From a virus (taxonomy: Duplodnaviria; Heunggongvirae; Uroviricota; Caudoviricetes), in IMG/VR virus record IMGVR_UViG_3300045049_000270: a stretch of 64,000 nt of DNA, one strand, 5' to 3'. Under the pieces are notes generated by a model. That model was not told where the DNA came from, ran no database searches, and worked only from the letters and a program-made list of their open reading frames with translations. Position numbers and translations under genes: made by a program. Positions 1 through 64,000 of this stretch are shown one piece after another. Numbering within the stretch: the stretch's first letter is position 1; every line of letters starts with the position of its first letter.

Positions 1-52
1 ACATCATTCTTTGTCATTTCTTTTTCAGCAAGTCCTTTATAAGGTGGTTCTT

Positions 53-310
53 CTAGAGTTTGCCTTTAATTTCGAACAGAACGAATTTCAGGCTGTTCAA
101 AGCTTCACTTAGCGTTACATTACCCTTTGTGTAGTCCTCGATGATTCTGTCGATCTTATCGTCTTTCTTTTCGATTTCGGCCAGCAAACGTTTACGCTCA
201 AACCACAAAATCAAAATGAAGATAATGAGGACTGCGATAATAGCCTGTGGACCTCCACCGAGAATTGCGCCGAAAAATTTTTCAATTAATGTATCCATAG
301 TGCCGCCCAT
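53..310 (-). CDS. small membrane protein with C-terminal coiled coil (holin-like?)
   Basis: One strongly hydrophobic segment (AIIAVLIIFILILW) followed by a charged coiled coil; late-promoter motif CATAAATA at 329-336. Confidence 0.55.
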   Translation of the reverse strand: MGGTMDTLIEKFFGAILGGGPQAIIAVLIIFILILWFERKRLLAEIEKKDDKIDRIIEDYTKGNVTLSEALNSLKFVLFEIKGKL

Positions 311-397
311 CGCGAAAGGGGTTTCTTGTATTTATGGCACTTGAACATTCACTTAAAGCGCCTGTTTACATCAAGTAACATTCTTCCAGAAGTCATT

Positions 398-429
398 AAA
401 AAGGCGAGCGGTGTACACCGCTCGCCTTT
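398..429. terminator. intrinsic terminator hairpin
   Basis: AAAAAGGCGAGCGGTG-TA-CACCGCTCGCCTTT inverted repeat with A/T tails. Confidence 0.7.
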
Positions 430-446
430 GGAATTGGGGTCAAACT

Positions 447-779
447 TCAGTTAAAGCGCAACTTGAAAAACATAGCCATATCACTGTCTACAAAATCAAA
501 CGCCAGACCGTGAAAATACATCCGCTCCTTTCGATCGTCAAATAAACCGAACATTTGGTAGTCTTTCGAAGAGAGTTCATTTTCATCAAACCACTCTCGC
601 AACTCACTTACGCTGTGGTCTTGCGCGACCACAATACGAAATCCTATTGGTTTGTGACGTGAAACGCGCGTTGCAACTTGACGGATTTTGTCAGCGTTGA
701 AACGGCTGGCTTTTGCTTGATTCCAGTTGTAGTTGGTCTGTACGATCATTCCCTTTTTGCTCCGTAAGGGATTAAACAA
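447..779 (-). CDS. hypothetical protein, 'DxxAxxFKL' paralogue family
   Basis: ELREWF helix and C-terminal FVDSDMAMFFKLRFN. Confidence 0.7.
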   Translation of the reverse strand: MFNPLRSKKGMIVQTNYNWNQAKASRFNADKIRQVATRVSRHKPIGFRIVVAQDHSVSELREWFDENELSSKDYQMFGLFDDRKERMYFHGLAFDFVDSDMAMFFKLRFN

Positions 780-910
780 AACCGCTTGCGCTTTTTGTGG
801 CTTCCTGTCAGCGACGCTTTTTCAACTAAGTAAGAGTTACTGCTCCGGTCCTTACTTGCTCAGCTCCCCGTTTAACGTCTTACTGCACCACTGGCTTAGT
901 ATAGCAAGCA

Positions 911-1669
911 TTACTGCAATAGTAATAGCAAAGTGCGCGCTTCCGTGTAATTTTGCAACACTAAGCATTCACCTAGCGCTTCAACGTCCCACCCTACACC
1001 CAGTAAAATTTGCAGCTTCTTCGCCAAAAGCTTGCCACCGTCAGTCATGCTGACAGCAGCTTCATTTAGCTTATACTGGGGGAATAGTCGGTCACGTGGA
1101 CCGAATGATAAGAACGGAAGGCTTACTACTTCGCCTGAGCCGCAGAGTGACATAAGCTCGCACTCAATTATAACATTATTAAGATCGCTTGCATGAAAAA
1201 ATTCATGAATCTGGCTATCGAGCTCGGCCCGCATCACACGATCAACTAACTTTGAATTAAATGCGCGGGTGCCTTTAACCGTGCGAAGTCGCATGCGCCA
1301 TTTATCGATACCAGCGAGTGATCCAACATCACGTAGGATGTTCTGAATTGCGTCAGCAATCTTCAGATTTAAAGGCAACTCCACGAACACCATATAGTAG
1401 CCTTTTACATCAGGAGCTGGTGAAATGTCAGTGTCCAGCAGATCAACATAGCTCTTCTGAACGAAGCGATTCAAGTCTTGAGCAGCGGAACGATCTTTCA
1501 CATAAAATGCAAGTACGATGGCCGAATCATCTATCTTGCTATTATATTCATCAATGCTAATGACGTCACCGACCAAGTTCTTGAGATCATTTCGTCTCAA
1601 ACCTTCGGTCAGGATTTCAGCAGTGTTTGAATCAGGGCGGGCTAAACGTTCACTCATTTTCGCCTCCAT
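911..1669 (-). CDS. conserved jumbo-phage hypothetical protein
   Basis: 252-aa ORF, overlaps the upstream gene, phage-like composition. Confidence 0.7.
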   Translation of the reverse strand: MEAKMSERLARPDSNTAEILTEGLRRNDLKNLVGDVISIDEYNSKIDDSAIVLAFYVKDRSAAQDLNRFVQKSYVDLLDTDISPAPDVKGYYMVFVELPLNLKIADAIQNILRDVGSLAGIDKWRMRLRTVKGTRAFNSKLVDRVMRAELDSQIHEFFHASDLNNVIIECELMSLCGSGEVVSLPFLSFGPRDRLFPQYKLNEAAVSMTDGGKLLAKKLQILLGVGWDVEALGECLVLQNYTEARTLLLLLQ

Positions 1670-2189
1670 TGCTACCTAGGTCACCACCGACCTCATCACT
1701 AGCAGAACCTTGTGTGGCATCAATCCCATCATCTGTCGTATGGTAAGCTGTGTCAGAATTAACACCAGCATCAACAGAACTATTAACATCATCCGCATCA
1801 ATGCTCTGATCGTAAAAGTCAACACCCGAATTGTTCATACCGCCTAGCAGTTTTCGAGGAACTTCGACGTCCAACACCCAACAAACATGCTCATCATCCT
1901 TTTGGAGGTGTTCTACGGGGACTTTATTGTACTTAACATAGATGCCGTGCTTCAACAAACGAAGCGCGGCACGAGGATCTGGCATGTCTTCGTAGTCGTA
2001 TTTGATTGAGACTTTCACCCAGAATTTACGAATTTTCGGGCCCTGTACTATTTCTCCGTTGAACCAGTTCTTGAACACATAGATGTCCAATGAGTCAAGG
2101 ATGTCTTCCACTTGCAATAAAATATCCAGCAAATGTGGCGTCTCTTCAATTGATTTAAGGTCTAGTTTTTGATCCATAGTTTTTCCCAC
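1650..2189 (-). CDS. conserved jumbo-phage hypothetical protein with acidic tail
   Basis: 179-aa ORF after late promoter CATAAATA (2197-2204). Confidence 0.7.
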   Translation of the reverse strand: MGKTMDQKLDLKSIEETPHLLDILLQVEDILDSLDIYVFKNWFNGEIVQGPKIRKFWVKVSIKYDYEDMPDPRAALRLLKHGIYVKYNKVPVEHLQKDDEHVCWVLDVEVPRKLLGGMNNSGVDFYDQSIDADDVNSSVDAGVNSDTAYHTTDDGIDATQGSASDEVGGDLGSNGGENE

Positions 2190-2273
2190 TTGCGATTATT
2201 TATGCCATCAAAAAGACGAGGGTTGGCCCCTCCTGTTAAGCCAACCCTCGGACCACTTTCGTGGAATTAATCG

Positions 2274-3110
2274 TTATTTGGATAGACGATCAAAAGCTCG
2301 TTGAAAACGAGCTGCCTTCTCGTCAATTACTTCTTCACCATCATCATACAATTCAAGAATTTCTTCGATAATTGGGTGACGTTCGACATCACTATTATCG
2401 AATTCTAGAACTGAAATATGATCTGATTTTTTATTAGCGAAACGAGCAATGAAGTCTTTGAGACCATTCTTCTCAAAGCCACGATCATGCTGATTAATAT
2501 CACCAGTAATGATCATTTTGCTGTTTTCACCAATACGAGTCAAAACCATCTTCATCTGATTTGGTGTTGAGTTTTGGCATTCGTCGAACAGAACTACCGC
2601 GTTTTTCAAAGTACGACCGCGCATATAAGCCAAAGGAGCGATTTCGATCATTTCATCTTCGATCATCTTCTCAATTTGCTTTGGACTGTAGTATTCCTTG
2701 AATACATCCATGATTGGAATGACCCATGGTGCCATCTTTTCAATCAGTGTACCTGGGAGGAAACCATGATCTTCATCAACTGAAACAGCAGGGCGCGTAA
2801 TGATGATTTTGTCTACTAAACCTTCTTTCAATGCTTTGATTGCATACATTGTAGCGAGCAATGTTTTGCCAGAACCAGCTGGGCCAGTTGCAAAAACGAT
2901 ATATTGTTCTTCGTCTTCTAATGCTTTGATGTATTTTTCCTGTGTGAGGCTTCTAGGGATGAGATCTACTCGACGCTTACGTGGGACAAATCGTTCGAGT
3001 TCTTGGACATCGTAACCAGGTGTGGATTGATTGTTACGATTAGTATTGCGTTCAGCGCGTGGGTTTGGTCTATCTGCGCGTTTAGCTCTTTTGGTCACTC
3101 CAGCCTCCAA
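2274..3110 (-). CDS. phoH: PhoH-family ATPase
   Basis: GPAGSGKT Walker A, ITRPAV, GFLPG, LAYMRGRTL, DECQN, LTRIG, GDINQ, VERHP motifs. Confidence 0.95.
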   Translation of the reverse strand: MEAGVTKRAKRADRPNPRAERNTNRNNQSTPGYDVQELERFVPRKRRVDLIPRSLTQEKYIKALEDEEQYIVFATGPAGSGKTLLATMYAIKALKEGLVDKIIITRPAVSVDEDHGFLPGTLIEKMAPWVIPIMDVFKEYYSPKQIEKMIEDEMIEIAPLAYMRGRTLKNAVVLFDECQNSTPNQMKMVLTRIGENSKMIITGDINQHDRGFEKNGLKDFIARFANKKSDHISVLEFDNSDVERHPIIEEILELYDDGEEVIDEKAARFQRAFDRLSK

Positions 3111-3331
3111 ATGCTATAGGATGTGAATTGTTGTAAAAACTACTAACTTAATTGGCTGTTCTTCGTTATTTATGAGTGTCTTTAACGACTTTTGTACTGT
3201 TTTATCTCCGCCAATTTCGTTATAAATGGAACCTTTATCGATTTCCATATGGCAAAAAGCCAGCACCAACAGGGTGTTCCTGTCATTTGCTGGCTAATTG
3301 TTACTGCAAAGTTCTTCAAAGTATTTCTTTA

Positions 3332-3573
3332 TTATGCTGCGTCTGCTACTTCAACGTATTCGTACGACCATTTCGATTCAGGTTGATTACAATTACCTAA
3401 TAGTAGTCTCACTGCATCAAAAAATCCTTCCGATTTTTATTACCCTTATCATTATAATAATCACCATATGTGACTACTAATTGATCGTCTTTAAAGATTT
3501 CAATGAAAAAATATTCACCGTTGAAATCTTTGTCATCTTCAGCATAATGAATTACTTCTTTGAACTTGTTCAT
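3332..3573 (-). pseudogene. frameshifted small phage gene (not in ORF track)
   Basis: ATG overlaps the upstream stop (ATGA). MNKFKEVIHY...YGDYYNDKGNK continues after a 1-nt shift in an A5 run (3434-3438) as KSEGFFDAVRLLLG...ADAA*. Confidence 0.6.
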
Positions 3574-4139
3574 TCTGCTACTTTAGACTTTGTCTTGCGC
3601 TTTGGCTTAACATGCACTTCTTCGGCTTCAACATGTTCAACTTCTGGTTTGGATTCAGTAGTTTGACCTAGTGCCCGTTTTGCATCTTCTACCGACCCAC
3701 CAGTTTTAGTGATTACGCTAGTAACCGCCGATGCCAAATCCTCTGCCGAGATTTGCGCAGAGGGCGCATCAGACTTGATATCTAGGGCTGGTAAACCAGC
3801 CCTGGCGCGTTCCTGAGCTTCCTTTTCCATCCAGAGACCAACTGCTTCGGTTGTTTCTGCTCGGTATTTGGTAAGATAATGCTTCATAACATCGTCAGCC
3901 TTAACATCCTTGAAGCTGTTCTTCACAACCATTGCTTCAAGCACATCAATGATTACTACTGCGCGAACGAGATCTTTTTCCTTTACCCGATCGACAAAGT
4001 TAACATTTTCGAAAACTGACCAACTTTCGTCGTTCATATCAGCCCAACCAGCCTTTGTCGTATTCACACCTTTAGCTGGACGATATGTATTGAAAACCAT
4101 CATGAAAGGGCGCTTCGATAGATATTTTTTGTTGTACAT
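3570..4139 (-). CDS. hypothetical protein
   Basis: 189-aa ORF in operon; basic C-terminus. Confidence 0.75.
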   Translation of the reverse strand: MYNKKYLSKRPFMMVFNTYRPAKGVNTTKAGWADMNDESWSVFENVNFVDRVKEKDLVRAVVIIDVLEAMVVKNSFKDVKADDVMKHYLTKYRAETTEAVGLWMEKEAQERARAGLPALDIKSDAPSAQISAEDLASAVTSVITKTGGSVEDAKRALGQTTESKPEVEHVEAEEVHVKPKRKTKSKVAE

Positions 4140-4150
4140 TGTTCTTTTCT

Positions 4151-4546
4151 TTAAAAGTCTTCAGTGATTTCTGTAAGGTCATTAATTATCTTACTGGCTT
4201 CGTAGGTAACAGAACCACTATAATAACCATTGTGCGAGTTACGAACTTCAATGTCAATATATCCATAAGTAGTCATCAAAGTCCAAAATGCAGCTTCTTC
4301 ACAATCTTGTCGTGTCGATTCACACGCTTGCCAAGGCTTTTCTTCAATAAACAAAACCACACAACCGGCAATCCCATCATGGACTGGTAATGTGACATGG
4401 TTAAACCATACTTCATTACAGCATGAAACCTGGGTCTCGAATACAAAGTCACCATCAGTCGTTTCGAACACCAAATGCCAATGTTCTAAATCTGTTAAGA
4501 TCTTCTTAATAGTACGTCCGATGAGGGGATCGAAAACGGTTGACAT
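4151..4546 (-). CDS. hypothetical phage protein (SCC...HNGYYSG motif)
   Basis: 131-aa ORF abutting the clamp-loader gene. Confidence 0.7.
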   Translation of the reverse strand: MSTVFDPLIGRTIKKILTDLEHWHLVFETTDGDFVFETQVSCCNEVWFNHVTLPVHDGIAGCVVLFIEEKPWQACESTRQDCEEAAFWTLMTTYGYIDIEVRNSHNGYYSGSVTYEASKIINDLTEITEDF

Positions 4547-5470
4547 TTATTTTGTGATATTGATTAATTCTACGATAGTTGCCGCGAGATTCAGTTCAAT
4601 ATCTGCTACCAGAGAATGATTCACCAAACCTCGACGGATAACCAATAACGCTTCGTTTTGTTGCTCTTCAGTATTACCCCAGAAATGCAGATTCTTATAC
4701 ATAAATCTAAAGATTTCTGGATATTCTTCTGGCTGAGCCTGCTCCACTACCATCTTACGTGCTTCGGTATATTTACCAGCTGCAAACAGATTTGCCATTT
4801 CAAGCATATAATCCTTACCACCAGCATCAGCTTTCTGCGGAGCTTGCAGCTTACCATCACGCACGTTTTGCTGAAGCAAGTTAATACACTTACGCAAATC
4901 TGGGTGCGTCATCTCAACGTATTGTTCCATCGTTTCGATATCAAACTCAATATTCTCGGTAGCAAGGATGGTGCCAATTCTAACCATAAATTCGCTCACA
5001 TCAAGCGCTTCAAAGTGAAAACCTTGGCAACGACTATGGATAGCTGGGATGATCTTATTTGGATAATTGCACGTTAGGATGAAGCGCGCCGTATCATGGT
5101 ATTTTTCCATTTCACCACGCAAAATACGCTGAGCAAGCGGGCTCATGGAATCCGCCTCATCAAGCAAAACGTATTTAAAATCACCCAATGGCCAAGTGCT
5201 AACAAAATTCACAATCTTATCTTGAACCACATCAGCATTACGTTCGCGTGATGCATTAATTTCAAGAATATCACCTTTGTTCACATTCAACAATTTCAGC
5301 ATCATAAGTGCCAAAGATGTCTTACCAGAACCCTGCACACCGCTCAAAAGCAAGTGTGGTAATGCGCCGGCTTTTAGCCATTGTTCAACTTGTTCACGTT
5401 GCGCAGAATCGCGCCAAACATATTCATCTAAAGTAGCGGGTCTATATGCTTCAGTCCAGAGAGTTGTCAT
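4547..5470 (-). CDS. sliding-clamp loader subunit (RFC small subunit / T4 gp44-like AAA+)
   Basis: WTEAYRP, PHLLLSG..GSGKTS, EINASRER, LLDEAD, FILTCNY, SRC, DLRKCIN motifs. Confidence 0.93.
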   Translation of the reverse strand: MTTLWTEAYRPATLDEYVWRDSAQREQVEQWLKAGALPHLLLSGVQGSGKTSLALMMLKLLNVNKGDILEINASRERNADVVQDKIVNFVSTWPLGDFKYVLLDEADSMSPLAQRILRGEMEKYHDTARFILTCNYPNKIIPAIHSRCQGFHFEALDVSEFMVRIGTILATENIEFDIETMEQYVEMTHPDLRKCINLLQQNVRDGKLQAPQKADAGGKDYMLEMANLFAAGKYTEARKMVVEQAQPEEYPEIFRFMYKNLHFWGNTEEQQNEALLVIRRGLVNHSLVADIELNLAATIVELINITK

Positions 5471-5478
5471 TTGATTTG

Positions 5479-5829
5479 TTATAGTTCGGAAGTGTCAAGT
5501 GGGCAATCGTCGGTAACCAGTTCCACACTATCTGGGTACTCAACTTGCCACAGTGTAATTGTTTCTCCTTCCGGCGTCATATATTCAAATCCATTAGTCC
5601 AACGACCATGCTTGACGTAAATCCATTGACCTGGTTGAATATCGTCTACTTGTGGGCCAGTAAGATACACTTGGCACCAACGCGGACGAACACCATGTGC
5701 CTTCATATTGTCATCACGTAGGATGATACCACCAGCCGAAAGCCGTGATCCTTTTTCCATATTGGTGACATAAACGACATTACGAAGTGGTTGAAGTGTG
5801 CCGGTCACGGCAGATGAATGAGTTGCCAT
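5479..5829 (-). CDS. GroES-like co-chaperonin
   Basis: LQPLRNVVYV...SAGGIIL mobile loop...V..TGP.V..IQPGQWIYV. Confidence 0.8.
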   Translation of the reverse strand: MATHSSAVTGTLQPLRNVVYVTNMEKGSRLSAGGIILRDDNMKAHGVRPRWCQVYLTGPQVDDIQPGQWIYVKHGRWTNGFEYMTPEGETITLWQVEYPDSVELVTDDCPLDTSEL

Positions 5830-5851
5830 TTATTATTCTCCTAATCCCCTT

Positions 5852-5880
5852 ATTCTAAGCCACAGTGTAAGGCATGTCAA
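5852..5880 (-). promoter_or_regulatory. sigma70-type early promoter
   Basis: TTGACA-17-TAGAAT upstream of the GroES-like gene. Confidence 0.8.
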
Positions 5881-5954
5881 AATTTGAAATTAGAAAAAGA
5901 TGGGTCGGTAATTGCTTACCGACCCTAGGAGAGAAAGAACAATGGCCTTACTGC

Positions 5955-6317
5955 TTAATCTTTGAAGTCATCCTTCAAGATCTTCTTACCACTCTTCGGT
6001 GCAGTATTAACCGGAGTGGCAGTTTGTGCCTCAGCTTGCTGTGTTGCAATAGCTTTCGCTTGCGCAATCACTTCGGCTGGGGTCAAAAATGTATCTGGTG
6101 TTACTTCCTTCAAACTGATTCGACGGACAGCTCTTGGGTTCTGATTATGGTATTCCTGTGCCACTTCTTCACGGCGCTTGATAATCGTGCCGCCAGGACC
6201 AAGGATATCACCACGAGCATTCATATTTGCATTGCCGATAGCGATCTTATTTTCGTTCTTGGTCATGATTGGAGTGACATCAAGATGCTTGCCCTTCATT
6301 GTTTTAATCTGGCGCAT
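5955..6317 (-). CDS. hypothetical late protein
   Basis: TATAAATA at 6348-6355 and GGAGG RBS point to an ATG start at 6317 (MRQIK...); NARGDILG motif. Confidence 0.7.
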   Translation of the reverse strand: MRQIKTMKGKHLDVTPIMTKNENKIAIGNANMNARGDILGPGGTIIKRREEVAQEYHNQNPRAVRRISLKEVTPDTFLTPAEVIAQAKAIATQQAEAQTATPVNTAPKSGKKILKDDFKD

Positions 6318-6366
6318 GGAATAAACCTCCAATTTAATCTACAGTTTTATTTATAATGGCGAATCA

Positions 6367-6915
6367 TCATTCTTTGATGAATTCTCTGATATCGAGGTCA
6401 TAAAGGATTGAATCAACTCTATGAATACCAATCAAGAATAAACTATAGCTGGCAACACTGGAGCCGCGCCCTACACCCCACCAAACACCAGCTTCGCGCA
6501 AGGTAGAGGTCATGAATATCAAGAAGCGTAGAACGTCTACCATTGCATGTTTTCGGAATAATTGCATTTCTTCGCGCACACGCAAGCGTGCAACATCAGT
6601 TTTGCATCGTTCCAGCAACCAAGCTTCAACATCAATAGTTTTTGCCTCTTCTGGCATTAACCATTGTGATTGTCGTTGTTTATGGAATTCTTCCGGTGTT
6701 ATTTCAAGAGGTTTAGAAACTTCAATGCATTTCTGAGGGGCATCAAACGTTTTGCACCACTTATTATAATTTTCAATAAGATCGGATGATTCAGCCAGAA
6801 CATTCGGTGTTTGGAAATATCCGTTATAGAACATTTCTAAAGCACCTTGTTCATTCAGAATCACTCTACCCCATTCATCAATTTTCTGGGTTACTGTTGT
6901 CATCAAGTCCGCCAC
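6367..6915 (-). CDS. DNA polymerase III alpha (DnaE) partial domain, split-polymerase piece
   Basis: RVREEM..F...FLIF....LRE.GVWWGVGRGSSVASYSLFLIGIHRVDSILYDL..EF matches the DnaE GRGS region; no PHP domain or PDID catalytic motif. Confidence 0.85.
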   Translation of the reverse strand: MADLMTTVTQKIDEWGRVILNEQGALEMFYNGYFQTPNVLAESSDLIENYNKWCKTFDAPQKCIEVSKPLEITPEEFHKQRQSQWLMPEEAKTIDVEAWLLERCKTDVARLRVREEMQLFRKHAMVDVLRFLIFMTSTLREAGVWWGVGRGSSVASYSLFLIGIHRVDSILYDLDIREFIKE

Positions 6916-7591
6916 TAATTACACGTGGTTTAAATTCTGGTTTGATGATAATAGCAGCTTCTGAATTCTCTTTCAAAAATTGCTTCTCAATAAAACTAAT
7001 GTCATAACCAAATTGTGGTGGTTTGGAAAGATCTGCATTCTCACCTGGAATTACATCAAATGTGCTACCATCGTTACGTGCCCACCAAGGTTGAGCATGG
7101 AACGCACGTTCGCCAATCCACTCCACCATTGATGGTAGATACATTTCAGCATGGCCAGCAAATCCGCATGAAAGATTTTCTCGCGTATCACTGCTGATTT
7201 CGACAAAGCTAAACATAACTTGACCGCCGCCCAAAGCATTCAACTTGCTCTGAAATATAACAGCTAAGAAATCTTCGGATGGATCCTCGGGCATTACCAT
7301 TGGAAAGTTGCCAGTTTTTTGACGCCCTTCGTCATCAAACATCATATCAAGTGCAAAACCATTATCTCGATCAAACATAATGGCACTGCTAACAATATGA
7401 TCAAACCAGAAATGGATCTTTTCCAATGCAACTGAAAGTTGCTGTTCAGTACAGCTCTGTTTAACATGCACTTCAGTTTTCAATGAATGCATATGCGATG
7501 ACAATACATTGTCGATGACACGAAGTGATTTAAACTTGAATGTCATCCAACTGAAAGCATCTGGGAGAAGATCGTCGTCAATACCGCTCAT
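6878..7591 (-). CDS. conserved jumbo-phage hypothetical protein
   Basis: Likely start MSGIDD at 7591 with AGGA RBS; late promoter at 7684-7691. Confidence 0.7.
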   Translation of the reverse strand: MSGIDDDLLPDAFSWMTFKFKSLRVIDNVLSSHMHSLKTEVHVKQSCTEQQLSVALEKIHFWFDHIVSSAIMFDRDNGFALDMMFDDEGRQKTGNFPMVMPEDPSEDFLAVIFQSKLNALGGGQVMFSFVEISSDTRENLSCGFAGHAEMYLPSMVEWIGERAFHAQPWWARNDGSTFDVIPGENADLSKPPQFGYDISFIEKQFLKENSEAAIIIKPEFKPRVISGGLDDNSNPEN

Positions 7592-7626
7592 ATTGTTCCT
7601 TTGTGCTGGGTAACCCAGGATGGCAA

Positions 7627-7684
7627 AAACATGGTAACCATTGGAATGGATGAACAGCCAATTGATCCAATGGTTACCATGTTT
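7627..7684. repeat. perfect 19-bp inverted repeat
   Basis: AAACATGGTAACCATTGGA ... TCCAATGGTTACCATGTTT. Confidence 0.9.
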
Positions 7685-7707
7685 ATTTATTAACAACGCT
7701 TATAATG

Positions 7708-8094
7708 TTAAACGTCTGGCTTATGTTTTGTATTTGGTGTCATTTGATCACCAGGAATTTCAGCTGGTTTTTTTGTTTTGGGTGGGAAGAATGATGCAAA
7801 CTTACCACTATTCATACCTGCCTTCTTACTCTTTACTTCAACTTCTTTCTTTTCACGAAGATCTGGTTCAGTCTCGATGACGGCTGGAGCCATACGTTCA
7901 CGCATTTCATGCAAGCGAATCAACATACGTTCCATCTGTTCATGTTGTAAAGCTTCTAGCATAGCATTCAATTGTTCAACAATTGAATAACTACCCATGC
8001 TGTAGGCAAACACTAGTTTGCCTTGAAGATCAGTCACTTTACGTACTATCTCTTCATCACTCATCTTTTTAGGTTCAAAGCCAGGTACGATCAT
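7708..8094 (-). CDS. hypothetical protein
   Basis: 128-aa ORF, helical, in operon with dut. Confidence 0.7.
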   Translation of the reverse strand: MIVPGFEPKKMSDEEIVRKVTDLQGKLVFAYSMGSYSIVEQLNAMLEALQHEQMERMLIRLHEMRERMAPAVIETEPDLREKKEVEVKSKKAGMNSGKFASFFPPKTKKPAEIPGDQMTPNTKHKPDV

Positions 8095-8103
8095 ATCTCG
8101 TGA

Positions 8104-8550
8104 TTATTGTTTACCGGTCGAGCCGAAGCCACCGGCGCCACGATCACTTTCGCCGAACTCTTTAACAACATTGAATTCTACTTGCATGACGGGCACAATA
8201 ACTAATTGCGCCAAGCGATCGAGCGGGTTCAATGTAAACGCGGTTGCGCTGCGATTCCATGTTGACACCATCAACTGCCCTTGATAATCCGCGTCAATTA
8301 AACCAACCAAATTACCAAGAACGATACCATTCTTGTGACCCAAGCCAGAACGGGGCAAAATCATAGCAGCATAACCTGGATTAGCAATGTGAATAGCCAA
8401 GCCTGTTGGGACCAACACCGTTTGACCAGGTTCAATTGTAATAGGTGCATCAATACACGCACGCAAATCAAGACCAGCGCTACCAGCTGTTGCATATGCT
8501 GGTAGTTGATCCTTCATGCGTTCATCCAATACTTTCAGATCGATTTTCAT
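8104..8550 (-). CDS. dut: dUTP diphosphatase
   Basis: [36 protein letters not shown] motifs; Betaproteobacteria-like sequence. Confidence 0.97.
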
Positions 8551-8670
8551 ATTTTTGTTAGTGTGATGTTCGCTGACAGTATCAGCGAGTATTTATTCAT
8601 GCAACCAGAAATAGAATGGTTACAGTATCAAACAATACTGTAACCATGAAGACGTGTCAAAATGTGGTGA

Positions 8671-8922
8671 TTACCGCTTGCTCGACTTAGGTGGAGTTGA
8701 TGGAGCAGGGGTGAATGCTGGGTTTGTGATGCGATGATAAACACCACATTTAGGGCAATAAAAATCGACACTACGAAAAATCAAGTTCTGTGGGTCAAAC
8801 GTTGATTTGTTACCACACGGGCAGGTATAACTGAATGGACCCAAGTAGAGCTTACCAAGGCTTGGGTTAGGCTTCTCTTCCTTACGGCGATCAGCGTCAA
8901 TTGGGAACTTGATTACTTTCAC
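8671..8922 (-). CDS. small zinc-ribbon protein
   Basis: CPCG...CPKCG; GTG start at 8922 with GGAGA RBS and late promoter in a hairpin at 8927-8970. Confidence 0.7.
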   Translation of the reverse strand: MKVIKFPIDADRRKEEKPNPSLGKLYLGPFSYTCPCGNKSTFDPQNLIFRSVDFYCPKCGVYHRITNPAFTPAPSTPPKSSKR

Positions 8923-9008
8923 GATGTGTCTCCGCGTGCTCAAATATTTATTTGTGATACCACGGAGACAAAATGTAGTTTTAACCTCCAGGTGAACCTT
9001 GCTATAAC

Positions 9009-9359
9009 CTAAAAGTTGATACTCTTGCCACACCCACATTCGCCTTTCGCTAACGGCAGATCATATGTGATCCTGCTGTTGAAGATACCGTTAGTAACAT
9101 AGTCAATCACAGCACCCAGCATAAAGGGAACAGCATCAGCGTCGACAAAAAATTCATATATTATGTCAGTATCAGGGTTGGCGTCAGGGTTCAATATAAT
9201 AAGCATTGAATCTTTTTTGCCTGGCTTATAATCATATGAAAAGGTCTGACCGTTGCAACCAGATTGTGTTAAGCTAACGGTAAGGCAAGCTTGCTTTTCT
9301 TGCTTCATCATATGGATGAAGTGTGCCTTTGCGGCATCAGTTATTGTGATGATATTCAT
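9009..9359 (-). CDS. IscA/HesB-family Fe-S cluster assembly accessory protein
   Basis: ITITDAA..H, SGCNG..Y, G..IDY, C-terminal CGCGKS. Confidence 0.88.
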   Translation of the reverse strand: MNIITITDAAKAHFIHMMKQEKQACLTVSLTQSGCNGQTFSYDYKPGKKDSMLIILNPDANPDTDIIYEFFVDADAVPFMLGAVIDYVTNGIFNSRITYDLPLAKGECGCGKSINF

Positions 9360-9419
9360 GCAAATATTTAGTTGAGCAATGGACCCCATAACAGAGGTCC
9401 CGCATTGATTGCTTACCGC

Positions 9420-9782
9420 TCAGATGAACGAACTACTTTCGGTGTCATCATTTTTAATCTTGCCTGAAAACTTGGCAAGTGTAAATTGCTTCTCGATATA
9501 ATCTAGAAGGTCTGGCATGATATCATCGTAACCGCCGGCTGAACAGTGTGGTCCGTACTCTTTATAGCCTTTCTTATCGGCCTTGTTGCGCTCACGCTGT
9601 TGCAGTTCGTGTTCACCCCAACGACCGTAATGGCGTTCAAAGGTAAGCGTTTTGCCACGCTTACCCCAGAAGTTATAAAGCGAGCCGCTGTCCATTTCAA
9701 CATAACCCCAAATCTTGTCGTTGTTCAGTGCTGGGCGAAAGCACCAACCGACGAAATGCACTTTGTAACCCATCGTCAACAC
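9420..9782 (-). CDS. WGR-like domain protein
   Basis: DKIWG...NFWGKRGK...KKGY pattern. Confidence 0.55.
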   Translation of the reverse strand: MLTMGYKVHFVGWCFRPALNNDKIWGYVEMDSGSLYNFWGKRGKTLTFERHYGRWGEHELQQRERNKADKKGYKEYGPHCSAGGYDDIMPDLLDYIEKQFTLAKFSGKIKNDDTESSSFI

Positions 9783-10187
9783 CTCCCATGAAAGATATTT
9801 GTCCTGAGTGTTGTTTTACAGCAACGACATTTTAAAAGAATTTTCACTCATTTGCAAGCGAAAAAACGTTTTTTCGCTGTTACAAGATTGCAACGTTTTG
9901 GTCGAATTTGCTTGCGGTGCAGCACAGATATATCATGCACTTTGTTGCCAATTGTGTTATATGGCAAACGCTACACAACGGCAAAACATAGAAGGCACAC
10001 GAACTTAGATGAATTTATCAAACGGTTATTGGCCTCTTGTAAAGCAACTAACTGTAACTATATTAGAAGAGCGATAGAAACGAGAACAGCAAGTTTCGCA
10101 GAACTGCTACAGTTCCTATACTGTATAGGCATACATAGAAAACGTTTAAAAACAAACACATAGCAAGTTTTGCCTAACATTTGGTGC

Positions 10188-10216
10188 TTGACGCTTAAAT
10201 GCAACGTTCATAACAT
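10188..10216 (+). promoter_or_regulatory. sigma70-type promoter
   Basis: TTGACG-17-TAACAT, then GGAGG RBS before 10291. Confidence 0.6.
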
Positions 10217-10290
10217 AGCTACACCTAACGAAATGTTCCGTTAGCGAACAAGCAAAGCAAGCAACTTTATCTTAACAGTGGAGGTTTTAA

Positions 10291-10866
10291 ATGAAATTTG
10301 CACTTACGTTCAACAAGCCGGCCGTAGCCAACTTCATCGACATGTCAGTACACGAAGGCATGAAGGTGAAGATTGAGGGCGATCAGGTCTTTTTCAAGCC
10401 AACAAAGGCAGCTCGAGGTAACGGTGTGTTTGCTCTGGCTGAACGCACGCGCGGTGGTATCGGCATTGAAATCAGCGGGCGGTTCGCTGACGAGTTCCTG
10501 AAGAAGACAGGGCTCGAGCGTGGCAGTCACATGAAGCTGCATGCAACAAGCTACGGCTGGATGGTAGCTGAACCGATGGAAGCCCCAGGTGTGAAGCCTA
10601 GCAAGATCGTCCCGTGTGCTCGTCTATGGCGCGCAACCGAAGAAGTCGGCACGAAGGCCGAAAAGGCGCCGATAGCCAATGTTGCACGTGCTAGTCGTGG
10701 CCGTGGACGGCCACCAAAGGCGGCGGCGCCAACCGAACAGCCGAAGAAGCGCGGCCGTAGATCGAAGGCCGAGATTGCAGCTGAACAAGCTGCTGCTGAA
10801 GCAGCACCGAAGCGTCGGGGTCGTCGTCCGAAAGCCGAAACGGCTTCAGCGGCAGCTTCCGCATAA
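10291..10866 (+). CDS. AT-hook / histone-like DNA-binding protein
   Basis: C-terminal GRGRPPK, KKRGRR and KRRGRRPK in an Ala/Lys-rich tail; strong RBS; the only plus-strand gene in the left arm. Confidence 0.75.
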   Translation: MKFALTFNKPAVANFIDMSVHEGMKVKIEGDQVFFKPTKAARGNGVFALAERTRGGIGIEISGRFADEFLKKTGLERGSHMKLHATSYGWMVAEPMEAPGVKPSKIVPCARLWRATEEVGTKAEKAPIANVARASRGRGRPPKAAAPTEQPKKRGRRSKAEIAAEQAAAEAAPKRRGRRPKAETASAAASA

Positions 10867-10881
10867 AACGGGGGTGTGGTG

Positions 10882-10962
10882 AACGAACAGGGGAGCGAAG
10901 CGCTCCCCTTTCGTATGAACCAAAGAACCAAAAAAAGGAGTGAACACCTAGGTGTTCACTCC
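10882..10962. terminator. two terminator hairpins between convergent genes
   Basis: GGGGAGCG-AAG-CGCTCCCCTTT and AAAAAAGGAGTGAACACC-TA-GGTGTTCACTCC. Confidence 0.65.
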
Positions 10963-11175
10963 AATGTGGTCGTATGCAACCACCAAGAAGCTCGTGAATC
11001 AAAAGGACAAGTAAGGCACCGCTGTAAAGCCAATCATTCAAGCACACATATTGGCAATGCGTCCTAATCGTCCAACGCAATAACCGTTCCTCTTGCTTTC
11101 ATGTCAGCGATGCCTTATTTGGCTCAGTAACGTCAACCAACTTTTGTTACTATAACACAAAGATATTTTAACGCG

Positions 11176-11829
11176 TTAGCTTTTCTTGTAGAAAATATGA
11201 TCGCCGATCACAGTGACCTTTTGCAGATCTTTATTCCATTTGGGCGAAACTTCCTGTGTATGATACCATTTGATATCGTCTGACGCTTGCCCGCCAGCCA
11301 TCACGATCACATTCACATCGCTAGGCTTAGCTTTCCCGTATTCTTGCATGACAAGGTGTGCAACTTCAAGTGCTTTACGCCACGGCTCGAGTTCTTTTAC
11401 TGGCTTCTTATGCAGAGGCAAATTTGTCCAACTGAATTGCTTGCGTTTCCACACCGTTTTGCAGACGCTGTCGCCGGTTGCCTGCGCACGATTCATTGTA
11501 GCCTTTGCAACAAGAATCTGACCTGCCAGAGGCTGATTTCGAGATTCCTCGTAGATGTTGCATGTGAGGCATACTAATTCATCATGTCGTTGCGTTGCAC
11601 AATCGAGATTGTGTGCGGTTACTTGTCGTCCGCCAATATCAACATCCCGATATTTCACAACTTCAACTGGGCGAATAACTTCCGTTTTTACGACTCTGGG
11701 CTTGAATGTAACGTAGCCACTCGCTGTAAGTCCAACAAGGATTGGCGTCGGAGCGATCAGCGCAACTTGCAACGCAACCTTAGCCGTCTTCGAAAGCAAA
11801 AACTGCTTGAGCACCTTGCTTTTCACCAA
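11176..11829 (-). CDS. SleB/Hydrolase_2 cell-wall hydrolase with N-terminal membrane anchor
   Basis: CL..NIYEESRNQP..GQ..VA...NR, QFSW, IGDHIFY motifs. Confidence 0.9.
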   Translation of the reverse strand: MVKSKVLKQFLLSKTAKVALQVALIAPTPILVGLTASGYVTFKPRVVKTEVIRPVEVVKYRDVDIGGRQVTAHNLDCATQRHDELVCLTCNIYEESRNQPLAGQILVAKATMNRAQATGDSVCKTVWKRKQFSWTNLPLHKKPVKELEPWRKALEVAHLVMQEYGKAKPSDVNVIVMAGGQASDDIKWYHTQEVSPKWNKDLQKVTVIGDHIFYKKS

Positions 11830-11862
11830 TTTGGTCTCCTATCGCACAGTTAAGACAACCAA

Positions 11863-11891
11863 ATGGTAAGTGAAGGTTCATCACCAGTCAA
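11863..11891 (-). promoter_or_regulatory. sigma70-type promoter
   Basis: TTGACT-17-TACCAT; the same -35/-10 pair recurs at 15884-15912. Confidence 0.65.
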
Positions 11892-11912
11892 CAGTTAATT
11901 AAATTACATATC

Positions 11913-12155
11913 TTACAGCTTACCGTTGGAGCGATGTCGAGCATCTATGATGAGAACGATTACAATCAAGTTTACAAAAGGCAAACTCAGCAATATGACA
12001 AACCAGAACAAGCTATTTGTAATATTGTACCCAAATTTTGGATCTGGGTTCCCTCTAGTAATGTCTTCGTAAAAGCCAGTTCCGATCAGACCAATTGTGA
12101 CGGTGCTGGAGATAATGAGGTAAATCTCCAGCACCCACCGCAACAAAGGGATCAT
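11913..12155 (-). CDS. small two-TM membrane protein
   Basis: Two hydrophobic segments. Confidence 0.65.
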   Translation of the reverse strand: MIPLLRWVLEIYLIISSTVTIGLIGTGFYEDITRGNPDPKFGYNITNSLFWFVILLSLPFVNLIVIVLIIDARHRSNGKL

Positions 12156-13423
12156 TCAGACCTCAAATGGTCCAACTTTGCTACGATTCTTTCATAGTAA
12201 TGTTGGTTGCCGCCAGGACCCGTAATCGTCAATGTTGGCTTGCGAGAGAGGATACGTTTGAACGTTGCTTTAACATCATCTATAGTTACTGCTTCGATCT
12301 TTGCCAATGTATCGGAAAGTTCAGGATGATAGCCGTAGACGAACAGATTCTCGACTACGTTCTGCAACAATCCAAAACCGCGTTCTTGACCGCGAATCAA
12401 ATGAACTCGAATTTGATTCTTTGCGCGTTGTAGATCGCGTTCGCTAACATGATCGGTGAGCTTCAGCATTTCATCAACAGTTACATCAAGCACTTCTTGA
12501 AAGTTTTCTGGTGTGGTGCCTGCACCAATGTAGAAACTACCGTGATCTTCATCAAGATAAGTGAATGCATTGATACTATATACCAAACCACGCTTATTGC
12601 GCACTTCGCTGAACAGCGGTGAGCTCATACCATCGCCAAGCACACAAGCTGCAACAGCTTCAGCATAATGCTCTGGTGCTAAAGAGTTTGCACAAGGGAA
12701 CGATAGCATCAACGTACTTTGTTCAAAGGGCAAATCATCGTGAGCATAGCCACCAGTATATTCAGCACTGGTATATTGATTCATGGTGCCTTCTTCAAAA
12801 CCGCCAAAATACTGCTCAATCAACTTTAATGCTTCATCGTGATCAACCTTACCAACGATGCCAACAATCATGTTCGAGGCCGTGTAATAGCGCTTCATAT
12901 AAGCGATCAAATCTTCACGCTTGAAAGACTTTACATTTTCGGGTGTACCAATAATCGGGCGACCCAATGCTTGGTTTGGGTATTGAGTTCCATCATGCAA
13001 GTGATGCGCCATGCGATTGCGCGAATCTCGTCCTGCTGTGATCTCTTGCAAGATAACAGAACGTTCGCGTTCGATTTCTTCTTCAGGAAACGTGCTGTTT
13101 GACAGAATATCACTGATTAGATCAACAAACGTTTCAGTATTTTCGGCTAAACCAGAAACATAATAGGCAGTGCGATCTTTAGATGTAGATGCATTAATAT
13201 CCGCACCCAAGAATTCGATCTCACTGTCAATTTGTTCACCAGTGCGCGTTGGTGTACCCTTGAACGCCATATGCTCAAGATAATGTGAAATACCATTCAA
13301 TTCTGGAGTTTCAAATCTAGAACCAACATTTACAAAAGCAGCAACAGTGACGCTTTCAACGTGTGGCAACTTGATGCTGACAACTCTAAGGCCGTTCTTG
13401 AGACGGCTTGTGCGTGAATCCAA
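12152..13423 (-). CDS. M16 (insulinase/MPP-like) zinc peptidase
   Basis: LKNGLRVV, GSRFE..NGISHYLEHMAFKGT (HxxEH), MSSPLF.EVR.KRGLVY; TTG start at 13423 after AGGAG. Confidence 0.93.
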   Translation of the reverse strand: MDSRTSRLKNGLRVVSIKLPHVESVTVAAFVNVGSRFETPELNGISHYLEHMAFKGTPTRTGEQIDSEIEFLGADINASTSKDRTAYYVSGLAENTETFVDLISDILSNSTFPEEEIERERSVILQEITAGRDSRNRMAHHLHDGTQYPNQALGRPIIGTPENVKSFKREDLIAYMKRYYTASNMIVGIVGKVDHDEALKLIEQYFGGFEEGTMNQYTSAEYTGGYAHDDLPFEQSTLMLSFPCANSLAPEHYAEAVAACVLGDGMSSPLFSEVRNKRGLVYSINAFTYLDEDHGSFYIGAGTTPENFQEVLDVTVDEMLKLTDHVSERDLQRAKNQIRVHLIRGQERGFGLLQNVVENLFVYGYHPELSDTLAKIEAVTIDDVKATFKRILSRKPTLTITGPGGNQHYYERIVAKLDHLRSE

Positions 13424-13473
13424 ACTGCTTCTCCTGGTACTGTGGGTTAAATTATTTTTTAGTGAGTTATTCA

Positions 13474-14031
13474 TCATACCCCCTGGCTTGGCAATGGTGC
13501 AAGCTCCGCACTTACAAGCGTAAACATAGCCGCTGAATTTTCGAGATCGGCAATGTCACCATGAAAATCATAATGACCTAGGATCGCATAGCGATTCATA
13601 TAACGCAGCAATGGACGATTTGCATGCATCGCAGTCATTTGATCTTGCGCAGTTAAGCTGAAGGCTACTGCCCAAGTGTCAGTAGACAATTTGTATTTTT
13701 CAGCATTGGAACATGTTGCAAATTCAGCATGGCCAGGTTGTTGCAGTTCGAGCATATACTCGGTTCCTGCTATTTCCATGAACCAGCCAACAGTCATCAC
13801 TTTCTTGATGCGATTGTGATACCATTCATCCGCATAAAGCTTACCATCGTATTTCGATACTGTAGTACCCATAAAATGGGTTTCTGTATTGTATCGCAAT
13901 ACGACTGCGATTCTCATGACTTGCACAAACGCGGGAAGATACGGCTTGAGATACTGATTGCAAGGATGCTCGAACCGCCGGCCAAGGGTTTCCCGAACGT
14001 GCTTGTAAAAATCAACGTTCGAAAATGCCAT
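13474..14031 (-). CDS. hypothetical protein (distant FKL family)
   Basis: GAGGAGG RBS before MAFSN; C-terminal FHGDIADLENSAAMFTL. Confidence 0.65.
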   Translation of the reverse strand: MAFSNVDFYKHVRETLGRRFEHPCNQYLKPYLPAFVQVMRIAVVLRYNTETHFMGTTVSKYDGKLYADEWYHNRIKKVMTVGWFMEIAGTEYMLELQQPGHAEFATCSNAEKYKLSTDTWAVAFSLTAQDQMTAMHANRPLLRYMNRYAILGHYDFHGDIADLENSAAMFTLVSAELAPLPSQGV

Positions 14032-14139
14032 AACCTGCCTCCTCACTTATTGCCATACTTAAAAGTCTAACATCGTTGTGTAGCAAAAGCTTATTTATGG
14101 CACCACCTATTACAACATTTTTACAACTAAACTTGATTA

Positions 14140-14652
14140 TCAAGTAATTTTTACTGGTGCCATGTCTCCTTCAACCAACTTGAACATCAGTAATTCATCA
14201 GACATCATGTAAATATCACCGTAAAGCCGTAGGTCACTCAACGTTACTAGATTGTCAAGAAACTTACTTTCCCAATCGTTATCTACTGAAAATTCTAGTG
14301 CTGCGCTCCAATTGGTACCCGACACTACTAAAGTTGAAAAGGCTAGATGGAAATATGGATCGTGTGCCCCTTGTGAGTAACGCTCAATTGTGTAAATCGT
14401 ATCACCAATTTCGAGGGTGTATTCGTATACGTCAAGATACCATTTACATGTAAACCGATCTGATAGATACGGTACTTTGGTTGGTACGGCACAAAGGCTG
14501 AATTCTTCCCATTCAGCCTCAGCCATTATTACTTCGACCAACCTTGGTATGAGCATCACCGCTTGAACTTGGCCGAATTGCGAATACGCCTTCTGAATCA
14601 GCTTCGTCGCTTGCTCCCAGAAGGCGTCATTACTTGCTAGGATTTTCATCAA
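14140..14652 (-). CDS. hypothetical protein, FKL family
   Basis: C-terminal LYGDIYMMSDELLMFKL. Confidence 0.65.
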   Translation of the reverse strand: MMKILASNDAFWEQATKLIQKAYSQFGQVQAVMLIPRLVEVIMAEAEWEEFSLCAVPTKVPYLSDRFTCKWYLDVYEYTLEIGDTIYTIERYSQGAHDPYFHLAFSTLVVSGTNWSAALEFSVDNDWESKFLDNLVTLSDLRLYGDIYMMSDELLMFKLVEGDMAPVKIT

Positions 14653-15851
14653 CTTACAACCTTACAACGCGTAAGAACCGTTGACTTGATGCCCTTGTAT
14701 TCATTGTGATCTTTCACAGTACCCCTCAACTTCAACTTGTCACCCTTGCTTGCTTCGATCACAGTACCGGTCATCCATGTGAATACGTTGCCATCAGCAT
14801 CGGCAAATCGGTAGATGAAAAATCGACCAGTGTCGTTATCACGTTCCCAGGAATTTACAAATTCAACTTCAAGTTCAAGCTTGTCCTTCACCTTGCCGAC
14901 AAAATTACTGACTTTCTTCGGTTCACGCTTCGGGAACATGATCTCATGTTCCCGCATATATGCACCAACAATGCTGCTCGCGTAACCCGTCGAACGAAAC
15001 TCGATCACTCCGCTGGCAGCCAGCACGTGAATATTGTGCTGATAGTCATTCAACACTGTTCCATCTTCACCCAAGTTTGCGGCCCACTCAATCGACTTTA
15101 TTGCTAGGTCGAAATGCTTGTCTTCGGGTTTAGGAAGTTCATCTGCAATGCGTGGGTTAGGGAATAGGCTATTCAATGCTCTTGACGAAGTCGACTCAAC
15201 CATGTCGCGTTCATTTATTACTGTGCTATTGATTTGTCTTGCTTTGCTAAGTGACATGTAACCATGCAAATCAATCTGCAGGGCAACGTGAGCCAAGTAT
15301 GCTTCTAGGTCAATGAAGCGCCGATCCTCACCTACGCTCATCGCACCGCGAGCGAGTTCATCAGCATAGCCGAGCAATTCGGCCATCTTGGCGATCTTTT
15401 CGGGATGTTGGTGGCCGAGAAAGTCCTTCAAACAAGAACTGCCGATCTGCTTTATCTCGCCGCTTTCATCGTTGCGCACCAAGTACGTATCGCGCCGATA
15501 ACGGTTGATCTTGCAATGCTCGCAAACACTGTCACGATCACGATAAAGGTCGGGAACAACGAATCCTGGTACCGGGCGAACAATATTACCGACTTCGTTT
15601 GCATGGTCGAGACGAGCGACGAATGACCAACCGTTGAGCTTAGGAGATTCGAAGCCGCTGAGCAGTATTTCGACGTATTCTCGCGCATAACCATCACCAG
15701 ACTTCTCGGTGATAGTATTAAAGGGGACAAAGTAGATGCGTTCGCCGGTCAGCTTGATAGACTTCTTGCTGAGCTTCTCAAGCATCTTTTGAAACTTGGG
15801 GAGGTTTTCCTTCGGGATCTTGTAGATACCACGGTCGTGATTATCACTCAT
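14649..15851 (-). CDS. phage protein with CxxC metal site and probable C-terminal OB fold
   Basis: CEHC..NRYRR...QIGSSCLKDF; C-terminal FVGKV...GTVKDHNEYKG..STVLTR. Confidence 0.7.
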   Translation of the reverse strand: MSDNHDRGIYKIPKENLPKFQKMLEKLSKKSIKLTGERIYFVPFNTITEKSGDGYAREYVEILLSGFESPKLNGWSFVARLDHANEVGNIVRPVPGFVVPDLYRDRDSVCEHCKINRYRRDTYLVRNDESGEIKQIGSSCLKDFLGHQHPEKIAKMAELLGYADELARGAMSVGEDRRFIDLEAYLAHVALQIDLHGYMSLSKARQINSTVINERDMVESTSSRALNSLFPNPRIADELPKPEDKHFDLAIKSIEWAANLGEDGTVLNDYQHNIHVLAASGVIEFRSTGYASSIVGAYMREHEIMFPKREPKKVSNFVGKVKDKLELEVEFVNSWERDNDTGRFFIYRFADADGNVFTWMTGTVIEASKGDKLKLRGTVKDHNEYKGIKSTVLTRCKVVS

Positions 15852-15908
15852 CGCTTCCCTCCGTATCGTTTACCATAGTTCATATGGTAAGTTCATTTGA
15901 ACAGAGAG

Positions 15909-16247
15909 TCAACAGTAAGTTAGCTTCAAACGAACAATATCGGCATCCGTTATATCACCGTAGTAACAAATATTTTGATAGCCGCCAGCGAATACAATAA
16001 GATGCCAATTATTGTCCCCCACAAGCCAGTGAATAGCGTTCAGATCAACTAACTGATCGATACGTTTACCATACATTTCACCACATAATGAGAATGCTTC
16101 CATGCATTGATCATCACTACTCCAATCATGGTTCACACCATATGCAGTTTTGAGCGGAAGAACCGTGAAGCAACCGAATCGACTACCAAATAGGTTTTCG
16201 GCAATCTCCACATTATTCATGGCTGGTGTGAAAAATTCTAGGTTCAT
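15909..16247 (-). CDS. hypothetical protein, FKL family
   Basis: C-terminal YYGDITDADIVRLKL. Confidence 0.6.
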   Translation of the reverse strand: MNLEFFTPAMNNVEIAENLFGSRFGCFTVLPLKTAYGVNHDWSSDDQCMEAFSLCGEMYGKRIDQLVDLNAIHWLVGDNNWHLIVFAGGYQNICYYGDITDADIVRLKLTYC

Positions 16248-16867
16248 TTGCTTCTCTTGACCTTTTTCACCACATATTTGTTAATGCGATTCTTCAGTCG
16301 ATTTTTCGCATTATTCAACTCTTTGCTTTTATCCTTCTGTGCATCACGATAAACCTCGATGGCCGCAAGATAATCAGCTTTGAATGCATCGTACTTGGTT
16401 TTGAATTCTTCTGGTAACGAACGCAGTGCTTCCTTCAGTTCGATATCAAATTTGTCGAATTTACGCTTAGATGTATTAACGTATGAATTTACGCCATCTT
16501 TGATATTTGCATCTCGTGCCCTTTCGAGGCGTTTGATTTCGTCTGCTTCTTCAAGAATGTAATCCCAATCAGGATTCTCAAGAATCAAACGAAGTTTGAT
16601 TCTGTCACGGTTTGGTTTGACGAAAGAATCTTGAATAAGCATAAATGCCAATGCTTCGCCATCATCATCAAAATACACGGTGAACGCGTTGAACAGGTTT
16701 TCCACCATAGCAACATCACAAACCGTCTTAAGCCGCTGTCCATCTATCGCGCGCTGAACTTTGGCACCAGGACAAAGATTTTTCAAACTTTCGATGTCAA
16801 ACTGATCCATAGAAAATTTGTTATAAACACTACTGAATTCGTAATTATAGATGAATAGGTGTGCCAT
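16244..16867 (-). CDS. hypothetical protein, FKL-related domain plus coiled coil
   Basis: FDDDGEALAFMLIQDSFVK; paralogue of 16867-17472 and 18882-19562. Confidence 0.7.
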   Translation of the reverse strand: MAHLFIYNYEFSSVYNKFSMDQFDIESLKNLCPGAKVQRAIDGQRLKTVCDVAMVENLFNAFTVYFDDDGEALAFMLIQDSFVKPNRDRIKLRLILENPDWDYILEEADEIKRLERARDANIKDGVNSYVNTSKRKFDKFDIELKEALRSLPEEFKTKYDAFKADYLAAIEVYRDAQKDKSKELNNAKNRLKNRINKYVVKKVKRSK

Positions 16868-17472
16868 TATTTCTTGTTATATTTGTCGAGATATTTTAAA
16901 AGTTCTTTACGTTCTTTATTCAGCTTGTTGAGTGATGGTTTCAAATTTGCTTTATGTGCAGCCAATCGAGCCTGAAGAACTACATTGAATTCTTTCCATA
17001 GAATATCAAGATCATCGCCTAAACCACCATTCAAGTCGTTCATTGCACTAGTGAAATCATATTCACGATTGCGAACTGCGGTGACTGCTTTTGTTGTATC
17101 GGCACGACTAGTATCGTGATCAATTAACCACTTTAACTCAGTACCTTCTTGCAACGGCGTATCCAAATCAATATCTTGAATCAACCATAGCAATGATGCT
17201 TTTTGGTCCTTGATAAACGAGTCAGAACCCAGACGAAATGCCATCGCCTCCATGTCATCGTCAATTTCAACGATAAACGCATCCAGCAATTTTTTATCAT
17301 TGCAAGCTTGGCCAATTGCATGGAGTTTGTGACGTGGGTATTTGTCTTCATAGCCATACCAATTATGCCAGGAGAATACACGATAGCCTGCTGTAAATTC
17401 ACTAAGCAGATTGATATTGAATGCCTTTCTGCAATCCCATTCATCTCCGGTACCATAAACGAACGTATACAT
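16867..17472 (-). CDS. hypothetical protein, FKL-related domain plus coiled coil
   Basis: IDDDMEAMAFRLGSDSFIK. Confidence 0.7.
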   Translation of the reverse strand: MYTFVYGTGDEWDCRKAFNINLLSEFTAGYRVFSWHNWYGYEDKYPRHKLHAIGQACNDKKLLDAFIVEIDDDMEAMAFRLGSDSFIKDQKASLLWLIQDIDLDTPLQEGTELKWLIDHDTSRADTTKAVTAVRNREYDFTSAMNDLNGGLGDDLDILWKEFNVVLQARLAAHKANLKPSLNKLNKERKELLKYLDKYNKK

Positions 17473-17871
17473 TTATTGTTTCTCTTGTGTTTGTCGTTGT
17501 TTTCTACGTTCTAGATAAGAATGCACGATTTCTTTTCTGCGTTCTGGATTCTTCTCCACCCATTCAGCTTGTTTCGTACGATTGTATTCAGTCCACGAAA
17601 CGTTATCTTTGCGATAACGCTTCGCATATTCAGCCAATATACTGAACGGCCGTTGTTCTTCCTTGCGCGGACGTCCACGGCCATAACCAGTTGCTTTTGT
17701 CTTTTGCCATGCTGCTGACTGTTGCTTTTTCTTTTCACGATATGCGGGATCATTAGCATAACGTTCGCGCTTGCGAGCATTAATCTTTTCTCGATTTGCT
17801 GCTTTGTACTTACGTTCGTATTCTCGCCGTTTTGCTTTCTTTTCTTCTTCAGTCAGCATAATCAGAACCAC
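17473..17871 (-). CDS. basic protein with AT-hook
   Basis: GRGRPRK; Arg/Lys-rich helical repeats. Confidence 0.65.
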   Translation of the reverse strand: MVLIMLTEEEKKAKRREYERKYKAANREKINARKRERYANDPAYREKKKQQSAAWQKTKATGYGRGRPRKEEQRPFSILAEYAKRYRKDNVSWTEYNRTKQAEWVEKNPERRKEIVHSYLERRKQRQTQEKQ

Positions 17872-18422
17872 GTTTTTCTTATTATGGAAGTGTATTCATC
17901 AGCCAAAGCCATGCTCTCGCCAACCAGTTCCACGAAATAGCTTAGTACATCTGCTTTTTCTAATTCGAGTGTTGCTTCTGAATCGCCATATTCATTAACG
18001 ATCTGCATGTTATGCGCTTTGGCTATCTTCATCATAAAGCCGTTTCTTGTCAAACAATAGCTTTTCAATACTTTCACTCGACGGTTACGGCAAACAACCA
18101 TCGCATGTTCAAACAACATCGTTCCGAGGCGCCGGCCGCGATGCTCTTTCTCAACACTCAAACCAATCTCAGCTTCATCAACATTAAACAAATAATATTT
18201 GCCGAGAAGACAAATCTCACAAGCGGCAATAACATTCTGATCCTCATCAAATGCAGCCAATACCATTCTACCGCTATCATGTTTTATGGTAGCATGCTTG
18301 ATAATAAATGCATCATCAACCATCGAACCAAAACGAAGATAGCGATCATCAGCATTTAATCTCAGCAAATGATCGCCATATTTCACCTGCTCATATGTAT
18401 TGAGCATTCTTATTGTATTCAT
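17862..18422 (-). CDS. GNAT-family acetyltransferase
   Basis: HLLRL..DDRYLRFG, AEIGLSV...RGRRLG..L, N..M.KIA; ATG at 18422. Confidence 0.85.
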   Translation of the reverse strand: MNTIRMLNTYEQVKYGDHLLRLNADDRYLRFGSMVDDAFIIKHATIKHDSGRMVLAAFDEDQNVIAACEICLLGKYYLFNVDEAEIGLSVEKEHRGRRLGTMLFEHAMVVCRNRRVKVLKSYCLTRNGFMMKIAKAHNMQIVNEYGDSEATLELEKADVLSYFVELVGESMALADEYTSIIRKTWF

Positions 18423-18432
18423 TTCAACTTCC

Positions 18433-18845
18433 AAAATGGCTTACCGTTGAGAGTACACGGTTACCTATAGCTGGCCTTTTGTTGGATTATGCTCACCCAC
18501 TCCCTCTTTTTTGGTGAGGTTCCCAACGTGTCCACTAGCAGCGATCGCTCCGCTAGTATCCAGCGCGACTGCCCTTTTAGACTGCAGGCATTGCAGTAAT
18601 GTTATGGCTACTTACCACCGTACTCGTGGCTGAACACGTCGAGCGCCATGTTCATTTAAGTCGCTTTATCACCATAACACCGAGTAAATGTCTAGTTGCC
18701 ATCTAGGCAACGCGCCCATCCCTTCGCGCTTGGTCACTGAGACCAAAGACTATATGGTTTACTCATAGTGCTTCACCCCGTATATGATGAAATACACATT
18801 GCCACTTCTTTTGCACACTTGAGTTCAGCGTGCTCTACATCACAA
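18433..18845 (-). ncRNA. candidate large structured RNA (~410 nt)
   Basis: No ORF of 60 aa or more; GC-richer than flanks; about 10 hairpins plus nested long-range helices; promoter TTGCTG-16-TAGAAT at 18851-18878. Confidence 0.65.
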
Positions 18846-18881
18846 ACTCTATTCTACACATTTGGCAATTGGCAGCAAGCC

Positions 18882-19562
18882 TTACTTCTTTGAACGTGAA
18901 TTATACACGGCAAATTTTGAAAGCTTCTGACGGATTGAAACTTTGTTTTTGTTTGCTTCCTTACGTTCAGCTGCTACTTCATTCTTGATTTCATCATGTG
19001 TGGCGTTGAAGTCAACATTCAGTTGGGCCACAGTTTTCTTGAATTCATCTGTTGTCAAATCAGTGTAGAGATTGAAAGTTGAAACAAACGAATCCATTGC
19101 TTTTTTCAATCGACCAAGCCGTTTGATTTTCACTTTCTGTTCGATCTTTTCTTTTTCTTTGTCCTCAGACTTGGAAAGTATTTCTAATATCGCCTGTGTC
19201 GACATACGATCATAATCAATGTCTTTGAATACATAACGTAGTTCAAGATCGTAATATGATCGATAGTAGTTATAGCTGCCATGCCGTACGTTCTCGGTGA
19301 TGGTCAATTTGTCGATATTATCCAACAATGCTTTGGCTTCAGCATCGTCTTCGACTTCGAAGATAAGTGCATCTTTCATCTCATTATCGATTGATTCGCA
19401 CAGTGTCGCAAATTTATGGCGAGAATTATCTTCAAATACATTAAAATACTTGGCACCAGGTGCCAAATTATTAATTGTTTGAAAATTCAAACGCTTCTTA
19501 ATGTCAGCATATGAATATTTGCTAATAGTACCGCGAAATGGCAGGAAAACAAACAAATGCAT
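18882..19562 (-). CDS. hypothetical protein, FKL-related domain plus coiled coil
   Basis: MHLFVF...NLAPGAK...FEVEDDAEAKAL; similar to 16244-16867. Confidence 0.7.
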   Translation of the reverse strand: MHLFVFLPFRGTISKYSYADIKKRLNFQTINNLAPGAKYFNVFEDNSRHKFATLCESIDNEMKDALIFEVEDDAEAKALLDNIDKLTITENVRHGSYNYYRSYYDLELRYVFKDIDYDRMSTQAILEILSKSEDKEKEKIEQKVKIKRLGRLKKAMDSFVSTFNLYTDLTTDEFKKTVAQLNVDFNATHDEIKNEVAAERKEANKNKVSIRQKLSKFAVYNSRSKK

Positions 19563-19618
19563 TTGTAATTTTTATTGTCAGCATATGGTTATAGCCTGGG
19601 TCTGTGCCCAGGCACCCT

Positions 19619-20041
19619 TCAATTTTGAACTTGAGGGAAAAACTTCGGTAACAAAGTGATTGGTATGGTTGGGTTTATAAACTTAAACCCATGCTTGGCA
19701 ATGCAAGCGTTACTGTGAAACGGTTTTGCACCCTTCTCACGGTCAATACTCCACGTGATATGAAACGTACCAAAGTCTGGTCTGTATAATTCGCCATCGA
19801 TTTTTACAATCAAACATTGCACACGTTCATCGTCACAGGACACACCTACAACCTCACCAAACGTCTGGGTGGGTAAAGCGTAATCCGCAGTGACGCCAGT
19901 CTTGAGCGTCACGTGGTGAGCTATTACGTCAGGATACAGGGGAGCAATGATCTGAAGCAAAATTTCACGGTCAGAAGCTGGTAATTCCCATCCAACGTAA
20001 CCACGCTGTGGTTTTGGACCAGCTTTATTCACCTGCGTCAT
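19619..20041 (-). CDS. 2H phosphoesterase-like protein
   Basis: Two HxT motifs: HHVTL and FHITWS. Confidence 0.7.
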   Translation of the reverse strand: MTQVNKAGPKPQRGYVGWELPASDREILLQIIAPLYPDVIAHHVTLKTGVTADYALPTQTFGEVVGVSCDDERVQCLIVKIDGELYRPDFGTFHITWSIDREKGAKPFHSNACIAKHGFKFINPTIPITLLPKFFPQVQN

Positions 20042-20586
20042 TGCTTCTCCAAACTCTTCAGATTTTTGTATTGTTGCACCGCCAAGTGAGCCTTGTCAAG
20101 GTCTTCTTGAGTTCGACAGTAGACGACTGGTTGGAATGCGTCAGCACTCACGCTTTCGATAATATCGGCAATGATACCCCAGTCACCATTTGCCAATCCT
20201 GCACCAATTAAAGGTAATCCGATTTCTGGGGTGTCACCAAGTCCATACCCATCTAATAACTTGATTGCATTTTCACATGCTTCTTGCACACCAGGATAAC
20301 TTACATATACAACATTGGGATCACGTCCATAGAACTCCTGTGTGATAGCGTTGAACACTACACGTTCGAGACCAGAAACAGTATCCACACCTTTAGCAGC
20401 AACAATTCCACCAACATTGAGACCATATTGCTGGTGGTAGTGCAAATATGCTTGATATGCGAAATCACAACGAATACGCATTGTCGCTGCAACTCCGGAC
20501 CCCATAACACCTTGTGCATTGCAACCGTGCATGACAATAAGACTACGGTGCTCAAACAGGTCGCCTATCACATACTTGATTTTCAT
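20038..20586 (-). CDS. macrodomain (ADP-ribose-binding/hydrolase) protein
   Basis: GDLF, HGCNAQGVMGSGVA, PLIGAGLANGDW motifs. Confidence 0.9.
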   Translation of the reverse strand: MKIKYVIGDLFEHRSLIVMHGCNAQGVMGSGVAATMRIRCDFAYQAYLHYHQQYGLNVGGIVAAKGVDTVSGLERVVFNAITQEFYGRDPNVVYVSYPGVQEACENAIKLLDGYGLGDTPEIGLPLIGAGLANGDWGIIADIIESVSADAFQPVVYCRTQEDLDKAHLAVQQYKNLKSLEKQ

Positions 20587-20828
20587 TTCAACATTTTTCC
20601 TATTTCAGGTAACGCATTGATGTATTCTTCCTCAGTGAGGCAGGCTATACTTTCAATGCTATTTTCATTTACGAATTGGTTGCCGATCATTATAGCATTA
20701 TAGCCAAGCGGTTCTGACATTAAACCATGTACAATTCTACCCGATTGCATAAAAGCAATCGCATGAGTCTTACAACCATATCGTAGCATCGCATGAGCTG
20801 CAAGGATAACACTGTAATCAGTTTGCAT
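20583..20828 (-). CDS. hypothetical protein
   Basis: Coupled ORF in operon. Confidence 0.55.
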   Translation of the reverse strand: MQTDYSVILAAHAMLRYGCKTHAIAFMQSGRIVHGLMSEPLGYNAIMIGNQFVNENSIESIACLTEEEYINALPEIGKMLK

Positions 20829-21187
20829 TATAACACTTCTAATTTAAATTGGATAGCAGTAGAAACATCTGCTATCGCAATAACTAATTCACTATATGCC
20901 ATTGCATCATATAGTGAATTGGTACCAATTAAAATTGTACCAATATACAATTCAGATGAATGCATGGTGGTGGTAGAAATCAAATAACCAGTTGGTAAAT
21001 CATTAGTTTTATCACGATATTGCAGAAAGCTATTATAGCTTGCGATAAATCCTGGTTCTCCTGATTTCAAATGCTTACTTGTATATTCATAAAAGCTAGG
21101 GATATTATGGCATATCCAAGTCATAGCATTGCGATATACATCTGAATTGATATTACCAGTCACATCTAAAGTTAATACTGTATTCAT
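20828..21187 (-). CDS. FKL-family protein
   Basis: TWICHNI; C-terminal IADVSTAIQFKL. Confidence 0.7.
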   Translation of the reverse strand: MNTVLTLDVTGNINSDVYRNAMTWICHNIPSFYEYTSKHLKSGEPGFIASYNSFLQYRDKTNDLPTGYLISTTTMHSSELYIGTILIGTNSLYDAMAYSELVIAIADVSTAIQFKLEVL

Positions 21188-21663
21188 GACAGCGCTAATT
21201 TATATAGAACCGCATCGGTTACTGAATTGAAGAACAATATAGTCTTCATTAAATAATGTCGATCTGAATAAGCCGATATCGTAACCCATCTTTCCCACCC
21301 AGGACCGTAATCATGGCAAACTTGATAGGGTAACCATGGATCATTAGTCAATTTCACGAGTTTATCCATTTCTTTCTGCCACAAAATAAGCGATTCTTGT
21401 AACGATAGATGAGTATGATCAATTACCAGTTCGAATTCTTTGAATTCGAACTCCTGATTTCGCCTAACAAAACGAGTAAATTTTGGCAGACTATTTTCAT
21501 TGAAATAGTTGTCACTGTCAACGTCTCTAGTTGTAATCGATGAAAATCCATCATATCCGTAAGTAGTGAATAAGAATTCATTCATCTTATCCAATTTGGA
21601 TAACATACCATCAGCACCCGACCATACTAAATCAATTCTAGACCGTTCGTCCATTTCATTCAC
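21184..21663 (-). CDS. FKL-family protein
   Basis: DYGPGWER; FNSVTDAVLYKL. Confidence 0.7.
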   Translation of the reverse strand: MNEMDERSRIDLVWSGADGMLSKLDKMNEFLFTTYGYDGFSSITTRDVDSDNYFNENSLPKFTRFVRRNQEFEFKEFELVIDHTHLSLQESLILWQKEMDKLVKLTNDPWLPYQVCHDYGPGWERWVTISAYSDRHYLMKTILFFNSVTDAVLYKLALS

Positions 21664-22147
21664 CAGAAAAAATCAACTTGAAGGCGCAACCATCTACCGC
21701 ATTATCAAAGAAAACAATCTGGCTGCAATGATATTGACCATCATACGAAATCGTACAAAAACGCTCCCATCCTGGACCAAAATCACGGTTTATGTTGTAT
21801 GGTCGAGATCTCTTGAAATGAATATACGGCAACAGTAATCCCATATATTCATTCCATTTTCTAACATATTCATGATCAATTACTTTATCACGAGCCATAC
21901 TGATTCTATGTTGCTCACCATCCAGGTGATAACATGAAAAATCATAAATGTTTCGATCAGCCGTAACTGTCATCTTGCTGTTTTCATAAAATAAATCAAA
22001 TTCCCCCAATATATTTGAAGGGCGCACGATTTTGGTGTAACTCTCGTAATAACCATTAGACCCTAAGTTATCAAACAACCAACGATTATACTCGTCATGT
22101 GGTACACCAAATTCAGTCTGCTTTGAAGCACAATATCTTTCACTCAT
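21656..22147 (-). CDS. FKL-family protein
   Basis: WLFDNLG; DFGPGWER; FDNAVDGCAFKL. Confidence 0.7.
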   Translation of the reverse strand: MSERYCASKQTEFGVPHDEYNRWLFDNLGSNGYYESYTKIVRPSNILGEFDLFYENSKMTVTADRNIYDFSCYHLDGEQHRISMARDKVIDHEYVRKWNEYMGLLLPYIHFKRSRPYNINRDFGPGWERFCTISYDGQYHCSQIVFFDNAVDGCAFKLIFSGE

Positions 22148-22485
22148 GATAATATCAACTTTAATTGAACAGCCAATACATCATCATCAATCAGCACATC
22201 AATATGATAATTATGACCTTTTGAAATAGACTTCACCACTCGCCACCCAGGACCACACATCAGCTTTAATCGAGTAACATCATTAGGCAAACTCACTCCA
22301 AGCCATTCAGCATACAAAATACGACATTCAGGCCAATACGCACTGTGATTATCACTGCTATATTCGGAACCATTAATCCTATACTCAATCATACCCAAGC
22401 GCTGAGATAACCACTCCACAATACAATTACTATCAACAATCCACTTATGGTGTAATTCATGTTTTATTCTTATACGATTCTTCAC
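22144..22485 (-). CDS. FKL-family protein
   Basis: WLSQRLG; GPGW; IDDDVLAVQLKL. Confidence 0.7.
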   Translation of the reverse strand: MKNRIRIKHELHHKWIVDSNCIVEWLSQRLGMIEYRINGSEYSSDNHSAYWPECRILYAEWLGVSLPNDVTRLKLMCGPGWRVVKSISKGHNYHIDVLIDDDVLAVQLKLILS

Positions 22486-22560
22486 GATAATTCATGGAGG
22501 TTAATGAGTATGTCGCCTACTGGCTCTATCAGATACTTGTGTCAAACCCAGAGAGAACTC
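22484..22560. repeat. dispersed arm-hairpin-arm element, copy 1
   Basis: ACGATAATTCATGGAGGTT-N41-AAACCCAGAGAGAACTC. Confidence 0.85.
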
Positions 22561-22565
22561 GCGAT

Positions 22566-22925
22566 TTATGAAAATAATAATTTTGCTTGAACCGCAAACG
22601 TGGAATCACTAACAAATACCGAACACAAATATTTGTATTTTGAGAAAACTGTACGATGCTCACGAACCAATATCCATCCATCACCATATTCAATTGTAAC
22701 CGCATCTGGTTGTTCAACAAGATTACCAAATAATTCGATATATTTGGTTTTCATCTGCTCCCAAGAAATAAACTCGGTATTTTCCTGACAAAAAGATAAA
22801 GTAGTCGAAGCCGAGAATACTCTCTCGATATATGAACCGACATTATCTATGAGCCAATCCTTCGTATCATTTGACTTAGTCACGTAATCAATTACGTCAT
22901 TGAAATGGAGAGTAAATGAATGCAT
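22566..22925 (-). CDS. FKL-family protein
   Basis: WLIDNVG; YGDGW; SDSTFAVQAKL. Confidence 0.7.
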   Translation of the reverse strand: MHSFTLHFNDVIDYVTKSNDTKDWLIDNVGSYIERVFSASTTLSFCQENTEFISWEQMKTKYIELFGNLVEQPDAVTIEYGDGWILVREHRTVFSKYKYLCSVFVSDSTFAVQAKLLFS

Positions 22926-22926
22926 A

Positions 22927-23265
22927 TCAAGAAAATAATAGTTTCGATTGAACTGCTAACACATCATCGTCGATGCAGGTATGAAATTCTAAAAAAGCCT
23001 GTCTACCACCATTCATTCGTTTATAATGAAGTTCAAGAATAACAGCCCACCCTTTACCATATGTGATGGTGATAGAAGTTGATTCAAGCTTTTTATTCAT
23101 TAATTTTTGATACGATTCCTCTGCAACTGACCATTCATGTGAATCAAAACAAAAGATTTGAATTGTCTTTTGAACATATCCAACATTCATTTGTAGCCAT
23201 TCGTGCAATACTCTTATCTTGTTGTCAAATTCAGCATCAGTTGAATTAAGAGTGAATACATTCAT
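22927..23265 (-). CDS. FKL-family protein
   Basis: WLQMNVG; YGKGW; IDDDVLAVQSKL. Confidence 0.7.
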   Translation of the reverse strand: MNVFTLNSTDAEFDNKIRVLHEWLQMNVGYVQKTIQIFCFDSHEWSVAEESYQKLMNKKLESTSITITYGKGWAVILELHYKRMNGGRQAFLEFHTCIDDDVLAVQSKLLFS

Positions 23266-23633
23266 GATAGTACCAACCTAGCTTGAACTCCCATCGAAAT
23301 ATCATTAATTAATATCGTAATCAAATACAAAGGGTCACCACCAATCTTACCAAGGTATTCCCTGATAACTACCCATCCATCACCATATTGAATGACCATA
23401 ACAGTAGAACGCGTGTCTTCACCAATTAATTCCCTATATGTTGAACATATTTCAGACCATGGAATGCTATCTGCATAGATATCTTCTTTATATTCTAAAG
23501 AACCAACAGAAGACGAAACACGATTCAATTCATCACCAACATTTGAAATCAGCCAAGCATTAACTTCATAGCTTTTGTCTATATAACGATATAGATTATT
23601 CTGGCTAATCGTAAAACTATTCATTTCATTCAC
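23262..23633 (-). CDS. FKL-family protein
   Basis: WLISNVG; YGDGW; NDISMGVQARL. Confidence 0.7.
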   Translation of the reverse strand: MNEMNSFTISQNNLYRYIDKSYEVNAWLISNVGDELNRVSSSVGSLEYKEDIYADSIPWSEICSTYRELIGEDTRSTVMVIQYGDGWVVIREYLGKIGGDPLYLITILINDISMGVQARLVLS

Positions 23634-23634
23634 A

Positions 23635-24021
23635 CTATAATGAACTAGCTATTAATTTCAACTCGACAGCAATAACATCGTCACTATCTGGAATATGAAC
23701 AAACACTCGACGCTTGCAAATATAATTGTGCTTATCCAACCAACAAACAAGAGCAATACAGTAACCGGAACTATAAGGAGTATCAATTGCCCAAATGCGC
23801 CAAGCATCAGATATATCCTCTCGACTAACACCACATTTGTCCAATGCCTTCTTCATGTCATCGTCAAACCGAGAACTCACATAATTATTGTGATCACGTA
23901 CCCAATGCACATTATCAACACCAGTTGTGTCTTTATACTTCTGCCACAACCACGATGCAACACTTCGAAAAAACCCCTTTTCATGAGGAGAAGCATGGTT
24001 ATAAACCAATTCAAAGTTCAT
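23635..24021 (-). CDS. FKL-family protein
   Basis: SWLW; DDVIAVELKL. Confidence 0.7.
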   Translation of the reverse strand: MNFELVYNHASPHEKGFFRSVASWLWQKYKDTTGVDNVHWVRDHNNYVSSRFDDDMKKALDKCGVSREDISDAWRIWAIDTPYSSGYCIALVCWLDKHNYICKRRVFVHIPDSDDVIAVELKLIASSL

Positions 24022-24030
24022 ATCTTTTCA

Positions 24031-24106
24031 ACGAATAATTCATGGAGGTTACTGATCATGTTAGGGAGGAACCCTTCACGGATGATGTCAAACCCAGGCA
24101 GAACTC
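24031..24106. repeat. dispersed arm-hairpin-arm element, copy 2
   Basis: ACGAATAATTCATGGAGGTT-N39-AAACCCAGGCAGAACTC. Confidence 0.85.
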
Positions 24107-24539
24107 ACAAAATATCAGCTGCTACCAATTTAAATTTCACTGCATCACTAACCGTTAGAAAATCAAGTACGATGAAATCAGACCACGATTCAGGTATACC
24201 AAACCGACCTGGTGCATTGCTGGCAATACTGCTTATACGAATACAGTCACTAAGCCACATATTTGCGTAAGCTATATAATATCCATCAGCAAATGTCGAG
24301 ACATCCCATTTTATCGTGTCAATTGCTCTAATTGTTTCGTCAACGACCCACCAATAAGCCTCAAACGTGCATTCAAACTGTTCACACACTCTATCATGTA
24401 AACATTCAAGCTTATTTTCTAATTCTGTTCCATCCATATCACCCAACGATACAACAATACGTTGCATATTTGAATGTTCACCAGAGGGCGGCCATATTGG
24501 CCAAGCTCTGCTTGTTTCTGTTTTATCGATTTTGTTCAT
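24105..24539 (-). CDS. FKL-family protein
   Basis: FLTVSDAVKFKL. Confidence 0.7.
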   Translation of the reverse strand: MNKIDKTETSRAWPIWPPSGEHSNMQRIVVSLGDMDGTELENKLECLHDRVCEQFECTFEAYWWVVDETIRAIDTIKWDVSTFADGYYIAYANMWLSDCIRISSIASNAPGRFGIPESWSDFIVLDFLTVSDAVKFKLVAADIL

Positions 24540-24620
24540 ATGAATCTTCTAGCCACAAGAATGGCACTAATCAGTGCCATTCTAACATATTGCCAGTAGA
24601 TGCTTACGTGCAGAATACCA

Positions 24621-25013
24621 TTATTCGTCTAGTTCATTGTCTTCAAAATCTGTCCAATTGTGCCAAATTAGCCTGAATAGTAAGGCAAGTGTTTCATCAT
24701 CAAAAGAAAACAATGAAGACGTCAAATTTTGCGTCACTGCGGGGATAGCAATCGTCACTTTATGCACTTCCTCAAAATACCAGCCATCCCCTACAATCGT
24801 CTTATAGTGCTTGTAATCGCCATCGTCCGCAGTGACTTTAGTAATATGATAAAAATCAACATTGCAGTCAAATTGCTCATCCGACCGCAACTTGTAGCAT
24901 TGATAGTTGATTGATGATTTTGAGTTAGTCTGGAGCTCTAGCCACTTCACCAACCGTTTGGCATGATACCCTGAAGAGTGTGGATGGGCTAGATAATCAA
25001 ATTTGATCGACAT
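24621..25013 (-). CDS. FKL-family protein
   Basis: KWLE; GDGW; FDDETLALLFRL. Confidence 0.7.
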   Translation of the reverse strand: MSIKFDYLAHPHSSGYHAKRLVKWLELQTNSKSSINYQCYKLRSDEQFDCNVDFYHITKVTADDGDYKHYKTIVGDGWYFEEVHKVTIAIPAVTQNLTSSLFSFDDETLALLFRLIWHNWTDFEDNELDE

Positions 25014-25049
25014 GGCTAATCTCAGAACAAGACTAGCCAGTCTAACACA

Positions 25050-25517
25050 TTATGCCAATTTGGCGTGAACTTCTTTGGTGAGCGCTTCGATTCGCTCGCT
25101 CAAGTCTTTGATTGTTTGAGTCAACTCTGTATTTTGTGCCAATAATTGCATGACTTGCTCTTGACGCTTCAAGTTTTCTTGCGCCAATTCTTCTCTATGT
25201 TGTGCATCCGCATCTGCGTGCGCCTTGTCACGATCGGCTTGGCGCGTCTGGGCCAATAAGATTAAAGGTGCAGCATATGCAGCTTGCAAACTAAATGCTA
25301 AGTTCAGTAGAATGAATGGATATGGGTCGAATTTGGTCCAGCCCATTATATTCACGAACATCCAGGCGAACACGACGAACGTTTGGCCGATCAGGAATGT
25401 TGGTGTTCCGAAGAAACGAGCAAATGCTTCGGCCTTGAGGGCAAACCAATCATCGCCAAATACAGTTGATAGATGTAGGTGTGGTAAATGAAAACGAAAA
25501 TGATGTTTTTCGGACAT
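25050..25517 (-). CDS. DUF1003-family membrane protein
   Basis: FDPYPFILLNL.FS.QAAYAAPLILLAQ.RQ..RD signature; ATG at 25517. Confidence 0.9.
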   Translation of the reverse strand: MSEKHHFRFHLPHLHLSTVFGDDWFALKAEAFARFFGTPTFLIGQTFVVFAWMFVNIMGWTKFDPYPFILLNLAFSLQAAYAAPLILLAQTRQADRDKAHADADAQHREELAQENLKRQEQVMQLLAQNTELTQTIKDLSERIEALTKEVHAKLA

Positions 25518-25518
25518 G

Positions 25519-25574
25519 GCAAAACTCCCCGCTAAATTTACCACTATTTATGGTAACTCAGCAGGGAGTTTTGC
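25519..25574 (-). promoter_or_regulatory. late promoter inside an RBS-sequestering hairpin
   Basis: GCAAAACTCCC..TTACCA-TAAATAG-TGGTAA..GGGAGTTTTGC-C-ATG (minus strand). Confidence 0.8.
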
Positions 25575-25592
25575 TTAAATGAACAGCTTGAA

Positions 25593-26039
25593 TTAAAACA
25601 CGTTGCGCATGCTGATTGCTTTGTCGAATGTGCTATCTTGCATGCCATCCGCATACACAACAACAATCTTACGGCCAATTTTGCCTTTTTCGTCATTCCA
25701 GACTTGTTCCTTCACTAACATAACTGCAATGTTACCGTAAGAATCGTTTTTCTTGTAGAATACTTGGTTGATCTTGTAACCATTTCCTTCGAGTGAGCAG
25801 ATTGTGTTTGCTTGCTTGTCGGTCATTTGCGTGAGCAAGCGATCATATTTTGCATTGTTGCGCGCGACGCGCTCGCGGCGACGTTGCATTTCTGCTCGAG
25901 CCATCTCTCGCAGTGCAGCATCTAGACTATCCGGATTGTTAAGCAGCAGATCGATCAGGGCACGCAGTTGACGTTCTTCGCTAACCATCTTGCTCTCCGT
26001 GTTGTTTACCATGTATCGTATTCTACATTCATTTGGCAA
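25593..26039 (-). CDS. hypothetical protein
   Basis: ORF downstream of a TTGACT-16-TAGAAT promoter; true start probably the second Met. Confidence 0.65.
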   Translation of the reverse strand: MPNECRIRYMVNNTESKMVSEERQLRALIDLLLNNPDSLDAALREMARAEMQRRRERVARNNAKYDRLLTQMTDKQANTICSLEGNGYKINQVFYKKNDSYGNIAVMLVKEQVWNDEKGKIGRKIVVVYADGMQDSTFDKAISMRNVF

Positions 26040-26053
26040 ACAGTCAATAGTTT

Positions 26054-26464
26054 TCAGAGGCCACTCAACACTAATTTGGTTTCGACCGCAAACACGTCGT
26101 CTTCAATATACAGAAGATCACTACGTCGCAAATAATTCTTTACGCCTTGAAGATGATCACGTTTATAAAGATCATAGTAGTTGATAGCTACCAGTTTCCA
26201 TGTATTGGCTATACGAATTCGTTCTTCTCGATATGAACCAACCGCAAATATCCGATGAGATTCTTCACCCATTTCATATTCGCAATCTAATTCTTCACCA
26301 ATTAAGACATCATTTTCATCATAATGTAATCTAAAATGTCTTACTGTATTTGTATGCGGGGCGTCGCGTTCTCGCAACCATTTAATGATGTTAAATTTCT
26401 TCATCAAATGGCGATATAATCTCGAGTCCTCATTGATATTGTTGTTAAGATCGATAATATTCAT
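26054..26464 (-). CDS. FKL-family protein
   Basis: KWLRE; IEDDVFAVETKL. Confidence 0.7.
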   Translation of the reverse strand: MNIIDLNNNINEDSRLYRHLMKKFNIIKWLRERDAPHTNTVRHFRLHYDENDVLIGEELDCEYEMGEESHRIFAVGSYREERIRIANTWKLVAINYYDLYKRDHLQGVKNYLRRSDLLYIEDDVFAVETKLVLSGL

Positions 26465-26832
26465 TATATTGTTAATTTGAAAAGTACAGCATCTGTATCA
26501 TCTTCAAACTCCATAATCCATTCGTACGGCCCAAGTTCCAATCTTCCATCCGTGTAACGATCTATATCTTGAGTTTGAATAAAACGGATTTTGTCGTCAC
26601 CGATTATAAGTCGCCGAATATACTTACCAGGAGATTCAGGAGGGTCTTCCGACCAACCCATCTTAGATTCTACTTTGATTACTGTTTGATTGTCATCAAG
26701 ATGAACCAGTTCCATAATCCGTTCATAATTTGAAACATTAGCATAAACCCATTGCTTTGCTTCGTGAATTTGCTTGATAACATCGTAAAACACATTTGAT
26801 CTTCGTAGAATCTTATATTTGATCATAGTCAA
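26464..26832 (-). CDS. FKL-family protein
   Basis: QWVYANV; FEDDTDAVLFKL. Confidence 0.7.
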   Translation of the reverse strand: MTMIKYKILRRSNVFYDVIKQIHEAKQWVYANVSNYERIMELVHLDDNQTVIKVESKMGWSEDPPESPGKYIRRLIIGDDKIRFIQTQDIDRYTDGRLELGPYEWIMEFEDDTDAVLFKLTI

Positions 26833-27491
26833 AGAACATCAAAATCAATTATGGTTAATTTTTTACCATAAACTGCACCTGTGTCAATATACAGCAAATT
26901 ACCAAGTGCCAATACATCAGTGACTGGCGTATGACCAACAATCAGTTTGTATAGTCCTTCAACATTCGTTGAATCTCGATATTGAATCCGATCACGATCC
27001 CACTGACAATGCTCAACAATATGAGGAGCATACATACCAGATTGAAGCATATTCATCAATGTTGACCAACTAGTATATGGACAATCTGCATGAACTATAC
27101 CGATTAAGCCTTTATCAGTTTCAACTTCAAGAGCAATTGGTAATTTCGCAAGACTTTTCGCAATCCGTTCTCGAGTTTCCAAATCAGAATTAATGAACCA
27201 CGTACCACCATTTGATTTGTAAAGGTTCACATTGCAACGACCACGAGTATAATCTATCGCCATTCTGTCATGATTACCTTGAACCGCATGAAACCACGGT
27301 TTTTCTAAGAACTCTTCAACTCGATAGCTTTCGGCACCACGATCAACAAGATCACCAACTGAAAACAGACGATCAGTTTCTGGATTGAATCCAATTTGCT
27401 TTAATCTAGCTTCTAGAAGAGAATAACAACCATGTAGGTCGCCAACTGCATAATCCTTGCCTAGTATATTCTTTTCATAATGTTCAAACAT
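26829..27491 (-). CDS. Ser/Thr protein phosphatase (PphA / lambda NinI-like metallophosphoesterase)
   Basis: GDLHG, VGDLVDRG, GNHD, HAD, GHTP, IDTGA motifs. Confidence 0.93.
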   Translation of the reverse strand: MFEHYEKNILGKDYAVGDLHGCYSLLEARLKQIGFNPETDRLFSVGDLVDRGAESYRVEEFLEKPWFHAVQGNHDRMAIDYTRGRCNVNLYKSNGGTWFINSDLETRERIAKSLAKLPIALEVETDKGLIGIVHADCPYTSWSTLMNMLQSGMYAPHIVEHCQWDRDRIQYRDSTNVEGLYKLIVGHTPVTDVLALGNLLYIDTGAVYGKKLTIIDFDVL

Positions 27492-27550
27492 AGGGGTCTC
27501 TTTTATTATGCTGCCCCACTACAATCAGTAATTGAAGCGAGGATACTTAC

Positions 27551-27946
27551 TTATTTTCGTTCATAGGGTTGACAGCAGAACAAACAGCAATCCCAACATG
27601 GGTCATATTCTTCATCATAAACGCATGTACCAAGTACGTTTATTTCATTTTCGCAATCCCATTGCAACGGGACTCTTAGTTCATCTTCATGCGGAATTTC
27701 ATCTAATCCAAGCTCTTCCTGGTGCAAACAAATCTGAATATGAGCTTCTTTAATTGCCAAGTCAACCATTTGCTTGTGGACTTTATCAGCATCACGTTCA
27801 GCTTTCCAAACTTTTTCTTGGGCAGCTTCATATTGACGCTGTAATTCATCAAACATTTGCGGTAATTTTGCCATTTTATCAATCTTATGGTAGGAAAGCC
27901 AAATGTTACACACATTTGGCTTTCCTAGCAACCGAAGCTGGATCAA
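27551..27946 (-). CDS. hypothetical protein with Cys-rich C-terminus
   Basis: C...CVY...CWDCCLFCCQPYERK. Confidence 0.6.
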   Translation of the reverse strand: MIQLRLLGKPNVCNIWLSYHKIDKMAKLPQMFDELQRQYEAAQEKVWKAERDADKVHKQMVDLAIKEAHIQICLHQEELGLDEIPHEDELRVPLQWDCENEINVLGTCVYDEEYDPCWDCCLFCCQPYERK

Positions 27947-28182
27947 TACTTTCTTTTACCGCGCTTGATGTTCTCACGTTGGATACGTGCTAGCCGGTGA
28001 CCCCAAATCGTATCAATGGGGTGAAACAACAATGCAAACCAGAATTGCAGGATACCGACACGAACTGAATGTCCGTTAGTTGGATCAATCGCTATCCAGT
28101 TATTCCAGATACCGACGAAGATTACGATGAATGCAACAAAAATAGTTGCGACGAGGTAAACTGTAGCTTCATTATGATCCAT
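27943..28182 (-). CDS. small membrane protein
   Basis: Two hydrophobic segments and a basic tail. Confidence 0.6.
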   Translation of the reverse strand: MDHNEATVYLVATIFVAFIVIFVGIWNNWIAIDPTNGHSVRVGILQFWFALLFHPIDTIWGHRLARIQRENIKRGKRKY

Positions 28183-28379
28183 TACATCAACCCCGTACGA
28201 CGTGCTTCACGAAGGCGTGCCAGCCTCTCAACAACACGTAACATAACAAGCTTTGCTGATAGGTTCGCAGAACGTGCAAGGTCAGGGCGTGAACCAGCCA
28301 CCATCACCACGCCAATCTTTAACAATTCGCTCATGAATTCAACAAAAACGACATCATCTTGCATTTGTTTTTCGCCCAT
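28182..28379 (-). CDS. hypothetical protein
   Basis: GGAGG RBS; coupled to the next gene. Confidence 0.55.
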   Translation of the reverse strand: MGEKQMQDDVVFVEFMSELLKIGVVMVAGSRPDLARSANLSAKLVMLRVVERLARLREARRTGLM

Positions 28380-28432
28380 TGTTACCTCCGTTCAGTACCA
28401 TAAGATTATGGTACTTTCATATGAACTAGAGA

Positions 28433-29995
28433 TCAAGCATTGTCGTTGTCTTCAGCTAAATCCAATACTCGCTTGATTGCCGCAGGCGTCACCGGTTTTA
28501 CCAAATGTTCGTCAAATCCGGTACTGATTGATCGAGCTCGAGCATCATCGCCTCCAAATCCGGTCATAGCTGATATAATTGTATGAGCAAGCTCCGGCAT
28601 TTCTTTCAAGCATTCACGTACTTGAAATCCATCCAGACCTGGCATTGCTAGATCAAGTAACACAATGTCAGGTTTAAATGTTTTTGCAAGTGCGATAGCA
28701 TTTTTGCCGTTATATACCGAACGGGTTTCATGACCCATCATAGTTAAAAACATCGCCATACTATCAGCTGAATCATGATTATCGTCAACTACCATGATCT
28801 TATAAATGGGGTGATCTGTTGTTCTCCCATTGCTATCATAATAAGAATCAGTAATTTGCACCGAATGTTTAGGCAAACGCACAGTGAAGGTGCTACCAGT
28901 GCCCTTACCAGCGCTTTCCGCCGAGATTGCTCCACCGTGCATTTCAACAAGTGATCGACATAATGTTAATCCAATGCCTAAACCACTTTCAGTTGGGTTC
29001 AATTGTGTATCGTCTTGCACGAACAAATTGAAAATTTCACCTATCGCCTTTTCAGTCAAACCGCGTCCATTGTCTGCTATCTTGATAGCAACAGATCGTT
29101 CCTCATCATGCACAGTAAGCATGATGAACCCACCATTTGCTGTGAACTTACTAGCATTATGCAGTAAGTTTTGAATTACTTGCACCAACCGAGTTAGATC
29201 ACCGTTTACAATGATATCGTGATCGGGAATGTTTACGTCAAATTGTTGGTTTTTATTATTGAAGAAATGACGTGACGATTCAACGCTTCGAAGTACGGCT
29301 TCGCGTATGTCAATTGGTTTACAATGTAGAACGATTTTACCAGTTGATATACGGCCGATATCGAGTAAATCATCAACCAATCGTGTCATATGCGTTAATT
29401 GGCGATCGATGATGTCTCGACAGTTTTTTGCGCTTATTGGTAAACCAGATTCAATCTGCAAGATGCTCACCGCATTGCGGATAGGAGCTAACGGGTTGCG
29501 CAATTCATGCGCAAGCATGGCTAGAAATTCGTTTATACGCTGACCTGATGCTTCGAGTTCTTCAAGCCGTTTCCGTTCAGTCATGTCGCGCGTGATCTTT
29601 GCGAATCCTATCAAATTATGCTTATCATCATACAAAGCTGTCAGAATGACATTGGCCCAGAATAAAGACCCATCTTTTCGCACACGCCAACCTTCCTGAA
29701 CTATTTTACCCTTTTGCTTGGCGACAGCCAATGCTCTATAAGGAGCACCACGTTCAAGATCAGGTGGGGTATAAAAGATGGAGAAATGTTTTCCTATTAC
29801 TTCGTCTGATGTGTATCCTTTAATATTCTGGGCACCAATATTCCAGCTAGATACACAACCATTTTGGTCCAACATGAAGATGGCGTAATCTTCTATGTGA
29901 GTGACAAGTAGACGATAACGATCCTCTACAGGAATTGACATCTCACTTACAACATCAGGTGACGGCGATGCCTCACGTTCGCCTGGTTCATTCAT
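28433..29995 (-). CDS. PAS-domain hybrid sensor histidine kinase / response regulator
   Basis: PAS-PAC (SWNIGA...RKDGSLFWA), H-box LAHELRNPL, N-box NLLHNASKFT, G boxes DNGRG and GLGIGL, receiver VVDDN...LLDLAMP...KP. Confidence 0.95.
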   Translation of the reverse strand: MNEPGEREASPSPDVVSEMSIPVEDRYRLLVTHIEDYAIFMLDQNGCVSSWNIGAQNIKGYTSDEVIGKHFSIFYTPPDLERGAPYRALAVAKQKGKIVQEGWRVRKDGSLFWANVILTALYDDKHNLIGFAKITRDMTERKRLEELEASGQRINEFLAMLAHELRNPLAPIRNAVSILQIESGLPISAKNCRDIIDRQLTHMTRLVDDLLDIGRISTGKIVLHCKPIDIREAVLRSVESSRHFFNNKNQQFDVNIPDHDIIVNGDLTRLVQVIQNLLHNASKFTANGGFIMLTVHDEERSVAIKIADNGRGLTEKAIGEIFNLFVQDDTQLNPTESGLGIGLTLCRSLVEMHGGAISAESAGKGTGSTFTVRLPKHSVQITDSYYDSNGRTTDHPIYKIMVVDDNHDSADSMAMFLTMMGHETRSVYNGKNAIALAKTFKPDIVLLDLAMPGLDGFQVRECLKEMPELAHTIISAMTGFGGDDARARSISTGFDEHLVKPVTPAAIKRVLDLAEDNDNA

Positions 29996-30106
29996 AATGG
30001 AACCCTGTTTGAGGTCTTATCGAGAATACGTCAACTTATAATAACAGGCTTTTTAGCATTTGTGCTAGGCAATGATCCTAACACACAATTGCGCCCAAAG
30101 CTGTAA

Positions 30107-30529
30107 CTACGATATTAGTTTAGATTTAAAAATGTATTCACTGTGTATCATTTTGAATGCGATTGCATGCGAATCGTCTTCAATTGTGAATAATGTGAAA
30201 ATAGGATCGAGCATACTTGTAGTTGCCGCGTGTTCTTCTCTGCACCATCCTTCACCTTCGTAAATCTTACTGATTCTCCAGCCATATTCTAATGCATCAA
30301 GATCTTCTTTGAACAAAAGCTTGTTGTAATAGTTGTTAATGTCTCTGTAAATTGATGGATCACTGTGTTCAAAATAGAGCGCATTACTTGTGAATACGAC
30401 GGTTTCATCAACCAAATAACTTAATTTGCGAGAGTTGGTTTCGGGCCCAACATTGATAATAAGCCAATGCATCATTTGATCTACGATTTCATATGATGCG
30501 AAACCGTGAATGATGAATTCAGTAGTCAT
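30107..30529 (-). CDS. FKL-family protein
   Basis: WLIINVG; GEGW; IEDDSHAIAFKM. Confidence 0.7.
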   Translation of the reverse strand: MTTEFIIHGFASYEIVDQMMHWLIINVGPETNSRKLSYLVDETVVFTSNALYFEHSDPSIYRDINNYYNKLLFKEDLDALEYGWRISKIYEGEGWCREEHAATTSMLDPIFTLFTIEDDSHAIAFKMIHSEYIFKSKLIS

Positions 30530-30903
30530 TACATGAACTTCAATTTAAATTCTACAGCCATTGTATCATCTTCAACGATCAGGTATATTTCTTGATTATG
30601 ATTTTTGAGCTTTTTACCTGATAGGCCCTGTGCCACATTTATACAAAGTTTGATATATCGCAAAGTGAACGACCAATTCTTACCACTATATTTAATAGTA
30701 TTTACGACAATAGCATTCGTAAATTTTTCACCCATTGCTTGCAATAGTTCTTTTGCAGTATCGAATTTAAATTCTGGTTCACCAAGTAAGTGGAATTTAC
30801 TTGAATAATCGTAGAAGGGACCGTGTTCAAGTTGAAGCCAATCTTGTATTGCTTCAACTTTTGAAGATGAAAGGTCAAAAGAAAGTTCGAACGTATGGCT
30901 CAC
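30529..30903 (-). CDS. FKL-family protein
   Basis: DWLQLEHG; GKNW; VEDDTMAVEFKL. Confidence 0.7.
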   Translation of the reverse strand: MSHTFELSFDLSSSKVEAIQDWLQLEHGPFYDYSSKFHLLGEPEFKFDTAKELLQAMGEKFTNAIVVNTIKYSGKNWSFTLRYIKLCINVAQGLSGKKLKNHNQEIYLIVEDDTMAVEFKLKFM

Positions 30904-31285
30904 TGGTTACCTGGCTGAATGTTAATTTTAGTTCTATTGCCAGCATCTCATCTTCAATACCAAGTGTCTGGATATCCTGCATCGGCTCTGAATCCCCATC
31001 AGGAGCAATCACATGCTTGATTTGAAGCTGTGCATACCAACCATTACCAGTATAGCGCAATATGCGATAAAAACAATTTACACCAAGTGATTTGGTAAAG
31101 AAGCGCACGTACTGAGCATTTATTCGTTGCCCAGTTGTTGAATCAAATTCACCAAATATACGAGGCCCGGCCTGCCAGAACTTGACCTTTGCTTCATGAT
31201 CCGTCTCGGTTTTTTCTTTCAACCAAGTAATAATGTTTAAGTACGGTAATGATTCAAAGTCGCAGCTAAATCCCATTGTTATCAT
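30875..31285 (-). CDS. FKL-family protein
   Basis: TWLKE; GNGW; IEDEMLAIELKL. Confidence 0.7.
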   Translation of the reverse strand: MITMGFSCDFESLPYLNIITWLKEKTETDHEAKVKFWQAGPRIFGEFDSTTGQRINAQYVRFFTKSLGVNCFYRILRYTGNGWYAQLQIKHVIAPDGDSEPMQDIQTLGIEDEMLAIELKLTFSQVTSEPYVRTFF

Positions 31286-31584
31286 TTGAATTTATAGGGG
31301 AAGTGATGACGGACGATCCGTTCGATTAACGAATCGCGTTGACTGGATGAAATGTTACCCCAGAGCCATAGCCCATTTTCAACACGATGAATGGTAGCGA
31401 TGGTTCGACTTTGTACTACCACACGTTGGGCTGCATTTTCCACACGCTTGCTGAGCGTGTGGATCATTCCGGTGCGTGCATATTGCATCGAAAGTTCATG
31501 CCCACTGCATCGCACGTTATGTGATTCAATAACTTCAATAATCAGAACGTCTATTGAACCAACTTTGAGCGCTTCTTGGCGCAT
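31282..31584 (-). CDS. hypothetical protein
   Basis: GGGGG RBS; higher GC. Confidence 0.6.
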   Translation of the reverse strand: MRQEALKVGSIDVLIIEVIESHNVRCSGHELSMQYARTGMIHTLSKRVENAAQRVVVQSRTIATIHRVENGLWLWGNISSSQRDSLIERIVRHHFPYKFK

Positions 31585-31641
31585 GGCACCCCCGAAAATG
31601 ACGTTTCACTAAGGATAACATCATTTGAATGGGGATGCTAG

Positions 31642-32217
31642 TCAAACGTGTTCGCTATGGCGAACATCTCGAATCTTACGGTGCGCGGGTTTTTCAGTTG
31701 AAGCACCGTCGATGTCTGCACAGAACCGACGAGTACTAGCAGCAATTGCGGCTGCATACTTCATCATTTTGCGGTATACCGGAGACTTTTGCGCTTCAGC
31801 ATCCGGCACCAGCAAAATCGGCTTGTAATCCTTCACCAGAGACTGCCAGCCTATGCTGTTTTTCAGCTCTTTGCGTAAGCTGATGCCTCGATCCTTGATC
31901 GCGTACTTCACCAGTGCTAATGTCATCTCAATAGGTAAATGATGCTGCGCCCAGTTTACAAAGTTGTCGAAGTAGCGAGCAAGCTCGACCCCCTCGACTT
32001 TATCCTGTTCACTGCGCAGTAGCTCAACCATGATGAGTGCGCTCTTCAACCCGTCCAGGCGCCGTATACGCATGCCCGTCTTCAATGTGTCGAAAACGCG
32101 CTGGTGATAGCTATATTCACCATCTATATGAGGTGACGCTCCATTTACAAGAATGTTAAAGCAGTGATCGATAATCATTTCAAGTTGCGCAGCCAGACAG
32201 CGCTTGCGTCTTGTCAA
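31642..32217 (-). CDS. hypothetical protein
   Basis: 191-aa ORF, higher GC; start uncertain. Confidence 0.6.
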   Translation of the reverse strand: MTRRKRCLAAQLEMIIDHCFNILVNGASPHIDGEYSYHQRVFDTLKTGMRIRRLDGLKSALIMVELLRSEQDKVEGVELARYFDNFVNWAQHHLPIEMTLALVKYAIKDRGISLRKELKNSIGWQSLVKDYKPILLVPDAEAQKSPVYRKMMKYAAAIAASTRRFCADIDGASTEKPAHRKIRDVRHSEHV

Positions 32218-32364
32218 TTAGCGAAACTTCCGCGTTGTTCGCACTGTACATACGTTCACGCTGTATTGCAATGCAGCGAAAACGCTAAAACCTTCGTACC
32301 ACTAACAATTTATGAATTTTTAAGCATTTATGGGCCGACCACTTTTAGGCAAAAAAGCCTTTAA

Positions 32365-32377
32365 AATCAATGACTTA
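32365..32377 (+). promoter_or_regulatory. IHF consensus site
   Basis: AATCAA-TGAC-TTA matches WATCAANNNNTTR. Confidence 0.45.
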
Positions 32378-32412
32378 TGATCCAAATGATCGATGAATCA
32401 AGTATTGAATTC

Positions 32413-32428
32413 CTGTACGCCTATACAG
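32413..32428. promoter_or_regulatory. SOS (LexA) box-like palindrome
   Basis: CTGT-ACGCCTAT-ACAG = CTGT-N8-ACAG. Confidence 0.55.
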
Positions 32429-32607
32429 TGTTGCGGCAACCATACGAACTTGCAACACTTTGTTAATGGTCAAACCTTGTCACTGCAGAAACACCACTTC
32501 CATGAAGCAAGAATAGTAACCGTATTGAATATCGTATGTGCGACACCGCACGTTAAATGAAGTGACTGTAATTTTCGATAAAAATTACACAGATGAAGTA
32601 AAACACG

Positions 32608-32636
32608 AAAGAAGGGCCCATTTGGGCCCTTCTTTT
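32608..32636. terminator. intrinsic terminator
   Basis: AAAGAAGGGCCCA-TT-TGGGCCCTTCTTTT. Confidence 0.8.
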
Positions 32637-32659
32637 AAGTGCTTACTAAGTTACAGTAA

Positions 32660-32896
32660 TTAAACTGCTCGAGCTTTCGCAATTTCATAATGAACAATGC
32701 GATTGCTCTGGCCGTATTTTGTTACTACCCCTTTCAAAGCCAAATTTGTGAGATGTTCACTCAGAGTGTGTTGGCGAATACCAAGCTTGCGAGCCAATGA
32801 AGCTTGCGTTGGTGCAACACCAGCCTTGCGTTGCTCCTTGCGAAGAGCCTTGACGATTTGATGTTGACGATCGGTAAGAATAACTGATTTTGCCAT
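32660..32896 (-). CDS. LexA-like winged-HTH protein (DNA-binding domain only)
   Basis: LTDRQHQIV..L....K.GVAPT...LA..LG.....SEHL..LA.KGVV aligns with the LexA N-terminal domain; no Ala-Gly cleavage site or peptidase domain. Confidence 0.75.
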   Translation of the reverse strand: MAKSVILTDRQHQIVKALRKEQRKAGVAPTQASLARKLGIRQHTLSEHLTNLALKGVVTKYGQSNRIVHYEIAKARAV

Positions 32897-33015
32897 TTTA
32901 ATGATTCCTTATGATTGTTATTTTGAACTACATCCGGAACTTCTTGTTGTTTTAATGTTCCGCGAAGCCATTGTGCAACCACATAGAAATCACGTCAAAA
33001 TTATTTTTCTATCAA

Positions 33016-33324
33016 TTATGAAGCATCTTCATTAACACGCATTCTTGCTTCTTCATCTTCAGCGCGTCTTTTCGCTAAAAGCTGCTCTTCACTGTAGACC
33101 GGCAAATTTTTCATCACTAAGAAAGTTGATGAACCGGTTTGGTGGTGAAATTTTGTATCATGTCCGTACTTTTCAATAAGTTGTTCAATTAACACATGAA
33201 GATCAAATAGCGGTTGGTTTAAAAATTGATAAAGCCACACATGATCAATACATCGCCATTCATATCCTATTGGAGTCATATCAACACCATATAGCATTTG
33301 TGGTTCTACCATTATTTCACCCAA
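33016..33324 (-). CDS. hypothetical protein
   Basis: ORF coupled to the upstream gene. Confidence 0.55.
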   Translation of the reverse strand: MGEIMVEPQMLYGVDMTPIGYEWRCIDHVWLYQFLNQPLFDLHVLIEQLIEKYGHDTKFHHQTGSSTFLVMKNLPVYSEEQLLAKRRAEDEEARMRVNEDAS

Positions 33325-33935
33325 GCGAACTTATTTTCTTCGATATATTGAAAAATATGCGGAACTGAATTTTTCGCATCAAGTTCCGGCATCTTAGCTG
33401 CTGAACCAACTTCAATATGCGATAGTAGAGCCCGCATAACATAAAAGTGGTTAACACAAAGAACGTTCTGTCCCGCCGCCAGCTTTGGCAGTATTACAGA
33501 ATTGAAGAATGGAATCACTCGATCATAAACCTGCTGTTGAGTCTCACCGATTGCTGGATCACCAGGTACAGTGTCCAGATGATCATCCCAACCTTGGATC
33601 ACACCACCACCGTACATTTCTTTCAATGTAGCAGTTGGTACATATTCCGTGAAACCATACTGCCGTTCACGAAGGTCAGCATAGGTTAAAACTTCAATTG
33701 GTGGATGGTTTGCACCACTAAGGAAAGCGGCGGCTGTGAGATATGTGCGGGGATATGTTGAACAGCACGCGAAATCAAATTTGATATGACCATAAAGAGC
33801 GCTAAATTCTTGCCCAGCCGTCAAAGTGTCCTGAAACCCCTTTGGAGTAAGGAAGTTCGTTTCGTTTGGGGCAGCTTTGTGAGCTTTCGAGTTGGTATAA
33901 CTCTGTCCGTGTCGTAAAATTACTAGTTTTGCCAT
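33312..33935 (-). CDS. histidine phosphatase / phosphoglycerate mutase family protein
   Basis: LVILRHGQS, LTPKG, LRERQYG, GET, NVLCVNH motifs. Confidence 0.88.
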   Translation of the reverse strand: MAKLVILRHGQSYTNSKAHKAAPNETNFLTPKGFQDTLTAGQEFSALYGHIKFDFACCSTYPRTYLTAAAFLSGANHPPIEVLTYADLRERQYGFTEYVPTATLKEMYGGGVIQGWDDHLDTVPGDPAIGETQQQVYDRVIPFFNSVILPKLAAGQNVLCVNHFYVMRALLSHIEVGSAAKMPELDAKNSVPHIFQYIEENKFAWVK

Positions 33936-34018
33936 TTTTTGTCCTTTTTATCTGGCAAGTATAAAGCTTTTCACATATTCATGCAACAACCGCCATTCAT
34001 ATTGGTAAATATACTCCT

Positions 34019-34459
34019 CTACAAAACGTCAGAAAATGTAACTTTGAATTGCAATGCTAGTACTTCGTCTTCAATGTGAATTATCCGACCGACATTCAGT
34101 CTACCGTCATCGGCATAGTAATCCATATATGACAGATATTCGAAACCTTCGCCTTCGCAAACAGTTGACGATTCAAATATAAGACTAATGCTTGGATTCA
34201 TTACTCCTTCTTTCATCAGAAGTAAATCATCTTTCGGCAAAGAATTCAAGAAACGGTTGTTGATGATTTCTGAAGGGAGTGAGCATCGATCAACCCATGT
34301 CATATAACCTGACTTAGTTTGGAGTTTTATTGCGCAAAGTCCAAACATTTCACGAAACCAACAAAGCATTTCATCTTGTTTTTTGAACGGAGATCGCATT
34401 TGAAGAAGCTTTGATCCACTAGTCGTGCATGAAAAATCACGTACAAAAAAGCGAGCCAT
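34019..34459 (-). CDS. FKL-family protein
   Basis: CWFREMFG; GEGF; IEDEVLALQFKV. Confidence 0.7.
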   Translation of the reverse strand: MARFFVRDFSCTTSGSKLLQMRSPFKKQDEMLCWFREMFGLCAIKLQTKSGYMTWVDRCSLPSEIINNRFLNSLPKDDLLLMKEGVMNPSISLIFESSTVCEGEGFEYLSYMDYYADDGRLNVGRIIHIEDEVLALQFKVTFSDVL

Positions 34460-34554
34460 GACGTTACCTCTTGAAGCCTAGATATCTAAATGATATATTC
34501 ACCTGTCATGTTAGTCAACGCATTAGTTTCATTATAGAGTAAAAGGTGGCAACT

Positions 34555-34592
34555 GAACTCCTTATAAATATCACGATAAGATTCAGGGGTTC
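34555..34592 (+). promoter_or_regulatory. late promoter TATAAATA in an RBS-pairing hairpin
   Basis: GAACTCCT-TATAAATA...AGGGGTTC before ATG 34596. Confidence 0.7.
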
Positions 34593-34595
34593 TAT

Positions 34596-37500
34596 ATGCC
34601 AACAATCAAAGATGGACAGATTCAGCCAGAGACTGGTAAAATCACGTATCCAGATTCAGCTACAAACGATGCAGCGTCAACAAATTCTGCATCAAGCTCA
34701 TCGAACAGTAGTGATACTAATTCTTCTACTAGTTCGAGAGCAGCGACTGATTCCAACACAATCATGTCGGTCACTGGTTTCAATATTTCAAATGAGGGCG
34801 GTGAGGGAATTCTTGCTTATGTAAACGGTGGAGAAACTACTACATTTGCATTTAAATCTTTGGCAGCTGGCACTGGCATCGCCCTTACTGCTGATGGTTC
34901 ATCAATTACAATATCTTCTACCGTGACTGGGTCCGCCGGTGATATTCTTCCAGTGATTTATGGCGGTACTGGAGTGACTAGCATGCCAGCAAATGCGCTA
35001 TTGCTAGGTAATAATACAAGCCAGATTAATTTCGTTAATGCTCCTAGTACCAACGGTCAATTTCTAACCTTTGACGGTTCAAACATTAAATGGGGTTCAA
35101 TCACCGCATCAAATGTTTCTGGATTGGCCACTGTTGCAACTTCTGGTAGCTACAATGATCTAGCCAATCAACCCCTACTTTCAACTGTTGCACATACTGG
35201 TTCTTACACTGATCTGACAAATACCCCAGTGTTGTCGGTTGTAGCAACAAGTGGATCTTATAACGATTTATTGAATAAACCAAATCTGGCGAAGGTTGCC
35301 ACATCAGGAGTTTATACCGATCTAACTGGTACTCCGGTTCTTGCAACAGTGGCCACCACCGGAAAATATAGTGATTTGACGGGAACTCCAGTATTGGCAA
35401 CCGTAGCAACAACTGGTTCATATACTGATCTTATCAACACACCAACGCCACCAACTCCATATACTTTGCCTATTGCTTCGGCAACAGTGCTTGGTGGTGT
35501 CAAAGTTAGCAGTGATTTCTCAATTTCTTCGGATGGTACTATTTCAATCCCAGCCGGTCTTGGTAGTGTCAAGTCGGTGGCATTGAATATGCCATCAATT
35601 TTCGCAGTATCAGGTTCGCCAGTTACGACCACCGGTACTTTGACTGCCGTTCTGTTGGGCCAGAATGCAAATACTTTCTTCTCGGGGCCCGCAACTGGTT
35701 CGGCAGATATCCCTACATTCCGAAAAATTGAAGGTGTAGACCTACCACCAGCAACAACATCATCATTGGGTGCGATTATTGTTGGCCCAGGATTGAATGT
35801 CGATATTTCTGGTAATTTGAGTACTGATGTTTACTCATTTATGGGTAGAACAGGTGCAATCGTGTTGCAATCAGGTGACATGGTTGATAAGAATGGTAAC
35901 TTTATTCTAGCGTCACCATCATTTGTTGGAATGCCAACTGCGCCAACACCTGCTACGACCGATAATTCTACTACATTGGCAACAACTGCATTCGTTAAGA
36001 ATGCATTGACTGCATTCAATATTCCACCCGCAACCATTTCAACCATTGGTGGTGTAATTGTTGGTTCTGGTTTGACCGTTGATAGTTCAGGCAATTTGAG
36101 TGCTAATGTCACAAAGTTCATGGGTAGAACAGGTGCCATTACATTACAACCAGCCGACTTGCAGAATCAAAACACAGGTAATTTTTTGCTTGATTCTCCA
36201 ATATTCACCGGAGCACCACAAGCACCAACGACAACAATTACCGATAATTCCAACAATATTGCGACAACATCATTTGTACATTCGTTGGTAAATGCATCAG
36301 GAGTTTCATCTTTTAATGGTAGAACTGGAGTTGTTACGTTCACATCAGCTGATTTGACAAATGCTGGGGGCGCTCCAATCAATAGTCCTGTATTCGTTGG
36401 CAATCCAACTGCCCCAACATTAGCAATTTCTGACAGCACTACTTCCCTTGCGACAACAGCATTCGTTCATAATTTGGTTAATGCATCGGGAGTTTCGACC
36501 TTTAATGGACGTTCTGGCACTGTAACTTTGCAAGCATCTGACTTGCAAACAAGTGGTGGTGCATTTCTGCTTGATTCACCAGTAATTACTGGTACCCCTA
36601 CTGCATCAACGGCCGCAACAGGTACAAATAGTAGCCAACTTGCAACCACGGCATTTGTTCAGAATACCTTAAATTCGGTTGCAGTTACAAGCGTGGCAGG
36701 TAAAACTGGGGCAGTCACCTTGTCATACACTGACATTGCTGGTGCCGCCCCAATTGATAGCCCAGTGTTTACTGGTTTACCATCAATTGACGGACATACT
36801 CCGTTCTTAATTGATGATATTGGTAATACATTAGCTACCACATCTTGGGTCTATCAAGCGCTTGCTGGTGCATCAGTGGTGAATATCGTTACTTATCCAG
36901 CTATTCCAGCAAAATACTATAACATGCCGATTATGACTTTGGTCGGCACTGTTAATACAGGTCCATATACAGTAACCCTACCAAGTACAGGTAAATGGAC
37001 AATTATTAATAATGCTGGCCCAGCTATTATCACATTGAGTTGTGGTACTGGTCAAACTCTAGATTTAGTTGGTGGCGGTATTTACGAAATTATTGCTGAT
37101 GGTGGTATCTATTTCGCAAACGAAATGGGTGTTACTCGTCCATTCAACGATAGCACCAAGTATCTGGCTACTACCGAATTCGTTGCAACCGCCATTGGCA
37201 GTTTGGCAACTGGTGTAACATCGTTCAACACTCGTACTGGTGCGATCATATTTCAAGCATCAGACATGCAAGCTACGGATGGCACGTTCCTGCTGTCATC
37301 ACCACAATTCACAGGAACTCCAACCGCCCCAACTCCCCCTGCAGGTACGAATACATCACAAATTGCTACCACAGCATTTGTTGCTAATTCGTTCGCTCCA
37401 TTAGCAAGCCCAGCATTGACAGGAACGCCAACGGCGCCTACTGCTGCCCAAGGTGATAATTCATCAACGATTGCTACTACATCGTTTGTTAATCGTTTCA

Positions 37501-39572
37501 TGAGCGGAACGGTGTCAATAAGCGCATCTGCAAATATGACATTGACTGCTGGTCAATATAGTTCTGAAATTATCGAATTTATTGGAGTTATGACTCAATC
37601 CATCGTTGTGACGGTTCCAACGTCAGGACAATGGATGATGTATAACAACACAAGCGGAGCATTTGAAATCACAATTTCAAATGGCTCGGGCTCGACTTAT
37701 GTGGTGCCACAAAATCAGTCAGCGACAATTATGTCGCTTGGTGCTTTGGGCATAGTAAATGCCAATATTGCCGGGTCAGTGTTTACTCCAGCAACCGCCA
37801 CTACGCTTGGTGGTGTAATTGTTCCAAATGGTGGTGGTATTACTGTTAATTCTAATGGTGATATCTCAATAGCACCAGGAACAGCATCTGCTCTGGGTGG
37901 AGTAAAACAAGGATCTGGTGTAACAATTGCAGGCGATGGTACACTGAGTGCGAATGTTACGTCAGTAGCTGGTAGAACAGGTGCGGTTGTTTTAACAGTA
38001 TCTGATGTAAGTGGGGCAGCTCCACTAGCAAGTCCAACATTTACTGGTGTACCAGTTGCACCAACAGCATCATCAGGTACGAATAATACACAGATTGCTA
38101 CAACTGGTTATGTTCAGAATGCTACACAAGGATTCCAATCAGTGACTGTGGCATCAGGAACGGTAGTATTGACTTCAGCACAATATTCGGTCCCGGTTAT
38201 CGTTCTGACTGGTACATTAACTGCCAATACTACCGTTCAATTTCCAACATCTGGTGCATGGTTAGTATATGTTACTGCAACCTTGGGGAGTTTCACACTG
38301 ACACTAACAAATACTGTTGGCGCCACATTAAATGTGGCTTCAAACACAGTTTATGACGTGTTATCTAATTCTTCAGCTGGTATGATACTGGTGTCATCAA
38401 CCAACAGTGTGACATCATTCAACGGCCGTACAGGCATTGTTACATTAACAACGGCTGACATTACAGGAGCTGGTGGCGCTCCAATTGCATCACCAACATT
38501 TACCGGGGCCGTAACTCTACCTGCACCACCATCGTATACGGCAAATGACTTGCATGCGGCAACAACCAATTTTGCATATCAAGCAGGTCAAGGTGTTGAA
38601 CGTATTGATATTACTGGTTTAGTATCAACCCAATCGTTCGCATTAACACCTGAACAATATCGCTATCCAATTATTGAAATTTTTGGTAATCCAAATAGTA
38701 CTGGTGTGACATTAACTTTCCCATCTAACGGCCATTGGTGGGTATATTGCAATACAAATAATGGCATAGGATGGACTGCAAATGTTCAATGTGCAACTGG
38801 TCCATCTTATACGTTGGCGGTTGGACAATGGTATGAATTTGTTGCCGATAGTGGCGCAGGTACTGGTTTGCTCCTTTTGTCGCAATCGTCTGGGAATGGC
38901 CCAAATGGCGTGCAATCATTCAATGGTCGGACCGGGGTGGTTACTTTGTCTGGTACTGATATTACGAATGCTGGCGGAGCGTTATTAGCATCACCAGCAT
39001 TTACAGGAACACCTACCGCTCCAACTGCGACTACTGGTACTAATACTACTCAATTAGCTACTACAGCATTTGTCACAACGGCAACAACAGGATTGGCACC
39101 ATTAGCATCACCAGCCTTTACTGGTACACCAACAGCGCCGACAGCAACGGCTGGTACCAATACCACCCAGTTGGCAACAACCGCATTTGTAACATCATCA
39201 TATGCTCCACTCGCATCACCCACATTTACTGGTAGAGCGCAAATTCCAGCTTCGACCTTTACTGTGACAAATCTCGGTAATGTATCTGGTACCGTAACTA
39301 TGGATTTGACTACAGCATCAGAATGGGCAATGACAATTACTGGTGCAACAACAATTGCATTTAGCAATCCACCAAATGCTGGTATGTCAGAAGTGATTTA
39401 TTTACGCATTACAAATGGTGGTTCATCGACTATTACTTGGCCAGCAAGTACTAAATTTGCTGCTGCAACTGCACCAACATTAACTGCTAGTGGTATGGAT
39501 ATGTTAGGTGTAGCGTATGATTCAGTAACATCAACATATATGGTATTCGTCATTGGTCTGAATATTGGTTAA
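34596..39572 (+). CDS. long tail/virion fibre protein
   Basis: Repeats PLASPAFTGTPTAPT..TNTTQLATTAFV, VTSFNGRTGAVTL, LATVATSGSYxDL and A(T/S)..LGGV. Confidence 0.9.
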   Translation: MPTIKDGQIQPETGKITYPDSATNDAASTNSASSSSNSSDTNSSTSSRAATDSNTIMSVTGFNISNEGGEGILAYVNGGETTTFAFKSLAAGTGIALTADGSSITISSTVTGSAGDILPVIYGGTGVTSMPANALLLGNNTSQINFVNAPSTNGQFLTFDGSNIKWGSITASNVSGLATVATSGSYNDLANQPLLSTVAHTGSYTDLTNTPVLSVVATSGSYNDLLNKPNLAKVATSGVYTDLTGTPVLATVATTGKYSDLTGTPVLATVATTGSYTDLINTPTPPTPYTLPIASATVLGGVKVSSDFSISSDGTISIPAGLGSVKSVALNMPSIFAVSGSPVTTTGTLTAVLLGQNANTFFSGPATGSADIPTFRKIEGVDLPPATTSSLGAIIVGPGLNVDISGNLSTDVYSFMGRTGAIVLQSGDMVDKNGNFILASPSFVGMPTAPTPATTDNSTTLATTAFVKNALTAFNIPPATISTIGGVIVGSGLTVDSSGNLSANVTKFMGRTGAITLQPADLQNQNTGNFLLDSPIFTGAPQAPTTTITDNSNNIATTSFVHSLVNASGVSSFNGRTGVVTFTSADLTNAGGAPINSPVFVGNPTAPTLAISDSTTSLATTAFVHNLVNASGVSTFNGRSGTVTLQASDLQTSGGAFLLDSPVITGTPTASTAATGTNSSQLATTAFVQNTLNSVAVTSVAGKTGAVTLSYTDIAGAAPIDSPVFTGLPSIDGHTPFLIDDIGNTLATTSWVYQALAGASVVNIVTYPAIPAKYYNMPIMTLVGTVNTGPYTVTLPSTGKWTIINNAGPAIITLSCGTGQTLDLVGGGIYEIIADGGIYFANEMGVTRPFNDSTKYLATTEFVATAIGSLATGVTSFNTRTGAIIFQASDMQATDGTFLLSSPQFTGTPTAPTPPAGTNTSQIATTAFVANSFAPLASPALTGTPTAPTAAQGDNSSTIATTSFVNRFMSGTVSISASANMTLTAGQYSSEIIEFIGVMTQSIVVTVPTSGQWMMYNNTSGAFEITISNGSGSTYVVPQNQSATIMSLGALGIVNANIAGSVFTPATATTLGGVIVPNGGGITVNSNGDISIAPGTASALGGVKQGSGVTIAGDGTLSANVTSVAGRTGAVVLTVSDVSGAAPLASPTFTGVPVAPTASSGTNNTQIATTGYVQNATQGFQSVTVASGTVVLTSAQYSVPVIVLTGTLTANTTVQFPTSGAWLVYVTATLGSFTLTLTNTVGATLNVASNTVYDVLSNSSAGMILVSSTNSVTSFNGRTGIVTLTTADITGAGGAPIASPTFTGAVTLPAPPSYTANDLHAATTNFAYQAGQGVERIDITGLVSTQSFALTPEQYRYPIIEIFGNPNSTGVTLTFPSNGHWWVYCNTNNGIGWTANVQCATGPSYTLAVGQWYEFVADSGAGTGLLLLSQSSGNGPNGVQSFNGRTGVVTLSGTDITNAGGALLASPAFTGTPTAPTATTGTNTTQLATTAFVTTATTGLAPLASPAFTGTPTAPTATAGTNTTQLATTAFVTSSYAPLASPTFTGRAQIPASTFTVTNLGNVSGTVTMDLTTASEWAMTITGATTIAFSNPPNAGMSEVIYLRITNGGSSTITWPASTKFAAATAPTLTASGMDMLGVAYDSVTSTYMVFVIGLNIG

Positions 39573-39663
39573 TTTTAAATAGGGCACGATGTAGAGTGAG
39601 TTTTCTTTCTCTGCATCAGCAATAAATACGGTTTGGTTTATACCAAATCTATTAGGAGAGATT

Positions 39664-41064
39664 ATGGCAACATCATTCTTGGGTCGTGCCCCAAAAAACT
39701 CATATCAGGAAGTCGTTAAAGTCGACAACACTGGTGCGGGTTTCGACACGACTCTTCGTGCAATTGCTGATGGTACAGGTACCGCCAGTCAATTGAAACT
39801 ATCAACTACCACTATTTCTTTAAATGGCCAATTGTGGCCAACATCATTGGGTTCTAATGGTCAATTTTTGACTACCGATGCAAGTGGTAACTTGTCATGG
39901 GGAACCGTTAATTTGAGTTCCTATGCGCCTTTGGCATCACCAGCGTTGACTGGTACACCTACTGCTCCAACCGCAACGACTGGTACTAACACAACACAGA
40001 TTGCAACTACCGCTTTTGTGCAATCGGCAGTAAGTTCATCAGGTGTGTCATCGTTTAATACACGTACTGGCGCAGTAACGTTGCAAGCTTCTGACATTTC
40101 TGGTGTTGGTGGTGCTTTATGGGGTCAACTTCCTATTTCTATTAATGGTTTTGTTAATGCAAATAGTTTCGCATTAACATCATCTCAATATGAATATCAA
40201 GAAATTCAATTTACTGGAACAATTAATGGCAATGTAACCGTTACCTTTCCAACTTCAGGTTCATGGGTAGTAATAGCCAGTTATTCAGATGGTGGGATTG
40301 GTTACCGTGTCACAGCAACTAATGGACAAGGTACATCAATTACTTTGGTTCCGGGTAACACTTATTTCTTTGCATCCGAAGGTTCATCTGGTCTTGTGCA
40401 ACTTGCATCGAATACTGCAACAGTAACTTCGTTTAATACTAGAACTGGTGCGGTAACATTGCAGTCTTCGGACATTACAAGTGCTGGTGGTGCGGTTTTG
40501 GCATCACCTGCATTTACCGGTACACCAACCGCACCTACTGCCGCGCAAAATACCAATACCACGCAACTTGCGACAACTGCTTTTGTATTGGGTCAAGCTT
40601 CTTCAACAACGCCATCAATGGCTGGGACAGCGGCAGTTGGTACAGGTACAACTTTTGCAAGAGCGGATCACGTTCACCCAGTTGACACGTCTCGAGCCTC
40701 CGCATCTTCACCAACAATTACTGGTCGCACACAAAGTGATGCTTATAGCTACACGGTGACGGCACTTGGTTCGGTTTCTGGTACACAGACTTTAAATTTG
40801 GGTATTGCTAGTGAATGGACAATGACAATTGCAGGGGCAACCACAATCGCATTTACAAATACATTGGCAGCAAATACGGGCCAAGTGATTTATTTGCGTA
40901 TTGCCAACGGTGGTTCAGCAACTATAACATGGCCATCTGGTACAAAATTCTCATCTGGCACTGCGCCATCATTGACTACCAGTGGTGTTGATTTATTAGG
41001 TGTAGTATATGATACCACCTCTTCAACATATATGGTTTTTGTGATCGGTCTGAATATTCAATAA
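39664..41064 (+). CDS. fibre protein
   Basis: Same repeats; C-terminal domain shared with 34596; N-terminal domain shared with 46053. Confidence 0.88.
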   Translation: MATSFLGRAPKNSYQEVVKVDNTGAGFDTTLRAIADGTGTASQLKLSTTTISLNGQLWPTSLGSNGQFLTTDASGNLSWGTVNLSSYAPLASPALTGTPTAPTATTGTNTTQIATTAFVQSAVSSSGVSSFNTRTGAVTLQASDISGVGGALWGQLPISINGFVNANSFALTSSQYEYQEIQFTGTINGNVTVTFPTSGSWVVIASYSDGGIGYRVTATNGQGTSITLVPGNTYFFASEGSSGLVQLASNTATVTSFNTRTGAVTLQSSDITSAGGAVLASPAFTGTPTAPTAAQNTNTTQLATTAFVLGQASSTTPSMAGTAAVGTGTTFARADHVHPVDTSRASASSPTITGRTQSDAYSYTVTALGSVSGTQTLNLGIASEWTMTIAGATTIAFTNTLAANTGQVIYLRIANGGSATITWPSGTKFSSGTAPSLTTSGVDLLGVVYDTTSSTYMVFVIGLNIQ

Positions 41065-41076
41065 GGATAATAATAC

Positions 41077-41646
41077 ATGAATTTGATTAATTTGACAACA
41101 ATGACACCAATATCGGAAAGCGAATTTCGTGCCGCCAACCCACACGTGTCATTCCCAGCAGTTCTTCAAGCATCTGATCTTACTGGTTTTAATGTAGCTC
41201 CATTGAACTTCACACCTTGCCCAACTTCTGATTATTCGTCGTTTACTCAAGGTACACCCACACAAAATGCGGATGGTAGCTATTCAACAACTTGGATTCA
41301 ATCAGATTTACCATTGGAGCAAGCGCAAGAAGTTCTGTTGAATAAAGTGGCGGCATATCGTCGTGGAATTGCTTATCAAAATATCACATATAACAACATT
41401 TCAATTCCAGTTGATACCGATGTTATGACTATTTTGAATGTGGTTGCTTCTGGTACACAAACTATTAACTTCAAAGGTAGCAATGGTTGGCTAAGTATGG
41501 CACCTAGTGATGCCAAAGCTTTAATAGCTCAGATTCAAACACAGGTTCAAAATGCATTCACAAACGAAAAGAACCATCATGATGCAATTATGGCGTTGAC
41601 TACCGTTGCGCAAGTTCAAAGTTATGATTTTTCAACTGGCTGGTAA
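41077..41646 (+). CDS. tail fibre assembly chaperone-like protein (DUF4376-like)
   Basis: FKGSNGW...QVQNAF.NE....AI.AL...V..YD...GW ending; follows fibre genes. Confidence 0.7.
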   Translation: MNLINLTTMTPISESEFRAANPHVSFPAVLQASDLTGFNVAPLNFTPCPTSDYSSFTQGTPTQNADGSYSTTWIQSDLPLEQAQEVLLNKVAAYRRGIAYQNITYNNISIPVDTDVMTILNVVASGTQTINFKGSNGWLSMAPSDAKALIAQIQTQVQNAFTNEKNHHDAIMALTTVAQVQSYDFSTGW

Positions 41647-41663
41647 TCGACTTAAAAGAGATG

Positions 41664-41689
41664 AAAAAAGCCCCAATTGGGGCTTTTTT
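41664..41689. terminator. intrinsic terminator
   Basis: AAAAAAGCCCC-AATT-GGGGCTTTTTT. Confidence 0.8.
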
Positions 41690-41746
41690 CAATTCCAATA
41701 AATATCAACATTAATCTAAATCAACATTGGGTTTAAGAGAAAGACA

Positions 41747-44700
41747 ATGAGTAATTTAAAACTTTTGATGGCATCACAGAAGAGCGGTTCAGGGGTTTCA
41801 ACACCAACTGACAGTAATTTCAAATATGTAGCCGCATTGCTACATGGTAATGGTTCAAATACTTCTGCTAATAATACATCAACAGCAGTAACGATTCCTC
41901 CATTCAGTAGAAATGGTAATTCAGCCGAAGGAACATTCACACCTTACGGATCAAATTGGAGCAATCTTTTCGACGGATCTACTGGTTATTTGTCATATGC
42001 TGCTGGTTCATCCGGGTCAGTCGGAAGTAATAACTTCACGGCTGAAGCTTGGATCAATCTAAATGCTTTACCGGCCAACACCGGTACCGCTGGTTCAGTA
42101 GCCATTATACAGAAAGGCTATGCCGGAGGTTCTAATCTAGAATTCAATTTCTACATTGAACAAACAAGTGGTGTTTTCCAATTTTTCGTTCAGATGACAA
42201 CTGATGGTTCAACAATTCAAACTTTCACATCTAGTAGTTTAGGAACCGTAACAGTTGGAACATGGTATCACTGTGCAATTACAAAGTCAGGTACCACATT
42301 GACTTTTTGGTTTAATGGAACTAGCGTGGGCACAGCAACAGTTCCAGCAACTTTATTCATTGGGACAGCACCATACACTATTGCGGCAAATACCGTAGGT
42401 GGCACCCCATTACTAAGTGGTAGTATTAGTAATGCTCGTGTTGTTTCTGGCACTGTTGTATATACAGCCAATTTTACCCCATCAACATCACCGTTAACCG
42501 CAATCTCTGGCACAAAATTATTAGTTGCTTGTGGTAATACTTTTGCAGATGCGAGTTCACTAAATTCAGCTGTTACAGTTAATGGAACAGTAAAAGTTCA
42601 AAGATATAATCCTTTTGGCGATAACAATACACCATATTCAACTTCAACATATGGCGGTTCATGCTGGTTTGATGGTTCAACTAGCTATTTCACAGTGCCA
42701 TCTAGTACGAATTACCAATTTACTGGTGATTTTACGATGGAAGCGTGGGTTTACCCAACAACTACAGGTTCTAATTGTTACTTGGGTTATTGGACATTTG
42801 GCACGTCTACATCATGTGCCTTTCTTTTCCAATCCACATCATCTGGTTTTCTAACTCTGAACTATGGTATTGGATCGTCAAATCTAACTTTTACTGGTAC
42901 ATCAGCCAAAGTAATACCAAATGCTTGGAATCATATTGCCGTAACAAGACAAGGAACCACTATGCGATTCTTTGTGAACGGCGTTCAAGATGCTACGACA
43001 GCGACAGCAAGTGGGGCATTCAATAATGCAACCCAACCACTATTCATTGGTGCAAACAATAACGTTTCTGGTTTCAGCGTGCAGGCATTCTATTCTGGTT
43101 ATATGACCGATGTCAGAATTGTTAACGGTACTGCTTTATACACTGCATCGTTTACTCCAAATACCACAGCATTGACTAGCGTTACGAATACAACGTTACT
43201 GTATAATGCACAGACTGCTGGTAAATCCGGAATTTACGATAGTGCGATGTATTCTGATATTTGTACAATTGGCACTGTCCAAATCAGTACTGCCCAATCA
43301 AAATTTGGTGGTTCATCGATTTACTTTAGTGGCACATTGACTAATAGCGTTTATCCAACACTATTAACGCCTGGTTCTGGATATCAATTAGGAAATAATA
43401 ATTTCACAATCGAAGCTTGGATTTATCCAACATCAGCCAGCCAAACTGCTCAAATTGCTGGTTCCGCAAAAAATGGGACTAACAGCGATTGGTTCTTCTA
43501 CCTCAATGCTGGCAAATTGGCATTTCATTGGAATAACTCATCAGATTTGACGTCAACAAGTTCACCAGCAGCTAATGCATGGTCGCACGTTGCGGTAGTG
43601 CGTTCTGGTGGTAATTTGTACTTATATCTGAACGGCTCCCAAGTTGGCACTACTACAGTTAGCGGTTCTATTGGCTCAAATACTGGCGATAATTTTACTA
43701 TCGGTTCTGATACAACTACTGCGTCTATGCCATATGCTGGTTATATGGATGAAATACGCATTACTATGGGTTATGCTCGCTATACCGGCTCAACCTATAC
43801 TACACCAACAGCCGCATTTCCTAGCAGTATTTCGGGTGATTCTCAATTCAATTATGTGACTCTGCTTTTGCATGGTGATGGATCAAATGCTGCGACTAAT
43901 AAAACTTCAGTAGCGACTATTCCTTCTTCAAATGTATCTTTGACTAGATCTGGCACATTGACTGAAGGAACATTTACCCCATATGGATCAAATTGGTCTA
44001 CCTTTTTGTCATCGACATCAACTTCGTCATATTTGACATACGGTGCTTCAACATCGGCCGGCCCAGGTAACCAAACATTCACTATTGAATGTTGGGCTAT
44101 GTTTGATGTATTACCAACAACAACTGGCTCTGCTGGTGAATTCGTACTTTGGCAAAAAGGTAGAACAGGAACATCAAACTTCGAATTGGCATTAGGTGTT
44201 CAATATACAGGTAGTGCATATCAAATACTAGTCCAAGTCTCTAAAGGCGATGGTATAACAATTGCAAGCGCAAATTCATCAAATATTAGTCTAACCGTTG
44301 GTACTTGGAATCACTTTGCAATTACTCAAGTTGGTGGCTCAGGAACAATAAACTTTTGGTTTAATGGCCAAAGTGGTGGTTCAATGAGCACAACTGTTAC
44401 GAATATGTTTGTGGGCACCGGTGCTGCGGCAATTGGTAATAATAACACTGGCACAAATCCAACATGGCAAGGTTACATTAGTAATATGCGTGTTGTATTT
44501 GGTTCGCAAGTATATACATCAACATTTACACCACCAACATCACCACTTACGGCAATTACCGGTACCAACTTCCTTGGTTGCCAATCAAGTATATATGTTG
44601 ATAATTCATCGAACAATTGGGCAATTACGGCTAGTGGTCCAATGCAAATTGTTCGTTTCAATCCATTCGGTGATAATGCAACACCATATTCAACAACGAC

Positions 44701-45868
44701 ATATGGTGGATCTTGCTATTTTGCTGGATCAGGTAGTAATTTATCATACGCGTCTTCTAGTAATGCTGGTTTTGGTACGGGCGCATTTACGATCGAAGCA
44801 TGGATTTACCTATTGTCATATTGTTCAAATGGCGGGGCGATTGTCGACTTGCGCCCAAGCGTTAGTGCAACTGCTACAGAAATATCAATTGATAGTACAG
44901 GTAAACTGTTTTACTACGACGGACCAAATAACACGACCTATAGTGACACGACTGCTATGCCACTTAATGCATGGTTCCATGTGGCACTGACGCGTGATGC
45001 TTCTGGTGTTTGGCGTTTGTTTAAGAACGGAACACAAGTTCAAACAAGTACCGCATCTGACAATTTGGGTTCTAGCCAGCCAATTATGATTGGTCAATCT
45101 ATTAATGGTACCACCTCATATTTCAATGGCTATATTTCAGATCTGAGAATCTGCAATGGATCAGCTCTGTATACCGCCAACTTTACACCAAATACAACAC
45201 CATTGGCTGCAACTACCGCAACAAATTTCATTTATAAAGCTCAAGGTGCAAACATTTACGATAATGCAATGCAACAGAATGTCCAAACATCTGGAAGTGC
45301 TGCCATAAGCACCGCCCAACAGAAATTTGGTACTGGTTCTATTAACATTGCTGGTGGCACTAGTAACTTCCTTTCAATACCAAACTCAGAAGTTCCTATT
45401 TGGGGGACATCAAGTTGGACAATAGAAGGATGGTTTTATATTACTTCATATTCAACAAGTGCAAGTGATGGATTGTTTGGTTTCAGAAATGGTGTCAATT
45501 ATGGTGCAATGTCACTCGTATTGAACAATGGTACATTACAAGCATTGGCTTCAACAAGCAGCTCATCATGGACATTTAATCAAAGTGCAAGTGGTACTTT
45601 TACAACAAATGCTTGGGTACATTTGGCAATGGTTCGAAATGGTACAACTTTGACGGTATATCAGAATGGCACCTCAGTAATTTCCGGAACAATTTCTGGT
45701 TCACTGTATCAACCAACAGTTCCATTCACAATTGGTTCATCCAATAACACAAATGGATCTGGTAATAATTGTATGACGGGTTATATACAAGATTTCCGTA
45801 TTACATACGGTCTCGCCAGATATACCACCAACTTTACCGTTCCAACAACAGCATTCCCTAATCAGTAA
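41747..45868 (+). CDS. multi-LamG (concanavalin-like lectin) virion protein
   Basis: About six FT.EAW...W.H.A.TR.G...F.NG...GY....R units, arranged as two duplicated halves. Confidence 0.88.
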   Translation: MSNLKLLMASQKSGSGVSTPTDSNFKYVAALLHGNGSNTSANNTSTAVTIPPFSRNGNSAEGTFTPYGSNWSNLFDGSTGYLSYAAGSSGSVGSNNFTAEAWINLNALPANTGTAGSVAIIQKGYAGGSNLEFNFYIEQTSGVFQFFVQMTTDGSTIQTFTSSSLGTVTVGTWYHCAITKSGTTLTFWFNGTSVGTATVPATLFIGTAPYTIAANTVGGTPLLSGSISNARVVSGTVVYTANFTPSTSPLTAISGTKLLVACGNTFADASSLNSAVTVNGTVKVQRYNPFGDNNTPYSTSTYGGSCWFDGSTSYFTVPSSTNYQFTGDFTMEAWVYPTTTGSNCYLGYWTFGTSTSCAFLFQSTSSGFLTLNYGIGSSNLTFTGTSAKVIPNAWNHIAVTRQGTTMRFFVNGVQDATTATASGAFNNATQPLFIGANNNVSGFSVQAFYSGYMTDVRIVNGTALYTASFTPNTTALTSVTNTTLLYNAQTAGKSGIYDSAMYSDICTIGTVQISTAQSKFGGSSIYFSGTLTNSVYPTLLTPGSGYQLGNNNFTIEAWIYPTSASQTAQIAGSAKNGTNSDWFFYLNAGKLAFHWNNSSDLTSTSSPAANAWSHVAVVRSGGNLYLYLNGSQVGTTTVSGSIGSNTGDNFTIGSDTTTASMPYAGYMDEIRITMGYARYTGSTYTTPTAAFPSSISGDSQFNYVTLLLHGDGSNAATNKTSVATIPSSNVSLTRSGTLTEGTFTPYGSNWSTFLSSTSTSSYLTYGASTSAGPGNQTFTIECWAMFDVLPTTTGSAGEFVLWQKGRTGTSNFELALGVQYTGSAYQILVQVSKGDGITIASANSSNISLTVGTWNHFAITQVGGSGTINFWFNGQSGGSMSTTVTNMFVGTGAAAIGNNNTGTNPTWQGYISNMRVVFGSQVYTSTFTPPTSPLTAITGTNFLGCQSSIYVDNSSNNWAITASGPMQIVRFNPFGDNATPYSTTTYGGSCYFAGSGSNLSYASSSNAGFGTGAFTIEAWIYLLSYCSNGGAIVDLRPSVSATATEISIDSTGKLFYYDGPNNTTYSDTTAMPLNAWFHVALTRDASGVWRLFKNGTQVQTSTASDNLGSSQPIMIGQSINGTTSYFNGYISDLRICNGSALYTANFTPNTTPLAATTATNFIYKAQGANIYDNAMQQNVQTSGSAAISTAQQKFGTGSINIAGGTSNFLSIPNSEVPIWGTSSWTIEGWFYITSYSTSASDGLFGFRNGVNYGAMSLVLNNGTLQALASTSSSSWTFNQSASGTFTTNAWVHLAMVRNGTTLTVYQNGTSVISGTISGSLYQPTVPFTIGSSNNTNGSGNNCMTGYIQDFRITYGLARYTTNFTVPTTAFPNQ

Positions 45869-45874
45869 TAAGCT

Positions 45875-45908
45875 AAGAAAAGAGCTCTCAGTTGAGAGCT
45901 CTTTTCTT
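45875..45908. terminator. intrinsic terminator
   Basis: AAGAAAAGAGCTCTCA-GT-TGAGAGCTCTTTTCTT. Confidence 0.8.
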
Positions 45909-46052
45909 AAATAATATGGGATTTACATAGAAAGTTAATCCTGTAATTCTACAGCGTCAGACAATTCAATTCCTACATAATTGGGAGATTTGATGCTGAA
46001 AACATTTTTGTTATTAATCATCAAATCTTTCTAATCCTAGTAGGGGAAAAAA

Positions 46053-46754
46053 ATGGCTACATCTTTCACTGGGCGGGTCGTCAAAAATTCATATCAAGAA
46101 GTCGTCAAAATTGATAATACAGGTGCTGGTTTCGATACCACCCTTCGTAGTATCGCTGATGGCTCTGGCACTGCGAGCCAATTGAAACTTTCAACTACCA
46201 AAATTTCACTAAATGGTCAACTCTGGCCATCATCATTGGGGTCAAATGGTCAATTTCTAACGACAGATGCAAGCGGCAATTTGTCATGGGCTACGATATC
46301 AACAGGTGGTTCAACACTTTCAAGTCTAACTGATGTTACCGTTACCGAAGGGTCAAGCATTGACAAATACATGTTACGTTTTGATAATACAAGTGGCAAA
46401 TGGATTGCAGATAAAAGAATAGTTCAAATCTGTTTATTTGCCCAAGGAACTATGACAAATTCGGAGGTACTCTTGGTTTATACACCAGCAGCCACATTGA
46501 CCCTACCAGCAGGTTTAACAAATAGCGTAGCAGCATTAAAAACCGCAACTACAAATGCATTGACACTAACCATACTTAAAAATGGTTCGAGTATTGGTAC
46601 AATTAATTTTACAGCTGGTTCAACCTCAGGAACTTTCACATTCACAAATGCCGTAACATTGACTGCCGCAACTGATACACTAGAGATTGATGGGCCAGCA
46701 ACCGCCGATACTACAGCAGCCAATCTCCACGTTTCTTTCTACGCAACTTATTGA
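46053..46754 (+). CDS. short fibre/decoration protein
   Basis: First ~80 aa nearly identical to 39664; LSSLTDVTV repeat. Confidence 0.8.
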   Translation: MATSFTGRVVKNSYQEVVKIDNTGAGFDTTLRSIADGSGTASQLKLSTTKISLNGQLWPSSLGSNGQFLTTDASGNLSWATISTGGSTLSSLTDVTVTEGSSIDKYMLRFDNTSGKWIADKRIVQICLFAQGTMTNSEVLLVYTPAATLTLPAGLTNSVAALKTATTNALTLTILKNGSSIGTINFTAGSTSGTFTFTNAVTLTAATDTLEIDGPATADTTAANLHVSFYATY

Positions 46755-46762
46755 TTATCACA

Positions 46763-46801
46763 TTTTTGTAGATTAGGCTATTGATGGCCTAATCTACAAA
46801 A
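46763..46801. terminator. hairpin terminator
   Basis: TTTTGTAGATTAGGCTAT-TG-ATGGCCTAATCTACAAAA. Confidence 0.7.
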
Positions 46802-46819
46802 TAAGCAATAACCCTTAAT

Positions 46820-46875
46820 TCTGTTCAGTAATTATTGCATATTTGATTATAAATATGCTGATTACAAGGAGCAGA
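46820..46875 (+). promoter_or_regulatory. late promoter in an RBS-sequestering hairpin
   Basis: TCTGTTC..GCATATTT-GATTAT-AAATATGC..GGAGCAGA. Confidence 0.7.
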
Positions 46876-46877
46876 TC

Positions 46878-48650
46878 ATGCCATCATTAACTGGACGTTC
46901 GACCAGTTCGGCATATCCTGAACTATTGAAAATTGATAATACTCAAGCAGGTCTCGATGGCAACTTACGAAGTATTGAGGATGGTTTAGGAAATCCGACA
47001 GGGATTCAAATTGGCACAAATATGGTGGCTATATTCGGCTATCAATTCCCAGCATCAGGTCTACAATCTGGTCAAGTGCTAAGAGTTAATTCAAACAATA
47101 ATGGTTTTGAAGGCCATTTATTAACATCAAATGACGTTTCTGGTCTTTCACTTATTGCAACTAGCGGCTCATATAACGATTTATTAAACAAACCTACTTT
47201 AGTTACCAAGACTTCACAGCTAATAAACGATCTTGGTTTCATCACTGCCACAACTGCACCAATAACATCAGTAGTTGGCAGAACTGGCGCCATTACCCTA
47301 GCAGTATCAGATGTGAGCGGAGCAGCTCCGCTCACAAACCCGAGCTTTACCGGTGTTCCTACGACACCAACCGCGGCTTTAGGAACAAACACTACCCAAA
47401 TTGCTTCAACTGCATTCGTTCAATCAGCATTACCAACAAAAGTTAGTCAACTCACAAATGATTCTGGTTTCTTGACGTCCGCGCCAGTAACGTCAGTTGC
47501 CGGCAAAACTGGGGCAATTATCCTCAGCACAACCGACATTTCAGGCATCAATGCTTATGCTCCATTAAATTCACCAGCATTCACAGGAACACCTACCGCT
47601 CCAACCCCAGCTTCCGGTGATAATGATACTGCAATCGCAACCACCGCATTTGTTAATTCCGTTCCATATCGGAAAAATAGAATAATTAATGGCAGATTTC
47701 AAATTTGGCAACGTGGTACATCATGGATTACTCCGCCTTCCGGAACATATACCGCAGATCGATGGAGAGTTGATTATACTGGCACATCAGCCGGCACATT
47801 TACGATTGGACAAGCTCTATCTAGAACTCACCCAGCAGGATTAATTGAATCAATTGGGCCATCCGGAGTTTTTTCATGGAATCAAACAACAACACCTAAC
47901 TTGACTTCTTTGATGCTGAGTACACGAATCGAAGGAGCACAAACACTTTCTGGTAATACCTGCACCCTGTCGTTTAATATCGCCCTAGGCGCAGGTTCAC
48001 AAAATCCTTTCACAATCGGCGTAAATCTAGCACAATGCTATGGCACTGGTGGATCTCCCTCACCAACAGTAACACAAACCACACATTCATTTACTGTTAA
48101 TAGTTCTACCTTCACAAGATTTTCTGCCACATTTACGCTGCCAGAAACAACAGGAACTTATGGAACAAATAATAATGATTATTTGGCAGTCCAATTCATT
48201 CTACCAACTAATCAATTATTCTCATTCTATCTGACAGAAGTACAATTAGAATACGGACCAGTCACCACTCCATATATGATTATGCCAGATGAAGCAGAGA
48301 TATATTATTGTCAACGATATTTCCAGAAAACATTTCCAACTAATATCACACCAGCATTTAATACAAACATCTTCGTAAGCCCATTAACTATTACCGATAC
48401 AAATGGTGGCGGTAATATAGAATGGATGAATTGGGATTTCAAAATCCCAATGCGATCAGCCCCAACAATTACCCTCTATTGCGTAGGAAATAGCTCCACT
48501 CCGTATTGGTCTACTATGACTGGAACTATTCTGGCTAAACCACTACAAACACCACTAGCAACAAATACAGGTATGTCAATAGCAACCGCTAACGGCTCTG
48601 CTAGTAATACCACTTACGTTATACACGCCACTTGCGATGCCGATCTATAA
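46878..48650 (+). CDS. tail fibre protein
   Basis: Fibre repeats, then KNRIING.FQIWQRG...YTADRW...VQLE.G...CQRYFQ receptor-binding-type domain. Confidence 0.88.
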   Translation: MPSLTGRSTSSAYPELLKIDNTQAGLDGNLRSIEDGLGNPTGIQIGTNMVAIFGYQFPASGLQSGQVLRVNSNNNGFEGHLLTSNDVSGLSLIATSGSYNDLLNKPTLVTKTSQLINDLGFITATTAPITSVVGRTGAITLAVSDVSGAAPLTNPSFTGVPTTPTAALGTNTTQIASTAFVQSALPTKVSQLTNDSGFLTSAPVTSVAGKTGAIILSTTDISGINAYAPLNSPAFTGTPTAPTPASGDNDTAIATTAFVNSVPYRKNRIINGRFQIWQRGTSWITPPSGTYTADRWRVDYTGTSAGTFTIGQALSRTHPAGLIESIGPSGVFSWNQTTTPNLTSLMLSTRIEGAQTLSGNTCTLSFNIALGAGSQNPFTIGVNLAQCYGTGGSPSPTVTQTTHSFTVNSSTFTRFSATFTLPETTGTYGTNNNDYLAVQFILPTNQLFSFYLTEVQLEYGPVTTPYMIMPDEAEIYYCQRYFQKTFPTNITPAFNTNIFVSPLTITDTNGGGNIEWMNWDFKIPMRSAPTITLYCVGNSSTPYWSTMTGTILAKPLQTPLATNTGMSIATANGSASNTTYVIHATCDADL

Positions 48651-48660
48651 GGTAAAAGAA

Positions 48661-49380
48661 ATGTATAGACTAACAAATGATCCAACTGTAATAGTCAACG
48701 AAGATACAGGACAGATAATCCCATTAGGCACTAGAGATTGGGATACATACCAAACATGGTTGGCAACCGGTAATACACCAGATCCAATACTGGATCTAGA
48801 AACAGCAATCACCATTCAAACTAATTATCTGTCAGTTTCTTGCGCTACCGAAATATATCTGGGCTTTAATTCCAATGCCCTAGGCGTATGGCGACATTAC
48901 CCAGCTAAAGATACAGATCAACAAAACTTGGCCGCATCAGTATTATCAGCAGTAGTAGCACAAATCTCACCAACATGGCAACCTAATACTAATTACATCT
49001 TTAATCAAGCCGTAACATATAACAATCAAACTTATGTCTGCACCCAAGCAGGAACATCAGGAACATCCATACCAGTCTGGCCAACACAATTAGGTAATAC
49101 TATCACAGATAATACCACACAATGGCAAATATGGTATACCACATTCTGGTGTACCGACGCTAATAATAATTGGGCTTATACCCCACACACAGCAGAACAA
49201 ATAAAACAAGCAGGCGTAGACGGTAAACTCCAAATCCTGGCTTGCTTACAACAAAATGCTACTCTAGCCGCCGAAGTTTCACAACAAACAACAGTTGAAG
49301 CCGTTCAAACAATTAATTGGATTTCTCCCGTTAGAGTAAATCAACCAGATGACACCGGATATAATCTACCAACCTCATAA
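48661..49380 (+). CDS. tail fibre assembly protein with carbohydrate-binding-like insertion
   Basis: DWDTYQTWLATGNTP; WQPNTNY...YVC..AGTSG...P.WP insert; HTAEQI..G. Confidence 0.7.
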   Translation: MYRLTNDPTVIVNEDTGQIIPLGTRDWDTYQTWLATGNTPDPILDLETAITIQTNYLSVSCATEIYLGFNSNALGVWRHYPAKDTDQQNLAASVLSAVVAQISPTWQPNTNYIFNQAVTYNNQTYVCTQAGTSGTSIPVWPTQLGNTITDNTTQWQIWYTTFWCTDANNNWAYTPHTAEQIKQAGVDGKLQILACLQQNATLAAEVSQQTTVEAVQTINWISPVRVNQPDDTGYNLPTS

Positions 49381-51390
49381 TTAAATTCACCATTAGAAAA
49401 ATTTAATTACCGCAAAGAAAATTCACCATAGAAGAATTTTATAAGGTCAATTAATATATCGCTGGTCTGGTATTTTTTAATGACTCTGGTGGAATAATGT
49501 CAAAAATGCTCCTATAGGCGATTATTCAATAGTCTACTTTCTAGAATTCACGATTTCGCGGCCGTCAGATTTTTGGCATTTTCCAGGAAGTCTTTCGGGC
49601 CAAAAAAAACTTAAATCCCGAAAAATGGCGTAAAGCTGGCGAAATTTTTATATCCAGATCACCAATTTCAGTGGCAATATCATTCTCGTCACACTCGCAT
49701 TCTAGATCTCATTCTGGAAAAATAATCCTCACGCGTAAGAGCCAATCCCCTTCCCCATTCTTTACTCATTCCAGAGATCATTTCCCGGGCCAATAATCGC
49801 TAAAAGGCTCACTACGCTTCTCCCAAACCCACACTCAGACTCTACAACGCTTCCCCACCAAGGCTCGTCTACAGGTTTCACTATCATTCTAGAAAAAGTT
49901 CACCCGAAATTCTTAGAAAATGCAATTCGAAAATACCAACACTCACGCGCACGAATTGAAAAGCCAGTCTGAAAGAAATTCCCATGCTCACTATAACTCA
50001 GATAATTAATTCAACTCTGAGAAAAAAACTCCATCAGATAACTGTAATCTCGATAACCACAACTCAGAGCTGAAAATCACCATTATCAAGAATACTGGCC
50101 CCACCATTCCTCAGATACAAACTCAGAACTTAATCACGATAACCATTACTTTTATACGTCACTAAATTCACCAAAATTAAATACAGACATTTTCTACTAT
50201 AACAACTCAGACTAAGAAAGCTTTAATAACGACAGTAATGAAAATCCTCTGAGACGAAAGAGGATGAATAACTGTGAATTAGAAAACTCAGAATAAAGAA
50301 ACAACTAGAGGAGGAAGAGGAACAACTCAGATGAAGACTCTGAGAAATACTCAGAGGATGATTTAGAAATGAATGTGGCACATCGTGAAATGCACATTTA
50401 GAAGCGTGAAATGAATATTCGTGATGATATTTAGTAAACGCTATTCAATGCCATGTTAACGATACCACGATGACGCGTTTTTTCGTGATATAAGGTTGAA
50501 CGAACGGTTAGAGGAACCGTAACCAAACATGAATGAAATAATGAAACACCTCTTTATCAAAAGATGAAAACTATCTTCCTCTGAGGATGGTAATAAGATG
50601 GCAAAAGAATTAATGCCGTGTGTACATCATATTAACAAAAATCATGAAAAATCACTGTTCTTTTCACGTTTTAAACCAAATGAATAACATCTTATATTTA
50701 CTCTTTCGTCAATTCTTGAACGTGGTTAATGGTCAAAGTGTTTGTCAATATATTTTAACCATATTTTGCAACTGTATCAGATTTCTTCCTCTGAGGAAAC
50801 CATCCTTCCTCCTCAGAGGAGGAAGGATGGTTGTTGATATAAGAATTTCGAGGTTTTCGGTTCAAAATAGATGTTTCTGCAAGAATCTCGGGTGGTTGGG
50901 ATGGTTTTTGGGTTTTATAGTCTGATGGGGAGATATAACCAGGTTTCTTCCTCTGAGGGAGATTGTTCTGAGGGTGGGAGGATGGTAATAGAAGTTGTTC
51001 TGAGTGGTGTCGTCTTCCTCTGATGGAAAATGAAATTTATGGTGAAGTGTGATTTGTAAGTGATTTTATGAGATTGTTAATGAAATTATGGTATTCTTAT
51101 GATGAGTAAATATTACTCCGAGGATGGTGTTGAGTTTCTTCCTCAGAGGATGGTTATTAATCAATATTTTAATTTGGTAATATGATAATGATTATAGTTT
51201 TTGACATATGGTGTTGGGTATTAGATACACCGGAATGGTAATCTGATATTCTTATTTCTAGTTCGTGGATCTCTGAGGATAGTGAACCAATATCATTCGT
51301 TTATACCATCTTAATAAAATAATTATATGAGTATTTCATTCCTGAGATATCGCCATAAATATTTTGTAGTGGTTTTCAGGAGATGAAATC
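49381..51390. other. 2-kb non-coding region with oriented repeats (candidate replication origin or genome-end region)
   Basis: Many CTCAGA/TCTGAG motifs, TCCTCWGAGGA palindromes, a 35-bp perfect palindrome at 50798-50832, and a switch from A/C-rich to G/T-rich skew. Confidence 0.6.
51333..51389 (+). promoter_or_regulatory. late promoter in an RBS-sequestering hairpin
   Basis: ATTTCAT-TCCTGA...CATAAATA...TCAGGAG-ATGAAAT. Confidence 0.75.
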
Positions 51391-51834
51391 ATGATCGAAA
51401 TTCGTTTTGTCGATGGCGATGGCCCTATTTCTAAATTCATAGAATTCTGGACCTGGGGCGATTGGTCACATGTCGACATCAAAACATCAGATGGCTGGCT
51501 TGGAGCACGAGCAAATGGTGGCGTAAAAATCCGCCCCTGGGACTACTGCTCATACGAAAAACAAGAAATCAGATCAATTACCCTCTCCCCCAACATAGAA
51601 CACAATATCATGAACTGGTATTACCAACAAATAGGTAAACCATATGATTTTATGGCAATCGCAGGAATGCCATTTAGAACAGACTGGCGAAACGATAGCT
51701 CATGGTTCTGCTCAGAACTCGCAATAGCAGGCTTCAATCAGTTCGGCATCGAACTCCTAAACGTAAATTACCTTAATCGCGTAACACCTCGTGATCTATA
51801 TCTGAGCCCATTACTTAAATTCCAACACACATAA
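51391..51834 (+). CDS. permuted papain-like NlpC/P60 amidase (YiiX/YebB-like)
   Basis: WSHV, QIGKPYD, WFCSEL, VTPRDL motifs. Confidence 0.85.
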   Translation: MIEIRFVDGDGPISKFIEFWTWGDWSHVDIKTSDGWLGARANGGVKIRPWDYCSYEKQEIRSITLSPNIEHNIMNWYYQQIGKPYDFMAIAGMPFRTDWRNDSSWFCSELAIAGFNQFGIELLNVNYLNRVTPRDLYLSPLLKFQHT

Positions 51835-51986
51835 TACCAAATTAAATCACCATAAAAGCCATCCCCATAAACATCAAATTAGGATGGCTTCCATCACGAT
51901 AGTCCCACCACAAATATCTAATCAATCAAAAGAAATATCACTAGCAAGAACTACTACCATCTTCTCGAATGGTAATCTATTCCTCA

Positions 51987-52046
51987 ACGAATAATTCATG
52001 AAGGTTGAAAACTAATACTTGATAGTTGGAAACCCAGATAGAACTC
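51987..52046. repeat. dispersed arm-hairpin-arm element, copy 3
   Basis: ACGAATAATTCATGAAGGTT-N23-AAACCCAGATAGAACTC. Confidence 0.85.
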
Positions 52047-52129
52047 ATAATTTTCCCCAATTACACAGTATCCCCATCCCCTGAGGAAGAACCATCTTCA
52101 CGAATGGTATCCAATATTGTCGTTCCTCC

Positions 52130-52207
52130 ACGAATATTCATGGGGGTTTTAAGACTATCAATTACTCATTGATAATAGGCTGTGTCTATCAAACCCAGGC
52201 AGAGGTC
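52130..52207. repeat. dispersed arm-hairpin-arm element, copy 4
   Basis: ACGAATATTCATGGGGGTT-N42-AAACCCAGGCAGAGGTC. Confidence 0.8.
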
Positions 52208-52252
52208 GTGAAATATGGCATAAATATCGGTAATCGATTTTAGGAGATTCAT

Positions 52253-52906
52253 ATGCCAACGCTTTCGGGTAAGACGCCTGCTGCTACATTTGAAACAATA
52301 CTGACAATCAACAATATTGGTGCTGGCCTTGATGGTGTCCTTCGTATTGTGGAAGATGGCAATGGCCTTCAATCTCCACTTCAACTTTCAACTAGTGCGA
52401 TAGCATTGAATGGGCAGATTTGGCCGTCTACTGGGTCGACTTCAGGCTCCTTTCTCAGAGTGAGCACCACAGCTAACACTCTTGAGTGGCATGTATTAAG
52501 TGCAACGGATATTTCAAACATCCTCGGATATACTCCAGCCAATTCAAATAGTGGTTCGTTCTCAAGCCCACTGGCGATTAAGGCGGTTACTATTGATACT
52601 CAGCAAACTGTAGTGACAACCAACACAGCTACTCCTGTATACACCTTTCAGACAACGACTGGTGGAACTGTGAAGTTTGTATGCCAGGTACATGATACTA
52701 ATTCAAATGCATACCAATCTGAGGAAATTTTGGCTGTTACTGATGGTTCGGTAGTTGATATTACTGGATTTGGTCAGGTAGTGACCCAAGGTCAGATTGG
52801 TGTTTTCGATGCGCTGATGTCTGGTTCAAATGTAGTTTTGACCTTCCAAGCAGCCAATGCATCCACAGTCAATGTAACTGTGGTAGCCAACTTCGTTACC
52901 ACTTAA
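52253..52906 (+). CDS. virion structural protein
   Basis: N-terminal module shared with 39664/46053/46878; C-terminal beta domain shared with 52916. Confidence 0.8.
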   Translation: MPTLSGKTPAATFETILTINNIGAGLDGVLRIVEDGNGLQSPLQLSTSAIALNGQIWPSTGSTSGSFLRVSTTANTLEWHVLSATDISNILGYTPANSNSGSFSSPLAIKAVTIDTQQTVVTTNTATPVYTFQTTTGGTVKFVCQVHDTNSNAYQSEEILAVTDGSVVDITGFGQVVTQGQIGVFDALMSGSNVVLTFQAANASTVNVTVVANFVTT

Positions 52907-52915
52907 AGGGTTTAT

Positions 52916-54535
52916 ATGACAACAAGTACAAAAGATTTTGTAGTTTTGAATGGCTTGCAGATTGGCGGCTATATCACTTCTGTTGGTGGTTCAACTCCAA
53001 CTAATGGTCAACTGTTAATTGGTGATACCACAAATAATAGATTTTCTGTTGGATCGTTGACTGCCACTAACGGACTATCAATCACACCTAGTGCTGGATC
53101 ATTAGCGCTTACATCAAATGCAACTGATGCCAATGTTGCATCGACAATTGTTTCACGTGATGCATCGGGTAATTTTACTGCTGGTACTATCACTGCTGCT
53201 CTTGCTGGTAATGCGGCAACATCAACAAAGCTCCAGACTGCACGTACTATTAATGGAGTATCTTTTGATGGTTCAACCAACATCAGCTTTACTACTGATT
53301 CGGTAGCTGAAGGCACAACTAACTTATATTTCACGACAGCTCGCGCATCTGCTGCGGCACCCGTTCAGTCGGTCTTTGGTCGTGCTGGTAATGTTGTTCT
53401 GGCGTCATCAGACGTCACTGGTGCGCTTGGCTACACTCCAATCAACCCCAACGTCATCGGAGCAGCCAACGGCCTAGCGACGCTAGATTCAAGCGGGCAT
53501 GTGCCTATGGCTCAGATGCCACCGGCAGTAGTTGGTGGATTGAATTACCAGGGCACTTGGAATGCATCAACAAATACACCAACTTTGACATCAGGAACTG
53601 GAACAAAAGGTTGGATGTATAAAGTTTCTGTGGCTGGTACTACCAATATTGATGGTAATTCACAATGGAATGTCGGTGATATTATTGCTTTTAATGGTAC
53701 CACCTGGGATAAGATCGATGGTATTTCTTCAGAGGTGACATCAGTATTTGGTCGCACCGGCGACGTTTCATTGCTTACATCAGATATTATCTCTGCATGG
53801 GGCACGCAACCCGCCAATTCATTCCTAGCATCACCGTCAACCGGTAGTGGTTCTATTAATTTTCGTACGATCTCGCCTTCTGATCTTCCATTAGCTACCA
53901 CTTCTGCCGTTGGTGCTGTTTCAATTAGTACAGGTTTAACCGTAACTTCTGGTGTATTGACCGCAAATGTGGTTACGGTCGCCGGTAGAATAGGTAATGT
54001 TGTTCTTTCAGTCACCGATGTATCAGGTGCAGCTCCTCTAGCCAGTCCAGCCCTGACCGGTACCCCAACTGCACCAACACCTGTTGCTACTGACAATTCT
54101 ACAACTTTGGCAACAACCGCATATGTCAATACTGCTTTGACTAATGCTGGTGTCACACCAGGTGGTGGTAATGCCAGTTTTGCTAATGGTACTTTCAGTG
54201 GTTCAGTAAAGATCAAACAAAGTACATATGATACTCAACAGACATCAACATCATCCACGAGTGCATATACGATTTACTCAGTTGCTGTAACAGGTGCAAG
54301 CACTCTGAAATTTGTAGCCCAAGTAGTTGATGCATCAAATAATATCAATTCGGCCGAATTCCTCGTTATTACTGATGCGACTAATATTTGGATGACCACG
54401 TATGCCATGGTTAATTCAAATGGTAGCTTGGGAACATTCTCAGCTCAGATTTTAACAGGTACATTGCAATTGCAATTTACGCCAGCATCTACGACTGCCA
54501 TGACAGTTAAGGTTATGGCATCAATGTTGGTATAA
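52916..54535 (+). CDS. fibre protein
   Basis: KLQTARTINGVSFDGS, YQGTWNASTNTP and fibre repeats. Confidence 0.85.
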   Translation: MTTSTKDFVVLNGLQIGGYITSVGGSTPTNGQLLIGDTTNNRFSVGSLTATNGLSITPSAGSLALTSNATDANVASTIVSRDASGNFTAGTITAALAGNAATSTKLQTARTINGVSFDGSTNISFTTDSVAEGTTNLYFTTARASAAAPVQSVFGRAGNVVLASSDVTGALGYTPINPNVIGAANGLATLDSSGHVPMAQMPPAVVGGLNYQGTWNASTNTPTLTSGTGTKGWMYKVSVAGTTNIDGNSQWNVGDIIAFNGTTWDKIDGISSEVTSVFGRTGDVSLLTSDIISAWGTQPANSFLASPSTGSGSINFRTISPSDLPLATTSAVGAVSISTGLTVTSGVLTANVVTVAGRIGNVVLSVTDVSGAAPLASPALTGTPTAPTPVATDNSTTLATTAYVNTALTNAGVTPGGGNASFANGTFSGSVKIKQSTYDTQQTSTSSTSAYTIYSVAVTGASTLKFVAQVVDASNNINSAEFLVITDATNIWMTTYAMVNSNGSLGTFSAQILTGTLQLQFTPASTTAMTVKVMASMLV

Positions 54536-54565
54536 GAAAGAGCGAGCTTTAAGCTCGCTCTTTCT
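54535..54565. terminator. intrinsic terminator
   Basis: AGAAAGAGCGAGCTT-T-AAGCTCGCTCTTTCT. Confidence 0.8.
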
Positions 54566-54639
54566 ATGACTTTTATATCATTAAAGTATCAGTAAATAAA
54601 TAACTGACATTTATTACATTTGATGGAAAGGGAAATCAA

Positions 54640-55293
54640 ATGACACTCGTCAATAAAGACTTCGTTGTAAACAATGGACTACAGATTACTGGCTATCTAA
54701 CCTCTGTTGGTGGAGCTTCTCCGCTGAATGGTCAATTACTAATTGGTGATCTCACAAACAATCGTTGGTCAGTAGGTTCTCTCACTCCCACAAATGGAGC
54801 AACAGTAGCAGTGGGTGCTGGTACAATTACTATTGGTACCAATGCAACTAATGCAAATACTGCATCCACCATAGTAGCCAGAGATTCATCTGGTAATTTT
54901 TCAGCTGGTACTATTTCTGCGAATTTTAGTGGTGGTACCGTTTCCGGTACCACAGCATCTTTCACTAGTAATGTTAGTGTTGGCGGTAATTTCACGAGAT
55001 CAGTTACTAATGCCGTTGCCGCAGCTGGTACAACGCAAGCAACGGCAACGGCATTAGTTACCGATATTAATTACATCACATCTGGTACTGGTGGCGTTAT
55101 TTTACCAGCTATTAATGGTGCTACATTTTTCATTGTCAACAATAGTGGTGCCGCTATTAATGTTTACCCACCAGTAGGTGACACAATTAATTTCTTAGCC
55201 GTAAATACGGCTTTATCTATGGCTAACCAATCATCGTTACTTTGTGTTTGCATTAATACGACTTGGTTCACGGTAAATGCAACATACGCATAA
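54640..55293 (+). CDS. virion structural protein
   Basis: First ~95 aa paralogous to 52916. Confidence 0.8.
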   Translation: MTLVNKDFVVNNGLQITGYLTSVGGASPLNGQLLIGDLTNNRWSVGSLTPTNGATVAVGAGTITIGTNATNANTASTIVARDSSGNFSAGTISANFSGGTVSGTTASFTSNVSVGGNFTRSVTNAVAAAGTTQATATALVTDINYITSGTGGVILPAINGATFFIVNNSGAAINVYPPVGDTINFLAVNTALSMANQSSLLCVCINTTWFTVNATYA

Positions 55294-55307
55294 TAGTAGG
55301 ATTTAGA

Positions 55308-56954
55308 ATGAGTTCAGTTAAGTATTCTTTGGTTCCTGGTCAAGTACCAGCACCTAGCCAAATGCAAGATAACGATATTGCCATCAATAATGCTGATGGT
55401 GCGTTGTATATCGTCAAAGTCAATGGTAGCTCCCGTCAGGTTATTCCGATTGGCGGAGTATCATCTTTTAATAATCGTGTTGGTATCATAACACTAACAT
55501 CTAACGATGTATCTGGTGCTTTAGGTTATGTGCCAGTCGGTTCAGCTTCACCTGCATTTACTGGTACACCAACCGCACCTACTGCAACGGCAGGTTCCAA
55601 TTCAGCACAAATTGCAACCACTGCATTTGTTGCAAATGCGTTAGCCAACTTTACGGTTCCACCACCACAAGTATCTTTAGCTTCTTTAACTGATGTTTCG
55701 GTAACTGAGGGTGCAGGAATTGATGGATATGTTCTAAGTTACAGTGCTGGTCAAATAAAATGGATTGCAAAACACTTGGCTACGGTGGCAACATCTGGTT
55801 CATATACTGATTTGACAAATACTCCGGTACTTGCCGCGGTGGCAACATCTGGATCATATGCTGACTTAACGAATAAACCAGCACCATATACGTTGCCGGT
55901 CGCAACCACCAGTGTGCTTGGTGGTGTTAAGGCAGGTACGGGTGTCACGATTGCTTCGGACGGCACATTGACTGTTAGCGCTTCCTATACACTAGCTGGA
56001 TTAGCTGATGTTTCAGTGACCGAAGGTCCAGCCATTAATAATGACGCCTTAACATTTAATTCATCTACTAGTAAATGGCAAGCTACTGGTTTAGCTACGG
56101 TGGCGTTTTCTGGTAAATATTCTGATCTAATTAATGCGCCAGTATCAACTGTAACATCTTTCAATAATAGAACAGGGACAGTTTCACTTACCGCTACTGA
56201 TGTAACCAATGTTGGAGGAGCATTGCTTGCGTCCCCAGCATTTTCTGGCATACCGACCGCTCCTACAGCCACTGCCGGAACAAGCACCACACAACTCGCA
56301 ACCACTGCATTCGTGGCAAATGCAATTACAGCATCCGGTGGAGTAACATCATTCAACACTAGGACTGGTGCAGTCACATTGACTACGACAGATGTCACAA
56401 ATGCATTAGGTTATACGCCGGCGACTAAGACGTCACAGTTGACAAACGATAGTGGTTTCATCACTAGTTCGGCATTGACTGGGTATGCACCATTAGCATC
56501 ACCTGGCTTCACTGGAGCTCCTACGGCACCAACAGCGACAGCTGGTACGAATACGACGCAACTCGCAACAACTGCTTTTGTAACAACTGCTGTGAGTGGT
56601 GTTGCTGGTGGCGCCGCCGTGATTTCTAATACATATACTATTAATAGCAATACTAGTTTCTCAGTTCCAGCACCTTTCGTGGTTAGTTGGCTTGTTATTC
56701 AAAATCATAATTCAACAGCTTCTGCCACCGTGACTGTTGGCAAAACTAATGGCGGCTCGGAATATTATTCAGTTGGTTCAATTCCTGCACAAAGTTCCGC
56801 TATCATTCCAGCGGAAAAAATGGCTTCAATTATTGGAAATGTTGATTCCGCAACATCACAGTCATTCTTTGTCAATCAGTCAAGTTGGTCTAATGTTTTG
56901 ATTGTGACTTATGTCACACAGCGACTACTTTTAGCATCATACTTTGGTCAATAA
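55308..56954 (+). CDS. fibre protein
   Basis: Start MSSVKY at 55308; IAINNADG.LY N-terminal anchor; fibre repeats. Confidence 0.85.
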   Translation: MSSVKYSLVPGQVPAPSQMQDNDIAINNADGALYIVKVNGSSRQVIPIGGVSSFNNRVGIITLTSNDVSGALGYVPVGSASPAFTGTPTAPTATAGSNSAQIATTAFVANALANFTVPPPQVSLASLTDVSVTEGAGIDGYVLSYSAGQIKWIAKHLATVATSGSYTDLTNTPVLAAVATSGSYADLTNKPAPYTLPVATTSVLGGVKAGTGVTIASDGTLTVSASYTLAGLADVSVTEGPAINNDALTFNSSTSKWQATGLATVAFSGKYSDLINAPVSTVTSFNNRTGTVSLTATDVTNVGGALLASPAFSGIPTAPTATAGTSTTQLATTAFVANAITASGGVTSFNTRTGAVTLTTTDVTNALGYTPATKTSQLTNDSGFITSSALTGYAPLASPGFTGAPTAPTATAGTNTTQLATTAFVTTAVSGVAGGAAVISNTYTINSNTSFSVPAPFVVSWLVIQNHNSTASATVTVGKTNGGSEYYSVGSIPAQSSAIIPAEKMASIIGNVDSATSQSFFVNQSSWSNVLIVTYVTQRLLLASYFGQ

Positions 56955-56960
56955 TCAATA

Positions 56961-57037
56961 ATTGATTTCGTAACTTTTTGTAAGTTAAAGTGTAAGGTCC
57001 CGATATAAATATCGGGACCTTATTCTTAGGAGTCAAT
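56961..57037 (+). promoter_or_regulatory. late promoter at the apex of a perfect palindrome; RBS paired upstream
   Basis: TAAGGTCCCGATAT-AA-ATATCGGGACCTTA (56993-57022); ATTGATTTC pairs with GGAGTCAAT. Confidence 0.75.
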
Positions 57038-57038
57038 C

Positions 57039-57503
57039 ATGGGTGTAGTAACAGATGCAGTAAGTGACGCGGCTAGTGTTGCAATGAAAGCCAATCCAAT
57101 AACTGGTATTTTTACTAATATCAAGCTTTACCTAACGATTTTTGTGATTGGAGTTTCAGTAGCTGGGTTTTTTGGCGTGCGCTGGTATTTGGGTCACGAA
57201 CAAGCAAAGATTGATGCATTAAATCAGAAGTTGGCAGCACAGCAAATTGCCATCACACAGCAAGCACAAGCACAAGCGCTGATGCAAAGTGATTTAGCAC
57301 AATTGAAGTTATTGACAGATGATTACAATAAGCAAATTGCACAAATTCGTATGAATTCAAATCATGTGACAACTATGTTCAATAGCCAGCAATACCAGAA
57401 CCTGGTGAAGTCACAGCCTACGCAAGCAGAAAGTCAGATCAATACTGACGTTAATCAACTTTTTCAGGATGTAAATGATGCGTCTCGTAAGCCAGCTCAG
57501 TAA
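57039..57503 (+). CDS. i-spanin (Rz-like)
   Basis: N-terminal TM helix plus periplasmic coiled coil; overlaps a lipoprotein gene. Confidence 0.75.
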   Translation: MGVVTDAVSDAASVAMKANPITGIFTNIKLYLTIFVIGVSVAGFFGVRWYLGHEQAKIDALNQKLAAQQIAITQQAQAQALMQSDLAQLKLLTDDYNKQIAQIRMNSNHVTTMFNSQQYQNLVKSQPTQAESQINTDVNQLFQDVNDASRKPAQ

Positions 57504-57882
57504 GCTTGTTGTTATTGGTGTGTTTGCTTTTCTGGCTGGATGCGCAACGCAACCGCCGATTGTAACGTCGAATATTGTGAAGCCACCACCAGTTTCCATT
57601 CCGGTGCCAACACCAACGAACCTACAGAATATGAAGTACCAGTTGTTGACTGGGCAAACCTTGCCAACATTCCAGGCAGCAATCGCCACGAACCCAGCAG
57701 CACAGTTTTATGTACTTGACCGAACCAATATGGAAATAATGATTTCCAATGTACAGGAACTACGCCGTTACATTCTTGAACAACAGGCGACTATTACTTA
57801 TTTGGGAAATGTGTTAAAGTCACAGCAGAATGATCCTTCCTCTTCTGGCAAGGATGCCACTGCTACTAACCAGACCAAATGA
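57475..57882 (+). CDS. o-spanin (Rz1-like lipoprotein)
   Basis: Lipobox FLAGC followed by a Pro-rich segment. Confidence 0.75.
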   Translation: MMRLVSQLSKLVVIGVFAFLAGCATQPPIVTSNIVKPPPVSIPVPTPTNLQNMKYQLLTGQTLPTFQAAIATNPAAQFYVLDRTNMEIMISNVQELRRYILEQQATITYLGNVLKSQQNDPSSSGKDATATNQTK

Positions 57883-58883
57883 AAAAAGATGCGTATGAAG
57901 TCCTGGGGGTATCCAGGACTGCCACAGATGACGAAATCAAGAAAGCTTATCGCAAACTTCGGACGAAGTGGCATCCGGATCATAACAAAGGTACCGAAAC
58001 GGTAGCTGAAGTTCAGTTCAAGGAAGTCCAGCTTGCGTTTGAATCTATTGAAACCGCCGAAAAACGTTCGTTGTATAACGCCAAGAATTTTAGTGGTTAT
58101 TCGTCGTCAAGTTCCAATTCTGGGCGCGGACAATCATACGATTGGGAAGAAATATTCAAACGCGCCGCCGATAAATCGACAAATACACGCAAAAACTATT
58201 ATGATTCGAGCGATAAGTCTCGCTACGACTTTGATGATGGCAAATATCGAGAATATCGATATGACCCCAACGAAGATAACTGGTATGATGAAAATCGTAG
58301 TAGTTGGAAGTCGACTGACGACTGGATGAACGAAACCATCAACCGTTCGAAGTATGAAAATTGGTCTCCTGAAAATGAACATGCTCACTTCGATCTGGAG
58401 ATTTCACTAGAAGATGCGTTCACTGGTAAACAAATCACGCTATCATATATGATCGATGGCGAACCTCGATCAGTATTGTTGAATATTCCTGCTGGTATTG
58501 ATTCTGGTAAGAAAATCCGTTGTTCTGCTGCTGGTTCTAGACTGAACAAGAATAAGACTGCTGGCGACCTTTACGTTCATATTACTGTGAATGATAGTAT
58601 CAAGTTTACGCGAGATGGTCGAAACTTGATTCAAAAGAAGCAAGTGAACGTTCTCGATTTATTGGCAGGTTCACAAGTTCGAGTTAGTACCATCGATGGC
58701 ACCGATTTCGATGTCACAATTCGCCCTGGTACTAAGCCAGGAACTCGAATCCGCATTCCTGGCTATGGCATGTCAGTGCTCAACAGCAAAGATCGCGGTG
58801 ATTTCTTCATTGAAATCGAAATGGAATGGCCAGCAAATGTTCACCAAGAAGTGATCGACGCTATCAAGAATCATAAGGCTTGA
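57879..58883 (+). CDS. DnaJ/CbpA-class co-chaperone
   Basis: DAYEVLGV...IKKAYRKL...HPD J-domain; C-terminal ISLEDAF.G...GDLYV...GDFFI; no zinc finger. Confidence 0.92.
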   Translation: MKKDAYEVLGVSRTATDDEIKKAYRKLRTKWHPDHNKGTETVAEVQFKEVQLAFESIETAEKRSLYNAKNFSGYSSSSSNSGRGQSYDWEEIFKRAADKSTNTRKNYYDSSDKSRYDFDDGKYREYRYDPNEDNWYDENRSSWKSTDDWMNETINRSKYENWSPENEHAHFDLEISLEDAFTGKQITLSYMIDGEPRSVLLNIPAGIDSGKKIRCSAAGSRLNKNKTAGDLYVHITVNDSIKFTRDGRNLIQKKQVNVLDLLAGSQVRVSTIDGTDFDVTIRPGTKPGTRIRIPGYGMSVLNSKDRGDFFIEIEMEWPANVHQEVIDAIKNHKA

Positions 58884-58937
58884 CTTTATTTCCAACGATG
58901 TAATCATCTGGTGTGAACTGATTACATCGGAGGGACC

Positions 58938-59291
58938 ATGCGAATAATTGCACTGAGCTTACTACTTGTAAGTTGTTCTGCCTTTTCTCAATCAGCTCAA
59001 GTTCTTGAATGTGCTGGCTATGTTCAGAAAATTGACGAGGCCATCATGGATGCTGACAATCAGCTTCATGACCTTCAGGTGGGTGTAAAGAAGGACAATA
59101 CTATACCTTTTGAAGAAGTGGCGAACATTCGTCAAGAAATTTGGCAAGCCACTATCACAGAAAGATTTGACATTCGACATATAACACATCTAGGCAATGT
59201 GCCAAATTGTGCTACAATAGCGGAAAGCGCAATCAATAAAGTGCGCGCTATATTAGATAGCCATTTGACGAATGCTCAAATTAGTAGATGA
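58938..59291 (+). CDS. secreted hypothetical protein
   Basis: Signal-peptide-like N-terminus; GGAGG RBS. Confidence 0.6.
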   Translation: MRIIALSLLLVSCSAFSQSAQVLECAGYVQKIDEAIMDADNQLHDLQVGVKKDNTIPFEEVANIRQEIWQATITERFDIRHITHLGNVPNCATIAESAINKVRAILDSHLTNAQISR

Positions 59292-59775
59292 GAATCAAGC
59301 GGTTCTAAAACAAAAGACCACACCATATTTGTTCGAGGATAGCGAAACAGAACGCAGAGACCTCGAATCTCAAATGATTGGGACCATGCTTGCTAACAAC
59401 GGTATTGGTCTTGCTGCTCCCCAAGTTGGATTGCGTAAACGCTTCTTCGTCATGCAGAAGCAAGATGGCACGTTCATCACGTGTTATAATCCTGAAATAA
59501 TTTCAATATCAGAAGAAATCGAATCCGACACAGAAGGTTGTCTGAGTTTTCCTCTGCTATATCTAAAGGTTACGCGGCCGTTACAAATAACTGGCAAATA
59601 CCAAAACACAACTGGCAATATTGTTGTAGAATTGTTTAAGGGTATCGATGCAAGATGTTTCATGCACGAACTTGAACATCTAGATGGTGTGGTGTTTACA
59701 TCTAAAGTAGGTGCAGCATCGCTGCAAATTGCAAGACAGCGCCAAAGCAAATTAAAGAGGACCAAGCGCATATGA
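59272..59775 (+). CDS. def: peptide deformylase
   Basis: GIGLAAPQVG, EGCLS, HELEHLDG motifs. Confidence 0.95.
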   Translation: MLKLVDENQAVLKQKTTPYLFEDSETERRDLESQMIGTMLANNGIGLAAPQVGLRKRFFVMQKQDGTFITCYNPEIISISEEIESDTEGCLSFPLLYLKVTRPLQITGKYQNTTGNIVVELFKGIDARCFMHELEHLDGVVFTSKVGAASLQIARQRQSKLKRTKRI

Positions 59776-62084
59776 GTAATAACGATCTGAACATGAATGA
59801 CATCTCGCGAGTGCTGAGCGTCGCTTACAATCTCGCGGTGAAACTCAGTCATGAATATATCACGCTTGAGCATTTGCTCCAGGCAATGATAGTTGAGCCT
59901 GATGTAATCAAGATGATTCAGGAATTGAATGGTGACACTGCGGCAATTAACGAACGGCTTGAACAATTTTTTGATCAGGGAATGGTTCCGTCGATCAATA
60001 ATCAAGATCCGATCGAAACTGACACGCTGAAGCAAGTGGTGCAGCAAACGGTTGCCCGCGTAATTTTCAGTAGTCGCAAAGATGTTCGTTCAGTCGATCT
60101 CATCATCAGCATGCTGCAACAAGATAACAGCTATGCTTCACAATTCCTGCACGAACAAGGAATCACGCTTGACCTTGTAAAGGAATATCTGTCACACGGT
60201 ACGAATGGTACTGGTGGATCACCTGCTGGAGGTCGGGCACCTGCTGGTATGGATGGAAGCCAACAAGTTCAAATCAAGTCGAAGGAAGATGCCATTGCGT
60301 TCCTTGGTCAATACACCAAGAATCTCAATGATCTAGCCGCAGAAGGCAAACTTGATCCGATGATTGGACGTGAAGATGAAGTTGATCAATTGGTTGTGAT
60401 CACCGCTCGTCGTAGCAAGAACAATGGTGTTCTAGTTGGCGAGCCTGGTGTTGGTAAGACTGCCATTGCAGAAGGCTTGGCCCTGAAGATCATCAACAAA
60501 GAAGTTCCAGAAGTTCTGCATAATTCGACGGTTTACAGCTTGGATATTGGTGCGTTGGTTGCTGGTACCAAGTTCCGTGGTGACTTCGAAGAACGCATGA
60601 AGAACATTCTGAAGGCACTTGAATTTATTGACGAGCCCATTCTGTTCATTGACGAAATCCACATGATCATGGGCGCTGGTAGCGGTTCCCAAGGTTCGAT
60701 GGATGTGGCGAATCTCTTGAAGCCAGCACTTGCTCGTGGCAAACTTCGAGTTATTGGTAGTACAACATTCGAAGAATTCCGCAAGCATTTCGAAAAGGAT
60801 CGTGCTTTGTTGCGTCGTTTCCAGAAGGTTATGGTCAACGAACCAACAGTTGAAGAAGCGAAGCTTATTCTTCGTGGGGTGCAATCACGTTTCGAAGAAC
60901 ATCATGGCGTCAAGTATACGCCTGAGGCCATTGACAAGGCAGTTGAACTGACACATCAATACGTTCACAATCAATTCCTTCCTGACAAAGCATTTGATGC
61001 CATCGATGCGGCGGGTGCTCGAGATCGTGCTCGTGGTGAAGAAAAGCGTTTGCGCGTGATTGATGTTGAACAAATCATGTTCGAAGTCAGTAAGCTGGCA
61101 AAGATTCCGCAACAAAACGTGGCTGATGATGAAGTGTCAAAGCTGCGTTTGCTTGAACCGAATATGCACAAGAATGTATTTGGTCAAGAGCCAGCAATCA
61201 AGGCACTAACTAATGCTGTTTATATGTCTCGAGCTGGTCTGCGTGAAGACAACAAACCGGCAGGTGTCTATCTGTTCGTTGGTCCGACTGGTGTTGGCAA
61301 GACTGAAATGGCACGAACACTTGCTGATACGTTGAACATTCCTCTGGTCAAATTCGATATGTCGGAATACATGGAACAACATACGGTGTCGAAGCTGATT
61401 GGTTCGCCTCCTGGTTATGTTGGTCATGGTGAAGGTGGTGCAGGTTCTGGTTTGCTGACCAATGCGATTGAGCAGTCACCAAATTGTGTATTGTTGCTTG
61501 ATGAAATCGAGAAAGCACATCCAAATATCTTCAATGTGTTGTTGCAAGTGTTTGATGATGCCAAACTTACAAATAGTAATGGCAAAACCGTGCATTTCAA
61601 TAACGTCTATGTTATCATGACGTCAAATGCTGGCGCATCGGCAATGGCACAAACGTCGGTTGGTTTTGCGACAAATACTCGCACAACGGAAATGGACAAG
61701 GCAGTGGAGAAGATGTTCACTCCCGAATTCCGTAATCGTCTTGATGCTGTAGTTAAGTTCTCGCGTCTGCAATCTATTCATATGATCAGTATTGTCCAGA
61801 AATTCTTGAAGGTTACGACTGAAAAGGCCTTCAAGAAGGGTATCAAGTTGACAGTTACTCCGGATGCAATGTCCGAACTGGCGACACTGGGCTATGACCC
61901 GCTCATGGGGGCACGTCCGCTTGCTCGCGTGATCGATGAAAAGGTCAAGCAACCGCTATCTCGTGAAATTCTTTTCGGTAACCATACTGAAGGAACTGAG
62001 TTACAAGTTGCTCTGGTCGATGGTGAAGTTGTTGTTAAAGTTGCCGAAACGACAACAACAAAGGAACCAACTGAGGTGGTTTAA
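59772..62084 (+). CDS. clpA: ATP-dependent Clp protease ATP-binding subunit ClpA
   Basis: Clp-N ([10 protein letters not shown]), GEPGVGKT and GPTGVGKT Walker A motifs, VGF (IGF-type) loop, GARPL; no ClpB middle domain. Confidence 0.92.
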
Positions 62085-62149
62085 GCAGCACAAGGGAAGT
62101 AGGCAGTAACTAAACATTAGACTGAACACACGAGTGGCTTAGACCACTC

Positions 62150-62803
62150 GTGTTTGAATTCAGCGTGCAGTTTTATGAAGTAATGGCAACTAATTCGCAA
62201 TATCCTGTAAAAACAATCTCACGTCTGTTTTGGAACAAGTATTCATTTAAAGTTGTAGTCCTAACAAAATCCACGTTTTCCTCGTGGAGAGATGAATCTA
62301 AACGCAATCGAGAGTTGATTTCGATTTTGCGTCATTGTCCTGAAGTAACAGACACATCTTGGCGGTATATCTCAAATTATGATAATGTGGTGCTGTTTTT
62401 TGAACAGCAAGTAGACTTCGACCACTTTATCGAAAAATATAAGGGCAATATTCGGGAGGTATGGAAACCAGTATGTAATGAACAAACGAAACTGTTGAAT
62501 GATGATCACAAACTGGTGGTTCGTGATAAGTTGTTTTTCAGTAAATTCGATTGGTGCGTTACATTCCAATTAGTTGATAGCATAGCAAGGGCCGATATAC
62601 GAGATTGGACTGAAGGTTTTTTCGAAATTCATGATGGTCCACTAAGTACTGAACGCTTGCATTATAGCGATGGCCGGCATATCAAACTTTATTTGTGTGA
62701 TGAATCAGATGTTCTAATGGTAAAACTTGCACAAAGTGGACGTATTCGTAAAATTGAAAAGGTAGTATTGACTGAAACACTTATTACAGAGACACCAGAA
62801 TGA
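62150..62803 (+). CDS. hypothetical protein with tandem FKL-like domains
   Basis: LFWNKY..KV / LFFSKF..CV duplication; LYLCDESDVLMVKL. Confidence 0.65.
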   Translation: MFEFSVQFYEVMATNSQYPVKTISRLFWNKYSFKVVVLTKSTFSSWRDESKRNRELISILRHCPEVTDTSWRYISNYDNVVLFFEQQVDFDHFIEKYKGNIREVWKPVCNEQTKLLNDDHKLVVRDKLFFSKFDWCVTFQLVDSIARADIRDWTEGFFEIHDGPLSTERLHYSDGRHIKLYLCDESDVLMVKLAQSGRIRKIEKVVLTETLITETPE

Positions 62804-63150
62804 AACAGACCCTACTTGCTAAACTAGTAGAGAAGAAGCTGATTAAAGAAACAACACGTATTGAAGCAGATTACATTGGCATTAACGATGATGGCTCCAG
62901 TAAGCCAAAGAAGCGAACAGTGTTTAATGTGAAAAGCGTAAATTCAACGCCATTGCATCCCGCATTGATTCTGAATGTTGTAAATACAGAAGATGGCAGC
63001 GAAGCAGTTATCTTTTCGTATGAAGTGCTGACCATTGATGGCCTCAAACCACAACGCTTTGCGGTCGCTAACGGCGTCAGTGCAGATGGTATTGAACGTT
63101 TGAAAAAGCGACGCGGACGCAAACCCAAGATTCGCGATACTCAAGAATAA
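62800..63150 (+). CDS. hypothetical protein with C-terminal AT-hook-like motif
   Basis: KKRRGRKPK. Confidence 0.65.
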   Translation: MKQTLLAKLVEKKLIKETTRIEADYIGINDDGSSKPKKRTVFNVKSVNSTPLHPALILNVVNTEDGSEAVIFSYEVLTIDGLKPQRFAVANGVSADGIERLKKRRGRKPKIRDTQE

Positions 63151-63410
63151 TGTCCAATGTCATAGATCTAGGTGCTACGCTCCTCAAATTCAAGAATGAT
63201 CTTGAGGAGCGTGAAAAAATTATCCAACAGCAACAGCTTCAAATAGAAGAGCTAAAAGCACAATTGGCTTCAATTAGTGCGACTAATGATTTGTTGAAGC
63301 TATTGATGATGGATATTATCGCAGTGAAGACCCAACAGAATCAACAAGACCAAGCGTACCTGCAACAGTTGCAAGATCTCTTCCATAAGTTGCCACACAT
63401 CGCTAAATAA
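63150..63410 (+). CDS. coiled-coil hypothetical protein
   Basis: Heptad-rich, Gln-rich. Confidence 0.6.
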   Translation: MSNVIDLGATLLKFKNDLEEREKIIQQQQLQIEELKAQLASISATNDLLKLLMMDIIAVKTQQNQQDQAYLQQLQDLFHKLPHIAK

Positions 63411-63442
63411 GAAAAAGAGGGATTTAAATCCCTCTTTTCTTT
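63408..63442. terminator. intrinsic terminator
   Basis: AAGAAAAAGAGGGATT-TA-AATCCCTCTTTTCTT. Confidence 0.75.
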
Positions 63443-63454
63443 AAAGGCAACGAA

Positions 63455-63694
63455 ATGGCACAAATCATCACACACTCAGTCCCAGTACAAATTCAAGTTA
63501 ACATCCACCGTTTGGTAAAAACCAATGTTGTGGTGATAGAAATCGAACCAGAAATTCAAGAACAAATTCAACAATTAGTTATTGCGTTGCTCGCCGAGAA
63601 TTCTTTAATTCAGGTGGCAGAACAGCTCGAGGTTTTCATCCGCGAGCTGCTTTGTGATAATAGCTTGATTGTTGAGATCGATACTTGCGTTTAA
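63455..63694 (+). CDS. hypothetical protein
   Basis: 79-aa ORF with AAGG RBS. Confidence 0.5.
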   Translation: MAQIITHSVPVQIQVNIHRLVKTNVVVIEIEPEIQEQIQQLVIALLAENSLIQVAEQLEVFIRELLCDNSLIVEIDTCV

Positions 63695-63999
63695 AGCTCA
63701 CTCAACTTACAGTGGACTTCAATCATCATTGGTTTGAAGTCCACCGTTCTTTTCAATGCAAAAAAATTGTTACTGGTTTGATTTTCTTCTGTGTCACCAG
63801 AATAAATTCTAGCTATTTCATCAAATACAGTCTTGATTGTTCGAATTATATCGACTTCTTCTTTCTTCTTGGGAAGAAGATACGGCATCCAACGATTGGC
63901 GATTTTTTGTGGCTCTTTTGCTTCAAATTTGTACCCGAGCTCTCGCCAGAGCTCAGTAATCTCGTCTAAAATGTCTTCGCTAAGGGCCGAACGACCTTC
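63691..63999 (-). CDS. 3' end of a gene entering from beyond the window
   Basis: Frame stays open to the window edge (EGRSALSEDILDEITELW...). Confidence 0.6.
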   Translation of the reverse strand, partial: EGRSALSEDILDEITELWRELGYKFEAKEPQKIANRWMPYLLPKKKEEVDIIRTIKTVFDEIARIYSGDTEENQTSNNFFALKRTVDFKPMMIEVHCKLSEL

Positions 64000-64000
64000 C

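Follow-up and report, generated by a model that had tools for sequence, protein, structure and literature searches.

The window, a stretch of 64,000 nucleotides, comes from a large tailed phage, and its genes include those for a tail fibre, a baseplate, a clamp loader, PhoH and a Clp protease. Judged by the clamp loader, the closest cultured phages are the Pseudomonas PA5oct/Paride types (50%), Agrobacterium Atu_ph07 (48%) and Sinorhizobium Phosso (47%), and because of these relatives the host is probably a proteobacterium. A complete gene for an M16 zinc peptidase is also present in the phage (12152-13477, minus strand; Pfam E 1e-42, no PHROG family). The locus considered here is a gap between a GNAT acetyltransferase gene and an upstream gene coding for 226 amino acids, both on the minus strand (Table 1). 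As had been noticed originally, the gap lacks a long ORF: none of at least 50 amino acids lies inside it, and a plus-strand ORF of 52 amino acids overlaps its promoter end only. The upstream gene has no family in Pfam or PHROG. The GNAT family comprises 14 relatives, and every one that can be aligned shares the ATG start given in Table 1. Nine relatives are 55-61% identical, with members on contigs as long as 522 kb. The sequencing runs that hold this GNAT are soil and rhizosphere metagenomes (six rows, four studies; two of the rows may be the source itself), with no RNA dataset listed among them, and the gene is also on record on a contig of 523,572 bases. Between the GNAT gene and a gene for a 201-aa protein lies a basic, repeat-rich ORF of 132 amino acids (17473-17871, minus strand), which is missing from the homologous phage described below and has a weak PHROG match to a transcriptional regulator.

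Table 1. Features of the gap and of the two genes that border it (positions in the window)
Feature	Position	Strand	Basis or remark
GNAT acetyltransferase gene	17862..18425	-	PF00583, E 1e-6; ATG 18 bases past P27; in-frame TTG at 18434
Upstream 226-aa gene, function unassigned	18882..19562	-	Bounds the RNA on its 5' side; same position in homologue
Sigma70-type promoter-like site, TTGCTG-16-TAGAAT, TGCCA in spacer	18851..18878	-	Sequence; recurrent class
Reduced GOLLD-derived RNA, about 400 nt	18443..18845	-	5' end inferred from promoter; 3' end set at the last hairpin
Single 5' hairpin at the place of the GOLLD cap domain (300-420 nt)	18812..18833	-	Folds in both phages; sequences differ
Short P13 (18805-18802 with 18757-18754) and P14 hairpin (18797-18768)	18754..18805	-	P14: two double-sided changes
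P15 pseudoknot (18764-18758 with 18688-18682)	18682..18764	-	Topology test, pair counts, folding
Three-hairpin junction inside P15, at the GOLLD variable-linker site	18750-18690	-	Topology test, pair counts, folding
P17 (18680-18671 with 18608-18599), enclosing AAAG junction	18599..18680	-	Kept through three one-sided changes
P18 5' strand (18664-18660) and P19 (18654-18631)	inside P17	-	
One 5-bp hairpin replacing P20 and P21	18630-18614	-	P18 span
P22 with loop pseudoknot (18597-18593 with 18585-18581); P18 3' strand (18569-18565)	18565..18597	-	Rfam alignment, pair counts
GOLLD terminal module: P23, P24 (18558-18533), P26 (18527-18481), P27 (18461-18443)	18443..18564	-	RF02032 positions 304-415

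At the gathering cut-offs of Rfam, no match was found in the whole window. In E-value mode, the last 148 nt of the gap RNA (18592-18445, minus strand) matched positions 304-415 of GOLLD, family RF02032, with 51.4 bits (E 1.7e-12). A homologue of the RNA, set in the same gene order within a complete virus record of 523,836 bases (524 kb), matched the same family with 44.7 bits (E 1.6e-8). The gathering cut-off of RF02032 is 150 bits, of which the reduced RNA scores only about a third because whole domains are missing. The possibility foreseen in the original prediction, that the RNA would belong to a known Rfam family, was thus borne out by half, the match being significant yet far under the cut-off. 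Since the cut-off was failed and two described domains are missing, the RNA is classed among variants derived from GOLLD, apart from the canonical members. Between 18300 and 19000, no match up to E 10 was obtained to ROOL, OLE, tmRNA, RNase P RNA, group I introns or riboswitches, which are likewise large multi-junction RNAs of bacteria or phages, and ARAGORN called no tRNA or tmRNA in the 64-kb window, in agreement with the original statement that no tmRNA, RNase P, tRNA or group I intron could be recognised. The expectation of a large phage ncRNA on the scale of GOLLD or ROOL was right, and it is sharpened by the Rfam match and by the topology test described below to an RNA derived from GOLLD itself.

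The terminal module P22-P27 is present with the invariant GOLLD motifs, and the helices follow the order of the GOLLD 3' domain: P13, P14, the P15 pseudoknot, a linker, P17, an AAAG junction, the P18 pseudoknot and P19; after one short hairpin and AGUA come P22, whose loop forms a pseudoknot, and P23-P27. The helices were numbered by our own mapping of the env-38 residue tables onto the sequence, not from a figure. The base of P14 carries a GU..AUUU/GAAGC receptor for L26, its loop is without the usual CAAAA run, and P26 holds an inserted hairpin (within 18527-18481). Each helix first listed for the gap was recovered at its coordinates; the P18 pseudoknot, P13/P14, P22 and P23 had been missed. 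The arrangement was examined with a scripted topology test of four levels (P18, P17, P14 and P15 plus junction motifs). Of 144 distinct GOLLD-like loci, 83 passed all four levels (the two reduced ones and 81 of the 142 others), the structure and the test having been designed with both reduced sequences in view and the test missing 61 of the 144. Its first solution for the window used a poorer register of P17. The comparison GOLLDs came from pattern scans, and all 19 loci tested from the first scan score 280-325 bits. Altogether, the RNA in the gap is very probably derived from GOLLD.

The minus strand had been correctly chosen, as indicated by the strand of the Rfam match and by folding z-scores of -3.47 (minus) and -0.75 (plus). 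The first of these scores does set the minus strand apart from its shuffles, but not from the genome background: 25 control stretches of the genome have a mean z of -1.8 and a minimum of -4.35 (ten shuffles each), and the trimmed RNA of 412 nt reaches -2.35. The z-score was consequently rejected as evidence; the folding energy is unremarkable for this genome, and the case for the RNA therefore rests on homology and conservation. Two further observations concern the linker. The loop and 3' strand of its first hairpin (18746-18730) are complementary, in both phages, to the 3' strand of P18 and the 5' strand of P23 (18569-18560, minus strand), and this may be an alternative pairing, as judged by eye. 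Other GOLLDs often have a tRNA inside the linker, at the site of the three hairpins in the reduced RNA, and one is called there in 13 diverged GOLLDs; the idea that these hairpins are a tRNA remnant was unsupported by ARAGORN or Rfam.

From the upstream stop codon to P13 there are about 70 bases, and between promoter and P13 stands one hairpin, so that there is no cap domain. A split gene with its cap encoded elsewhere was considered and set aside: 13 sequence profiles made from 101 cap regions revealed no separate cap in the window or in the homologous phage, tRNA matches aside. With 10 of 23 outside caps recognised by the largest profile, a cap that has diverged might have escaped this search. 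Farther downstream, the strands of P18 are 93-94 nt apart in both reduced loci, whereas the other 81 have 157-178 nt between them. The P20/P21 arm has lost about 70 bases, and the one 5-bp hairpin found instead is of ambiguous ancestry (P20 or P21). Both reduced loci also lack the L20 kissing motif, which 133 of 140 loci possess, and the A-rich L14, which is seen in 115 of 144.

These losses coincide with the parts through which GOLLD copies are joined. The env-38 GOLLD forms a cage of 14 copies, as described in PMC12286853, and the S. agalactiae GOLLD a 12-mer, with a 10-mer for the 3' domain, as reviewed in PMC12990946. According to the env-38 contact tables, bridges B1-B5 depend on the cap, B6 and B8-B10 on P21, and B7 on L20 (PMC12286853). 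When bridges B1-B10 were mapped by eye, all fell on the cap domain, P21, L20 or an A-run loop, and by this mapping none of the ten is kept in its usual form in the reduced RNA. The contacts of the monomer core outside P21 have counterparts, again by eye (L26 with the base of P14, the A before P15 with P13, and the L22 pseudoknot), as do the P18 and P23 junction contacts of env-38. L24 retains a GNRA-like motif, so that one bridge donor may survive; its receptor is gone. Because the cage-joining parts are absent, folding and function of the reduced RNA are predicted to be independent of the usual cage, and on this structural comparison it probably forms no canonical one.

With moderate confidence, we favour a cage-less GOLLD core, encoded next to a promoter, that would exist as a monomer or small oligomer and would most likely act in trans on the host translation machinery. 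Transcription from the adjacent promoter is likely during infection, and the RNA could be made early and abundantly, together with the phage tRNAs. It would then adopt the GOLLD core fold, either singly or in a small oligomer and not in a cage of 12-14 copies, and might share the function of that core, here taken to be that of a stable decoy or scaffold directed at the host translation machinery. Translation-linked action in trans is offered tentatively; the two grounds for this target are the association of GOLLD with tRNAs and a ribosome pull-down cited in PMC12286853. In the homologous phage, the tRNA nearest to the reduced RNA is 31 kb away. That phage has 61 tRNA matches, mostly in one array (389-402 kb) about 70 kb from the RNA.

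It is also conceivable, though rather unlikely, that the reduced core oligomerises through new symmetric contacts, with self-complementary loops of the P20/P21 stump and of P24 holding together a dimer or a smaller cage. The stump loop is GUAC here and UGAUCA in the homologue, in the same register, and L24 is CGAUCG here; such palindrome switches are taken as evidence for symmetric kissing loops in PMC12286853, and a 375-nt GOLLD 3' domain alone forms 8-12-mers according to PMC12990946. However, only two sequences are compared, a shared palindrome of four bases in one of about seven variable loops would arise by chance in roughly one case of ten, and L24 of the homologue is an imperfect palindrome. 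Moreover, the oligomers of the 3' domain use P20 and P21, which are missing here.

The promoter-like site proposed upstream of the RNA, TTGCTG-16-TAGAAT, is present, although a scan for the strict promoter consensus passed it over. Its counterpart in the homologue reads TTGACG-16-TAGAAT, and both phages contain further sites of this motif class. In the homologous phage, TTGAC-N16-18-TAnAAT was seen at 24 sites of the coding strand against two of the opposite strand, and several copies lie 50-250 bases before tRNA genes. In the form TTGAC-N16/17-TAGAAT, often with TGCCA in the spacer, the class was seen in the window at 26047, 18878, 5880 and 5004 (minus strand), the site at 26047 being a near copy of that of the RNA, and it is listed at 18 sites in the homologous phage, three of which share a longer conserved downstream sequence. 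In one strain contig, a substitution at 18873 moves the -35 box one base nearer to consensus. At the other end, no terminator-like site was found after P27 on the minus strand, so that the release of a discrete RNA would need processing, and as an ORF comes next, read-through into the GNAT operon is likely from the sequence. At 138 GOLLD loci, the 3' end is followed by a U-run in 77 cases, a tRNA in 32 and an ORF in 6, both reduced RNAs being among the last.

These features bear on a second alternative, already raised in the original prediction as a complex cis-regulatory leader, in which the GNAT operon has taken over the GOLLD core as its 5' leader, which would stabilise the message or set its translation in cis. 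The RNA's own promoter, the lack of a terminator-like site, the closeness of P27 to the start codon and the run into an ORF, seen at so few GOLLD loci, all fit such a role. The GNAT gene is next to the RNA in the homologue as well, but the whole gene block is syntenic in both phages and the shared neighbour is therefore of little weight. Whereas the missing terminator and the ORF right behind the RNA speak for the leader, neither the stretch from P27 to the start codon, with the surroundings of the ribosome-binding site, nor the helix GAAGUGGC/GCCAUUUU, thought to close the whole unit, is conserved. The folding energy of this helix is -8.9 kcal/mol here, where it forms, and -2.2 kcal/mol in the homologue, where it does not. 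Its 5' strand is moreover required by P13, a helix formed in both phages (-5.5 and -5.1 kcal/mol), and the closing helix was discarded as a conserved element. No GOLLD-like RNA lies near four distant phage GNATs (24-30% identical), and related cultured phages with a full GOLLD lack this GNAT. A leader is possible but rather unlikely, and a core acting in trans is still preferred.

That the RNA belongs to a separate family, related to GOLLD in its last 150 bases only and not in the 250 bases before them, is quite improbable. Only model positions 304-415 align, and the module models are not significant across the window: a P13/P14 model built from 31 canonical loci, among which covariation is strong, gave nothing significant, and a sequence-only model of J13/15-P18 (the P15-P18 stretch) failed to find its module. 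Against this stand four long-range pairings in the GOLLD order with the GOLLD junction motifs, a combination met in none of 1500 shuffles of the upstream part of each sequence, of which none went beyond level 2 of 4. Moreover, the best local match of the P13/P14 model lies in the predicted register in both phages (E 0.15 and 0.033 for 300 bases). The conserved sequence of about 400 bases is best read as a reduced GOLLD, not as a new family.

The reduced RNA and its homologue are 82% identical (332/404), compared with 70-77% for the four flanking genes. Of 90 alignable base pairs, 75 are the same in the two phages, 5 have changed on both sides, 9 on one side, and 1 is broken, a count that leaves out five unalignable helices (the 5' hairpin, outer P13, the middle linker hairpin, P19 and the L26 insert). 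Fourteen of the 15 changed pairs still pair, which is equalled by 14 of 500 shuffles. When 118 pairs were counted on the plain alignment with the unalignable helices included, 15 were broken; four hairpins among these five helices re-form in both phages when folded separately. Two sequences of the reduced form have been found, so that covariation is thin, and since the pseudoknots are invariant between the two phages, they are supported only through GOLLD homology. Among strain contigs, 24 substitutions in 1801 bases include none in the RNA (binomial P ~0.002), in data that come from at most two samples and partly from low-depth contigs, and next to coding DNA that tolerates silent changes; the one insertion lies in an A-run loop. 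The large deletions relative to GOLLD and the weak -35 box in this window could suggest a decaying remnant without function, but this very improbable reading is largely refuted by the changed pairs that still pair, by an identity above that of the neighbouring genes, by the absence of strain substitutions in the RNA and by the intact promoter of the homologue. Selection has preserved the GOLLD core in the absence of the canonical bridges. Toxins that acetylate tRNAs occur among the GNATs and the RNA adjoins the GNAT gene, but the original suggestion of an RNA antitoxin neutralising a toxic GNAT is hardly credible and was unsupported, as the best matches of this GNAT are weak, below cut-off and to Pat-type and small-molecule acetyltransferases, no toxin family was matched in Pfam, PHROG or NCBIfam, and known GNAT toxins are paired with protein antitoxins.

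Homologues of the reduced form were found on one contig only. BLAST of the RNA against 50,697 phage records returned three chance matches, and against plasmids none. No further reduced homologue appeared in viral pattern scans (68 and 44 stretches, 120 of about 700, and 120 of about 190); in another viral scan of 58 stretches, the 57 found besides the known homologue were full-length GOLLDs. A metagenome scan of 118 stretches yielded 62 with a GOLLD tail, none close to the reduced RNA, and a GTDB scan gave four chance matches. Atu_ph07, Paride and SCTP-2 have no credible GOLLD match. Eight metagenome loci form a distinct GOLLD subtype with another junction before P18 and a rearranged P17-P21, one of them scoring 117.5 bits. 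No description of such a reduced GOLLD was found in the literature checked, the published alignment (supplement 4 of PMC12286853) excepted, and no GOLLD appears in the passages covered of PMC12191101.

For GOLLD, structures published in 2025 led to the idea of a container, as set out in PMC12286853; the reduced form separates the fold from the cage and would be a natural test of whether the cage is the purpose of GOLLD. One possibility, to be held with some reserve, is that this is a natural cage-less GOLLD in which the intramolecular core was kept whole while every canonical bridge was dropped, the ancient function being that of the compact core. If so, the GOLLD core would be a ligand-binding or catalytic RNA and the nanocage an add-on, and the cage here may have been swapped for a dimer held by palindromic loops.

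Compared with known GOLLDs, the reduced RNA is likewise phage-encoded, with tail fibre, baseplate and clamp loader genes in the window and the homologue in a complete virus record. Also in common are P22-P27 with the invariant motifs, P13/P14, P15, P17, P18 and P19 in the same order, the L22 pseudoknot, L26 with its receptor at the base of P14, and a variable insert at the linker site. Unlike GOLLD, it has about 400 nt instead of 700-830, no cap, one 5-bp hairpin for P20 and P21, neither the L20 kissing motif nor the A-rich L14, a structured linker of three hairpins, and no terminator, running into an ORF, and it scores 51 bits against a cut-off of 150. A tRNA or tmRNA lies no more than about 1.2 kb away at 73 of the 144 loci, whereas neither reduced RNA has one so close. 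Among cultured relatives, the Sinorhizobium jumbo phage Phosso (PV764938) and the Xanthomonas phage XacN1 (AP018399), with clamp loaders 47% and 40% identical to that of the window, have GOLLDs above the Rfam cut-off (186.6 and 227.3 bits) that, unlike the reduced RNA, match the whole model of 416 positions; neither phage has this GNAT. These GOLLDs lie at PV764938.1 33003-34050 and at AP018399.1 38570-38983 and 357365-357778, unannotated in the stretches viewed, and a XacN1 GOLLD follows a two-piece tmRNA call. Like the reduced RNA, the Phosso GOLLD has a promoter-like site and an L26 insert hairpin and lies among protein genes; in contrast to it, the Phosso GOLLD retains a cap region, its linker resembles a tRNA, and it has a terminator-like hairpin. 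The reduced RNA is half the size and easily transcribed, and it can be compared directly with the full GOLLD of Phosso, a culturable jumbo phage of soil.
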